Source of the DNA: Octopus vulgaris
Lineage: Eukaryota
DNA: 64,000 nucleotides
Assembly (NCBI GenBank): GCA_951406725.2
Contig: OX597825.1
Location: 44,950,001-45,014,000 of the forward strand
Direction: 5' to 3'
Numbering within the stretch: position 1 is the first letter of the stretch; every line of letters starts with the position of its first letter. The translations under genes were made by a program, and so were the position numbers. The notes under the pieces were generated by a model, which searched no databases, had not been told where the DNA came from, and saw only the letters and a list, made by a program, of their open reading frames with translations. Shown here one piece after another: positions 1 to 64,000 of the stretch.

Positions 1-460
1 AGTCAGGCAGTACTGGCAATGGCCACACTCAAACAGTGTTTTTTATGTGCTACCTGCACAGGAGCCAGTCCAGCAGCACTGGCAACGACCTCGTTCGAAT
101 ATTGTTTTTCACATGCCAGTAAAGCGACGCTGGTAACGATCACGCTCAAATGGTGCTTTTTACATACCACTAGCATGGGAGCCAGTCAGTGGCCCTGGCA
201 GTGATCATGCTTGGATGGTGCTCATAGAGCTCCACTAGCACGGATGCCAGTCATGCAGTGCTGTCATCAAATTTGATTTCAATTTCGATTTCCCTTGCCT
301 CAACAGGTCTTCACAAGCAGAGTTTAGTGTCCAATGAAGGAAAGGTACACATAAGTGGGTTAGTTACACTTGGCTTGCCGGGTCTTCTCAAGCACAGTAT
401 ATTTCCAATGGTCTCAGTCACTAGCCATTGCCTAAAATCAGTCATTGGTTACAGTCATTA
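1..460 (-). repeat. 3' UTR-derived repeat of an RTE-type LINE (array of ~55-bp subrepeats)
   Basis: Reverse complement of the GCCAGTGGCACGTAAAAAGCACC-type subrepeats that follow the RTE ORF at 51680-52100; also seen at 4215-4690. Confidence 0.65.
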
Positions 461-533
461 GAACCAAGGGTACACAAAAGTAGCTTAAACATGATCAGTT
501 ATACAAACATGCACACACGCACACACACACACA

Positions 534-572
<39 letters not shown>

Positions 573-1427
573 GGTTATGGAGCTAGAGGGGATGACAATG
601 ATTTTGATGACGATAAATATTAAAGATTATTCATTTTTAAAGAATACTATTCAGATGAAAATATAATAACTTTCCCAACAGGGTGGTCATATTAGAAAGT
701 GTCTTGGTTTATATAGTGACCATTTGAGCAATACTCTGTCATCTTAGCCATCTTATAATATATATCACAAGGAAAACATCAACAATGGTGAAACTTACAA
801 GATTAAGTCATCTCTTCAATTCCAGAAAAAATATATCCAAAGAGTTCACTCCATTAATATTTTATTTATTGACCAAACCCAACAACTCCAACATCATATC
901 CATACAAATGTTAGTCCTACTGAGCTCAACATCACACCACCACATCCACTGACATCAAATTTATCCACCATTAACATCACTATCATCACATCTAGGAACT
1001 TCACCCATCACCTCACCACTTTCTACATATTTACAATTCACGACAGACTCTTACCTTGATGTCATAGCCAATGCCATGAGCTCGGCACATTTGGAAAAAT
1101 ACACTATAGTGGATGATTGATAAATTCGAATGATACAACTTTGTACTCAACACACCATACCGGTACTGCTTCTGAAAATCAATTATACAATATTTTAGAA
1201 ATTTTTTACAGCAAGCAGTGATAAATAAGTTTTTAGTAACTATAAATTTAAGGCAGTGTTTTTCACTCCAATCAAGTTAGCATACCAATCATGCATGCGT
1301 GCACATATATCCAGAAAGATATGCATGCATACATGTGCTTATTTTAGTTACAAATCTATATGCATATATAAGTGTGTGCATTAGTTAATGTAGATTTGTA
1401 CATCATAAATACAATATGTCTAAGTAC

Positions 1428-2489
1428 ATATCAATCTTCCTATAAGTTCTGTCCGATTTTACCTTTTTTAAAATTGAATGAAATTTAATAGTATTTTAGA
1501 ATGTCTAATGGAATTAAAAATTATTCTTATGCATTTGTGTACATTTAAACTAATTAAATATTATTTTACAGAATAACAGAATTTAAATTTCTTTGATTAA
1601 AACCCTTTCTAACATGGAAGTATCCAAAGAGCATTTGAGGCACATACCACTTTATGAGTACAAAAAAGGAAACTCTGCAGCCGAAGTGACTTGAAACATA
1701 CACTCAGTTTATAGGAAAGAATACTTGAATGAAAGAACTTGCAGAAGATGGTTTGCAAAATTCAGAAGTGGAGATTTCAGCCTTGAAGATGAAGATCGAA
1801 CAGGACATCTAGTTGAGTTTGATGATAAGCTCTTTGAGGCATTACTTGAAGAAAATCCTGCATTATCAGTTGAACAATTGGCAATAAAGCTTAGTTCAAA
1901 CCATACAACTGTTCATCATCATCTTCAACAACTTGGAAAGCTTCCTAAACTTTGAAAATGGGTGCCTCATGAATCGTCTGAAAGCAATCACAAATCCTGC
2001 ATTGATAGCTACTCTTCTCTCCATTCTTGCAAACTCATTTCACCCTTTTTGGATAGACTTGTGACTGGTGATGAAAAATGGATCTATCGACATGTTAAAT
2101 GTCATAAACAGTGGCTTGGTAGAAGGGAAAAAGCTCATCCACAACCGAGAAGGGAACTTCATGAAAAAAAGGTTCTTCTCTCTATCTGGTGGGATTGCAA
2201 AGGAGTAATTCACTTTGAATTGTTACCACTTAATGCAACAATCAATGCTCAAGTCTACTATCAGCAATTAGAGCATTTGAACCAAGCTTTGAAGAAAAAA
2301 AAGACCCGCTTTAGTGAATAGGAAAGGAGTGATGTTTCATCAGGACAATGCACGAACCCACACTGCAAAGATCACATCACAGAAGATCAAAGAGCTTGGT
2401 TGGGAAAAAATTCCTCATCCACCTTATTCTCCTGACCTTGCTCCTTCAGACTACCATTTGTTTCGTAGTTTACAGAATCATTTGGGGGA
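1428..2489 (+). mobile_element. mariner DNA transposon, degraded and 3'-truncated
   Basis: ATG at 1614 (MEVSKEHLRH...), then [45 protein letters not shown]; interrupted by stops and frameshifts; no right TIR seen. Confidence 0.93.
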
Positions 2490-2497
2490 CATATATG

Positions 2498-2700
2498 TAT
2501 CATCATCATCATTTAACGACTATTTTTCATGCTGGCATGGGTTGGACGGTTTGACTGGTGCTGACTGGCTGAAGAGCTGTTCAGGCTTCATGTTTGTTTC
2601 GGCATGGTTTCTATGGCTAGATATACTTCCTAATACCAACCACTTTACAGAGTGCATTGGGTGCTTTTATGCAGTACTGGCACAGGTGCTTTTTATGTAT
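2498..2700 (-). repeat. RTE-LINE/SINE 3' tail fragment with (GAT)n
   Basis: Reverse complement of CCAACCCATGCCAGCATGGAAA...GTTAAA(TGA)n, the same tail as at 52050-52100. Confidence 0.75.
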
Positions 2701-4214
2701 GTATATTATTATTACTATTGTCATCGTCATCGTCATTGTCATCATCATCATCATTGGACTCTCTTGTTTGACAGGATGTTTCCCAGGTAGCAGAATTTTG
2801 GTACAGCATTTAGAAAGGTATTTCAACCATGACAATAACATCTTGTTGTAGAGGATGACACATGAATCTATGTACATCATTACCATTTTAGTTTTAATGG
2901 TCACTTTTTCACACAAGGTAAAATAGGTGTGCCAAATATCATATAACCAATTGTCTCAATTATACATCATCATGTCTCAGTGATCCAAGATGCTGAAATT
3001 TAACTTCACTATTTCTTCCTATGTCTGATGTTCACCATCTCTTTGTGTGACATACATACTCATAATTATACAGTTACTCCACCATGTTGAATCATTCAAT
3101 GGTTATCAAATCTCTCAGCTCATCATGCAGTTCTACTCATTTTATGAAAGTTAAGGTTAAATCCAACAAATTTTAACCAACTCATTCTCTCCAACATTCA
3201 GTAACTGTGTGTCACCATTATGCAACATTATTTGCTTTATTACATACTTCAGCACCCAGGACTTCTACTCTCCTTCTAACTCTGGTTAATATATTTCCAA
3301 ACATCCCTAATACATTTAAGCTGTCTAGATAATGGAAAACACTAAACTAATAACATTTTTGAAAATTGTCATGCTGTAATGAAAATTTCTGCCAATGCAC
3401 TAGTTTATTAATGTCCACATCAATACAGTCTACATGTGAAAGACAAAGTGCTGTACATCAAATACTCATGTTTTATTTACTTCAATGCCTAAGCTACTAA
3501 GAATAATTAGAGAGAGCAACTTTAAAAATTCAGTGAAAAACTAGATATGATTAACAAAATAGAATGAGACAGAAGTATCTTAACAACAGAATATAACATC
3601 TAATTATCAGCTTTATATAACATAAAAAATATCAAGATATGACTGAATGTTTTGAGCCTAACAATAAATCAAAATGTAAAAATATTGTCAGAGTGATTTT
3701 TAATGTAGCTATATCTGAGTCTATAATTTTAGCTAAAGCTAAATATCTTAAAGAGAAAATAAATGAAAGGTTTCAAATATTTTATCCTGATTTTGTTAAT
3801 CAGGTTGCAATACATCAAATTTTATAACATTGATTCCAAACACAACAGATTAAAATGATACCTGCTATGTTTAGTAGAGAAATATAACATTCTGATGAGA
3901 TGTTGAACAAAATGCATGTGATGGTTTCAAAATGAAAACCTGTAAATAAGCCTACATACTAAATAATCTTTAACTACAAGCCAAATATCATCCTATATAT
4001 ACTGAGATGAGTTAAAATCATATTAATAACAATACAAAAGTAATCTCCACAAAATTAGTACACCAACCAATAACAGACTACTTGTTATACATACAATAGG
4101 ATAGTATTTTAAACGCTACTTATCCCCTAATAACAGAAGTTAAAAGCATCATTTTTCATCAGACCTGGCCATGGAAAATATATTGAATCCCAAGAGTTTT
4201 TAAACAATACAATT

Positions 4215-4690
4215 TCATCAGGTGTTAAATCGAAATCAAATTTGATGACTAGCATCCGGGCTAGTGGAGTGCTAAGAGTACCATACGAGTGTGATTGTTG
4301 CCAGTGGCACGTAAAAAACACCATTCAAGCATGATCGTTACTTGCTTCGCCTTACTGGCACTTATGCTGGTGGCACATAAAAAAAACATTCGAGCGAGGT
4401 CATTGCCAGTGCCGCTGGACTGGCTACTGTGCGGGTGGCACATAACAAGCACCATTTGAGCGTGGCCGTTGCCAGTACCACCTGACTGGCCCTCATGCCA
4501 GTGGCACGTAAAAGCACCCACTGCACTCTCGGAGTGGTTGGCATTAGGAAGGGCATCTAGCTGTAGAAACTCTGCCAGATCAGATTGGAGTTTGGTGCAG
4601 CCATCTGGTTTGCCAGACCTCAGTCAAATCGTCCAACCCATGCTAGCATGGAAAGTAGACGTTAAACGATGATGATGATGATGATGATAA
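4215..4690 (+). repeat. RTE-LINE 3' UTR and tail
   Basis: About five subrepeats, then GGAAGGGCATC...CCAACCCATGCTAGCATGGAAA...GTTAAAC(GAT)n. Confidence 0.75.
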
Positions 4691-5179
4691 TGGAAAACTT
4701 AGAACAGCAATTCTATGAAGCCTTAGTCTGAGCAAGTAATTAGATTCTGTTACATGAACTGAATCTGTTTCTCTCTCTCTATTTCACTATGTCTCTCTCT
4801 CTCTCTCTCTTTATTTCACTCTGTCTCTCTCTCCCTCTTTTGATTACCACTCGCCTCGCCAAGACTTCCACCAGCACCACCACATATAAACCAGTGCACG
4901 CAGAAGATGCTCTCCTCTAAACTTCCTAGTTCGAGGTGTGCCCGCCCTCCCACCCCTCCACCTGTACCGGAAGTTCCTATTGTTCCTATCCTTTGTCATC
5001 CTTGGGTTACTTCACATGAACAATTCTATAGGCTTTACGCCATCCTCACCCCTAATTAGGGCTATCTCTTATGTTAGGTAATGATCATATAGAGCAAAAA
5101 AGTGTAGTGTATGCAGGTTGAACTGAAGGCTATTGTATTGTTTGTTTATGAATTCTGCCAAATGCGTGTTTTCTTTTCA

Positions 5180-7465
5180 GGTACATGAAGCCACTGTCCT
5201 TTGTCTCAGGGTCTCACGGGCCTATACCTCCCACACCCTCAGGGTTGGCACTCTCAATGTTAGCATACCAAAATCTAGGTCTGGTAAGATTGTTGAGATG
5301 CTTGAACGGAGATGTGTCGATATGTGCTGCACCCAAGAATTAAGGTGGAGAGGAGGTTCTGCTAGGTTCCTCACAGGCAAAGAACACAGGTATAAGATTT
5401 TCTGGGAGGGGAACACTGACAGGGTCAGGGGCGTGAGTATACTTCTCGCTGAAAAATGGGTAGATAAGGTAATTGAGGTAGTCAGAGTATGCGACAGAAT
5501 ACTTAAGATTAGATTAGTGCTTCACCATGGGTTAGCAACCATTATATCACCCTATACCCCACAGCCGGGGCAACCCGATGGACAGAAAGACCAATTCTAT
5601 GACACCCTACTGCAGACTACCTAGTTGAGAAATGACAGGGACCTTCACTTTGTGGCTGGTGACTTCAATGGACATGTTGGACAACATACAGAAGGCTTCC
5701 ATGGCGTACATGGAGGCTACGGTTATGGTTCCCACAACAAGGAGGGAACGAGGCTGCTGGAGTTCTGCGATGCAAATGAATTTATGGTTTGCAATACTAA
5801 CTTCAGGAAACATGCCAGTCACATAGTCACCTACCGATCGGGCCAACATACTAGCCAAATTGACTACATCCTTGTCAGAAAAAGGGAAAGATGGCTGCTT
5901 ATAAATGCTAAAATCTTCCAGGCGAAGAATGTACCCCACAACATAGACTGGTAGTTAGTGACTTTAGGATCAGGGCTAAGTGGATGCCCAGAAGATGACC
6001 AACATGGAGAAGAAGGGTCTGGAAGCTTAAAGATCCTGCGCATGGACAGAGATTTAGAGACATATTACTCGAAGCCTTTGAAGAAATAGATGGGGATATA
6101 GCTTCACACGGTGTAGAAGACAACTGGAGGTTTCTACGGCACAACCTGCTGAGAGCCAATGACCAGATCTGTGGATGGTGCAAAGTCCCCTCTTGATCCA
6201 AAATAACGTGGTGGTGGAACAATGTGGTTGACAGAGCTATTAGACAAAAGAAACAGGCTTGGAAGGACTGGAAGAATGGCGGTAGCAGGGAATTGTATCA
6301 GACTGCCAGAAGAGAAGCTAGGAGACAGGTTTATCTAGCCAGAGGGGAAGCAGATAAGAAAAAATTTGCCAATGTTCTGCGCCGTAAGGACTAAAGACTT
6401 GAGGTATTTCGCGTTGCAAGACAGTGTGTGAGAGAGAATCATGATGTTGTAGGAGATAAATGTGTATGCATGGATGATGGTTCTCTTGCACTAAATGGGG
6501 CTGCAAAGAGAGAGGTTTGGCGACACCACTATGAAAGGTTGCTCAATAAAGAAAATGAATGAGAGAAAGAGAGTCTGCCAAATGTCGACCCAACAGAGGG
6601 ACCAGCTATCCGAGTTGACAGTACCTTGGTAGATAAAGCAATTAAGAGTATGAAGACAGGGAAAGCCCCCGGTCCATCAGGAATTACTGCAGAGATGCTC
6701 AAAATATCTGGCAGTGTCGGCTATAGCTTAGTTACCCATATAGTTAACCAGGTGATACACAAAGGAGTCATACCCAATGACTGGTGTAGCAGCATAATAG
6801 TCAACTGCTACAAAGGTAAAGGTGACGCTTTAGATACAAATAATTACAGAGGTATCAAGCTGTTGGATCAGGTAATGAAGGTCATGGAGAGAGTCATAGC
6901 CCAACTAAATAGGGATGAGATGCAGCTTGGGTTCGTGCCAGGGAAAAGCACCACCGATGCCATATTTCTGGTAAGACAGCTGCAGGAAAAATACCTAGCC
7001 AAAGATAAGCCCCTGTACCTGGCTTTCATTAACATGGAGAAAGCCTTTGACAGGGTCCCCCAATCCCTTATCTGGTGGTCAATGAGGAAACTAGGGATAG
7101 ATGAATGGTTAATGAGAGCTGTACAAGCCATGTACAGGGACGCTGTCAGTAAGGTGAGAGTTCGCAATGAGTACAGTGTAGTTGGCAATGAGTACAGTGG
7201 ACCCCTACCTCAGGGTAGAGGTAGGGGTCCACCAAGGTTCAGTCCTCAGCCCTCTCCTATTTATCATAGTCCTCCAGGCAATAACAGAGGAATTTAAGAC
7301 AGGATGGCCCTGAGAGCTCCTCTATGCTGATGACCTTGCTCTAATTGCTGAGTCACTATCAGAACTAGAGGAGAAGTTTCAAGCGTGGAAACAAGGATTA
7401 TAATCAAAGGGCCTTAGAGTCAACCTAGCTAAAACCAAAGTCCTAATAAGTAGGAAGGCAGGTAA
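5180..7465 (+). mobile_element. RTE-clade LINE, degraded APE endonuclease + RT, 3'-truncated
   Basis: VGTLNV, TQELRW, VAGDFNGHVG, SQIDYILV, GKAPGPSGIT, NYRGIKLL, EKAFDRV, VHQGSVLSP, LLYADDL; many stops. Confidence 0.93.
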
Positions 7466-7776
7466 ATATCCTGCCCAAGCTTTTTCCACTTCTACTCTTA
7501 CATCATTGACAATGAAGTATTCCATATTAAAAGGAGGGATGTGTGGCTTGGATACTGACAACTGGAAAGAACAGTCCCCTCATAAAATGTCTCTCCTGAT
7601 GTTACTTGGACACAGCTGCCAATCTACTCTCTACTTCTTGATTAGAGTGCATAAGCTTTTCACCTTTTTTTTCCTTTCTGAACTAGAACCAGAATGAACT
7701 AGAATAGGTTGTTAAAAAAGCCCTTCTTTGCTTTAACCCTCTCTATCTCTCTCTCTCACCCTTTCTCTCTTTCTCT

Positions 7777-7813
<37 letters not shown>

Positions 7814-8927
7814 TTTTTCCAGATTGCAAATTTAAAGCAGTTTTTTTCAATAATTCTGAGCTCAGCTAGTTAAAACTGTTTTTCCCTTCATTTGCTTCTT
7901 TCACCCTTTCATCAGTTGTTTTAGCTCTTTTCTCAATTCAGTGATTTGATACTACCCCTTACTGAGACCATGCAGTTTCTAAATTTTTTTTCCTTCATGC
8001 CAATGGTATTTTGATATGCCTGGAACACAACTTGCTTCATGGTCCTTATCTTCCTGGTTACATCACTTTTCCGAATATTGTCCAAGATAATGTGAAGATC
8101 CTGATTCAACTGAGCTCATCTTCGATATGCCACTGGTGGCAAATTCAGCTATGATATCTTCTTAAAATCTTCTGGTTCTTCCTACACTCTGAGGAAGTTG
8201 ATCAGAAAGATCATAGATACTGTGGTTTGCCACCTTGCCCCAGTCTGCCCCCCCAATTGACAAGCCATTCTAATACTCTAGGTGGTAGCAGGTGTTTTGC
8301 AGTGTTGTAGTTTCTCTTAGCACTTAGCTTTGCTTTGATGAGTTTTCATACTATGTTCACTCTTGAATATTCTACCACAAATGTTGCATCTCTTAGTTTT
8401 ACCCTCCTGTCCTGCTACATCCAATCTTGTAGTCCAAACATACCCCTTCACTTTCCCCCTCTCTACTCTCCTTTTGTACTTCCATGAACTACCAGCTCAC
8501 TCACCCCCCCCCCCCCAATACTCTGTATAACTCCACCTCTGTTCCCTATCTTTTACCTTGACAGTACACCGTGACACATGTTCACCACCAAATTCTACGA
8601 TCCTCTTTCTCTCTAACTGGGGTATCCAAGTATCTCTTCCACAGCAAGACATCTGTTTCTGTCCTCCTATCATAGTTTGACCTCTCATCAATTACCTCCT
8701 TCAATACCACTCCCCTCTCAGTTGAGGTGTCTTTATCATTCAAATAGTAAAGTAAAAGGAGGTATGAGAAAGTTTAATTTTCCATAATAGATGGATGGAT
8801 GGATATAAAAGTTTTGAAGGTTCATGGATGTAAGAGATTAAGGATATATAAAAAGTTTGTGGATATAGAGGTAGATATAAAAGTAAATAGGTAGATAAAT
8901 AAGTAGACAGACAGAAAGGCAGGTCAA

Positions 8928-9021
8928 TGGATGGATAAATGGATGGATGGATGGATGGATGGATGGATGGATGGATGTGTGGATGGATGGAGGGATGGAT
9001 GGAGGGATGGATGGATGGATG

Positions 9022-9083
<62 letters not shown>
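8928..9083. repeat. (GGAT)n-(AGAT)n compound microsatellite
   Basis: Directly visible. Confidence 0.95.
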
Positions 9084-9084
<1 letters not shown>

Positions 9085-9269
9085 TAGCCTAAATGTGACA
9101 TGTGACTTGTAGAGAGCCTTGTTACTGGGTGTTATAGCTTATCTTGTTAGCACTTTTTAGTCAACTATTTTTCATTAGACATTCTTAATTCTTATTTGTT
9201 CTTGTTCTATGCTGATGATGGCTATTATTAGCACTGGTTAATGATCCTGGAAGCAAGAGATGTATTTCC

Positions 9270-9560
9270 ATGCATCCAACTCATTATGGCAGTTCAGGAT
9301 AGGTGCCTTCTTCTTAATGAAGTGTACTTCTATGATTCTGAGGTTAACTGCATCTGTCTCCTGGCTAGTATCCAGGTGGAGAAATTCCCATCATAATGTT
9401 GGTGGTGTTGAAACATGGTGTTGGGTGGTGTGGCCTTGTGGAGATGTTCCTTCACTCTAAGGTGAAATTGTCTTCTGGTTGATCCTATGTATGTTGTTCC
9501 ATAAGAGCACATCATTTGGTACACCACATTGGATTTAAAACACAGCCAGATGCTATCCAT
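9270..9560 (-). pseudogene. GIY-YIG endonuclease fragment of a Penelope-like element
   Basis: SNVVYQMMCSYGTTYIGSTRRQFHLRVKEH matches the VVY..C...YIG.T.R...R..EH pattern. Confidence 0.75.
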
Positions 9561-9818
9561 TAGCTGTATCATTCTGATTGGACAGTGATTTAGGCAGTAT
9601 GCATTCAGCATGTTATTGGTGTGCGAATGCAAGTCTAAGCATGTGGCCCCATCTTTTGTGTGTGTGTGTGTGTACATATATATGCAGGCAATGTGATTAA
9701 GAAGTTCCTTTGTCAACTACATGGTCTCAACGTTAGTTCTATTGCAGCACCTTAGACATGTGTTTTCTACTATAGCTTCAGGTCAGCTCTGAGTGAATAA
9801 ATTAGATATATACATGTG

Positions 9819-9873
<55 letters not shown>

Positions 9874-9984
9874 TTATATTTTCCAGTTTACATGAAAAAG
9901 CAGTTGATAATTCTATCAACAAAGTGTCTTCTAGCTCAATGCTTTCAAAGAGTAGTGGAATGAAAATTCTCATACTTGAACATA

Positions 9985-11283
9985 TGAGATGGTATCAAAA
10001 GGTTCCTGGACTAATTATGTTTAACAAAAAATAACTTATTTACATAGGCGCAGGAGTAGCTGTGTGGTAAGTAGCTTGCTTACCAACCACACGGTTCCAG
10101 GTTCAGTCCCACTACATGGCACCTTGGGCAAGTGTCTTCTACTATAGCCTCAGGCCGACTAAAGCCTTGTGAGCGGATTTGGTAGACGGAAACTGAAAGA
10201 AGCCTGTTGTATATGTGTATATATATATGTATGTGTGTGTATGTGTGTATGTATATATTTGTGTGTCTGTGATTGTCCCTCCAACATCGCTTGACAACCG
10301 ATGCTGGTGTGCTTACACCCCCGTAACTTAGCAGTAAAATACGTACTAGGCTGGAGTTGATTTCTTCGACTAAAGGCGGTGCTCCAGCATGGCCACAGTC
10401 AAATGACTGAAACAAGTAAAGGAGTAAAAGAGATATGTTTTAACATCCTCTCCTTTGAAATAGGCACCTTGCTCAGCAATACACTGGTCTCAGCACTCCT
10501 GCCACTTTTGGAGTCTAGCCTGGAAGTCATTTTCCATAAGCAGGTCAAGGATCTTCTTTAATTTGTTCTGAATCTTGGAAACATATTAAAATCACAACCT
10601 TTCAGCTTCATTTTCATCTTGGGGAAGAGATGGGAGCCTCCAGGTCCTAAATCTGGTGAATAGGCCAGGTGCATTAGCAATACCTTGTTGTTTATAGTGA
10701 GAGACTCATAAGTGAGGAGAGCATGGTGACAGGGTGCATTGTCATCATGAAGAACCCAATTCTTCGCACCTCACAGATCTGGTCACTTTTACCAAACGTC
10801 CTCCCTCAAATGCTTGAAAACATCACAGTAGAACTCTCAGTTGATGGTCTGGCCCTGAGAGACGAATTCCCAATGCACAATACTACATTCCCAGGGCTGA
10901 CATTTGTGGCAGATCTTCCAGATTGTTCATCATCTTCCAGAGACATTCTTCCACTTATGAATCATTTGAATCATTGCATACAATCCATTGTCCCATTACT
11001 ATAAACTTGTCAAAGCATGCTCAATGTATCTGTAGCTGACTTCTCAAGTTAAACACAAAATTTTACAATGGCTCTTTATTCCTGTCCATGACAAAATCAC
11101 AGACTACAGCATACATGTGATCACAATAGCATAAATTTCACAACTTGTAAAGTAAACACTGTGATGTCACTCAGCACACTGCCTCATGAAGGTCACTGCT
11201 AGTTCTCACTGTGCATACAACAGCATGCTGCCATCTGTTGGCACACTAAAGAACTAGTCAGGGAACTTTATGATACTAACTTG
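9985..11283 (-). mobile_element. Internally deleted mariner with degenerate ~29-bp TIRs; SINE inserted
   Basis: TIRs tgagatggtatcaaaaggttcctggacta and tagtcagggaactttatgatactaacttg, flanked by TA; minus-strand VLHDDNAPCH and AYSPDLGP. Confidence 0.85.
10047..10431 (+). mobile_element. tRNA-derived SINE (major family in this window)
   Basis: Head GGCGCAGGAGTAGCTGTGTGGTAAG (A box)...GGTTCAGTCCC (B-box-like), internal (TA/TG)n, tail CAGCATGGCCACAGTCAAATGACTGAAACAAGTAAA. Confidence 0.88.
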
Positions 11284-11612
11284 TACAAGTAAAGATTAGC
11301 AACAGGAAAGGCATCTGGTTATAGAATAATTCAGTAATATATAATAATTAATGTTAACATCGAAAAATTAACATAAAACAAATGAATACACACATGGCAG
11401 CACATTGTAAACTTGTAAAAATAGTCTACTTATCTGAAATGAATACTAACTGAATGTTGCTGCAACCCACTCTCCCTAAGACAGTAAAAATGCTGCATGT
11501 TCCTCTCCTCTCAACTACATAATTAATGACAGCATCAAGCAGGGCACTGAGTCATTCTCAAGTGAAGGTTATCGTATATAAATATATAAACATAGATACA
11601 CACACCTACAGG

Positions 11613-14600
11613 CAGTGGCAGATCTACAATATTGGGTGCCTGAAGCTTAAAATGTTATGTGAGCACCCTTTACCATCAGCAACAGTAGGGTAACATCCAA
11701 CAAAGGTCAAAAAATTTTCATTCCCTTGCAAGGAACTCCAGCATGAGGCCCTGATAACCCAAATAGTGGAGTTGTGATGTGGAGTCCTTAAAAATGAGTC
11801 TGAAAGTGAGCCCTCTTTCCACCAGAAATGAGGTGTGGGTAATCACCAATATCTTTGTTGATGTGGTTGTTCCATGGTAGATCAATACAAATATTTTCCA
11901 GGTTATGTCTTATACTTTTAGAGTTATGGGGGTTGATAATTAAGGAAGTGTTATATACATGCATCCTTAAGATACATATGAAAATTACAAAATACTCTTT
12001 TTTTCTGTTTTTTGTAACAACAGTTTTGTCATATGACAGCTTCTTTGCAATGTCATTTTCTAGAGACAATATGCATAAGTGCTCTTCAGTCATGGTAGAC
12101 TGAAATTTATTCTTTACAAAGGAAAGCTCTGAAGAACCCATTTCTGCTTCATACCTCATTTTAAGGCATTGTCAAGTACAGCATATGTGCAGTGGTAATA
12201 TTAGGGGATACTTCAATTAATTGTTGCTCATAAATAAGCTGAAGAACTTATGTGCATTGCATTTTAGATGGTGTGTTTTCTCCTGTATTCCAGGATTTCC
12301 TAAGGCATAAATACTCTTTGAACTGATAACACTCATTAATTTGTGGTCAATATAATCTTTGTAATGCGATATTATAAGTTTGATACTGTTCTCATCAAAT
12401 TCGCAGTCTGCTCATATGGGTCCATCCTCTTGCTTAACTGGATTATCAAGCAATCATAGACTTGATTTAGAACTTCTTTCCTAAATTTTCAGCCTCTTTC
12501 AAAGATGCTCTATCACTTGTTCTATCTGTGAATTTCTTTGAAACAATGTGTTTGGAAACATCAGAATAATTTGAGATGATATATTCACATAAACCTTTTC
12601 ATAAACCAATTCATAGTGTGCAATCCTGTTGGCTGAATTTTCTTGTAGTTTTTTAACAAATGAAAGCAAAGATGCTAGCAGAAGGTAACCTTCGAATACA
12701 TTAGAACCAGAGGTTTGGAGTTTCTTACTTATTTTGTTAAAATGCTCCATTACTTCTTCCCAAACGACGGTTAAAACAGCATATTCCAATTTTACCAACT
12801 TGTGGTATAAATTCTTTGCATCTCGCTTACATTCAGGCTTCTCTTCATGTTTGAGAGTCTGTAAAAATATCCCTGTATCCATTTTTAATTGCCCAGACTG
12901 CTTCATAGCGTGCAGACCATCTATCTACACTTAGGCTCTTTAGAGAAAAGGCTAGATTGCTCCATGTGTTCAAAATCCCCCATCTTTGAGGAGATTCAGA
13001 AAAGAAAATGCAGCTGCTGCAAGATGCCAGAATAGTCAACAACTTCAGGTACAGTAGACACTGCCTTTAAACTATCAAAGTTGAGTGAATGGCTTGCACA
13101 TGGTACATAATCTGCAAACCTGTTAATGTTTTTAAGAAGTGCTTGCAGCCCTTTTTCCAATCCCTTCATGTTGGAAGCATTATTATATGACTGACCATAG
13201 ATATTTTCAAGTGAAAGCTTATGCTCCCCCAGAAATTGTTATTTTGTTGAACAAGGTCATGGATGAATGTTTTTCTATTGGTAAAAATGCTAAAAATCTC
13301 TTACAGGCTTTCCATTGTAACAGTATTGAACAACAATTACTAGCTGGTCAACATGTGTCATGTCAAGTGCAGAGTTGACAATAATTGAGTAGTATTTGAT
13401 ATCTAGAATGTTGATCTGATTCACCACTTCATCTTTCACATGTTTTCCCATAATTTCTTTCAAGTCTTCATACATTTGGATAGGTAAGTAAAATTTACTT
13501 TTTCATTTTTACATTTCTCTAAATGTTCATGTAAAAATGGGTCAAATTCCGCAATAAGATCAATGGCCCCCATGAAATTGCCATTGTTTGGGGAGCCTCA
13601 CATTTTTTCATGACCTCTAAATGCTAAACCTCTTTCACTTTTTAAGTATTTCGAAATAGTACTGCATGTTTTTTCCCAACTGTTCCTCAAGTTGTTGATC
13701 CACAGTGTTTTTATTTGACTCTCATTTTAGCCAGCTCAACATCACCCTGTTATGTTCCATGTTGTCTTCAAGATTTTCTAGAGTTCTGAGTATATTCATC
13801 CAATCAGAAAACCTACCCAATGTAAGTGACATTTGGAATTTAGAAAAGTGTTTGCTCTTTGAGTAAACTAAACAGGATCTCATCACAGTATGACCATTTT
13901 TCAATCTTTATTTCAAAGTACTTGTTTGAGAAACTTTGATTTTGCTGTTTGTAAATCCTTTTGGATTCAGTATATACATTATCTGCTTTTTTTTTTTATT
14001 TTGAAAAAAAACTGATGTCTTGCAATAAACAGTTTTGTATGAAATCATTATAAATTGTTACAGGCCAGTTTGCCAGGTCACTGTATTCTTTCAAATCACT
14101 AAATTTGCTTCCTGTTTCCTGTTTCTGCTCTTGCTTTTCTCTAAGTTCTTGACCACTATGATCATCATCTGCACAAAAAGTGTCAACAGTAAGTTGATTA
14201 TTGCTAAACAGAGCACTTATGGTTTGTGCACTATCATTGACTTCACTGGTGCTTGCACAGCTTCTTTCAGTTGCAAATGATGACAAACTTTTACTTGACA
14301 TTGTAAAATAGTTTGATAGTTTTTGACATCTAGAAATTTCATTAAATTGCTTTTCCTTGAGTTGGCATTTCTGGTATCCACTTAAGTACTTTCTTGCAAA
14401 CATTGCTATTCCTCTTGGGGCCTAAACCTCTGAGAAAAATAAATTGAGGTAATGTTTTCATTAGCCACAGCGAGACAGAGATCAATCAAGATAAGGGTTC
14501 ACAACTTAATATATAGTCATAAATGAAGAATTATTCATTTTGTACAAGGTGATATTCAAACAATTTTTAAGGTAGAAAAAATGCTTTGTTATTGAACAGA

Positions 14601-15033
14601 TTGTAAGTCCAAAACTAGGAGGTAAACCCTTTCATTGGTCATTAAATAATAATGGTGTGAAAATAAGAATTCTTATCTCTACCGTGCAGATGTAGTAGTA
14701 GACACATTTGACAATGAAAGGGGCAGGGCCCAAGTTTCCACAATAATTCAAGTAAAGCGAATTATCTGTGATTCGTTTGTACTTTTATATTTAATGCTGC
14801 TTCACACTGGCAGAAACAGCAGGTGAACAACTTGTTGCTAGACACTTCATGTTAGACTCTGCAGAAGAGTATGATATGATGTCTACTAAGACTGATAACA
14901 GCAATCTGCATGGCAAAATACAAAACAAATAAAATTGACAGAATGAAAAAATTAAGTTGCTTCAGAAGGGTCCCTCCAGGATTAGGGGCCCTGAAGCTTA
15001 AGCTTCATTAGTTTTATGATAGTTCCGCCATTG
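11613..15033 (-). mobile_element. hAT transposon (Tip100/ZMYM1-like), degraded full-length copy
   Basis: TIRs cagtggcagatcta and tagttccgccattg; 8-bp TSD cctacagg/attacagg (6 of 8); fragments YYSIIV...DMTHVDQL, GQSYNNASNM, YVPCASHSLN, RWSARYEAV. Confidence 0.9.
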
Positions 15034-15386
15034 ATTACAGGCACACACACATCATCATGCACTCAGAATTATACTAATGGACTAAGGTAGATATATTCAA
15101 AAGGAAAGGTTGTGATGTTCACAGCAATGAAATTGATGATGATTTTTAATAAATTTCCTTAGATGATGTATACAGTGTACATAATTGTATGCGTATTTAT
15201 GCATATGTGTGTAAGTGTGTGTATATGTGTGTGAACACTTGAAGGTGTAGGTATGTAATTTGTCTCTAAAGCACATGGCAATTTGATAAAAATACACATA
15301 AATATGACTGTGTGTTCATATATAAAATACACACATACACACACTATATATATATATATATGTTTTGTTTTTCTTATCCCATTTTG

Positions 15387-15425
<39 letters not shown>

Positions 15426-16095
15426 GATGATGATGATGATGATGATGATATATAGATATATAGCGGCATACGTAGACTTTGGTCTCTTATATGTAAGTAT
15501 ATATTTATCTAAATCTTGTACAACTCTATTTCTTTATTCTTTTATTCTTTCCTTCATTCTATCAGCCCTTACACACTTATTTCATTAATTCCACTCTTCA
15601 TTCTTTCATTCTCCCTCTCTCACATTTCATTGCCTTCTCTTCATGCTCACTTTCCCTCCTCTTTTCACTTCATTGTGTCCCTGTCATTTTTTTCTTGCCC
15701 CTCCTTCTTTCTTCTGTCCCTCTGCCTCTACCTCTCTCTCTTCTCTTCCCATGTGACCAGTGTTCGGCCAAGCTTGACCTTTCTTTCTTGGTTTGGCTGA
15801 TGTCCGTGCAACATCTATATTCTTCCCTGTGCCAGTGAAATCTTGTATCCCTGCTGTAAGGCTTTACTTCCATACACGCCAGCTTAATTCAATTTGTCCT
15901 TAGTCGAAATACACTTATTGTTATGTCCTGTTATTTCGAGTATAACCAGCTGAAATTGCAAAGATAATCTGGAACTCGACTGAGGAAAGAAAACTCCAAA
16001 TGACCTGTCCTTGTTTTCTTTGTATTGTCTATCTGGATGTTTTGTTGTCCTTTTTTGTATCACCTGTCTGGATGTTTTGTGTTCTTCTCACATTT

Positions 16096-16216
<121 letters not shown>

Positions 16217-16453
16217 ATTCCGAGAGAGTTAGAGGTTGTGAATCCAACCAACTAAGGGATAATATCTATCCAGTATACTGCTGGTAGAATACCCAATTAT
16301 TAATACACACGTGTTTTTCATTGCATGGCAATTACATTACCAAGTGTAATAAATGGGTGAGGGTAAAAAATTATTTATACAGCAATAAGAAAATGGAGGG
16401 GACCAAGAGATGGTATTCATCAACTTTAAGACATTATATTATGTCTATATACA

Positions 16454-17096
16454 TAATTATAACAAGGGCATTGGCTTGCACATCACCACGCACTGAAAAT
16501 TAATGTCAAAAGACACTATTGCCACCATAAATTCTCCGAGAAAAACACACTGCATAATAGGCTAGTGGAAGAAAGAAAATGAATTACAACTTTGGTTAAC
16601 CACATACATGATCGTGTTTCGCTGACCACTTGGTAAAAATCATTTATGATTTTACCCTTTATTGTTATTATAATTAATATTTGAAAAAATATTTACTCCT
16701 TGATCAAAACTGTATTTTACTGCAGACTTGATCTTTAGCACACTGCACGTGGTTATAAGAGAAGAATATGAATTCTACTTCGCAGCATATCTATGTAAGT
16801 CTCGACGAAAATAAGATAGGCGAAGGCGCAGCTCACTTGCATATCCGTAGCCACTCGTATTTATACGCCTGGGTATACCGACACTGATGAAGGCAAAAAC
16901 GTAACATTTTTTTTTATTACTTTAAGCCCAAAACACGATCATGTATGTGGTTAACCAAAGTTGTAATTCATTTTCTTTCTTCTACCAGCCTATTATGCAG
17001 TGTGTTTTTCTCAGAGAATTTATAGTGGTAATAGTGTCTTTTGATGTCTATTTTTCAGTGCATGGTGAGGTACAAGCCAAGCTCTTGTTATAATTA
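16454..17096. repeat. Fold-back (167-bp arms, 16454-16620 and 16930-17096) with a degenerate HHR-like core in the spacer
   Basis: Arms are diverged reverse complements; CTGATGA at 16884-16890, aggc...gccc stem, (G)AAA at 16930 where the left arm reads GAAA. Confidence 0.75.
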
Positions 17097-17403
17097 AATA
17101 TATAATTATAATATATATATGGCCTTGCTTTTTGCTTTTTGAGCTAAAAAATTAACTTAACTTAACTTAACTTAACTATATATATATATTTATATATTAT
17201 AATAACAAAATACTCCTTGGATGGAATTTATAAATATTTTAATGCATCACTACATGCGTTTCCACAAATCACATTTTTCTTAAGATCATAGTCCATATTC
17301 CTGGGATAATTACTGTGCAGTCCATAGTATCCATGAACACTGGGTAGATTATGTTCATGCATTAATGGATGTTTAATAGAGGGCTGTTTATCAATTTTGA
17401 CCA

Positions 17404-17566
17404 GGCACAGGAGTGTCTGTGTGTTAAGTAGCTTACTTACCAACCACATGGTTCCAGGTTTAGTCCCACTGCATGGCACCTTGGGCAAGTGTCTTCTACT
17501 ATAGCCTTGGGCCAACCAAAGCCTTGTGAGTGGATTTGGTAGATGGAAACTGAAAGAAGCCCGTCA
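17404..17566 (+). mobile_element. SINE 5' half (its 3' half is at 21571-21797)
   Basis: Same head as 10047; interrupted within its microsatellite by nested insertions. Confidence 0.8.
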
Positions 17567-17656
17567 TATATATGCATATATATATATATATGTATACATA
17601 TATATATATATATGTATATATATGTATATATATATATATATATATATGTATATGTA

Positions 17657-17706
<50 letters not shown>

Positions 17707-17854
17707 GGGCTTAGTAAAATAAATTACTTTGCCACATACTGAACTTTCTAGAAATAGCAGCCAAAAAAGTTTTTTTAGCCATTTCCACTACTTAAAGAAA
17801 TTGTTGATATATATATATATATATAGGAAAAAAGCAACAAGAATGGATTAAAAT

Positions 17855-17940
17855 CTCGGTACGATCGTTTTGTACGAGGACATCTTTAATAAGCTACAAA
17901 AAATGCAGTGAATACAGATGGCTCGAACTCGTCAGCCGAA
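17855..17940 (-). ncRNA. Hammerhead ribozyme, inverted copy with core mutation GAAA>AAAA
   Basis: Reverse complement of 20915-21000 except position 17871. Confidence 0.75.
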
Positions 17941-18322
17941 AAAATATCAGAGAATTCCCAAACATCAAAAGGGGTAGATACAAAAGAGGTTGTAAGATTA
18001 ACTGCATTGAAGAAAGTTCGATTCATGGAGATCCGAGGAAAGGTTTTAAACCTATAGAATTTATGCATGTCTACATATAGCTCATATTGAATATTTGATC
18101 AAGTTGTATGAAGAAATTTTCGGATACAGTCATGCAAAATTTCTGAAAATCCGAGTAAGAGGCAAAGTGATTGCCATATCATGTAGAGGAAGGTCATATC
18201 GTGTAGAGGAACAGATTGTTATTGAAATTTACAAGAATCGCAGATAAGTTCGATTTTTTGGAGATCCGATGAAAAAGTCTTGAACTTACAAAATTTGTGT
18301 ATGTCCTTATAGTTCATAATCC

Positions 18323-19702
18323 AGGAACATTAATAAATACAAAGAATCTGATGATGGGACGATTAATTCTAATAACCCTAACTCTAGTGGGAAAAATTCT
18401 AGCAGCCCTAACTCTAATTCTAAGAAATTTAATAAGAAAGACATAATATGGCTAAACATCCCTTTTAACTGTGCGGTTTCATCAGATATTCAGGGTAGAT
18501 TCAAAACAATTCTAGAAAAAAATTTCCCATCCTCTCATAGATATCATAAAATTATTTCTAAAAAAACAGTCAGAATTTCTTATTCAACTCTCCCAAATAT
18601 GTCCACTTTAATAGCTAAGATCAATAATAATAACATAAAACTAGCCAGAAATAATTTAATAAATAAAAATAAAAATACAACGGAAAATTGTAATAACAGT
18701 ACGAAAAGTAATAATTGCAACAATAATAATAATAATAACAATAACGAATGTCATAAAATAAATATAACCAAAAACCATGGAATTGTTAATATCAATAATA
18801 ACATAAATAGGAATGATTATGTTAGTAATAGGAATAATACCATGAATGTAAGTACAGTGAATGAGAGTAACAACACTATCAGCAACAACACTATACATCT
18901 GGATAACAATATCAACAACAATACTAATAGCATCAACAATATCAGCTATGATAGTAGAGTTATAGAACCAAACGATAGTGTAGGAATACCGACAAATGAT
19001 AATACTACTTTAGGAGATAACATCAACTGCAATAATGATAACATTATTTTAGATAGCAGCACCAATAATAATAATAATGAAAGTAGGGCTTTAGAACCAA
19101 ATGAAAATGTAGGAATACCTATAAATGATAATACTGTTTTAGATAATAATATTAACTACAATAATGATAGAGTTTTTTTAGATAATAACAATAATCAAAA
19201 TCATGATAAATTTACCCGCTCTGCTTCGAGCAACAGTAATATAAGACTTCTATCCTCTAATTATAATGCCCCTAGATGTAATTGCAGAATTAAATCAAAA
19301 TGCCCGGCCCCTGATTCATGCGGGTTAATTAACATAATCTATAAGTGCTCCGTAACCACAGATAATAATAAGTTCTCTTATGTTGGATGCACTGTAAATT
19401 TTAAACAGAGATTGAATAACCATCTCTCATCTTTTAAATTACGTCATAAGGCTGATAGCACTACTCTTTCTAGTAAAATTTGGGAACTAAAAAACAATAA
19501 TATCAAATATAACCTTAATTGGGAATTAGTCAGAAGAGCAAAACCCTATAAAAATAGCAGAGTAGGCTGCCAACTTTGCTCCATGGAAGCATTTGAAATT
19601 CTAATGTATAGAAATAATGGAGAAATTCAATTAAACAGCAGAATTGAACTTGGAAATTCTTGTATACATGCTCGGTTTAAGACTCTTAAATATTTTAAAT
19701 GA
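18323..19702 (+). CDS. PLE ORF C-terminal part: post-RT region, Asn-rich linker, Zn knuckle, GIY-YIG endonuclease (open frame, no 5' end)
   Basis: Frame is open from 18323: IIWLNIPF...VRISYSTLPNM, CNCRIKSKCPAPDSC, IIYKC...YVGCT..FKQRLNNH, CQLCSMEAFEI, LNSRIEL...CIH. Confidence 0.9.
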   Translation, partial: RNINKYKESDDGTINSNNPNSSGKNSSSPNSNSKKFNKKDIIWLNIPFNCAVSSDIQGRFKTILEKNFPSSHRYHKIISKKTVRISYSTLPNMSTLIAKINNNNIKLARNNLINKNKNTTENCNNSTKSNNCNNNNNNNNNECHKINITKNHGIVNINNNINRNDYVSNRNNTMNVSTVNESNNTISNNTIHLDNNINNNTNSINNISYDSRVIEPNDSVGIPTNDNTTLGDNINCNNDNIILDSSTNNNNNESRALEPNENVGIPINDNTVLDNNINYNNDRVFLDNNNNQNHDKFTRSASSNSNIRLLSSNYNAPRCNCRIKSKCPAPDSCGLINIIYKCSVTTDNNKFSYVGCTVNFKQRLNNHLSSFKLRHKADSTTLSSKIWELKNNNIKYNLNWELVRRAKPYKNSRVGCQLCSMEAFEILMYRNNGEIQLNSRIELGNSCIHARFKTLKYFK

Positions 19703-20914
19703 TATTTTAAATCATATCTCAATTGATAACTGTATACTGGAATCATTTTACATAAAATTCATTTTGACTTACATATCACTCCTACATAGTATATTATATA
19801 TTTAACTAGAAAGATAAGTTCTAACTAGCTATGATTATAATTTTTTCTCTCTCTGATGGTACTATTTAATACTTATTGACTTAAATTATTTGATTTTTTT
19901 CTATTGGACCATATTATAGTAAATTAAATTTTGCTCTATTTTTATCTCCATTTCTTAGTCTATTTTTTATCCCATTACAAATATTAGTTAGTTAAATCTC
20001 TTAATTTCTTTTACATTTTAAAAATTAATTCTGCTAATCCCAGACCTATCGTAGTGTATTGTGATAGGATATAATATATTAAAATAATAAAATAATAATT
20101 TAATATAATATAATATAGTGTAGTGTATTATAGTATAGTATAATAATAATATAATTGTTTAATTTCATTTAAAAACTACCCCATTCTTCTTTCCTTTCTA
20201 ATGACCTCTTTGTAACCTGACAATCTATTAATAGTAACATTTATAAATAAAGAAATAAATTGTTGACCTCAGTTCGAATTTTGTTCTAAACAAACTTAGA
20301 CTTTTTTGTTAGTATCAAATTGTGCCCATCCCCTTAGCTTCCCCTTTCCTTTCTCTTTGACAGTTTAAATAGCAGTAACTGATTAAATTCCTACCTCCTT
20401 CCTCCTCTTTCTGTGATTCTTGAAAATCTCATTAACGACCTGAACCACTACAATATAAGACCGTCATTTTGCTTCTCATTCGGATTCCCTGATATTTTCG
20501 CATGATTGTACCCTAAATCTCTCCACAAAACTGGATTATGAACTATAAGGACATACACAAATTTTGTAAGTTCAAGACTTTTTCATTGGATCTCCAAAAA
20601 ATCGAACTTATCTGCGATTCTTGTAAATTTCAATAACAATCTGTTCCTCTACACGATATGACCTTCCTCTACATGATATGGCAATCACTTTGCCTCTTAC
20701 TCGGATTTTCAGAAATTTTGCATGACTGTATCCGAAAATTTCTTCATACAACTTGATCAAATATTCAATATGAGCTATATGTAGACATGCATAAATTCTA
20801 TAGGTTTAAAACCTTTCCTCGGATCTCCATGAATCGAACTTTCTTCAATGCAGTTAATCTTACAACCTCTTTTGTATCTACCCCTTTTGATGTTTGGGAA
20901 TTCTCTGATATTTT

Positions 20915-21000
20915 TTCGGCTGACGAGTTCGAGCCATCTGTATTCACTGCATTTTTTGTAGCTTATTAAAGATGTCCTCGTACGAAACGATCGTACCGAG
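20915..21000 (+). ncRNA. Type I hammerhead ribozyme with extended stem II
   Basis: ttcgg-CTGACGA(20920)-gt.cgag.catct...agatg..ctcg.ac-GAAA(20984)-cgatcg-TA^ccgag; stem I ttcgg/ccgag; predicted cleavage GUA after 20995. Confidence 0.88.
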
Positions 21001-21171
21001 ATTTTAATCCATTCTTGTTGCTTTTTTCCTATTTGTAATCACCCCACTTGTCGTATGGTTAACACCATATAGATTTCCGGTGCATCCTAGTTAAGGACCA
21101 TATTCATGTGAATTCTTTAGAATTCACTAGAATCTCAATTACTTAACTATATATATATATATATATACATA

Positions 21172-21570
21172 GGCGCAGGAGTGGCTGTGTGCTAAGTAGC
21201 TTGCTAACCAGCCACATGGTTCCGGGTTCAGTCCCACTGCGTGGCATCTTGGGCAAGTGTCTTCTGCTATAGCCCTGGGCTGACCAAAGCCTTGTGAGTG
21301 GATTTGGTAGACAGAAACTGAAAGAAGCCTGTCGTATATATGTGTGTATATATATATATATGTATGTGTGTGTATATGTTTGTGTGTCTGTCCCTCTAGC
21401 ATTGCTAGCAATGCTGGTGTGTTTACGTCCCCTGTCACTTAGTGGTTCGGCAAAAGAGACCGATAGAATAAGTACTGAGCTTACAAAGAATAAGTCCCGG
21501 GGTCAATTTACTCGACTAAAGGCGGTACTCCAGCATGGCCGCAGTCAAATGACTGAAACAAGTAAAAGAG
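21172..21570 (+). mobile_element. tRNA-derived SINE, full copy
   Basis: Head, microsatellite and tail as at 10047. Confidence 0.88.
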
Positions 21571-21797
21571 TATATATATGTATGTGTGTGTATATGATTG
21601 TGTATCTGTGTTTATCCCCCCAACATCACTTGACAACCGATGCTGGTGTGTTTACACCCCCATAACTTAGCAGTTCGGCAAAAGAGACCGATAGCATAAG
21701 TACTAGGCTTACAAAGAATAAGTCCTGGGGTCGATTTTCTCGACTAAAGGCAGTGCTCCAGCATGGCTGTAGTCAAATGACTGAAACAAGTAAAAGA
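21571..21797 (+). mobile_element. SINE 3' half
   Basis: Tail sequence without its own head. Confidence 0.8.
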
Positions 21798-21798
21798 A

Positions 21799-22578
21799 TG
21801 AGAAAGTTGATTGAGGTATGTGGGCACTTCTGTGTGTATCTGATGGGGTGGGGTAGAAGGTGATGGAAAGAAATGAAGAAATGGTAGTTATAAAGAGGTG
21901 GAAGTATGTGTGGTGATGTTGGACTTATTTTACTATTTGAGTTTGCAGATGTCAGGATGGTTCTTTTCTTTGATCTTATTCCCAGTAGACCCCTGCCTCA
22001 GTGAATACAAAGTAGTCAGGTCAGCAAATACAGCCACTACATTTATCCAGTTGTTGGAGTTCATTGTCTGAGGTGACAAATGATATTTTTTTGAAGTGAT
22101 TTTTTAATTACTTTTGGTGGTATATAGTATATAGTATTATGAAAATAGTGGTTATTTTGTTTAGTTGTTTGTGTTGTCCCCTTGTTCTACTATATACTAA
22201 AGGTGGTCAAACTATTTTATACTCAAATAGTAAAATAAGTCCAACATCATCACACACACTTCCACCTCTTTATAACTACCATTCCTACATTTCTTTCCAT
22301 CCCCTTCCACACTTCCTCACCAAATACACACAGAAATGCCCACATGTCCCAATCAACCTTCTCATCGCACAAAATTGGTAAACAACCCTCACTTAAATGT
22401 CCATTAAAGCTATTTTGCCCAAAGAAATGACTGCATGAACATGATCTACCTGGTGTTCATGGATACTATGTCTGTACTGTAATCATTTCAGGAATGCGGA
22501 CTATGATCTTAAAAAACATGTAACTTGTGGAAATGCATGTACTGATGCATTAAAATATTTATAAATTCCATCCAAGGA
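21799..22578. repeat. Old fold-back: 21799-21943 plus 17215-17400 inverted against 22221-22578
   Basis: Diverged reverse-complement matches visible for both parts of the left arm. Confidence 0.8.
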
Positions 22579-23149
22579 TTATTATTGTTATTACTTGGTC
22601 TCCAAATGTCGTGGTATTGTGACAGATAGTTTAGATACACTGTACCAGTGTAGTAACAGTAAACAAGATAACAATGCAGCCATAATAACAACGTAACGAT
22701 CCAACAATCTATTTACAAACCGACACTCAATATTCCAAATGAACTAACCAACTTCTGACTTCACTGTGAACTCAACTCTAACTAACACACAAACTTCACT
22801 TCAACTACTACTATTTATAATCACTCGGTCCAGTCTATTTCTCTCAAGGGGACATCGTAACTCTCATCACATCTTGATGTAACTCCAATAAACTGGTATC
22901 ACCAGTTGGCATCATTAGATGGTAGCTGGCATAATAGAATAGCAGCTTTTATATGCATATTCAAAACATTTCCCATAAACAAAATTAAAGGATATATATA
23001 TATGTATGTATGGCGACTGATACATACATGATCACAAAGCGAGTTAGTTATTTACTTGGTGTTTATAAGGATGGGGAGGTTAAATGTAAACTTAAGTCAT
23101 CCATATCCTAAATTAAATTAAATTAAGTTAATGGTTACTCAAAATTCTT

Positions 23150-24985
23150 TCTCACTGCATTGTGCGAATGTACATTTATATGTGTGTAGGCATCATGAGA
23201 GTCGCTCAGAAATTCTACTAGTTATCTTTTTGTTAGTCCACAGAACAGACAGGGATTCCTCGGGGCAGAGACAGCATCACCTGGAAATTATACTGTATGG
23301 TTTTGCATAACTTACTACGGACCAATAAAAGCTGTACTTTATTTTATCCTCGTTCAGTCACCATACAAAATCTGCCAAAGATGTTGAATGCCTCTTATTG
23401 ATTGTCTTAAAGCTGGCAACATGGTTATGATAACAATTCTTAAATGAATCAGCCATCTGCCTAATGTAAACATAGGGCCCTCCCCTTGTGTGCACGGTAC
23501 ATTTATATACAAGATTTGTACTCAAACAGAGATTCATCAAAGGACATTTTGATTTATCTCTGCATGAGCATTTATTGTATTTATTTGTATATAAGGCAGT
23601 CCTGACTCCATTAACTGGCATTGTTACCATGTTAGTTGTACCATGAGTAGTTCTACTACTACAAATTGGTCGTAGTTGGTGTTTATCAATGTGGTTTACC
23701 TCTCTTTGGTTGGTATTTAGATGCAAATGTTCACTAGATCCAGTAGGTGGGTTATTGAACCTTTGCCACATTTTGCTATTGTTTATGCAATGCATAAGCT
23801 GCTCTAAATTAGCAGAGTTGGCATAGGATACCTTCACGGTGTGTTGATTAAAAATGGTATTATACCAATTAGATTTAGGAAAACACTTGTCCAAAGCAGC
23901 AAAAAATTTTCCAGCAATCTTGGTTAAAACATGCAAACCAAAAATTGGGTTGAACCAGAGGACATCCTGATTCCTATATCTGTTGTTAGGCTTATTTGAT
24001 TGAGTGTGTTGTATAGGATTGGAACAAGTAGTTGAATTATTATGTTGCATGTGCCTATGAGTTTTCATTGGTAGTTCATTGATATGACCAATTTTTTCTG
24101 GCCTGTGTTCTTTATCTGAGTGAGTAATATTGTGGTGGTATACGATATGCATCACAGTTGTAGGAATTACCAGTGTTGTTTATGCCTTCTTCTTGTATAT
24201 ATTAAATTCTTTCACAGTACCCAGCCCTAGCTAGAGCATCATTATAATAAGATGCATGAGATTCAAAAATTTTATTGTTAGCAGATAATCTAGAGATTCT
24301 TGTAGAAATATTCTTAACTAGTCCCCTATAATTGAGGGTGGATGGTTGGATGCTACATTAATGTACTCAATATGATCATTCGGTTTATGAAATGGTTCAA
24401 ATAATCCAGTATCAAGACAGATGGTAGTGTCAAGAAAATTCACTCTACGATTATCTTTACCTATAGTAATGTTTAGTCCTAAATTTTTGAAAAGTCTAAA
24501 GAAATTTTTCCTGTGCCTTTCTAACTGTACTTTACTACTTCTGTCTAGAAACAAATAAGGCGTCATCCCTATATAGACCACCTGTTACTTCAGGAAAGGA
24601 AGACTGGATTAATGAAAGAATATATATTTCAACTAGGTCACTAGCCTGAGCAGAATCATGTGAGCCCATTGCTATATCAAATGCATTTTCCCTGTCTAAT
24701 CTAGAGTGGCTCATGCAGCAAGTATATCTATTTCATGTTGGGACAAATCAGAATTTTCATGCCAAAAATCAGGGCTTGATTAAGAACGATCAGGTTGATA
24801 GTGGCATAGTAGCTCTCTATATCTAGTTGCAAGAATTTACAAGTCTTACTAATTTCTAGAAGCTTGAGCCATCCAAACACCTCTTGGGTATCAGACCAGA
24901 GGGCTTATCAAATTTTAGACTTAAGGACAGGTATTACCCTGTCAATGCCAATATCGGATTTAGAAGGACAAATCAATAAGGAAGT
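23150..24985 (-). mobile_element. Naiad-like PLE, degraded RT + GIY-YIG
   Basis: AMGSHDSAQASDL, YRDDAL, VNFLDTTI, SNHPPSI, VLWFNP, CSCRDKSKCPLMNLC, LVYKC...YVYI. Confidence 0.9.
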
Positions 24986-25191
24986 TAGATAAATACACAC
25001 TTACTTGATATATGCATACATAGACATGAGATACATACAAACTCACTGTGTATGTTTGTATGTTTTATACAGTGTGGCTGTGTTTGATGTGTTTATCAAT
25101 CTTGTTACAAATAAATATGTATACAAAATGTTGTGTGCCCATATTATATATGAAATAAAAACTCATTAAAAAAATATAAATTTTGCAATAC

Positions 25192-25386
25192 TTCGTGAGT
25201 TTTCTTTCTTGAGACACATTTCTCGAGAGAAAGTTCTTCTGTGGTTGGAGTTTCATTCTCTGCAACAATCAGGTGATGTGTGTCAACATCAAGATAGATG
25301 TTACTGATGTATTTCATGAGTTGAAACATAGCAAGGGAATCACTGTAACCAAGTTTCATGTCAATACACCACAACAGTTGCTGCTT
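25192..25386 (-). CDS. Candidate internal exon of an unidentified host gene (195 nt, phase 0-0)
   Basis: Acceptor tattttccag|AAG, donor GAA|gtattg, 65 open codons KQQLLWCIDMKLG...KCVSRKKTHE; not repeat-like. Confidence 0.45.
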
Positions 25387-25611
25387 CTGGAAAATACAAT
25401 ATTTTAGACATCAAATGTATATAAAGTATAAACATATGAACTCATATATGCATGAATAATGTACTTGTTTTTATGGATATAATTGTGGATGTCCCAAAGA
25501 ATCATAAATATGGTAATCATATGAAAGCATTCCTATAGATACGGTCATTCATAATCACATACTCATAACATATATACATAAAATCATCATATTCTAATCA
25601 ATTCCACCTCA

Positions 25612-26262
25612 TCATCATCATCATCATCATCATCATTTAATGTCCGTTCTCCATGCTGGCATGGGTAAGACAACATCAACCACTTTACAGAGTGTATGAG
25701 GTGCTTTTACATGGCACTGACACAAGCACTTTTACATGATACTATCATGGGTGCTTTTACCAGGCACCAGCATGGGTACTATTTATGTGACTGGCAAGGG
25801 TGCTTTTACATGGCACTCCTACATGTCACCAACATAGGCATTACAATGTGGCACTGGCATGGGTGTTTTTACATATCACTAGCACCCATGAGCCTGAAAG
25901 AATAGGATCTCTTGACTGAGAGAGCTGTAGGGGACATGTCTGTATGCATGAATACCCAACCCATGATTTTACTTAGCTTAACATGTCTTCTCAAGTACAG
26001 TCAACAGTCAAACGTCTCGATCCTTTGTCATCTCATTTCAGGTCCAACATCTGAAGATCTTTTCTCACCACTTCATCCCAAGTCTTCCTGGGTCTAAACC
26101 TTCCACATGTTTCCTCTACAATTAGAGATTAGTACTTCTTGATGCAGATGCTTTCACCCATGCATATTACATGACTGTACCAACACAGTCTTCTCTTTTG
26201 CACACTATATCTGATGCCTTGTATACCCAGTTTTTCTCTTAAATCACTGCCATACAGCATAG
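25612..26262 (-). mobile_element. RTE LINE 3' end (C-terminal ORF remnant, 3' UTR, tail)
   Basis: (CAT)n plus tail, subrepeats, and a remnant similar to 51300-51680. Confidence 0.7.
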
Positions 26263-26272
26263 CTGTTCATAC

Positions 26273-27660
26273 ACTGAGTCCCACATAATTAGGCAAATCA
26301 ACTCTCTCTCAATAAATAAATGCACTTTCATTCAAAACCAGTTGATTTTCCACAGACTGTTGGCAACACCAATCTGTGCTCATTCTGTTAAAATGAATTA
26401 GATCTACACAGATGTCAACAAATGGTGGCCATTTTTGTTATTGGGCAACATTTTCACCATCACAAATTATTAGGTAAGTATAATAAAAATGATAATTGTG
26501 TCAGAACAGATATTTATTTAATTCAACAGTGAAGGTTTAACAAAAAAATTATTCCTAAAGGACTTAATGGTAAACATAATAATATGTTCAAATGAAAATA
26601 ATCATGGGATTATGATGTCATACAGCTCCTAATGTTAGATGCATGATTCTCCACATGCAGTAACCTTCCTTATGTCCCGATCCAGTGAATTTGTCAAGGT
26701 GATGATATCCTCTTGTGTCATGCTTTGAGCAGCATCTACAGTAGCATCCCAGAGGGCAACTTTACTTGAAAACTGCCGTCCATCTTGGTAAGAGCACCTC
26801 TTCAGGACACTCCACAAGTTCTTGATTGGGTTTAAGTCAGGGAAACAAGGTGACCACTCCATCAAACGACCTCCAGAGAAGCCTACTTGTTGTGGATATT
26901 CCTTAGAATTCTTCACTGCATGAGATGGGGCATTATCTTGCATGAAGACCAGCTTTCTATTGGATGAAAGTTTTTGTGTTTTGAACCACGGTTGGAAATT
27001 GTCCTTTAAGAAGGTAGCATATGTTTCCAATGTCATCTTAATGATATTTGGGACTTCCCATGGCCCAACCATCATACCACCAGCAATGCCAGCCCAAAGT
27101 ATGACCCAACCTCTCCCTGTTGGTGTCTCAAACGATGAGGATGGTTCCAGCTGATTGATACCCAAGCTTTACTTCAGCCATCTGGTCTGTCAAGGGTAGT
27201 ACGGCATTCGTCAGTGAACAAAACTGTTGAAAAATCTATCTTCATGTATTCTCCTGCCCATTTCAGTCTCTCTTTCTTATGAACATCCTTCAGAGAGGGC
27301 CTTGTAACAGGTTTATCATTCCTAGCCTCAAGAGGCAATACCTGGTAGTTTTCGATATGCCTTCCCTGCCACAACGTTTGAAGATTTCTCTACTTGTCAG
27401 ACATGGGTTCTGTACAACATCTCTTTTCACATATGACAAAGTACGATTCAAAACAACCCTCAACTTACCCTTATCTGCCTATGACCAGAGAGAAATAGGA
27501 GACTGCACAAATTTCTTCACTGTTCAGGGGTCTCTTTCCAGTATTTTTGATATTTCTATGGTTGCTTTTCTTTTTCCAAGCTCTGACACGATGGTAGACT
27601 TCTCATTCAAGATAAGATCACGTTTCTGACCCATAATGACACATAAATTAGGCACTTGCT
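26273..27660 (-). mobile_element. Tc1 DNA transposon, degraded
   Basis: ATG at 27634 (MGQKRDL...), VLFTDE, FMQDNAP, PDLNPIKNLW (E>K); TIR-like ta|cactgagtcccacataattaggca at the left end. Confidence 0.88.
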
Positions 27661-27699
27661 TAATAATTTAGAACAGCAGAAATGTTGCTGCTACAGGAC

Positions 27700-30530
27700 A
27701 ATGGCTGCCATTTGTTTTTGTCTGCACAGGACATCATGAAATGTGTACAAAAAAATACGAAGCACAAGTACATGGAACATGAACTATTTTTATAGTTGTC
27801 ACCATAGGGATAAATTTATCCTTATGGGTGACTTTAACTCGTTAGTACTGACTATCAGGCATAGGAAGGTGTACTTGGTCGCCATGGTGTAGATCAAATG
27901 AACTCTAGTGGTCTGCATGTGCTCTCCACCTGCAGGGGATTCAGTCTTAGTATCACAAATACCTTTTTCAAACAGCAAAGTTGTAAGATGACCTGGATGC
28001 ATCCTAGATCCAAGAATTGGCATCTCATATACTATGTTGTCACTAAGAAACAAGATATTAAGGACTTTAACATTACACTTTCCTTTCATAACACCTGCTA
28101 TCTCTCTGACCATTCCCTTCTCCGTTGTAAGGCTACATTCCATCTGAAACACACATGACTATAAAAGTCATCAGTGCCTAAGCACATTAATGTTCTGCCT
28201 TTGAAAACTGCTGAAAAGCAGGCTGAGCTCTCTATCAAGTTGGACACTGCACTCAACACTGTTAATATCAATGATGACACAAAATCATCTTGGAAGGCTC
28301 TGCATGATGTAATGCACTTGGCATCTCTAGAGGTTCTTGGTCTTCCTGTTTGTAAACATCAAGATTGGTTCAGTGATAATAACACAGATGTCCAACAGTT
28401 GATAGATAAAAAGGACAGATCTCACAAAACTTGGATAAATGACAAGAGCTCAACAAGAAAAGAAAATGCCAACAAGAAATGCAGAGGCCAGATCCAACAT
28501 GCTCTTAGACAGATTAAGGAGGCTTGGTGGTCTTTCAAAGCTACTGAACTCCAAGAAGCTGCAGACAGAAAGGATTCTAAAGCCGTTTATGATTGTTTCA
28601 AGAAACTTTATGGTCCTCAAGAGCATGGTGTTATTCCGATTTTTTCATCGAATAGAGAGACACTGCTGACTGACAAATCTGACATCCTGAAATGATAGAA
28701 AGATCATTTTCAAGCCATGTTGAACTCCATCTCAGTCACTAATGATGACGTCAAATTGTCTTCCACAGCACACTAATACCAGAACTGTCTCTAGTACCAG
28801 CCTTCATGGAAGTGGCAAACTCTATTAAACAGATCTCTTCTGGTAAATCACCCACATGAAATTTACAAACATGCTGGATAGAAGCTTTTTAAGAAACTGC
28901 ATGACCTCTTCATAAACATCTGGAAGGTAGGTTGTGTACCACAGGACTTCAAAGATGTCTCAATTCAAGATCTGTAAAAGAACAAAGGAAACAGAAGTGT
29001 TTGTCTATTGCTGGTCAAACACGTTGTAAATGATATCTATCGAAATCACAGTGCAGATTTCACTCAGGTCGTGGCACTATCAACATGATCTTTTCCCTCC
29101 AATGGGTCATGAAGAAGGTACATGAGAAAAATCAAGAGTTCTTTTTGATATTCATTGACTTTCAACACTGTTAACCAGCAAGCACTATGGAAAGTTCTGA
29201 AAAAGCTTGGTATACCTGACAAGATGTTGAATGTTATCATCTCCTTTCATGAGGGAATGAAGGCTGCTGTCATGTCTGGTGGAGAACCTTCAGTTTCCTT
29301 TGATGTTACAAACAACACAAAGCAAGGTTGTGTTATGGCTCTTGTTTTGTTAGCACTCTTCTTTTCAGTGATGTTAAGGTATTAAGGTATGCTTTTGGCG
29401 ACATACAAAGTGATGTCAAATTCCTGTTTTGAACAAGTGGTGGACTATTTAATCATCAGTGTTTCAAAGCCAGAACACTGCTACACACATGTATCATTTG
29501 TGATCTACTTTTTGCAGATGATGCTGCACTAGTAGCGACCTCTTTAAAGGAAGCTCAGGAACTTCTAGACCGGTTTCTGATGCATGTAAAGCCTTTGGTT
29601 TGACCATAAGCATAAAGAAGATGGAAGTAATCCCCAACCTTGCCGTACTCCTAAACAAATTCAAGGTGTCAAACAGAGGCCACTGGTTCACAATATCCCT
29701 GACACTCCTATATAGGTTGATGGGAAAAACCTAAATTATGTGAAGTCATTTACATATCTTGGTAGTAGAGTGAATTTGAGCACTTCCTCAACTGTCTTGC
29801 AAAGACAACCAATGCATTTGGCAAACTTCGTCATCACCTATGGCTTGAAAGGGGTATCAAACTTGACACCAAAGTACAAGTCAATAAAACAGCCATTCTT
29901 ACTACTCTCTTGTATGGCTCAGAATTGTGGATACCCTATAGAAGACACATTAACCAACTAGACATCTTTCACAAAGACTGAGGACAATCTGCAGTTATTC
30001 ATTAAAAGACAAAGTTTTTAATGCTGACTTGTTTAACAAGTGTAAGATTGGTGGAATTGAGAGCTTCCTTTATACAATCAGAATTGTGCTGGGCTGGCCA
30101 TGTCATCAGAATGAGTGATGAAAGAATACACAAAGTCCTCATGTACAGCTTGAGAAAGGACACAGGAATGTTCATCAACCATGGTTCAGATATAAGGACA
30201 AGCTGAAGGGTAACCTCATAGAGATGAAGGTAGCTCACAACACATTTGAGCAAACAGACTTGGTACAAACAAAATAGAGATAATTGTGTCAAAATGGTAT
30301 TAAAATCTTTGTTGCAACCAGCATTAACAGGCTTCAGAGTGCAAGATACAGGAGAAAAGTGGCTGCAAATATATCACCTACATTGACCTGTATTCCTCAA
30401 ACTTGCAACATTTGTGGACTTCTTTGCAAATTGTTGGTGGGACTTAAATGTCACATTCGACATATGCATTATGACTGACAAAAGTACAATGTCGAAGCCG
30501 TATACATCGAAACTGACAGGTGAGACCATT
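27700..30530 (+). mobile_element. RTE/BovB-like LINE, degraded
   Basis: LMGDFN, TWMHPRSKNWHLI, SDH, HQDWF, KQGCVMA, LLFADD, FTYLGS, WAGHV, C-terminal CNIC...H...H zinc finger. Confidence 0.9.
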
Positions 30531-30744
30531 ATATATGCACACATATAAAACTACATCAGGTTTGGTAAAGAAGAGGTGATCACGTACCTACCTTGTCACT
30601 GTTGTGATTACAGATAAACAGACAGAGAGACATATATATACACATCCTCATCATCATCGTTTAATGTCCGTTTTCCGTGCAAGCACGGGTTGGACGGTTC
30701 GACTGGGGTCTGGGAAGCCAGGTGGCTGCACCGGATCCAGTCTG

Positions 30745-30750
30745 ATGTAT

Positions 30751-30795
<45 letters not shown>

Positions 30796-30852
30796 AATAT
30801 AGATATATATAGATACAGATATATTGATAGATATATAGATAGATATATAGAT

Positions 30853-30893
<41 letters not shown>

Positions 30894-30910
30894 TACAGAT
30901 ATATTAATAG

Positions 30911-30943
<33 letters not shown>

Positions 30944-31025
30944 TAGATATATATAGATACAGATATATTGATAGATATATAGATAGATATGTATATATAT
31001 ATAGATAGATAGATAGATAGATAGT

Positions 31026-31061
<36 letters not shown>

Positions 31062-31080
31062 TAGATAGATAGATAGATTA
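30745..31080. repeat. (TA)n/(GATA)n/(GACA)n compound microsatellite
   Basis: Directly visible. Confidence 0.95.
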
Positions 31081-31299
31081 AGCACATGTATTAAATTATA
31101 TTTAAGGGTTAATATGTAACTATAAATACCTTGCAATGTTGTAACTGCTATGATAATTATTAACTGGTAATTGTATTGTAGATGTGTAAAATAAGATGGT
31201 CTTAGTGTTATATTTAAATTAAAAGTGAAAAAATATGAGTGAAACAATAAAAGCAAAAACACATAAAATAAAAATGAAATAATATTCTAGTGTTAACAA

Positions 31300-31690
31300 A
31301 TGTGAAAGAATAATACCGCTGGAAATAAAAAATCAGAAGGGTCGTATGGTGGGGGTGGCTACAGCCCTCCCCATATGGGCAAGTGCCAAAATTTGACACA
31401 TACCCCCCCCCCTAGAACATTCCCGGAGTAATGAGAAACCTTCATGCTAAATTTGGTAGTATACCACTGTGAAAAGAAAATCAAAAGGATCGTATAGGTG
31501 GAGCTACAGCCCCATATATGAGCAAGGGACAAAATTTAACCCCGACTAGAACCTCTCCTGAGTAATGAAAAACCTTCATGCCAAATTTGGTAGAGATTGA
31601 TCCAACAGGTTTGGCCATGCAAAGAGAAAACAAACACACACACACACACACAAACATACACAGACAGTGAATTTTATAGATATAGATATA
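31300..31690 (-). mobile_element. Non-autonomous Helitron-like 5' end with a ~150-bp tandem subrepeat
   Basis: Minus strand reads TCTATAAAATTCACTGTCTGTG...TTTG...CCAAATTTGGCATG; two copies of AAAATCARAAGGRTCGTAT...CTTCATGCYAAATTTGGTAG. Confidence 0.55.
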
Positions 31691-31710
31691 TGTATGTATG
31701 CATGCATATT

Positions 31711-32518
31711 CTTTTATTCTTTTACTTGTTTCAGTCATTTGACTGCGGCCATGCTGGAGCACTGCCTTGAAAGGTTTTAGTCAAACAAATGACCCCAGGA
31801 CTTATTTTTTAAGCCTTGTACTTATTCTATCAGTCTCTTTTGCCAAACTATTAAATTATGAGGATGTAAACACACCAACGCTGATTGTCAAATGGAGATG
31901 GGGACAAACACAGACAGAAAGACACACACACACACACACATAAATATATACATATGAGGAGTTTCTTTCACTTTCTATCTATCAAATTCACAAACAAGGC
32001 TTTGGTCAACCTGAGGCTATAGTAGAGGACACTTACCCAAGGTGCCATGTAGTGGAACTGAACCTGAAACTATGAGGTAGAGAAGCTAGCTTCTTACCAC
32101 ACAGCCACACCTATCTTTTATCTTTTATTTTATACTTTTTTCACTCATTTGACTGCAGCTATACTGGAACACCTTGACACGGTTCAGTGGAATAAATCAA
32201 CCCTAAGACTTACTTCTAGGCCTGGTACTTATCCTATCAGTCTCTTTTGCCGAGTTGCTAAGTCCCTGAGACTTAAAAGCACTAACATCGGTTGTTAAGA
32301 AGTTGTGGGAGATAAACACAGATACAAAGAAACACACACATAGATATATACATATATATACAACAAGCTTCTTTTAGTTTCCATCTACCAAATCTACTCA
32401 CAAGACTTGAGTTGGCACAAGGCTATAATAGAAGATACATGCTGAAGGTGCTATGCAGTGTAACTAAACCTGGAACCATGTGGTTTGGAAGCAAGCTTCT
32501 TATCACACAACCATGCCT
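31711..32518 (-). mobile_element. Two tandem tRNA-derived SINEs (31711-32112 and 32115-32518)
   Basis: Reverse complement of the 10047 family. Confidence 0.82.
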
Positions 32519-32936
32519 CTGGCTATATATATATGTACACCTATGTATATATGTACATATGCACAGATACATTAATCCATATTCACATTGACATATACAT
32601 ATACATATGCACCTGCATGACCACAGTCATTTGACTGAAACAAAAATAAAAGAATATATGCACACATAAATACATTTACACCTTTATTATTCATCATCCT
32701 TAAGAAGAAATTGACATGGAACCATATTGATCAGTTAAATTCGATTGGTGAGTGGAATATTGAATGATAAATAATACATACCCTATAGCGTTTCTCGGGA
32801 AGTGCAGTTAGCATAATGGTTTCTAAAATTGTCTCATCCAAACATACACATATATATATATATATACACATACAAACACAACCATCTATGCATACAGAAG
32901 TCCGAGTGTACATATACATACATGCATACATATATA

Positions 32937-32976
<40 letters not shown>

Positions 32977-33112
32977 TGAGAATGCGTGTCTGTCTGTGTG
33001 AAGCCCTAAAACTTGAGAACTACACAACCAATTTCATTCAAATAGTGTTATGGGCAAAAAGAATATTTAACTTAAAAGTGAAACAAAAACATCTCTCTTT
33101 TGTATGTATATG

Positions 33113-33209
<97 letters not shown>

Positions 33210-33300
33210 ATATATACACGTATATGTATACATGTATATGTATAGTCAGTGGCCCGGGAACAAAATTTGCTTAGTGGGTGCAAACTCAGTTCCAAAATTT

Positions 33301-33914
33301 GGCACTACTGGAGAAGTGTGGATCCGAGTTCTGAGAGTGTGCATGTCACAAAATTGTGCATGCGAGCGCGTTAGTCGTAAGTAGTCGATTTTAGCACACA
33401 GGTAAACAATGAGACGCGCGCTACTTGCTGTAAATGGAGGGTGGGTTATCCATCTAATACAAGAAGAAAATTGCAGATAAATTGAATAAAAACATGAAAA
33501 ATAACAAAATGATATTTCATTGAAAAGTAAACCATTCTGAAAGATAGTTCAGAATGTTTTCAAAACATTCATCTCCAGCTTTTCCCATATTTTATTAAGG
33601 GTTAGGGTTTAAGGGATTTTTTTTTTGTTTTTATGACCGGGCCAAACGCTTTAGTTTGATCGTTTAGGGTTAGGGGAGATGAATGTTTTTTCCAGTATTT
33701 AATGATTATTTTTCACTTTTATATTCAATTTATCTGCAATTTTCTTTTTGTATTACATGGATAACCTTGCTCCATTTACAAGTAGCGCATGTCCGTGTGC
33801 CTCGTTGTTTACCTCTGTGTTAAAATCAACTAGTAGCACACATCTAACCGGCGCGTGTGCGCAACTTTGTGACATGCGCATTCTCAGAACTCCGGTCCAC
33901 ACTTCTGTAGTACC
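33301..33914. mobile_element. MITE with ~210-bp TIRs (Mutator-like)
   Basis: ggcactac...gtagtacc; arms about 33301-33512 and 33697-33914; TSD caaaattt on both sides. Confidence 0.85.
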
Positions 33915-34479
33915 CAAAATTTTTACAAACAAGGCGAAGTTTTCTAATTTGGGTATCAAAACAAACAAATGTTCAATAATAATAACTTTTATTATTATGA
34001 GGATCGACTGGAAAATTAACAGGCTGACGAATATATTCTCATGGAATGTGACCAAATAAAGTTCATTTTTAAATATTAGAATTTTTTCTGCTTGATTTCA
34101 CCTTCAGAAGTTTTAAAATTAAGCAAAAATTTTCAAATTTGATACATTGGTGTAATTTTTCACGTTGAATCTGATGCTATTCACTTATTCCAGAAAAACT
34201 TTAGAAAACTGTGACAGAGGTTTAAAGTTTGATCATTTTTCCCTCAATCAAAGAACAGGATGTGGAAGCTGGCATTTTGTACAAGGTGACAACATTACAA
34301 TGTTAAAACATTCAATGATGGAAGTTTTAATAAAGTTCTGTGAAATGTTGGATAAACATGCTGTTGGTTTAGTTCATGTGAACAATACACATTTTTGAAA
34401 TTGGAACAAAATTGAGGCAATTGAAAAGTGAAAATCAAACAGAAAAGATCATCTACATACATCTTTCAGCGATTCATAG

Positions 34480-34870
34480 CTTCGGTTGCCTTGGAAAAGA
34501 AGCTATCCTGTTAAGCAAGTTTTCAACAGCTGATAAGACATCATCACTATGATATTGGTTCCTAACTGAGTATTTTTTTATATATATGTAGGGGATATAG
34601 ATAATAAGATGAGGTCAAATCACTAAAGTAGGAAGGGTGGCTTAGCAGTTCAAAGCCAATCACAAAAGGCAGCCATCGAAACCAATTACTTGTGCACTGG
34701 AGTATTTGTTTCGATGAAAGAAAAACATACTTGACAGTTTTCCTTGCGTTTGGCCTTGATAGCCTTTCGCAACTGTCTTAGAAAGGTGGCACAGTACAGC
34801 ACTCGACATTGATGGTGAGAGCATTTTGAAAGTAGTCAATAAACACGATGCTTTTTGCAATCCAAAATAT
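34480..34870 (-). mobile_element. mariner transposase C-terminal fragment
   Basis: IVFIDYF...LRQLRKAIKAKR...FELLSHPSYFSDLTSSYY. Confidence 0.7.
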
Positions 34871-35782
34871 TGAGGCCATCACCTTCCCTGCAGATTAAAC
34901 GATCTAGATGGCCTTCTTTAGAGTAAGTGTTGAGGAGTGTCTCCACGGTTAGATTATCTCTTATTCTCTAACTCAAAATGATGAACCCAACACATTTAAG
35001 GAAACTGGATTTGCCTCAAGCAATGTCAGATATTCTTGAAATGTCATCAGGGAGTGTGGAGTCAAGGAAATAAAGGTAGACAGGATGTAGTTGACAGTGA
35101 TAATAAGAGGAAAAAATGAAGATGAGTAAAGAGAGAAAAGAAGCAGATATGTGAAGAGAAAGACAAGTAGAAATAGATAGGGAATGTTTTGCAAACAAGA
35201 GGGGAAAGAAGCCGAGAGGAGCAGGATAGAAAATTAAGACAATATCAGCCAGATGTTGACCGTTGAGTATGAACACATATTATATGTATATACATACACA
35301 GGCATAAAGAGTGAGATAGAGAAAGATTTTGAATTTCTGTTGAATACAACATGGCGGATGATTAAAAAGAGCAGACACAAGAAAGAAAGAAGAATGAAGT
35401 AAAGGACCACGTTTAAGGCCACTGAATTGTAACGAAAGAACTCTGGTCGAACAAAAACCTGAAAAACAAATAGTGACCATCAAATAAATAGTGCTTGTGT
35501 TTTTATTGGCAAAACCAGCAAGATGACCTCCCATCCAATATGTTTCAAAAGACGATAGGCCATACTAGAGCATCGTCTTTTATTTGAACAAATCAATGCC
35601 AGGAATTATTCTTTGGAAGCTTTGTATTTATTCTATCGCCTCTCTTTCCGAACCGCAAAGTTACGGGGGCATAATCGCATCAACATTAGTTATCAAGCGG
35701 TGGTGGGGTGACATACAGACACACAAATACATACATTCGTATGTATATGCATGTGTGTATGTGTGCTTGCATATGTACCTAC

Positions 35783-35843
<61 letters not shown>

Positions 35844-35846
<3 letters not shown>

Positions 35847-35917
35847 CTTTCGTCACACTTCTGTGACCTCATCAGTGTCTTTTGCTTTCCTTCTTGTGTT
35901 GCCTCTTTCAAATGATC
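35844..35917 (-). ncRNA. Truncated hammerhead core
   Basis: CTGATGA-g-gtcac-agaagt-gtgac-GAAA, then cut by (TA)n; about 55 bp recur at 37163-37217. Confidence 0.5.
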
Positions 35918-36214
35918 CGCCTTGCGATTTGACTTCTATTTTTATCAATGTCAGCCCCAAGTGGGCAGATTCAGAAATCTATAATATACACTGTAAAGTA
36001 GTTGGTGTTAGGAAGGGCACCCAGCCACGAAAACCTTGCCAAACTAGATGGGAGCTGGTAGCCCTTGGCTTCTGGCCCAGTTGAACAGTACAACCTATGC
36101 CAGTATGGAAAGCGGACGTTAAGTGATGATGAATATATATAATATTTATAATGTATAATATATATATTAATGTATATATATGTGCGTGCTTGTATCACTT
36201 TCTCTCTCTCGCTC

Positions 36215-36249
<35 letters not shown>

Positions 36250-36312
36250 AATATACAGTAAAACCATATAACTGGAGGAGAGCTTACTCTACAGGTAGAG
36301 TAGTGGGTAACT

Positions 36313-36670
36313 ATAAATAGACATCGTAACGATACCAGCTACCAAATGGTTTCACAGCGAATTGGGGCCCCGAGTGACCTTAGTAAAGTCATTGGGGAGA
36401 ATCCCGAGCCGATTATCAGCTGGGATTCTCCCCAATGACTTTACTAAGGTCACCCAGTGCCCCAATTCACCATGAAACCATTTGGTAGCTGGTATCGTTA
36501 CAATTTTTTATTTTTTAATTTCATCTAGTTTCAGCTCACAAGCTGTGGCCATGCTGGGGCACCGCCATTTAAAAAAGTTGCCAGCAGATGGTTATGGCAT
36601 TCGACCCATACAACTCAGATATTGGCTGAGTACTTTACCATTAAGCTAAATGACCCACAATGTCTATTTA
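36313..36670. mobile_element. Hairpin MITE interrupted by a short SINE
   Basis: 36326-36501 is a near-perfect ~175-bp palindrome; the right arm resumes at about 36657 (acaatgtctattta vs taaatagacatcgt). Confidence 0.8.
36505..36656 (-). mobile_element. Short (~150 bp) tRNA-derived SINE
   Basis: GGGTCATTTAGCTTAATGGTAAAG (A box)...GGTCGAATGCC (B-like), tail GGCGGTGCCCCAGCATGGCCACAGC plus A-rich end; TSD acaat. Confidence 0.75.
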
Positions 36671-36744
36671 GATATATATATATCATATATTTATAAAGAG
36701 GGTAAATTTAGCCATTTCTCCGTAGATTGAAAATAAGATGAACA

Positions 36745-36787
36745 ACCTTAATCGATTTTCGAACCTTATTGGGTTTTCATCAGAGGC
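36745..36787 (-). ncRNA. Minimal hammerhead ribozyme
   Basis: gcct-CTGATGA-aaacc caataa ggttc-GAAA-atcgat-TA^aggt; palindromic stem III; A-C mismatch at 10.1-11.1. Confidence 0.72.
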
Positions 36788-38520
36788 GTAGTGGTTCAAA
36801 CATGAAAAATAGAACTCATGTTGAGTCAGACTCAAATAAGTATAGATTTATTGATCGGTGAAAGTTACATAGTGACTGAAGGTTCGAGAGTTTCGTGCAG
36901 AGGCACTTATCAAACTAATTAAATCAGTGTTTTCTATATAAAATGAAAAAGCAGGACAGTATTGGAAACAAACATGACGCAGATACTATTTTATATATAA
37001 CGCAGGAAGATTTTTGATTGATAATACGACAGAATTAAGGCAAGATAAAAAATGAAAGTTGTCAACATATAAGGCATTCTGCCTAAACTACGTCTTTAAG
37101 ATACGATTTGTTAGTAGTAATGCTGAAAGGAAACTATTTCCTAAGGAACTCAAGTGAACTAAGTGACCTCATCAGTGTCTTTCGCTTTCCTTCTTGTGTT
37201 GCCTCTTTCAAATGATCAGATAGAGAGGAATAAAGACAAAAGGAAAGTAAGGATTGAATGAAAAATCAAAAGGGGAATCAAGGCTGAAGTGAATGCTAGG
37301 CTGGAGTTGAAAAAAAAAGGCACTTACCCAGGCAGTGGTCAAGCAGATAATGGTATGGGATATTGAATGGTCGTTTTGCACCAAAAAGGTGGACCGGGGT
37401 GGGGGAGGCCCATTGACCTGGGAGTGCAGGTAGAAAGAAAGAGGAAGTGTAGAGAAAGAAGGCAATAAAGATAGATAGGAGGTAGTTATAGAGACAGGAA
37501 GAAATGAAAGGTAGAAAAGAGAGAAAAGAAGATGTGTAGAGAGAAAGAACGATAGAAATAGATAGGGAATGTTTTACAAAGAAGAGGATAGGAAAGGTTA
37601 GAAAACGGAGACAATGTCCACCAAATGTTGAAAGCTGTGTTGGATACCACTGAGTAAGAATAGAAGCGGATGTGTGGCTTTACAAATTTATTTTGTAATT
37701 TCGGTTTGCAATTATTTATAGTTAAATGTTTCCTTTCAAAGTTTTTACTTTCAAACAATTTATTCATGCACATTTTGGACCTAACAACCTATATGAGAAA
37801 ATCGTTTTGACTGAAAGAATTTTGAAAGGGTTTCGTTTTTAGACTGGGGTCAAACGGTCTTCAACCATATTTTAAATCTTTAGCAACACCAATTACAAAG
37901 AACTTGGGAGTGGTACTGAAAGATGGAGAGAAGTATTTGACAGACAGAAAGAGAGAGTTACACATTTTAACTGGGTGGAAGCTGTCTTCAATAATTCAAG
38001 TAATGCTATATATTCAAAATTAACCATGCATGCTGGTTTTGTTGTTATTGTCACTTACTTTTTTGTATTTTGACACTACTCAAAAGTTAGTGGTCATAAA
38101 CTCCCTAGGGAATTTTATGCCAGCTTCATCACTTTTATTTATTATTAATTTTTTTTTCTTTGTTTTGAAACGAGATCGAACTTAAGCATTTTATACCGAT
38201 AAATTTTAGACATTTTTTTTCTGAAACTGGTAAGATTATGTGGCTGCAAATTTTAATCTTGAACCCACTGAGAATTCTAGGGGGTGCAGGTGCACCTGCT
38301 GCACCCCCTGTTCCCAGGCCCTTGTGTATAGCTGTATATGTATACATGTATATGTATAGATGTATTTCTATAGATATACATGTATATGTATACATGTATG
38401 TCTAGATGTATATATATATAGATGTTCATGTAATATGTACACATATATATATACACATATATACATGCATACATATATACACACATACACCCCTGCCCCC
38501 CCCACACACACACATACATA

Positions 38521-38850
38521 GGTGCAGGTGTGGCTGTGTGGTAACAAACTTGGTTCCAAAATACAAGGTCCTCAGTTCAGTCCCACTGTGTGGTAACTTG
38601 GCATGAGTCTTCTGCTATAGCCTCAGACCAACCAAAGTCTTGTCAGTGGATTTTGTAGACAGAAACTGAAAGAAATCAATTGTATGTATATGTATGTATA
38701 TATGTATGTCTATGTGTGTGTCTTTGTGTTTTTCCCTCATCACTGCTTCACAACTGGTGTTCGTTTATTTACATCCCCATAACTTACTGGTTTCACAAGA
38801 AGAAACTGATAGAATAAGTACCAGGCTTATCAAAATATAAAAAAGCACTA
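38521..38850 (+). mobile_element. tRNA-derived SINE
   Basis: 10047 family. Confidence 0.8.
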
Positions 38851-39017
38851 CGCAGTGTCTCATATTTTTGTTTCCTCACTCAGTTGTATCTATCAATTTA
38901 TCTTTGTGTGTGTGTGTGTATATATATATATATGTATGTATATATATGGATTTCGTAGACAGGAACTGAAACAAATCAATCGTATATATATGTATGTATA
39001 TATGTAAGTGTATGTGT

Positions 39018-42000
39018 TTTGGTATTGGCAACATGAATGACAATAGTCAGAGACTTCTTGAATTTTGCACATACCATAACCTGTGCATCACTAACACATT
39101 CTTTGCCAACAAGACATCCCACAAGGCATCTTGAAGACATCAAAGATCTCACCACTGGCATCAGCTGGATCTCATCATTACATGAAGATCCTTTCTGAAT
39201 TCTATTCAACTGACCTGTAGTTACCACAGCGCAGATTGTGACACAGATCATTCACTAATAAGAAGCAGGGGAGGATTCTGCCTAACAAAGTCCATCACTC
39301 CAAGAAAATGGCCCGACCACGCATTAACACTGCCAGAACCTTGGACCCTACACTGCGACAATGTTTTGCTGTTTCTATCAAGGTTGCCCTCAGTAGCTGC
39401 CCAATCTCCTCTGCTGAAAGTCTCTCTCTATCCGCTCAGTCAAAGTCGACTCTCGGTCACTCGTTGGATCAATGTCCTCCAGTCAGTTCTATCCTGGGCC
39501 ACTTCCTTCAGATTGGCCATGTCCATTCCGGTATCACTCCTGATAGTGTCAAGCCAGCGGGTTCTTGGCCGGCCTCTTCTTCTCTTGCCACTGACCATTC
39601 CGAGTATGATGTCCTTCTCCAGGGATTTTCTCCACATAATATGACCGAAATATGCCAATCTACACTTCGTGATCCCAGCTTCTAGCAACATTTTCAACCT
39701 TATCTGCTTAAGAACTTCTCTATTGGTGAGCCTCGCTGTCCATGGAATCCGCAAAAGCCTTCTCCAACACCAAAGCTCGAATGCATGAAAGTAGGTGGAA
39801 TTATATCAGGGAAGCTTTGTATACCACATCAATAGATACTTTCGGCATGAGAGAAAGGCAAAACCCAGATTGGTTCAGTGCTGGGCTCTCAGAGCTAGAA
39901 ACAGTTATTGAAGCAAAGCATGCATCTCTGATGCAATACAAGAGGGATTCTTCTACAAAGCCACTCAAAGAACTCAGAAAGCCAAGAAATAAAACCCAAC
40001 TGACTGCCAGACGCTGTGCAAATAGGTATTGGCAGGAAATCTGTCAGAGTATCCAGTCAGCTGCTGACAGTGACGACACCCGTGGGATGTATGCTGGTTT
40101 GAAGAAGGCCCTCGGTCCATCAACAACCAAATCAGCCCATCTGAAATCAACTACTGGAAATCTCATCAAGAACCAAAGCAAGCAAATGGATAGATGGGTG
40201 GAGTACTACCAGGATCTCTACTCACGGGACACCACAGTAGCTGAGGCTGCAATCGAGGGTGTCAAGATCTTGCCAGTCATGTGCCAAGTTGACAGTCTGC
40301 CATCTATAGCAGAGCTCACCAAGGCTATTGACTCCCTAGCAAGTAACAAGGCTCCGGGGAAAGACGACATCCTCTTAGAGATCATCAAAACCAGCAAAAA
40401 CACCATCCTGCTTTGGCACCTTCATGAGCTTCTGTGTCAGTGCTGGGAAGAGGGTACAGTCCCTCAGGATATGCGGGATGCTTACATCATTAAAAACAAA
40501 GGTGACTGTGGTGATTGTAACAATTACTGTGGAATATCTCTTCTAACGCCTTTGCTCGCATTATCCTGTCCAGGCTACAACTGCCTGCTTCTTGAATTTA
40601 TCCAGAATCGCAGTGTGGCTTTAGAAGAAGCAGATCAACTATTGATATGATATTCTCCATACGCCAACTTCAGGAGAAGTCCTGAGAGTAGAAAATGCCA
40701 TTATATATGGCCTTCATTGATCAGACAAAGGCCTTTCACTTGGTAAGTAGAAAAGGCCTCTTTATTCTGCTCCAAAAAATCGGATGTCCACCAAAGCTGC
40801 TGAGGATCATCAAATCTTTCCATGATGATACGCAAGGCACCATACAGCACAATGGTTCAACATCAGCCACCTTCCAAATAAAAAACGGGGTAAAGCAAGG
40901 TTGTGTCCTTGCTCCTACATTATTTGGCATCTTCTTCTCGCTGCAGCTGTCACATGCCTTTGAGGCATAAGATGATGGAGTGTTTCTGCACAGTAGAAGT
41001 GATGGGAAACTGTTCAATCTCTCGCGTCTGCATGACAAGACCAAAATCAGAAGCGTCCAGATCAAGGAGATGCTATTTGCTGATGCTGCTGCCCCGGTAT
41101 CACACACAGAAGAAGCCCTACAAAGGCTCATCAACTGTTTTGAGCAAGCATGTGGCAACTTTCGCTTAGTTATCAGCCTCAAGAATACCAACATAATGTG
41201 TCAGGCTAAATCGGACATCCCAAACATACATATTGGAGACCACAGACTACAGGAGGTGGAGAAGTTTACCTATCTTGGCTCTACCATCACCTACAACATA
41301 TCCCTTGATGCTGAGCTCAATATATGCATTGGTAAGGCAGCTGCTGTGATGGCCCAACTCTCCAAACAGGCATGGGACAACAATAAGCTGACCAAGATCA
41401 CAAAAATGAAGACTTACCAGGCATGTGTACTTAGCACTCACTGTATGGAAGTGAGACTTAGACACCATACATATGCCAAAAGCATCGCCTAAATATCTTT
41501 CACCTGCGCTACCTGCAGAAAATCCTTCGTATCAAAATGGCAGAATCAAATCCCCAACAAAGATGTCTTCAAGCAAGCAGGAATACCAAGCATGTTTGCA
41601 CTCCTCACACAAAGACATATGAGATGGCTTGGACATGTTAGCCGTATGGAAAATGGCAGAATCCCCAAGGACAAACTCTACGGAGAGCTTGCTAGGGGCA
41701 CTAGGTCTGTGGGAAGACCGTTCTTACGATACAAGGATGTTTGGAAAAGGGACATGAATGCCTGCAACATCAATATTACCAACTGGGAAGCAGTTGCCAG
41801 CAACCGTGGAGATTGGCGACGTACAGTAAAAGAGGGAACACAAAGGAGTGACATAGAGAAAGAGGAGAAATGGAAAGACAATAAAAGACGTCAAGAAGAA
41901 ACTATGACATTACAACCAGCCAGGCAAAGTCTTCACTACATTTGTGGCACCTGCCAGAGGGAGTGTTTGTACAGGATAGGATTACACAGACACAGTAGTA

Positions 42001-42090
42001 GATATACTAGGACATGAAATGTAAAAACCGGACTAGATTATTTTATGCGTAACTCCATTGTCTCCCGAGACAAAAAGGATGCCATCAACA
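39018..42090 (+). mobile_element. RTE/BovB-like LINE, 5'-truncated, with a 78-bp flanking duplication
   Basis: DCDTDHSL, NPDWF, KAPGKD, GVKQGCVLAPTLF, LFADA, RWLGHV, CGTC..H; tail CCATTGTCTCCCGAGACAAAAAGGATGCC; 38940-39017 equals 42091-42168 with one mismatch. Confidence 0.93.
39422..39785 (-). mobile_element. Nested BovB-type LINE 3' fragment
   Basis: AFELWCWRRLLRIPWTAR...YFGHIM..SLEKDIILG..GKRRRGRPRTRWLD; TSD tgaaagt. Confidence 0.9.
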
Positions 42091-43399
42091 ATATATATGG
42101 ATTTCGTAGACAGGAACTGAAACAAATCAATCGTATATATATGTATATATATATGTAAGTGTATGTGTGTGTCTTTGTCTCTGTGTTTCGCCCTCATCAC
42201 TGCTTCACAACTGCTGTTCATTTATTTACATCCACATAACTTACTGGTTTCACAAGAACAAACTAATAAAATAAGTACCAGGCTTATCAACATAAAAAAA
42301 GCACTAGGCTGTGTCTCATATTTTTGTTTGCCCACTCAGTTGTATCTATCAATTTATCTTTGTATGTGTGTGTGTGTGTATATATATCTGTATCTATATA
42401 TATATATATAACACCTTAATGGGAGCCTTAACTCCCAAATTTTAGTCATTTCTTTTATGATCCAAAAGTAATGAATGGATCTTTAGGAAAGTTGGAAATT
42501 ATATTCTATGCATAAGGGCCATAACCCCCATGACAATTCATATATTTTTGCTGTTGATGAAATTTTAACCATAGATATTACACACAAATGAAGTAATATT
42601 TATAAAATTTCATCTTCTTACAAGTTAGAAAGGCCCCTCCATGGGGACTTAACACCCACAATTTTGTCATTTTATCTAAGCAAGAATGAATACAGTTGCG
42701 CTCTTGGAAGCTCTAGGGTTACCCGAGCATAAAAGTTGATCATTATTTGTAATTCAATGGTACAACAGTGTAACAGTTTGTTTTGACATACGCTTACATT
42801 GTGATTTCTGCAATGTGGTGCATAAATTGTCAAGTAAATGAGAGGCATCTTTGCCTCCACTGATTCAGTTGCAAAGTGTTGAGTAAAGTTGATTGCAGAT
42901 CTCCTTTCAGTCTTTTTATGATCACTCAGTCACACAGTCCTCAGATGGTAATATTGATTTCAAGGCCTTCCCAGATGAGTGACTGGTTATTCAAAGACAT
43001 TTATAGATTGTAAATTTATTGTCCCGTTACGTATCAGTATAGTGGTCATTTGCAAACTCCAAAGGTGACACTTTCATTTCTCCTTAGCCATCACGTCACA
43101 CAGTTGTTTATGTTTATTTCAGTTGGGTCATGCCCTTCCAATTGCTATAGATTTATAATGCCTCTTACGGCTGTGCCTGTCACCTGGATGGTGAGGAATC
43201 CTACATTCGGAGTGATAACGACTAGGGTAGGGTAACTGACTGCTTATTGTGATCATTCATCTTTTGATTTCATGTAGCTTTGCTCTCTTTTACCCAGTGA
43301 ACATATATTTCCTATTTCAAAGAAATTCAAACAATAGATATAAGACCCAAGTTAAAAAGATTCTCAACAATTCAACTTCTCTGGTTGACATTAGGATGC

Positions 43400-43715
43400 C
43401 CACCCCCAACAGGGGCCTTAACTCTCACATTTTAGAGCTCCATGACCTTCATTTTCCAAGAGAAAAATCTTTTTAACAGGTTCAATAAGACTGGAATTTT
43501 GGAATATGTGCATAAAAATCAGTAGTATAGGATACATGTCACACAATTACAATTTTTTTGGGGGGGGGGCGGGGGTGTAAAGAGGGAAATAACCCTCATC
43601 TGCAATTTTGATGAAATTCGAAACATAGGTATTCTAGTTCATTACATAAAATATAACAGAAAAGTCTAATTCTTCAATTGTATGTAACACAGGCAATGCC
43701 GGGTATCTCTGCTAG
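43400..43715 (+). mobile_element. Helitron 3' end
   Basis: GAAAAGTCTAATTCTTCAA...hairpin-like AGGCAATGCCGGG...CTAG|T at 43712-43715; same terminus as at 50249. Confidence 0.75.
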
Positions 43716-43719
43716 TATA

Positions 43720-43773
<54 letters not shown>

Positions 43774-43809
43774 GTATATATATATATGTATATATATATA
43801 AATATATTG

Positions 43810-45476
43810 ATAGAAATGGCAAGACAACAAAAGAATGAAGGAGACCTCGATATTATGTAAATTGAGGAATTTAGCTGTAAATATAATATGTGACAGTTAT
43901 TTGGTAGCCATGATAAAACTCCAAATTTCGGATGTCGGCACAGAAACCTATGCCGGCATCTCTTCAGTTATTGGGCCATCGAAAAAAATGCTTTCTATAC
44001 TAATAATGCCAAGTTAAATCAGAACTTGGCATTATGCAAAAATCAGGAATGCCACTAGGTTAGTACAATGGTCCAATAATATAGAAGTCGTTGACTGATT
44101 TAAAGCCATTAAGAATAAGATAAAGCGAGATTCACGCAATTCGATATTGTCGATTTTTATGCCTCTATCTCTAAGGAACTGCTAAATCAAGCCCTCACCT
44201 TTGCAAGTGAATTCATAAAAATCAGTACACAAGATAAGGACATAATCCTCCATGCGAGAATGCAGAGTGGGTCAAGACTACTGATACAGAGGGTGCTTTC
44301 GATGTGAGCATGGGGTCATATGATGGAGCAGGCATATGCGATCTTATTGGACTATTCCTACTCGATACATTGGGTAAGACTTTTCCCGATGTATACTTCA
44401 CCATTTACAAAGATGATGCCCTATCTTTAACCGCAAATACCAGTGGACCAGCACAGGATCTGTTTAGGAAGGAAATTATCCATTTGATGAAAACCTTCTT
44501 AGCATAACTACAGACACCAATCTGACAGTTGTCAATTTCCTAGATGTATCCTTAGATCTAAATAAGAATATTTATAAACCTTATAGGAAGCCCAACAATA
44601 GACTTAGTTATATTAATGTGGGTTCCTACCATCCCCCCATAGTGTTTAAAAATTTAGTTAAAAACATTAGTAAAAGAATTTCTAGCCTCTCCTCTGATAG
44701 GGACATTTTTAATAGCATTGCACCAGTATATAATAAGGCTCTAGAAGATAGTGAATTTAGTGAGGAAATAACCTATACACCTGCCAACAGTCCAATAATA
44801 AAGAAAAGGAAACATAGGAATAGGAAAACTATCTGGTTCACACTCCCCTACTCACCCGAGGTGTCTTTCAATATAGACAAGTATTTCTTAGCACTTATAG
44901 ATAGTTAGAGTCAACCATAGTTAGAGAAAGCTCTTCAATAGACATAACTTAAAAATCAGTTTCAGCTCAACTACTAATTTTACAAATATAATTACACACA
45001 ACACACAAAAACCACAATATGAAACCAGCTGTTCATGCAGAGATAAAAATTTGTGCCCGCTAAATGGAGCTTGCATGCCCAAGACCATCATTTATGAAGC
45101 CACTGTGAACTCTATATCCACTAAGGACACGGTTTCGACAAAGAAATACATGGGCCTTACAGAGGGTACTTTCAAGGCCAGGTTCAATAATCACACTTTG
45201 AGCTTCAGGCACTGGGATAAAAGGAAAACGACCAAATTATCTAGTCATATATGGTTCTTAAAAGATAAAGGTGTCAGTTACAACATCCATTGGAAGAGCT
45301 TAGCCAAGTGTAAGCCCTACACTAACAGCAGTGGAAAGTGTAGTCTTTGTGATATGGAAACATTACTCATCTGGAAAAGCAGCTTAGACCCCACCATATG
45401 TCTAAATTCAAGAACTGAACTTTTCAGATCATGTCCATATGTGGCTAAATATTTGTTACGTTTTTGGTACCCCTGA
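43810..45476 (+). mobile_element. Naiad-like PLE (degraded RT + GIY-YIG) preceded by an inverted pLTR
   Basis: QFDIVDFY, MGSYDGAGICDL, YKDDA, IWFTLPY, CSCRDKNLCPLNGAC, KYMGLTE..FKARFNNH; 43810-43975 is antisense and starts like 17823. Confidence 0.9.
43913..43971 (-). ncRNA. Degenerate hammerhead ribozyme in the inverted pLTR
   Basis: ataa-CTGAAGA-gatgccggca...tgccgacatc-c-GAAA-tttggag-TT^ttat. Confidence 0.6.
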
Positions 45477-45925
45477 GATTACAGATAGAACTTGCTTTCT
45501 ATATTGTGTCCATGTACAAGCTTTTTATCTCTCTATACTTTTTACTTATATTTCTTATATATTTTTTAACATATTTATAGAAATATTGTTTCATAGGTTT
45601 ATTGTTTTTTACACATAATTTTTCTGTATTTTGCCTTTAGCCTTGATTTTTCTTGTGCATGTGCATATATAGACATGTGTATGAACCTTTTTGTGCACAC
45701 GCGTGTGTGCAAGCACATATGTGGGTATGTATATATATTTTTTGGCAAATGTGTGGGTGAGCATGTGTGTGTTTCAAGTGAGGGTGAATGAGTATATACA
45801 TATAGGCACATGTACGTGGGCATGCGGGCACATATGTGTATGTATGGACATGTGCACTTACCAAATAATTATCACATATTATATTTACAGATATATATAA
45901 ATAAATATATATATAAATAAATAAA

Positions 45926-45963
<38 letters not shown>

Positions 45964-45964
<1 letters not shown>

Positions 45965-46325
45965 CATCATCATCATCTTCATCGTTTAACGTCCGTTTTC
46001 CGCGCTAGCGCGGGTTGGACGGTTCGACCGGGGTCTGGGAAGCCAGGGGCTGCTCCAGGCTCCAATCTGATCTGGCAGAGTTTCTACAGCTGGATGCCCT
46101 TCCTAACGCCAACCACTCCGCGAGTATAGTGGGTGCTGGCATTGGCCACGTTCGGATAGTGCTTTTTATGTGCCACCGGCACAAGCATTACAACTACTAT
46201 TTCCATTGATATTTATTTCGACATTCATGTTCATGTACTTGACTCAACAGGTCTCCTCAAGCACAGCGGGACGTTCTGGGATCCGGGGTACTTTGAATGG
46301 GCAGGGGCTATGCCGAACTGATGCA
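45964..46325 (-). repeat. RTE 3' UTR and tail
   Basis: Reverse complement of the 51710-52100-type sequence. Confidence 0.75.
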
Positions 46326-46560
<235 letters not shown>

Positions 46561-47519
46561 TATGTACACTTGAACTTCTGTATGCATAGATGGTTGTGTG
46601 TGTATGTGTATAGGTATGTGTATATGTATACGTATATGCAGCACAGCATTCTGTCAGTGAACAGGTTGCGGACTCAAAGCGACGAAAATATTTTGGCAAA
46701 TTAAATTTAAATGTTGAAGTGAATCTAATGTTTTTGTGTGTTTCGTAAATGGCTTATAAACACATTCTATGCTGCAATTGTTATATATATAAAATAGACA
46801 TATTATTTCTAAATCTCTCAAAGAGAGACATTCAGTAACAGTTCTTTAAAGTAAAGGTTATTTGCCAACATAATGTGGCTGTCCTGAAAGGACATACACA
46901 TATGGCTAGATAAATACATATACACACATACATATACATAGACATAAAAATATACATATTCATGTTTACATACATGTACAAATATATATATGTATATGTG
47001 AACATACTATTCAAATCCATTTGTAACTATTTATTTACTTATCTATTTACTTGCTTATTTACACTTATGTATGTGTATATGTGTATATATATCTGTACAA
47101 GCATGCATGTATATGCGTAATTTCCTTTTTGATTATCATCTGTATGATTCATAACCATATATGTATATACAAATGTATATGTATATGTGTGTTTACACAT
47201 GCCTTACTTAAGGTGCGGGGAGTGTCATCGGCAAAAAGAATTTTAACTTTTTCCCTAGGGCCACCCCACAGCAATATCATATCTTCTCCACTATTTCAGT
47301 ATTACATGTTAAAAGTGAAACAAAAACATCTCTTTATTGTATTGCAGACACTTTCACTTTAATACTGAAACTATTAAAGTGAAAGTATTATATAACAGGG
47401 ATTAGCCATTAACAGTGATCATCCATTTTGCTAGAAGAAGATCCGCTATGGTCTTATATGCTACACCACTGGTTTTCAATTCATATTAATCAAATTAATA
47501 TTCAATTTTTCACCTTTAT

Positions 47520-47566
<47 letters not shown>

Positions 47567-48137
47567 TAGCAATTCATATAAAATTGCATCAATGACTTGA
47601 ACTTGAATAAGTCGTTTCACATAAATTGGGATAAATTAAAAAGGTTTGTTGTTATTATTATTACTGTTTGACTATTGTAATCATGTTTGTTGGTTCCTCG
47701 TCAGGGAAACGTTGTTGTGTTGCATTTGTTAAATAATTGTAAACCGTAACCTTCCTCCTTTCGGAGAAGGGGCTTTGGTTATTGATTAAAAATTGAATTG
47801 TGTCCCTGTTTGGGGAAATTGACAATATTTTCACCGTCTTTACGGAAGCATTTTTGTTAAAATGCCTTCAATAGAAGAAAGTCCAAAAATGAATATCACT
47901 GCAGCCATACACTTCTATACAAGAGGGAGGACAAGATCCAATTGATCGAAATTGCAAGAGACAGACCTACAATTCCAGTCTGTTATATATTTTGAGTATT
48001 GTTATCACTAGCAATATCAAGATATAACTTTGTATTTTGTATTTTATGTGTAGATGTATATATATAGATACATGTAATATGTACACATATATATACACAT
48101 ATATACATGCATAATATATCTACCCATACACACATAT

Positions 48138-48187
<50 letters not shown>

Positions 48188-48374
48188 GGGCATGTGTGGC
48201 TGTGAGGTAACAAACTACGTTTCAAACATATGGTCCTGGGTTCAGTCCCACTGTCTGGTGACTTGGCATGTGTCTTCTGCTGTAGCCTCAGACCAACAAA
48301 AGCTTTCTCAGTGGATTTTGTACATATATACAGGTATACATATATATACATGCATATGTACATATTCAGCATAA

Positions 48375-50249
48375 ACACTCTACCACTACAACTAATAACT
48401 GTTGGGAACACTTTCAAACCTGCCTTACATTCGAACCGGAATCTCAAAAACATTGTCCCCTTCAGTGCCAAGCTCAACTGCTCTATCCTGACATGGAGGG
48501 TATCAGCAATGAAATCTATAACAAAACACTCATTGACATTGAAGATAGAATTGCTAAACTGGGTGGAAATGAATTGTCGATGTATGGCCTGCCACAAGCA
48601 TTCAGGTCAGGGTCAAATAGCCTTCCCACTGCTGTCATTCGTGAAACAACCTACGACACTCAAGCGCTTTCAAAGTACATGGTTGAAAATGACCCTACAT
48701 TACTTCCGGACCAGCTGCAGATCTACAGAACTATTCTTAACAGTGTACGCCAACGCGAGGGACGAATCTTCTTCCTCGATGCTCCTGGAGGAACAGGAAA
48801 AACATTTATTACAAAGCTTCTCTTTGCAGAAGTTAGGCAGCATCAGGACATTGCAGTAGCTGTAGCCTCCTCTGGCATTGCAGCTACTTTGTTACCCGGT
48901 GGCAGGACAGCACACTCAACTTTTAAACTTCCTCTCAATTTAGCAGCATCCGAAATGCCTTCATGCAACATTAACAAAAGCTCAGATCAGGGACAAGTAC
49001 TTAAAATGTGTCATATAATTGTCTGGGATGAGTGCACTATGGCTCACAAGGGCATTAGATAGAACCCTGAAAGACATCCGAGACTGTCAGGCTCCAATGG
49101 GAGGTGTAACGCTTCTGTTGTCAGGTGATTTCAGGCAAACACTTCCTGTCATTCCGAAAGGCACTAGAGCAGATGAAATCCAAGCATGCCTAAAGTCCTC
49201 TACTCTGTGGCATCATGTTACAATCCTCAGTCTCACCACTAACATGAGAGCTCAGCTACACAGCGACAAAATGTCCACAAAGTTTGCACAGGACATTTTG
49301 ACACTTGGTGAAGGCAAGATGCCTCTCGATGCTGCAGGACAAATGGAAGTGTGGTCATTTTCTTCTGTTGTTAATTCTGTAGATGACCTCAAAAACAAAG
49401 TCTTTCCCAACTTCACACAAAACTACCAAAATCACAACTGGCTGTGTGAGAGAGCAATATTAGCTCCAAAAAACGTCGCTGTTAACAAAATTAATCAACA
49501 GCTAATGCATTCTCTTCCCGGCACTATACACACTTACAAGTCTGTTGATACAATTCTAGATATAAATGAAGTTGTGAACTATCCTCCTGAATTTCTCAAT
49601 TCACTGGAGCCTCCTGGACTACCTCCACACATATTAGCACTTAAAGTTGGAACTCCTGTAACGCTACTCCACAATCTGGAACCACCAAGACTTTGCAATG
49701 GAACACGACTGATGATAAAGAAAATGATGTCACACGTTATCGAGGCAATCATTCTTTCTGGATGTGGGAAAGGTGATGACGTCTTTATTCCAAGAATTCC
49801 TCTTACTCCATCAGGAGCAGAAATTCCATTTACATTCAGAAGACTGCAATTCCCCCTTCGTGTCAGCTTTGCCATGTCCATTAACAAATCTCAGGGTCAA
49901 ACCCTCTCTGTAGCTGGTCTTCTCTTGGAAGAACCCTGCTTCTCGCATGGGCAACTGTATGTTGGCTGCTCAAGAATAGGAACCAAAAGAAACCTTTTTG
50001 TATATGCTCCTCAAGGAAAAACAAGGAACATTGTTTACAACGAGGTGTTATAATCTCAACAGCCAGGAAGTATATACACAATCCCCTTTTTTTTTAACAA
50101 ACTTCATGTACTTTCATGTATTTATATTGATATACATATATATGTGTGTGTGTGTGTGTGTGTATCCATATATATATATATATATATATATGAGAAAAGT
50201 CTAATTCTTCAACTGAATGTAACCAGGCAACGCCGGGTATCTCTGCTAG
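48375..50249 (+). mobile_element. Helitron: Pif1 helicase region plus 3' terminus (Rep domain absent)
   Basis: DAPGGTGKT, WDEC, GDFRQ, LCNGTRL, INKSQGQT, HGQLYV; one frameshift near 49055; hairpin CCAGGCAACGCCGGG then CTAG|T. Confidence 0.95.
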
Positions 50250-51209
50250 TATTTATATACATGTGTGTATGTATGTATGTATACACAAATATGCTATTAT
50301 AATCCATATGTAACTGTTCACCTATGTATCTACTTATTTATTTTCATTTATGCATGCTTATGTATGTGCATATATACGTATACAACTCAGAATTTCCATA
50401 ACACTTGACATAACGCTATGTATTTTCTGATATAACTAAACATATCCTTTTTCTAACATATCCTTAGTAACCTTTACTAACATTTGAACATACACACCTG
50501 ACAACATAAATAACTGTCTGACTCTTATTTAATTATTATTTGATTAATTTCATTTGTTTTGCAATGGTGACCAAATCTACGTAGATTTATAAATACAAAC
50601 ATAGTTATATTGGTTGAAAACATACACCATTATCTCCCCTCTTACATATTTTTCAAATACAAAGACAAAGTGAACTAAATTAAACATGCATAATTATGTA
50701 TGTATATATGAGTGTGAGGTATATACATATGTGTGGATATATTTATGGGTACGTGTATATGTATGTGTGTATGTATGTTTATATGATTGTCTGTGTATTT
50801 ATATACATGTGTGTGTATGTGTGTATATATATATATATATACACATACAAAATATTCTATAATTATATACATAATTATAATCAGGGGTCAGCTAAGTGCC
50901 TTGCTATGTACTGAATTAGAAATAGACACTAATATTTTTTCAACTACCATAAAAATCTCTAAGACAAAAACACACATTTTTATGTAGGTAAAAAGAAAAA
51001 TGATGAATCCAGACAACTTCAGTTAACCACAGACGCATTTTGAATTTAAAGTAAATTATATTTACCTATTATTCTCCTCAGAGTGGTTCTCCAAGTTATA
51101 AATTTGCGAGTGTTAGGAGTAAATATGTACGCGATCAAGCATCATCATGTAACTAATATTCAACACTAGAATAAGAATAGCCTGAGTAAATTTTAGAAAA
51201 CTTCTTCCC

Positions 51210-52103
51210 CTACTGGCAACAAAGGGTCTCTCGCTTTGACTGAAAGGTAGATTGTACAACGCATGTGTGAAAGCCGCCATGCTTCATGGCAGTGAAACAT
51301 GGGCCGTGAATGCGGAGGACATGTGTAGGCTCAAAAGAAATTAAGCTAGCATGATCTGCTGGATGTGTAATGTCAGTGTGCATGCATGACAGAATGTAAG
51401 CACCCTGAGAGAAATGTTGGGCATAAGAAGCATCGGATGTGGCATGCAGGAGAGACATTTGTGTTGGTATGGTCATGTACTACGAATGGAAAAGAAGAGA
51501 TGTGTGAAGAAGTGCCACTCACAAACAGTTGAAGGAATCTGGGGTAGAGGTAGACCCAGGAAGACATGGGATGAGGTGGTCAAGCATGACCTTCAAATGT
51601 TGGGCCTTACAGAGGCAATGACGAAAGACCGAGACCTCTGGAGATATGCTGTGACTGTGAAGACCCAACAAATGAAGTGAGTTCATAGCTTGCAGGACAG
51701 CCTGCTGTGCTTACCTTGGATCATAGGGCGACCTCCTGTGCTTGAGGAGACCTATTGAGTCAAGTACATCAACATCAAAATAAAAATCAAATGGAAAAAG
51801 CACCATCCAAACACGGCTGATGCCAGCGTCGCCTTGACCGGCGTCCATGCCGGTGGCACGTAAAAAGCACCAACCGATCATGGCTGTTGCCAGCCTCCTC
51901 TGATCCCTGTGCCAATGGCATGTAAAAAGCACCCACTACACTCACGGAGTGGTTGGCATGAGGAAGGGCATCCAGCTGTAGAAATACTGCCAGATCAGAC
52001 TGGAGCCTGGTGCAGCCTCTTGGCTTCCCAGACCCCAGTTGAACTGTCCAACCCATGCTAGCATGGAAAACATACGTTAAACGATAATGATGATGATGAT
52101 GAT
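51210..52103 (+). mobile_element. RTE LINE 3' end with long 3' UTR and (GAT)n tail
   Basis: LHGSETW, WYGHVLRM, GRGRPRKTW, stop at 51680, subrepeats, tail. Confidence 0.88.
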
Positions 52104-52231
52104 GACTCCCAAAAATATACAGCCAAATGTGATACATTTTTATCTTTTATACCCACATGTGAACTACAACCTATCCCACAGAAAAACTGCAGTTTTGATC
52201 ATGAAGTAAATTATAATTTTAACAATAATAT

Positions 52232-52517
52232 ACTCTTTTACTCTTTTATTTGTTTCAGTCATTTTGACTGTGGCCATGCTGGAGCACTGCCTTTAGTCAA
52301 TCAAATCGACCCCAGAACTTATTCTTTGTAAGCCTAGTACTTATTCTATTGGTCTCTTTTGCCTACAGAGACATAAACACACCAGCATAAGTTGTCAAGC
52401 AATGTTGGTGGGGACACACACAGACACACAAACACACACACACATATATACATATATGACAGGCTTCTTTCAGTTTCCGTCTACCAAATCCACTCACAAG
52501 ACTTTGGTTGGCCCCAG
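52232..52517 (-). mobile_element. SINE fragment
   Basis: 10047 family, reverse strand. Confidence 0.8.
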
Positions 52518-52629
52518 GCGTGTGTGTGTGTGTGTTTAATACAATTTACTTTACAAAATTGGTCCTTCATCTAGTACAAATTATTATAGAAATATTTTCA
52601 GCCATTCAATTTGAGGGTGTGTCCATTAT

Positions 52630-52965
52630 TTAATTTTCTACTCCTCTAACCCATCCCACATAAAAAGAAACATTCCATATGCAGCATAGTAACCAACTCA
52701 CAAACACGCCAAATAAGACTAAATGAACTTAAAAACTTCCTACTAGAACAAAAATACCCACTCAAATTGATAAAAAATGGAATCTCAAGAGCAACTCAGA
52801 ACTCCAAAAATGAAAAACAAAGAAAACATCATCCCTTTCATAAACACACACAACCCCAGAGTTACCAACATGTTTCAAATCATACATTCAAACTTACCAA
52901 TAGTCCTACAAAGCCCCAAAATGGGAAACATATTAAACAAATATTGCATAAAAAACAGTAGATGA
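52630..52965 (+). pseudogene. PLE fragment (Neptune-like post-RT region)
   Basis: HIKRNIPY...RLNELKNFLLEQKYPLKLI...IPFINTHNP. Confidence 0.65.
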
Positions 52966-53559
52966 CAAGAAAAAATCTGAAGAAACAAGTAACAAGAACG
53001 AAATTTTAATGCATCTATCGAAACATATGTCGGTGATTTGGTGATATAAATGATTTAAATAACATCTTGAGCATTGGTCTCCATTTTCCATTATTCTTAT
53101 GTTCTCCAAAACATGTCTCACTTCTCCCTGGAATTAACTCCCACGCAAGTGTGATTACTAATTCCTAGGATGCATATGTGACATCTGGCTACCTTGTAAT
53201 TGTTCCTCTAGATCTTTCCTATAAATTGAACATTCATATACATGCACCAGGTTTTCATAGGTAAATCCTGCAACCGGAATACTTACTGAAAATGAAGATC
53301 TTTAATTTTAATGCCTCTCTCAAGGATATACCTATTCCCCCAAAAAAGTTTTCCTTAAACAACTCATTAATAAGACTAACTCTTTCATTAATCTTATCAG
53401 ATGGCAAGCTTTCTTCTTCCATAATAAGGATATCAAGCCACTCTTCAATGACCAAAATTCTGAATTTAGTAAATTGTTCAAGTCTAAAATAATCCTCCTC
53501 CTAACCCAAGTTTAAAACAGTTTGAAGAGAACCTCTGGTCTATTGTTAAGAATGTTAAA

Positions 53560-53957
53560 TTCCATTGTTCATCCTTAAGGAATAAAGATCTAAGATATCT
53601 ACATAATATTACCAAAGAAATAAACAGCATGGAAGGCCCCCTTGTTCAATTGGATAAAACTGGTAACCTGTATCACTTAAACATGGATTTTTACCTAAAA
53701 CTACTCAAGAAGGAAATACAAAAAATATACAAGACTACTCTCTTTTACTCTTTACTCTTTTTCTTGTTTCAGTCATTTGACTGCGACCATGCTGGAGCAC
53801 CGCCTTTAGTCGAGCAACTCGACCCCGGGAATTATTCTTTTTGTAAGCCCAGTACTTATTCTATCGGTCTCTTTTTCTGAACCGCTAGGTGACGGGGACG
53901 TAAACACACCAGCATCGGTTGTCAAGCAATGCTAGGGGAACAAACACAGACACACAA

Positions 53958-53995
<38 letters not shown>

Positions 53996-55199
53996 ATATA
54001 TACGACAGGCTTCTTTCAGTTTCCGTCTACCAAATCCACTCACAAGGCATTGGTCGGCCCGGGGCTATAGCAGAAGACACTTGCCCAAGATGCCACGCAG
54101 TGGGACTGAACCTGGAACCATGTGGTTGGTTAGCAAGCTACTTACAACACAGCCACTCCTGCACCTACTAGTAAAAATGCTATCAGAAATGCTAACCTTC
54201 TAGGTTAGCTAAGAAAATTATGGAAAAATATAACTTACAAATGAAGACTGAGCTTTTAAATCCAAAGCAACCCTGTTTTGTCTTAAAGGACCACAAACCT
54301 AACTTCTTCAATAACCCAACTTTCTGTCTTATCTGCCCTTCCAGCTGATATCAGTATACTTAGCAAAAATATTCTTGACAAGTACATTCCTTCATTAACA
54401 AAAAAACTTAAACTTAATTTATGGTCTAACTCGTTCCAGGTTGTGGACTGGTTCAACTCTATCAATAATAAACTAAACACTAAATTTATCCAGTTTGATA
54501 TTAGTTTGATATTCCCCTATCAATCCCATCATCTTTAATAAAGCCCTATGGTTCATGCATAATAAAACTGGCCTCTTTTGGGATGAAATAAATTTCATAA
54601 CAAATTTTGGGTTCATAAAGATTGACCTGACTGCCTTGCTATACCTATGGGATCTAGTGGCTCGGCTCAAATTTCTGAATTGGTCGGTATTTATATTTTA
54701 TCAGATATGGGTGACCGATTCCCATATATCCTCACTGGCTTATATCGCGACAACTGCCTCCTTTACCCCCAAAATATCTCTAATCAAAAACTACAAAAGG
54801 TTAAAAACAATTTTGTCAAATTCTTTAGTAATATGGGCTTAAGTATTACCTTCGATGATGATAAAAATAAGGTTAATTTCCTTGATCTTACACTCAACTT
54901 AAATACAGCCTTATATTTCCCATACCATAAACATTTAACCAACCTAAAATACCTCAGCATTTTTAGCAATCACCCTGCTAATATAACCAAAAAATTGGTT
55001 AAAAACATATTGCTTAGAATCTTTTAATTATCTGCCAATGTAATCGTTTTCAATAATAGTGCTGATTTCTATAATTCAGCCTTGTATAAGGTATATAAAG
55101 AACAAATTAAGTATTATAACCATCCTGATCCAGGCTCAACTTCTAATTATCTAGATGACAGTAATTATGCTGCTGCTACTACTACTGCCACTACTACTG

Positions 55200-55267
<68 letters not shown>

Positions 55268-55960
55268 ACAACTACTACTACTACTACTAATAATAATAAT
55301 AATAATAATAATAACAACAAGTAACCTTCCCTACCTATTTCATCAAACTATAGAAAGGAACTTTCCCAAAAATTCCAGGTACCACTCCATTTTCGACACC
55401 CACCGAAAAGAATTGACTTTTCCAACACCAATAACTTCCTACAGATTATATCCTTGCATAACAACTATATTCTTAAAGGTAAAAAAAGAGTTTCACTTAA
55501 TAACTGTAATAACTGTAATAACATTAATAATAATAACGATTGTCTATCCTTAAATAATAGTATCAAAAGTAATAGTCCTTGTAATTGTGGTCTGAATAAA
55601 ACTTGTGTTCTCAACAGAAATTGTAGAATTACTAATGCTACTTACCAATGCAAACTTATCTCTGAATCTAAAGAAATCTTTTATATTGGATTTGTTTCTA
55701 TGGAAGTGAAACAAATCACCTTTCCGCATTTAAATACAATCCATAAACATAATTCTACAGGTCTTGGCATCCCAAAGACTCTAATAAACAGTTTTCTTTA
55801 GATTGGAAAATTTTATCAAGACCATTTCCCTATGATGAAAGGAAATCATTCTGTCCTCTTTGTACGGACGAACAACTATTTATACTCTTTTCCAAACATA
55901 CACTGGTCAGCACCTATAAAGAATGTGTTTACAGGTGTTTTCATTGGAAACAACATTTGT
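53560..55960 (+). mobile_element. Naiad-like PLE (degraded RT + GIY-YIG) with SINE and microsatellite insertions
   Basis: DKTGNLY, LKDHKPNF, FIQFDI, MGSSGSAQISELVG, LYRDNC, VNFLDLTL, SNHPA, CNCGLNKTCVLNRNC, FYIG. Confidence 0.88.
53737..54165 (-). mobile_element. tRNA-derived SINE
   Basis: 10047 family, full length, reverse strand. Confidence 0.88.
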
Positions 55961-56718
55961 TCAGCTATTTCAAATAATATCTACCCCTTACTTAGCAACA
56001 TCTGCAACTTACTTTATATTCTTACTTCCCATACCTTTTATTCTTTCCTTCATCTTTTCTTTCCAACATCATTTTTTTCTATATTTGCTTATACCTCCAT
56101 TTCCCCTTTAATTCTCTTTCTCTCTTTTTCTTTTCCTTCTCTTCTTCTCTTACCCTATGATGTCAAATTTCTTAACAGCAATTTAAAAATTACTAGCATT
56201 CCCTATACAACTTTGCTTTCTATATATGTATATGTGTGTATGTGTGCATGCATGTATATACATGTATATGGGTATATGTGTGCATGAGTGCATGTATGTA
56301 TTTATATGCATACATATTTATGCATATATATATGCATATATTTATGCATACATATACATGCATAGACATGTGATTATATGTATATAATACATATAATTAT
56401 TATTATAGTTATTATACAGTTTGCTGGACATTGTTGTAGGGCTGAAAACAATTACAGAGAAGACAGAATTCCTTGCCTTTGACATTATTTTTTCTAAAAA
56501 TCCCCTAGTAAACACGGTTATAGAGTGAGCATACAGATGTAAACATTGGCAAAAACTTTAGGAAAGTAAAAAAAACGAAACTCGTCAATAAGACATTTTA
56601 GCAAAAAATGATGGATTTGTATAGCGATTAACTGAACGCTATTAATATTGTTTAAAAAAAACGTTATATGATATAACGTCAAAAGTAGCTAACAGAAACA
56701 GTAGGGATATTAATAGTG

Positions 56719-57804
56719 AATTCGGATTTGGAAACACTGAAAGTAGGAGCATACCCTTTTGGCGACTTTTCACCTCAGAAGATCCGTTCAAACTAACAGT
56801 GCCAGCAAATTCAAAATATGCAAGCGAAGAATTCCTGCTCTCCCCCTTCCACCCACATGGGTCAGACTAGTAAACACCATATTTTATCGGTGAAAACCGA
56901 GGCATTAAACAGAGAGAAATGAATTATAATTTCAACAATTGAGGGTAAAATTAATTAGTTATTAATCAATTTCACCAAGTATTCAGTATGTAAAGGGACC
57001 ATTTAAGGCGAATTCAAAATATTACATTGTATAAAAGGGCTTAGTAAAATAAATTACTTTGCCACATACTGAACTCATTAGAAATAGCAGCCAAAAAAAG
57101 ATTTTTTAGCCATTTCTAATACTTAAAGAAAATTTCTCTCAGATAGTGTTTACTCAAAATAACCCACGAAGGTATGGGGGTAAAACATTAAAAAATCACA
57201 AGTGCAAAGATTATTTGAGAACGTACGTTTCTAGAATTCTTGAATTCACCTTAAATGGTCCCTTTACATACTGAATACTTGGTGAAATTGATTAATAACT
57301 AATTAATTTTACCCTCAATTGTTGAAATTATAATTCATTTCTCTCTGTTTAATGCCTCGGTTTTCACCGATAAAATATGGTGTTTACTAGTCTGACCCAC
57401 GTGGGTGGAAGGGGGAGAGCAGGAATTCTTCGCTTGCATATTTTGAATTTGCTGGCACTGTTAGTTTGAACGGATCTTCTGAGGTGAAAAGTCGCCAAAA
57501 GGGTATGCTCCTACTTTCAGTGTTTCCAAATCCGAATTAAGAAATTTTGGGCTGACGAAAGAAATGTCGAATTGTATTTGGCTGATCTAGAAACGTACGT
57601 TCTCAAATAATCTTTGCACTTGTGATTTTTTAATGTTTTTACCCCCATACCTTCGTGGGTTATTTTGAGTAAACACTATCTGAGAGAAATTTTCTTTAAG
57701 TATTAGAAATGGCTAAAAAATCTTTTTTTGGCTGCTATTTCTAATGAGTTCAGTATGTGGCAAAGTAATTTATTTTACTAAGCCCTTTTATACAATGTAA
57801 TATT
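56719..57804. mobile_element. Interleaved double inverted repeat A-B-A'-HHR-B' (non-coding, pLTR/retrozyme-like)
   Basis: A 56719-57017 is the reverse complement of 57240-57538; B 57018-57235 is the reverse complement of 57586-57804; near-identical. Confidence 0.9.
57546..57607 (+). ncRNA. Hammerhead ribozyme variant
   Basis: tttggg-CTGACGA-a-aga..gtcgaat tgt atttggc..tct-a-GAAA-cgtacg-TT^ctcaaa; 6-bp stem I and palindromic stem III. Confidence 0.78.
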
Positions 57805-57822
57805 ATATATATATATGTATAA

Positions 57823-57958
57823 AGGCGAGCTGGCAGAAACGTTAGCACGCCGGGCGAAATGTGTAGCCGTATTTCGTCTGCAGTTACGTTCTGAGTTCAA
57901 ATTCCGCCGAGGTCGACTTTGCCTTTCATCCTCTCGGGGCCGATAAATAGAGAACCAG
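57823..57958 (+). mobile_element. Second SINE family, 5' part
   Basis: GGCGAGCTGGCAGAAACGTTAG...GAGTTCAAATT (B box), then GGTCGACTTTGCCTTTCATCCT..CGGGG.CGATAAA. Confidence 0.7.
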
Positions 57959-58005
<47 letters not shown>

Positions 58006-58006
<1 letters not shown>

Positions 58007-59295
58007 GAGGGGCGTTCAATAAGTAATGCCCCTGACCCACTTGCAGTTGTTGGATCTAGCTGAAATGTTGCATGTGCAATTATTTATATCTCTATAGATT
58101 AAGTGGCAAATTACAGCTCTGAACTAATTGTGGTTTCCGATTTACAGGTGTTTGAACTGAGTCAAGTGTGAAATGGAGCATGTTGAGTGTCGAGCAGTGA
58201 TCCGGTTTTTGTATTTGAAAGGACGCACACCGCGGGAGACTTTTGATGAAATGAAAGTAACTTATTGTGATGATGCCCCATCATATGACCTTGTGAAACG
58301 CTGGCATCGTGAATTCAAACATGGTCGGAACTCTGTGGAAACAGCTCCCAGATCTGGTCGCCCCATCTGCCATTGATGAGGCATCTGTCCGTCAAGTTGA
58401 GGCTGCCATTTTGGAAGACCGACGCATAACTATTCACCAAATAGCCCATGAGGTCAAGATTAGTACCGGGTCTGTGGAAACTGTCATTCATGACCATTTG
58501 CATATGCAAAAGGTATCTGCCAGATGGATTCCCATGTTGCTCACACCTTTCCAGAAGCAAAAACGCGTCGATTGCTCCAGGATGAATTTGGAGATGTGCC
58601 AAGAAGATGAGTCAAAATTTTTCAAAAGACTGATTGCATAGGATAAAACCTGGGTCCATCACTATGATCCAGCGACCAAAGCCCAGTCAATGCAGTGGAA
58701 GCACCGTGACTCACCTCCTCCAAAGAAGGCAAGGGTGCAGCCCTCCACTGGCAAGGTCATGCTTACAGTCTTCTGGGACCAGGATGGAGTAGTGATGACA
58801 GATTTCCTGGCAAAGGGTGCCACAATTACAGGAGTCTATTATGTTTCACTTTTGAGGAAATTAAGAGAAGCTATCAAAATCAAGAGGCGGGGCAAGATCA
58901 GCAAAGGCATCCTCCTCCTGCAGGACAACGCTCCGATCCACAACTCGCATGTCCCCAGATCAGAAGCACAGGCGTGCGGCTATGAACTCATCCACCATCC
59001 CCCCTACTCTCCTGACCTTGCACCCTCTGATTTTCACCTCTTCCCAGCCATGAAGTTGTTTTTGAAAGGAAAGCGTTTCCCAGATGATGCAGCCTTGATT
59101 TCTGAAGTCACGTCGTGGTTGGAGGACCAAGCTGGGGTCTTCTACAAAAACGGTCTTCAGAGCTGCATCAAACGATGGGAGAAATGCGTAACTCTGGGTG
59201 GTTCCTATGTAGAAAAAGACTAATAACTGTGCCAAGTTTCGTTGCTCTACTGCTATGGGAAGTGGGTCAGGGGCATTACTTATTGAACGACCCTC

Positions 59296-59296
<1 letters not shown>
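58006..59296 (+). mobile_element. Full-length mariner (1291 bp) in (TA)n
   Basis: 37-bp TIRs cgaggggcgttcaataagtaatgcccctgacccactt with one mismatch; TA flanks. Confidence 0.97.
58173..59223 (+). pseudogene. mariner DD34D transposase with one frameshift (~58365) and one stop (58639-58641)
   Basis: [54 protein letters not shown]. Confidence 0.95.
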
Positions 59297-59389
<93 letters not shown>

Positions 59390-59402
59390 GATGATATATA
59401 TG

Positions 59403-59433
<31 letters not shown>

Positions 59434-59446
59434 GATGATATATATG

Positions 59447-59489
<43 letters not shown>

Positions 59490-59666
59490 AGACAAATGAA
59501 AGAAGGGGACTCAATACATTTATTGGGAGTTACATATATAAATCAAACTGGTTTGATTTTTATAGTGTGTGTGTGTGTGTGTATGTATGGGTGTGTGTGT
59601 GTGTGTGTGTGTGCGTGCACGCATGTGTGTGTATCCAAGTTTGTATAAGTGTATATAGAAAAATAT

Positions 59667-59872
59667 ATCAATGAATGACATTCCAAATAAGTCTGATTTT
59701 CATGATTTATAATTTGCAATTTTTACAATTCTAAAATATTGAAATAAACTGTCATACATAAATCTGATGACTGTATAACATATGAAAGTATTAGTTTATT
59801 TTAATATTGTAAAATTGTAAAAATTGCAAATAATACACCATGAAAATCAGACTTTGTTGGAATTTCATTGAT
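59667..59872 (+). repeat. Mini fold-back with a degenerate HHR in the loop
   Basis: Arms 59667-59750 and 59793-59872; loop ataaat-CTGATGA-ctgtataacatat-GAAA-gtat-TA^gtttat. Confidence 0.68.
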
Positions 59873-60119
59873 TAATATATATATATATATATATATCATC
59901 ATCATCATCATCGTTTAACGTCCGTTTTCCGCACTGGAGCTTGCTTCCTTATCACATGGTTCCAGGTTTAGTTCCACTACATGACACATTGGGCTAGTGT
60001 CCTCTACTATAGTCTTGGGCTGACCAATGCCTTTTGAGTGGATTTGGTAGACTGAAAGAAGCCTGTTGTATATATATATATTTCATTTCATTTCATTTCA
60101 TTTGAGTTTGAGTCCATGC

Positions 60120-63100
60120 TCAGGCCAAGTCGAAGACTCCACCCTCAGAGTCTGGTGTGGTTGCCAGGTTGTATTCTCTGTTTAATTTTGACATGTGTAG
60201 GAGCGAGTTTGAGTCAGTTTGTGCTCGTTGTGTATATCCTGGGAGATGGGGTTCATCTCTAATGGTGCTTAAGTATCTATCCAGCTGCAATTTGAATGAT
60301 TCCACACTGCATCCTGATAGATTTCTGACATGTACCGGAATGGAGTTGAATAGTTGTGCTCCTCGAACCAACAGACTTGATTCTCGCAGGGTTTTTGCTG
60401 CCTGGCCAGCCTTTTTGTTGATTGGTGGTAGCTGGCAGCGTCTTCCGAGGCGCAGTGAGTGGTAGGTTTTGATACCAAAGTTTGGCACCTTTTGCTCTAT
60501 CATTTTCCAAATGTATATAATTCGGTATCGCTCAAATCTTCTTTCTATTGAGTACATCCTCAAGGTTTTGAGTCTTTGCCAATAGTCCAGGTCCCTCGTT
60601 TCTGAGAAGTATGAGGTAAAATTTCTTTGGAGCGATTCCATCTTAGATAGTTGGCCCTTTGTTGTTGGTGACCACAACTGAGAACAGTAGTCAATCCTCG
60701 GAAGTATCATACTGTTCCAGAGGGTTTTCATTGTTGAGGTATCTCTTGATTTGAAGGTGCGCAAGATCCACCCGCTGTACTTTCTTGCAGTAAGACAGAC
60801 TGAGTCAAGGTGTTCTCTGAATTTTAGGCTGGTTCCCATGTGGATGCCTAAATCTTTCACATACTGTTTTTCCATTATTTGTTGTCCTGATGGGTTTCTG
60901 TAGTTTGTTGTATTTTTCAGATCTTGATCTGTTCCGTAGCGAATTAGTTCAAACTTCTTATCATTGAACAACATGTTGTTTGTTTCCTGCCATTTATATA
61001 TGGTGGTCAGGTCCTTTTGTAAGGCCTCTGTATCCACCTCGTCTTTGATTTGTCTCATGACCCTGGTGTCATCAGCAAAGGATGAGACGTTGCTGGTTGT
61101 ATCTTCATCTATGTCAGAGATGAGGATGAGAAACAGGATTGGGCCGAGTACTGTACCCTGAGGAACACTGCTGGTCACAGGTGATGGTGTTGAATGGGTT
61201 CCATTCACAGTGACTGTTTGAGTTCTATTTGTAAGGAACTCATGTATCCATGTACCAACTTTTCCTCCTACTCCTAGCTTTCGAAGTTTGTGACCCAGGA
61301 TGCCATGATCTACCTTGTCAAATGCCTTGGCAAAGTCGAGGTAAATAACATCTGTGTTGTATCCATTCTCTAGGTTTTCTAGGATTTGGTCATGGTGTGC
61401 CAGTAGTTGGGAAAGACATGATCTACCTAACCTGAATCCATGCTGGTTGCAATTCATCAGATTGTTGGATTCCAGGAACTCAACCAGTTTTCCACGAACT
61501 ATTCTTTCGAAGACCTTGATAATGTGTGATGTCAGTGAGATTGGTCGCTAGTTCTTTGGTTTTGATTTGCTGTCCCCTTTATGTATTGAAGTTATGTGTG
61601 CTTCTTTATATGTATTTGGTATTTTGCCATTCTCCATAGATTTCCTCCATATCATGTAAAGGGGTTTCAACAATTGTACCTTGCAGTTTTTAAGTATCAT
61701 GGCATTGAAACCGTCAGGCCCCGCAGCCGAGTGCATGGAGAGCTTGTCTATGGCTCTTTCTATGTCTTCTGGGTTGAAATCAATGTCGGATAGGGTAGGT
61801 TTAGTATGGTCGATATCCTTGAAGAATTTTCCTGGGTCATGGATCTTCATGGTTTTAGATGGCTCACTGAAGACACTTTCATACTGTTGACCCAACATTT
61901 CTGCCATTTCAATAGGGTTATTCACTACATCCCCATTTTGTCTCTGGAGAGGTCCTATTGTTGACTTGGTATTCGAGTATTTCTTTGCAAAACTGTAGAA
62001 ACATTTTGGATTTTTCTTGATGTTTTCTATGGCTCTCTTTTCTGCATTGTTACGTTCTTCATCATAGTGTTGTTTTAGATTGTCTTCTAATCTGTATATT
62101 TGGTCAAGGACTTTCTGTAATTCATGTTTTGATGTCAGCTTAGATGTTTTGTTTCTTAGTCTTGACCTTTTGCGCATCAGGATCTTTCGCTCCCGTGGTA
62201 CAGGTTTTTTTGTGGATTTGGTTTTCTTAAGAGGAATATTTTTTGCACATATTTCTTCGATCTTGTTTAAGAATTTCTTGTGTTTATCTGGCCCAGTAAG
62301 GTAGAGATCCCAGTCAATGATTTGTAACTGGTTGTTAATAGTTTCCCAATTTGCCTGGTGATAATCATACCTGCATAGCTTTGGCATGTCCTTTTGTTTA
62401 AGAGTTGTGGCATTGGGCTCATTACCAATGTGTAAATGCATTTCAATAATATTGTGGTCTGAAAGGATTGTTGGGGTTGAGTGAAGGTCAAATAGCGTGT
62501 CCTCGTTGTTGGTGAAAACCAAGTCGATCGTATTATTATTTCTTGTTGCTTCTGTCATCATTTGTTTGAGGTATAATTTCTCTGTGACTTCCAACAGTTT
62601 GGCTGCCTGTATTTGTTCAGCTTTTGTCCCCAGTTTTAGTATGTGTCCATGTGGCCAGATGATGTTAGGGAAGTTGAAGTCACCAAGGAGGCTAATGTCT
62701 GGCATTGGACTCGCCATGTTTCCCAGAATTTGTTGGAGCTTTGTCAGTGGCTCAGTGAAGGATAATGTTGGGCTGTTTGGCGGTCTGTACATTATTGTTA
62801 CAACTGTATTAAGTTGGATGATTTTTATGCACAGCAGGTTGCAGTAGGCATTTGATTCATTGACAAGTTCTATGCATGCATAGGTATCATGGATATACAT
62901 GATAACGCCCCCATGGGATCTGCCTTGTCTATCACATCTGATGATGTTGAATCTATTGATTGTGATTTCGCTGTTGCGGATGTTTTCGTTGAGATGACTT
63001 TCAGTAATTCCAATTATTTTGGAGTTGTTTTCTGTTGCTAATTCTTCCAAGAAAGGGACTTTACACTGTTTTGTTTTCGGATAAAGACCCTGGATATTTG

Positions 63101-63185
63101 CTGTTATTATGCTTGTTGTACAGGATACATCTGTCCTATTGTTGGCAAGACTGTTGTAGTTGCTGGGACTGTGCTGACTGGATAT
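60120..63185 (-). CDS. LINE ORF2 (APE endonuclease + RT) with a single in-frame TAG at 61548-61550
   Basis: TANIQG, ITESHL, LGDFNFP, IDLVF, SDHN, N*RPISLTS, QHGFR, YLDFAKAFDKV, VPQGTVLGP, FADD, YCSQLW. Confidence 0.95.
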
Positions 63186-64000
63186 TCAGTCTGCTGGGCT
63201 GTCTGTATTTGTTGTATGTGCCCTGTAAGTCCAGGTGTCAGCCTTTGTATCAATGTTGCCTGGTTTTGCTGAGTCATCTGTATGGAGTACAGCTGTTGTT
63301 GTAGTTGGTAGATTATGCCTAAAAAACTGCTTTCATTCATTACTATATCGAATTTCTGCGAGTTTGGGTTTGTTACAGCTGATGTATGCAATTGAGTAGC
63401 ATGATTTTCATTCACTGTTGAGCCATGACCTGGTTTCCACATTTTTGGGAAATGGTTTTCATACCCTGCTGAGCTTGGTCCTGGTGGTGTGGGTTCAGTA
63501 GTTTTTATGCGAATTGTACCCTTCCGGTGCATAAATTTGCAATTCTCGCCAAAACATTCTTTTTTTCTCAGCGAATTGCGGCACATCTTTGGGTGAAGGA
63601 GTTCACATTCTCGGCCATTTTGGCATCCTTTTTTTCGATCAGTACCGAAGTTGATATATGGTTTGCATGGTTTGGGGTGACTGTACGTGCACCCTGTACC
63701 TGAAAGACCATGTTTGCACTTGTTGCGCCTGTAATGGATACATACTGGCCTTTCTTCATTTGAGCGTTTGCTCTGAATCTGTTTCTTTTCGTGGGAGGTT
63801 TGGTCTTTTTCTGCAGGATCTCCTGTTTCTTGTTTTGTAGGTGTTTGCATGTCATTGTCTTCATTCTTGTCATTTACAAGAGGCACTTGGATGGCCTGTG
63901 TGTGGCAGGATTTATTTGCCATGTCAGTTTCGCCAATCAATGTCTGTTTAGAACGGCCTGTCTGTGGTAGGGTCCTAGGTTCATTCGTTATTGTGGCCCT
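63107..64000 (-). CDS. LINE ORF1 with three CCCH zinc fingers (5' end outside the window)
   Basis: C-x7-C-x8-C-x3-H, C-x13-C-x5-C-x3-H, C-x8-C-x4-C-x3-H, then a Q-rich tail; frame open to 64000. Confidence 0.85.
   Translation of the reverse strand, partial: RATITNEPRTLPQTGRSKQTLIGETDMANKSCHTQAIQVPLVNDKNEDNDMQTPTKQETGDPAEKDQTSHEKKQIQSKRSNEERPVCIHYRRNKCKHGLSGTGCTYSHPKPCKPYINFGTDRKKGCQNGRECELLHPKMCRNSLRKKECFGENCKFMHRKGTIRIKTTEPTPPGPSSAGYENHFPKMWKPGHGSTVNENHATQLHTSAVTNPNSQKFDIVMNESSFLGIIYQLQQQLYSIQMTQQNQATLIQRLTPGLTGHIQQIQTAQQTEYPVSTVPATTTVLPTIGQMYPVQQA

What the first reader, a model, noticed from the sequence alone, without database searches (positions are those of the whole stretch)
56719..57804. 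Interleaved A-B-A'-HHR-B' unit implying a head-to-tail (tandem or circular) template
Seen: the sense unit A'-x-B' (57240-57804, 565 nt) contains one HHR and no ORF. The antisense block upstream (56719-57235) is not its mirror image but a permutation, joining the last base of B' directly to the first base of A' (junction 57017/57018). Copies are nearly identical (two substitutions and one indel seen), so the event is recent. Established: retrozymes are non-autonomous HHR repeats that produce circular RNAs and are thought to be mobilised by PLEs. Inference: reverse transcription across a circle or multimer junction; the alternative is two successive template switches during integration.
Basis: partly seen in the sequence, partly recalled or inferred. 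Interest (0 to 1): 0.85.

Follow-up and report, generated by a model that had tools for sequence, protein, structure and literature searches.

The report
Head-to-head Penelope-type retrozyme insertion
This is one young copy of an abundant 565-base non-coding repeat with a predicted hammerhead ribozyme that likely hitch-hikes on Penelope-like retrotransposons, and its sister copies show a strict rule (one arm ends at one fixed site, the other arm at a second fixed site) suggesting that both ends of the cut DNA are likely copied from the RNA separately.

Summary
The junction is not special: it occurs 855 times in the genome, and natural head-to-tail arrays reach 13 units. The unit is a non-coding, structurally conserved repeat with a type I hammerhead, i.e. 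an animal retrozyme / non-autonomous Penelope-like element (PLE). Copies sit in (TA)n, are 5'-truncated, and have two fixed 3' ends (J = 564/565, T = 93). In 73 of 82 head-to-head insertions one arm ends at J and the other at T; an autonomous Hydra-type PLE in the same genome does the same in 15 of 16. In 25 of 66 cases neither arm lies within the other, which fold-back copying cannot give. A head-to-tail template is therefore supported. A circle is not required, and at least 4 of 60 insertions mix haplotypes. This copy is atypical: its left arm ends at 299. Known architecture, new family; the paired-priming rule is a testable refinement.

The parts
57240..57804 (+). Sense arm: exactly one 565-nt unit (positions 1-565), 3' end at the family's fixed site J, abutting (TA)n
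57018..57235 (-). Inverted arm, 5' part: unit 347-565 (starts inside the hammerhead, lacks its 5' half)
56719..57017 (-). Inverted arm, 3' part: unit 1-299; reads through the usual T end (unit 93, about 56925) and stops at a non-canonical site
57236..57239 (.). 4-nt spacer at the head-to-head junction
57540..57613 (+). Type I hammerhead motif: CUGACGA 57552-57558, extended stem II, GAAA 57590-57593, palindromic stem III, predicted cut after GUU at 57601; activity untested
57240..57332 (+). Unit 1-93: the 93-nt 'tail' between the two fixed 3' ends J and T; most conserved part of the unit
57281..57313 (+). Conserved tail hairpin (unit 42-74); pattern found 2432 times in the genome
57266..57276 (+). 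5'-side strand (unit 27-37) of an 11-bp predicted helix that pairs with 57748-57758 and, in a head-to-tail RNA, closes locally around J; one compensatory pair
57748..57758 (+). Partner strand (unit 509-519) of the junction-spanning helix
57702..57745 (+). Conserved hairpin (unit 463-506), two compensatory pairs
57805..57817 (.). (TA)n target on the right flank
56450..56721 (.). Left flank: three scrambled pieces of the 3' region of another, older PLE family (H2, 92-93% to its copies); 3-nt microhomology AAT (56719-56721) with the inverted arm

Best explanation
The locus is one young head-to-head insertion of a 565-nt non-coding hammerhead repeat with thousands of genomic copies, likely mobilised in trans by a Hydra-type Penelope-like retrotransposon that likely extends both ends of a DNA break separately from a head-to-tail RNA. 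Shown: family, tandem junction, two fixed 3' ends J (564/565) and T (93), (TA)n targets, variable 5' ends, one-J-plus-one-T pairing, conserved fold. Inferred: a PLE protein (probably a dimer) binds the structured J/T platform, cuts (TA)n, primes one DNA end at T and the other at J, both reverse transcriptases run 5'-ward, often across unit junctions and the uncut (or religated) hammerhead site, and the two cDNA ends are joined by end-joining, giving the inverted layout and a 'tail' on one arm only. At this locus the right end was primed at J and copied one unit; the left end was likely primed off-site at 299 through 3-nt microhomology (or trimmed later) and copied across the junction to 347.
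For: 855 exact junctions, control 0; 2466 and 2432 hits of two other unit patterns. J+T in 73 of 82 two-arm insertions, T+T 3, J+J 1, other 5; binomial p 9e-18 against independent choice on the 77 classable ones; 29 of 33 in the subset found without needing a junction; 19 of 19 counted by eye in tail-selected loci (one structure duplicated, one degraded locus left out). Same rule in a 717-aa PLE with Hydra motifs RWK, DKT, CxCX5C (15 of 16, 67-nt tail; motifs per PMC8557442 section 11) and in family H2 (5 of 5). Arms not nested in each other in 25 of 66 clean J+T insertions, 23 of them by >=30 nt, 3 with no shared sequence; the focal arms are not nested either. Arms come from the same source lineage: in 51 of 62 insertions <=5% of other arms are closer. 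(TA)4 at both outer ends in 68 of 82. Junctions mostly carry 0-9 nt overlap. Fold z -7.7; 15 of 150 pairs compensatory, 0 of 500 shuffles as high. PAc in vitro cuts and extends both strands, starts at two internal sites that bound the tail, and does not need hammerhead cleavage (PMC11167929).
Against: No autonomous partner sharing the J/T sequence was found among six Hydra-like families sampled or next to any fetched copy. The focal copy is one of the 9 of 82 exceptions. PMC11167929 saw no difference of start site between the two strands in vitro. 41 of 66 arm pairs are nested and 11 of 66 have 5' ends within 10 nt (3.1 expected, p 0.0004), which fold-back also explains. Arm ends come from BLAST against one young unit (about +-10 nt; class windows J 534-6, T 83-104), loci are mostly from contig C1 and partly chosen for holding a junction or a full unit. 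The covariation structure was derived from the same 14 related sequences, so its controls are lenient. No RNA or read data were laid.
Confidence: 0.7

Rival explanations
1. The template of this copy was a ligated 565-nt monomer circle copied by rolling-circle reverse transcription. Compatible with paired priming; the number is the chance that a circle was the template here.
For: Animal retrozymes accumulate as circles (PMC7229834 passages). The hammerhead-to-hammerhead monomer folds with its ends brought together. 76 of 133 arms read through the cut site. The focal sense arm is exactly one unit long. 49 of 60 insertions have near-identical repeats; arrays reach 13 units.
Against: 4 of 60 insertions differ between repeats at >=3 shared non-CpG polymorphisms, 11 of 60 at >=2; L096 is a five-unit array of several haplotypes. 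One-unit-long J arms are not clearly enriched (3 of 22 at risk). A 2.6-kb autonomous PLE makes the same multimers. A 1.4-unit linear RNA explains this locus.
Confidence: 0.25
2. Fold-back self-priming: one cDNA folds on itself and is copied back, and the endonuclease trims the second arm at J.
For: Proposed for palindromic inverted junctions (PMC3846280 passage) and 'EN-mediated resolution' for the tail (PMC8557442 passage). 11 of 66 pairs have matching 5' ends; 41 of 66 are nested.
Against: 25 of 66 pairs, and the focal pair, are not nested; 3 share no sequence. It may hold for a minority of copies, not for this one in a single step.
Confidence: 0.07
3. Local variant on the left end only: the inverted arm first ended at T like its sisters and a later microhomology deletion removed 299 onward together with part of the flank.
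For: The left flank is not (TA)n but a cut, scrambled piece of an older PLE joined by 3-nt microhomology; 73 of 82 sisters would have T here.
Against: Off-site 3' ends abutting (TA)n exist (L027 at 307, L038 at 511), so mis-priming happens; the insertion is young (0.4% between arms), leaving little time.
Confidence: 0.4
4. Misassembly, or two chance template switches unique to this locus.
For: No reads were laid on this locus.
Against: Junction present 855 times; the same layout in dozens of loci on many contigs; the arms differ at three places.
Confidence: 0.02

Closest known systems
Animal non-LTR retrozymes (Cervera & de la Pena 2020, PMC7229834; Li, Clavereau & Pollet 2026 preprint 10.64898/2026.07.22.740005)
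   Same: Non-coding tandem unit with a type I hammerhead, GC below 45%, monomers to multimers, strongly structured RNA.
   Different: 565 nt against the ~300 nt typical monomer (inside the 51-972 range of Li et al.). Cleavage and circles untested here. In the parts read, these papers do not describe fixed priming ends or head-to-head insertions; most copies here are dispersed fresh insertions, not satellites.
EN+ Penelope-like elements, Hydra clade (Craig et al. 2021, PMC8557442), and the non-autonomous Chlamys elements such as MRC1 described there
   Same: 5' truncation, partial tandems, inverted 5' arm, tail at one end, (TA)n targets, hammerhead; young Hydra-motif elements in this genome follow the same J+T rule.
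   Different: No ORF; tail 93 nt against 30-40 nt; no 3' sequence match to an autonomous family found, unlike the Chlamys non-autonomous elements.
PAc Poseidon mechanism (Frangieh et al. 2024, PMC11167929)
   Same: Two internal start sites bounding the tail, AT-rich targets, both strands extended, uncut RNA as template.
   Different: That paper reports no strand difference in start site and does not pair the two sites within one insertion; the genomic data here show one-each pairing.
L1 twin priming (passages of PMC11702581)
   Same: Second DNA end primed internally on the RNA; inverted arms joined by end-joining with microhomology.
   Different: In L1 the second site is variable and next to the end of the first cDNA; here it is a fixed site and the arms often overlap by hundreds of bases.

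Membership tests
Animal non-LTR retrozyme | Type I hammerhead in each unit | tested here: met
   Core CUGA(C/U)GA...GAAA in 79 of 85 segments; stems I and II covary between subfamilies. Atypical A.A or U.U next to stem II; Rfam silent.
Animal non-LTR retrozyme | Head-to-tail tandem repeats, dimers to multimers | tested here: met
   Arrays of 3, about 6, 13 units. The focal locus itself holds only one whole hammerhead, so it fails Li et al.'s 'active' criterion.
Animal non-LTR retrozyme | No protein coding; GC below 45% | tested here: met
   Longest ORF 43 aa, GC 34%.
Animal non-LTR retrozyme | Self-cleavage of the RNA | not testable with these tools
   Indirect only: 6 of 133 5' ends at 355-372, about 4 expected by length share; 76 of 133 arms read through.
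Animal non-LTR retrozyme | Accumulation of circular monomer RNA | not testable with these tools
   No raw RNA reads listed; nothing was laid.
Non-autonomous EN+ PLE | Fixed 3' ends with an optional tail; variable 5' truncation; partial tandems | tested here: met
Non-autonomous EN+ PLE | Inverted 5'-truncated arm, head-to-head, tail on one end | tested here: met
   82 two-arm insertions against 45 single-arm; 73 J+T.
Non-autonomous EN+ PLE | Microsatellite (TA)n target | tested here: met
   68 of 82 both ends; 40 of 45 single-arm 3' ends. Focal copy: right end only.
Non-autonomous EN+ PLE | 3' / pLTR homology to an autonomous PLE | tested here: inconclusive
   No match beyond chance to six sampled families; no ORF joined to any fetched copy; protein searches show about 20,000 candidates of which 150 are scored per call, so sampling is thin.
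Non-autonomous EN+ PLE | Target-site duplication | tested here: inconclusive
   Not readable in (TA)n; none at the focal copy.

The most novel reading that the evidence does not exclude
Penelope-like elements integrate by programmed double priming: the two fixed RNA start sites are assigned one to each DNA end, so the 'optional tail' is the obligatory signature of an asymmetric two-RT integration step, and this retrozyme keeps a junction-spanning RNA platform to exploit it, which would tie animal retrozymes directly to PLE machinery without needing a circular intermediate.
Probability: 0.55. Interest if true: 0.7.

Novelty: new member of a known kind. Interest (0 to 1): 0.45.

Why it matters
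How PLEs make their tandem/inverted structures and one-sided tail is stated as open in PMC8557442 and PMC11167929, and how animal retrozymes integrate is stated as open in the 2026 preprint. This genome offers thousands of young insertions of a short unit plus intact autonomous PLEs, so the models can be counted against each other: the one-J-one-T rule and non-nested arms favour two coordinated reverse transcriptions and argue against simple fold-back. It also shows a retrozyme-type unit with full PLE insertion marks, direct support for PLE mobilisation in an invertebrate. The single locus itself is ordinary, even atypical, and gives no evidence for a circle.

Tried and rejected
Rfam at two thresholds: no hammerhead hit. 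Pfam: nothing on five PLE proteins; clade call rests on motifs read against PMC8557442 section 11. Autonomous partner: BLAST of unit plus tail against six PLE families and tblastn around all fetched copies found none; a weak antisense match in a 980-aa family (E 0.06-0.16) was treated as chance. A shared ATGTAA...TTACAT stem around J in the unit and the 717-aa element, noticed by eye, was not borne out by the folds. EcoRI-like sites at the junctions: 21 in the window, part of the family sequence, no artefact. Circle tests: integer-length arms and stops at the hammerhead cut not significant; private-allele test uninformative (33 shared by all repeats of a locus, 123 single). Earlier findings: none for this genome or sequence. 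Rows dropped before counts: duplicate overlapping loci; five copies of one small insertion carried inside another PLE (counted once); loci interrupted by later insertions or N runs. Literature searches found no paper stating the one-each pairing or a cephalopod retrozyme; subscription papers (e.g. Evgen'ev & Arkhipova 2005, Arkhipova 2006) and all supplements were not seen and may hold it.

Full report
Observation. The antisense block 56719-57235 is the reverse complement of unit positions 347-565 joined directly to 1-299 of the sense unit 57240-57804, with two substitutions and one single-base gap, and four spacer bases between the arms. The unit has no ORF above 43 aa and 34% GC. A type I hammerhead lies at 57540-57613 with a palindromic stem III and a predicted cut after GUU at 57601. 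Rfam does not detect it, but the core is kept in 79 of 85 copies examined and stems I and II change in a compensatory way between subfamilies. Palindromic stem III is the dimer-type feature described for PLE hammerheads (PMC4209133, passages). The genome is 2.8 Gb in 227 contigs; from size and repeats I guess an octopus (recall, not tested).

The family. A search with the unit gave 2352 candidates, 40 scored. The exact B|A junction occurs 855 times, reversed control 0; two other unit patterns occur 2466 and 2432 times. Natural head-to-tail arrays of 3, about 6 and 13 units exist. Subfamilies are 80-99% alike. The unit folds far better than shuffles (z -7.7) into a long rod with the hammerhead at one end; 15 of 150 consensus pairs show double changes among 14 units, above all 500 shuffles, with the caveat that the structure came from these related sequences. 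An 11-bp helix pairs 509-519 with 27-37 and would close locally around the B|A junction in a head-to-tail RNA.

Insertion architecture. Copies have variable 5' ends and two fixed 3' ends, J (564/565) and T (93), 93 nt apart, nearly always in (TA)n. Of 82 head-to-head insertions 73 have one J and one T arm, 3 T+T, 1 J+J, 5 an off-site end; 29 of 33 in the subset found without needing a junction; 19 of 19 by eye in a tail-selected set. A young 717-aa element with the Hydra motifs RWK, DKT and CxCX5C (motifs from PMC8557442 section 11) forms 2585-nt tandems and shows the same rule in 15 of 16 inverted insertions, with a 67-nt tail; I chose several of those loci because they had opposite-strand hits, not by end type. 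A third family does so in 5 of 5. [quoted passage not shown]

Mechanism. If the second arm were a fold-back copy of the first cDNA it would lie within it. In 25 of 66 clean J+T pairs neither arm lies within the other, 23 by 30 nt or more, and three pairs share no sequence. The focal pair is not nested either. Both arms must then have been copied from RNA, each from its own DNA end. The two arms come from the same source lineage (51 of 62 with at most 5% of other arms closer). This fits PAc biochemistry: both strands cut and extended, two internal start sites bounding the tail, predicted dimer, no need for ribozyme cleavage (PMC11167929, parts 1-3 of 4 read). Against: that paper saw no strand difference in start site; 41 of 66 pairs are nested and 11 of 66 have matching 5' ends (p 0.0004), which fold-back or a shared broken RNA end would both give; the mobilising element was not identified.

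Circle or multimer. 76 of 133 arms read through the hammerhead cut, and 5' ends are not clearly piled at it (6 of 133), so templates were uncut multimers or religated circles. At least 4 of 60 insertions mix haplotypes at three or more shared non-CpG sites; L096 is a five-unit array of several haplotypes. A single monomer circle cannot make these at birth, though later gene conversion could. 49 of 60 are near-uniform and fit either. For this locus a linear 1.4-unit RNA suffices. Circles are known for other animal retrozymes (PMC7229834 passages) and remain possible; no RNA data could be laid.

This copy. The right arm ends at J in (TA)n and is one unit long. The left arm passes T and ends at 299, joined by 3-nt microhomology to scrambled pieces of an older PLE family. 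It is one of 9 exceptions among 82. Off-site priming or a later deletion cannot be told apart without an empty allele. Arms differ by 0.4%, so it is young.

Placement and verdict. It works like, and on all testable features is, an animal non-LTR retrozyme behaving as a non-autonomous PLE (2026 preprint, parts 1-3 of 5 read); cleavage, circles and the partner are untested or not found. Seven paper searches gave no cephalopod retrozyme and no statement of one-each pairing; subscription papers and supplements were not seen. New member of a known kind; interest 0.45, carried by the testable paired-priming rule rather than by this locus.

Noticed in passing
G000:C1:57207500-57225000 (L101, L102): Young intact 717-aa Hydra-type PLE in a four-unit tandem plus inverted arm; its hammerhead-like motif has CCGAAGA in place of CUGANGA, and three arms (L102, L106, L109) begin at 2399-2408, just past the predicted cut.
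   Followed up: partly
window 18320-19702 (+): 3' part of another PLE with a long Asn-rich insert before the endonuclease; family has 99%-identical copies and 1090-aa open frames, recalling the Asn-rich inserts of rotifer Penelope (PMC3846280).
   Followed up: partly
L130, L135, L151, L163, L167, L168: One small J+T insertion of this unit appears to have been captured downstream of another PLE family's ORF and copied along with it.
   Followed up: partly
L096 (G000:C1:213671300-213677300): Five-unit array of several haplotypes; the inverted arm matches only the 5'-most unit.
   Followed up: partly
window 17667-17800 (-): Short 5'-truncated older copy of the same unit (about 89-93%) ending near J in (TA)n.
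   Followed up: partly
window 58003-59297: Mariner-type transposon with terminal inverted repeats in (TA)n and a broken transposase.
   Followed up: no
window 36586-36655 and 36783 (-): tRNA-like stretch (Rfam 35.5 bits) and a second hammerhead-like motif with palindromic stem III about 130 nt away.
   Followed up: no
window 44036-45473, 54208-55970, 23157-24976: Further broken Hydra-like PLE ORFs; the first is 77-85% identical to the 717-aa protein.
   Followed up: partly
window 48286-50053 (+): Broken ORF that looks like a PIF1-type helicase of a Helitron (recalled motifs, not tested).
   Followed up: no
hammerhead stem II flanks, unit 320 and 350: The two bases flanking stem II switch together between A...A and U...U across subfamilies, A...U in a third; unexplained.
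   Followed up: no
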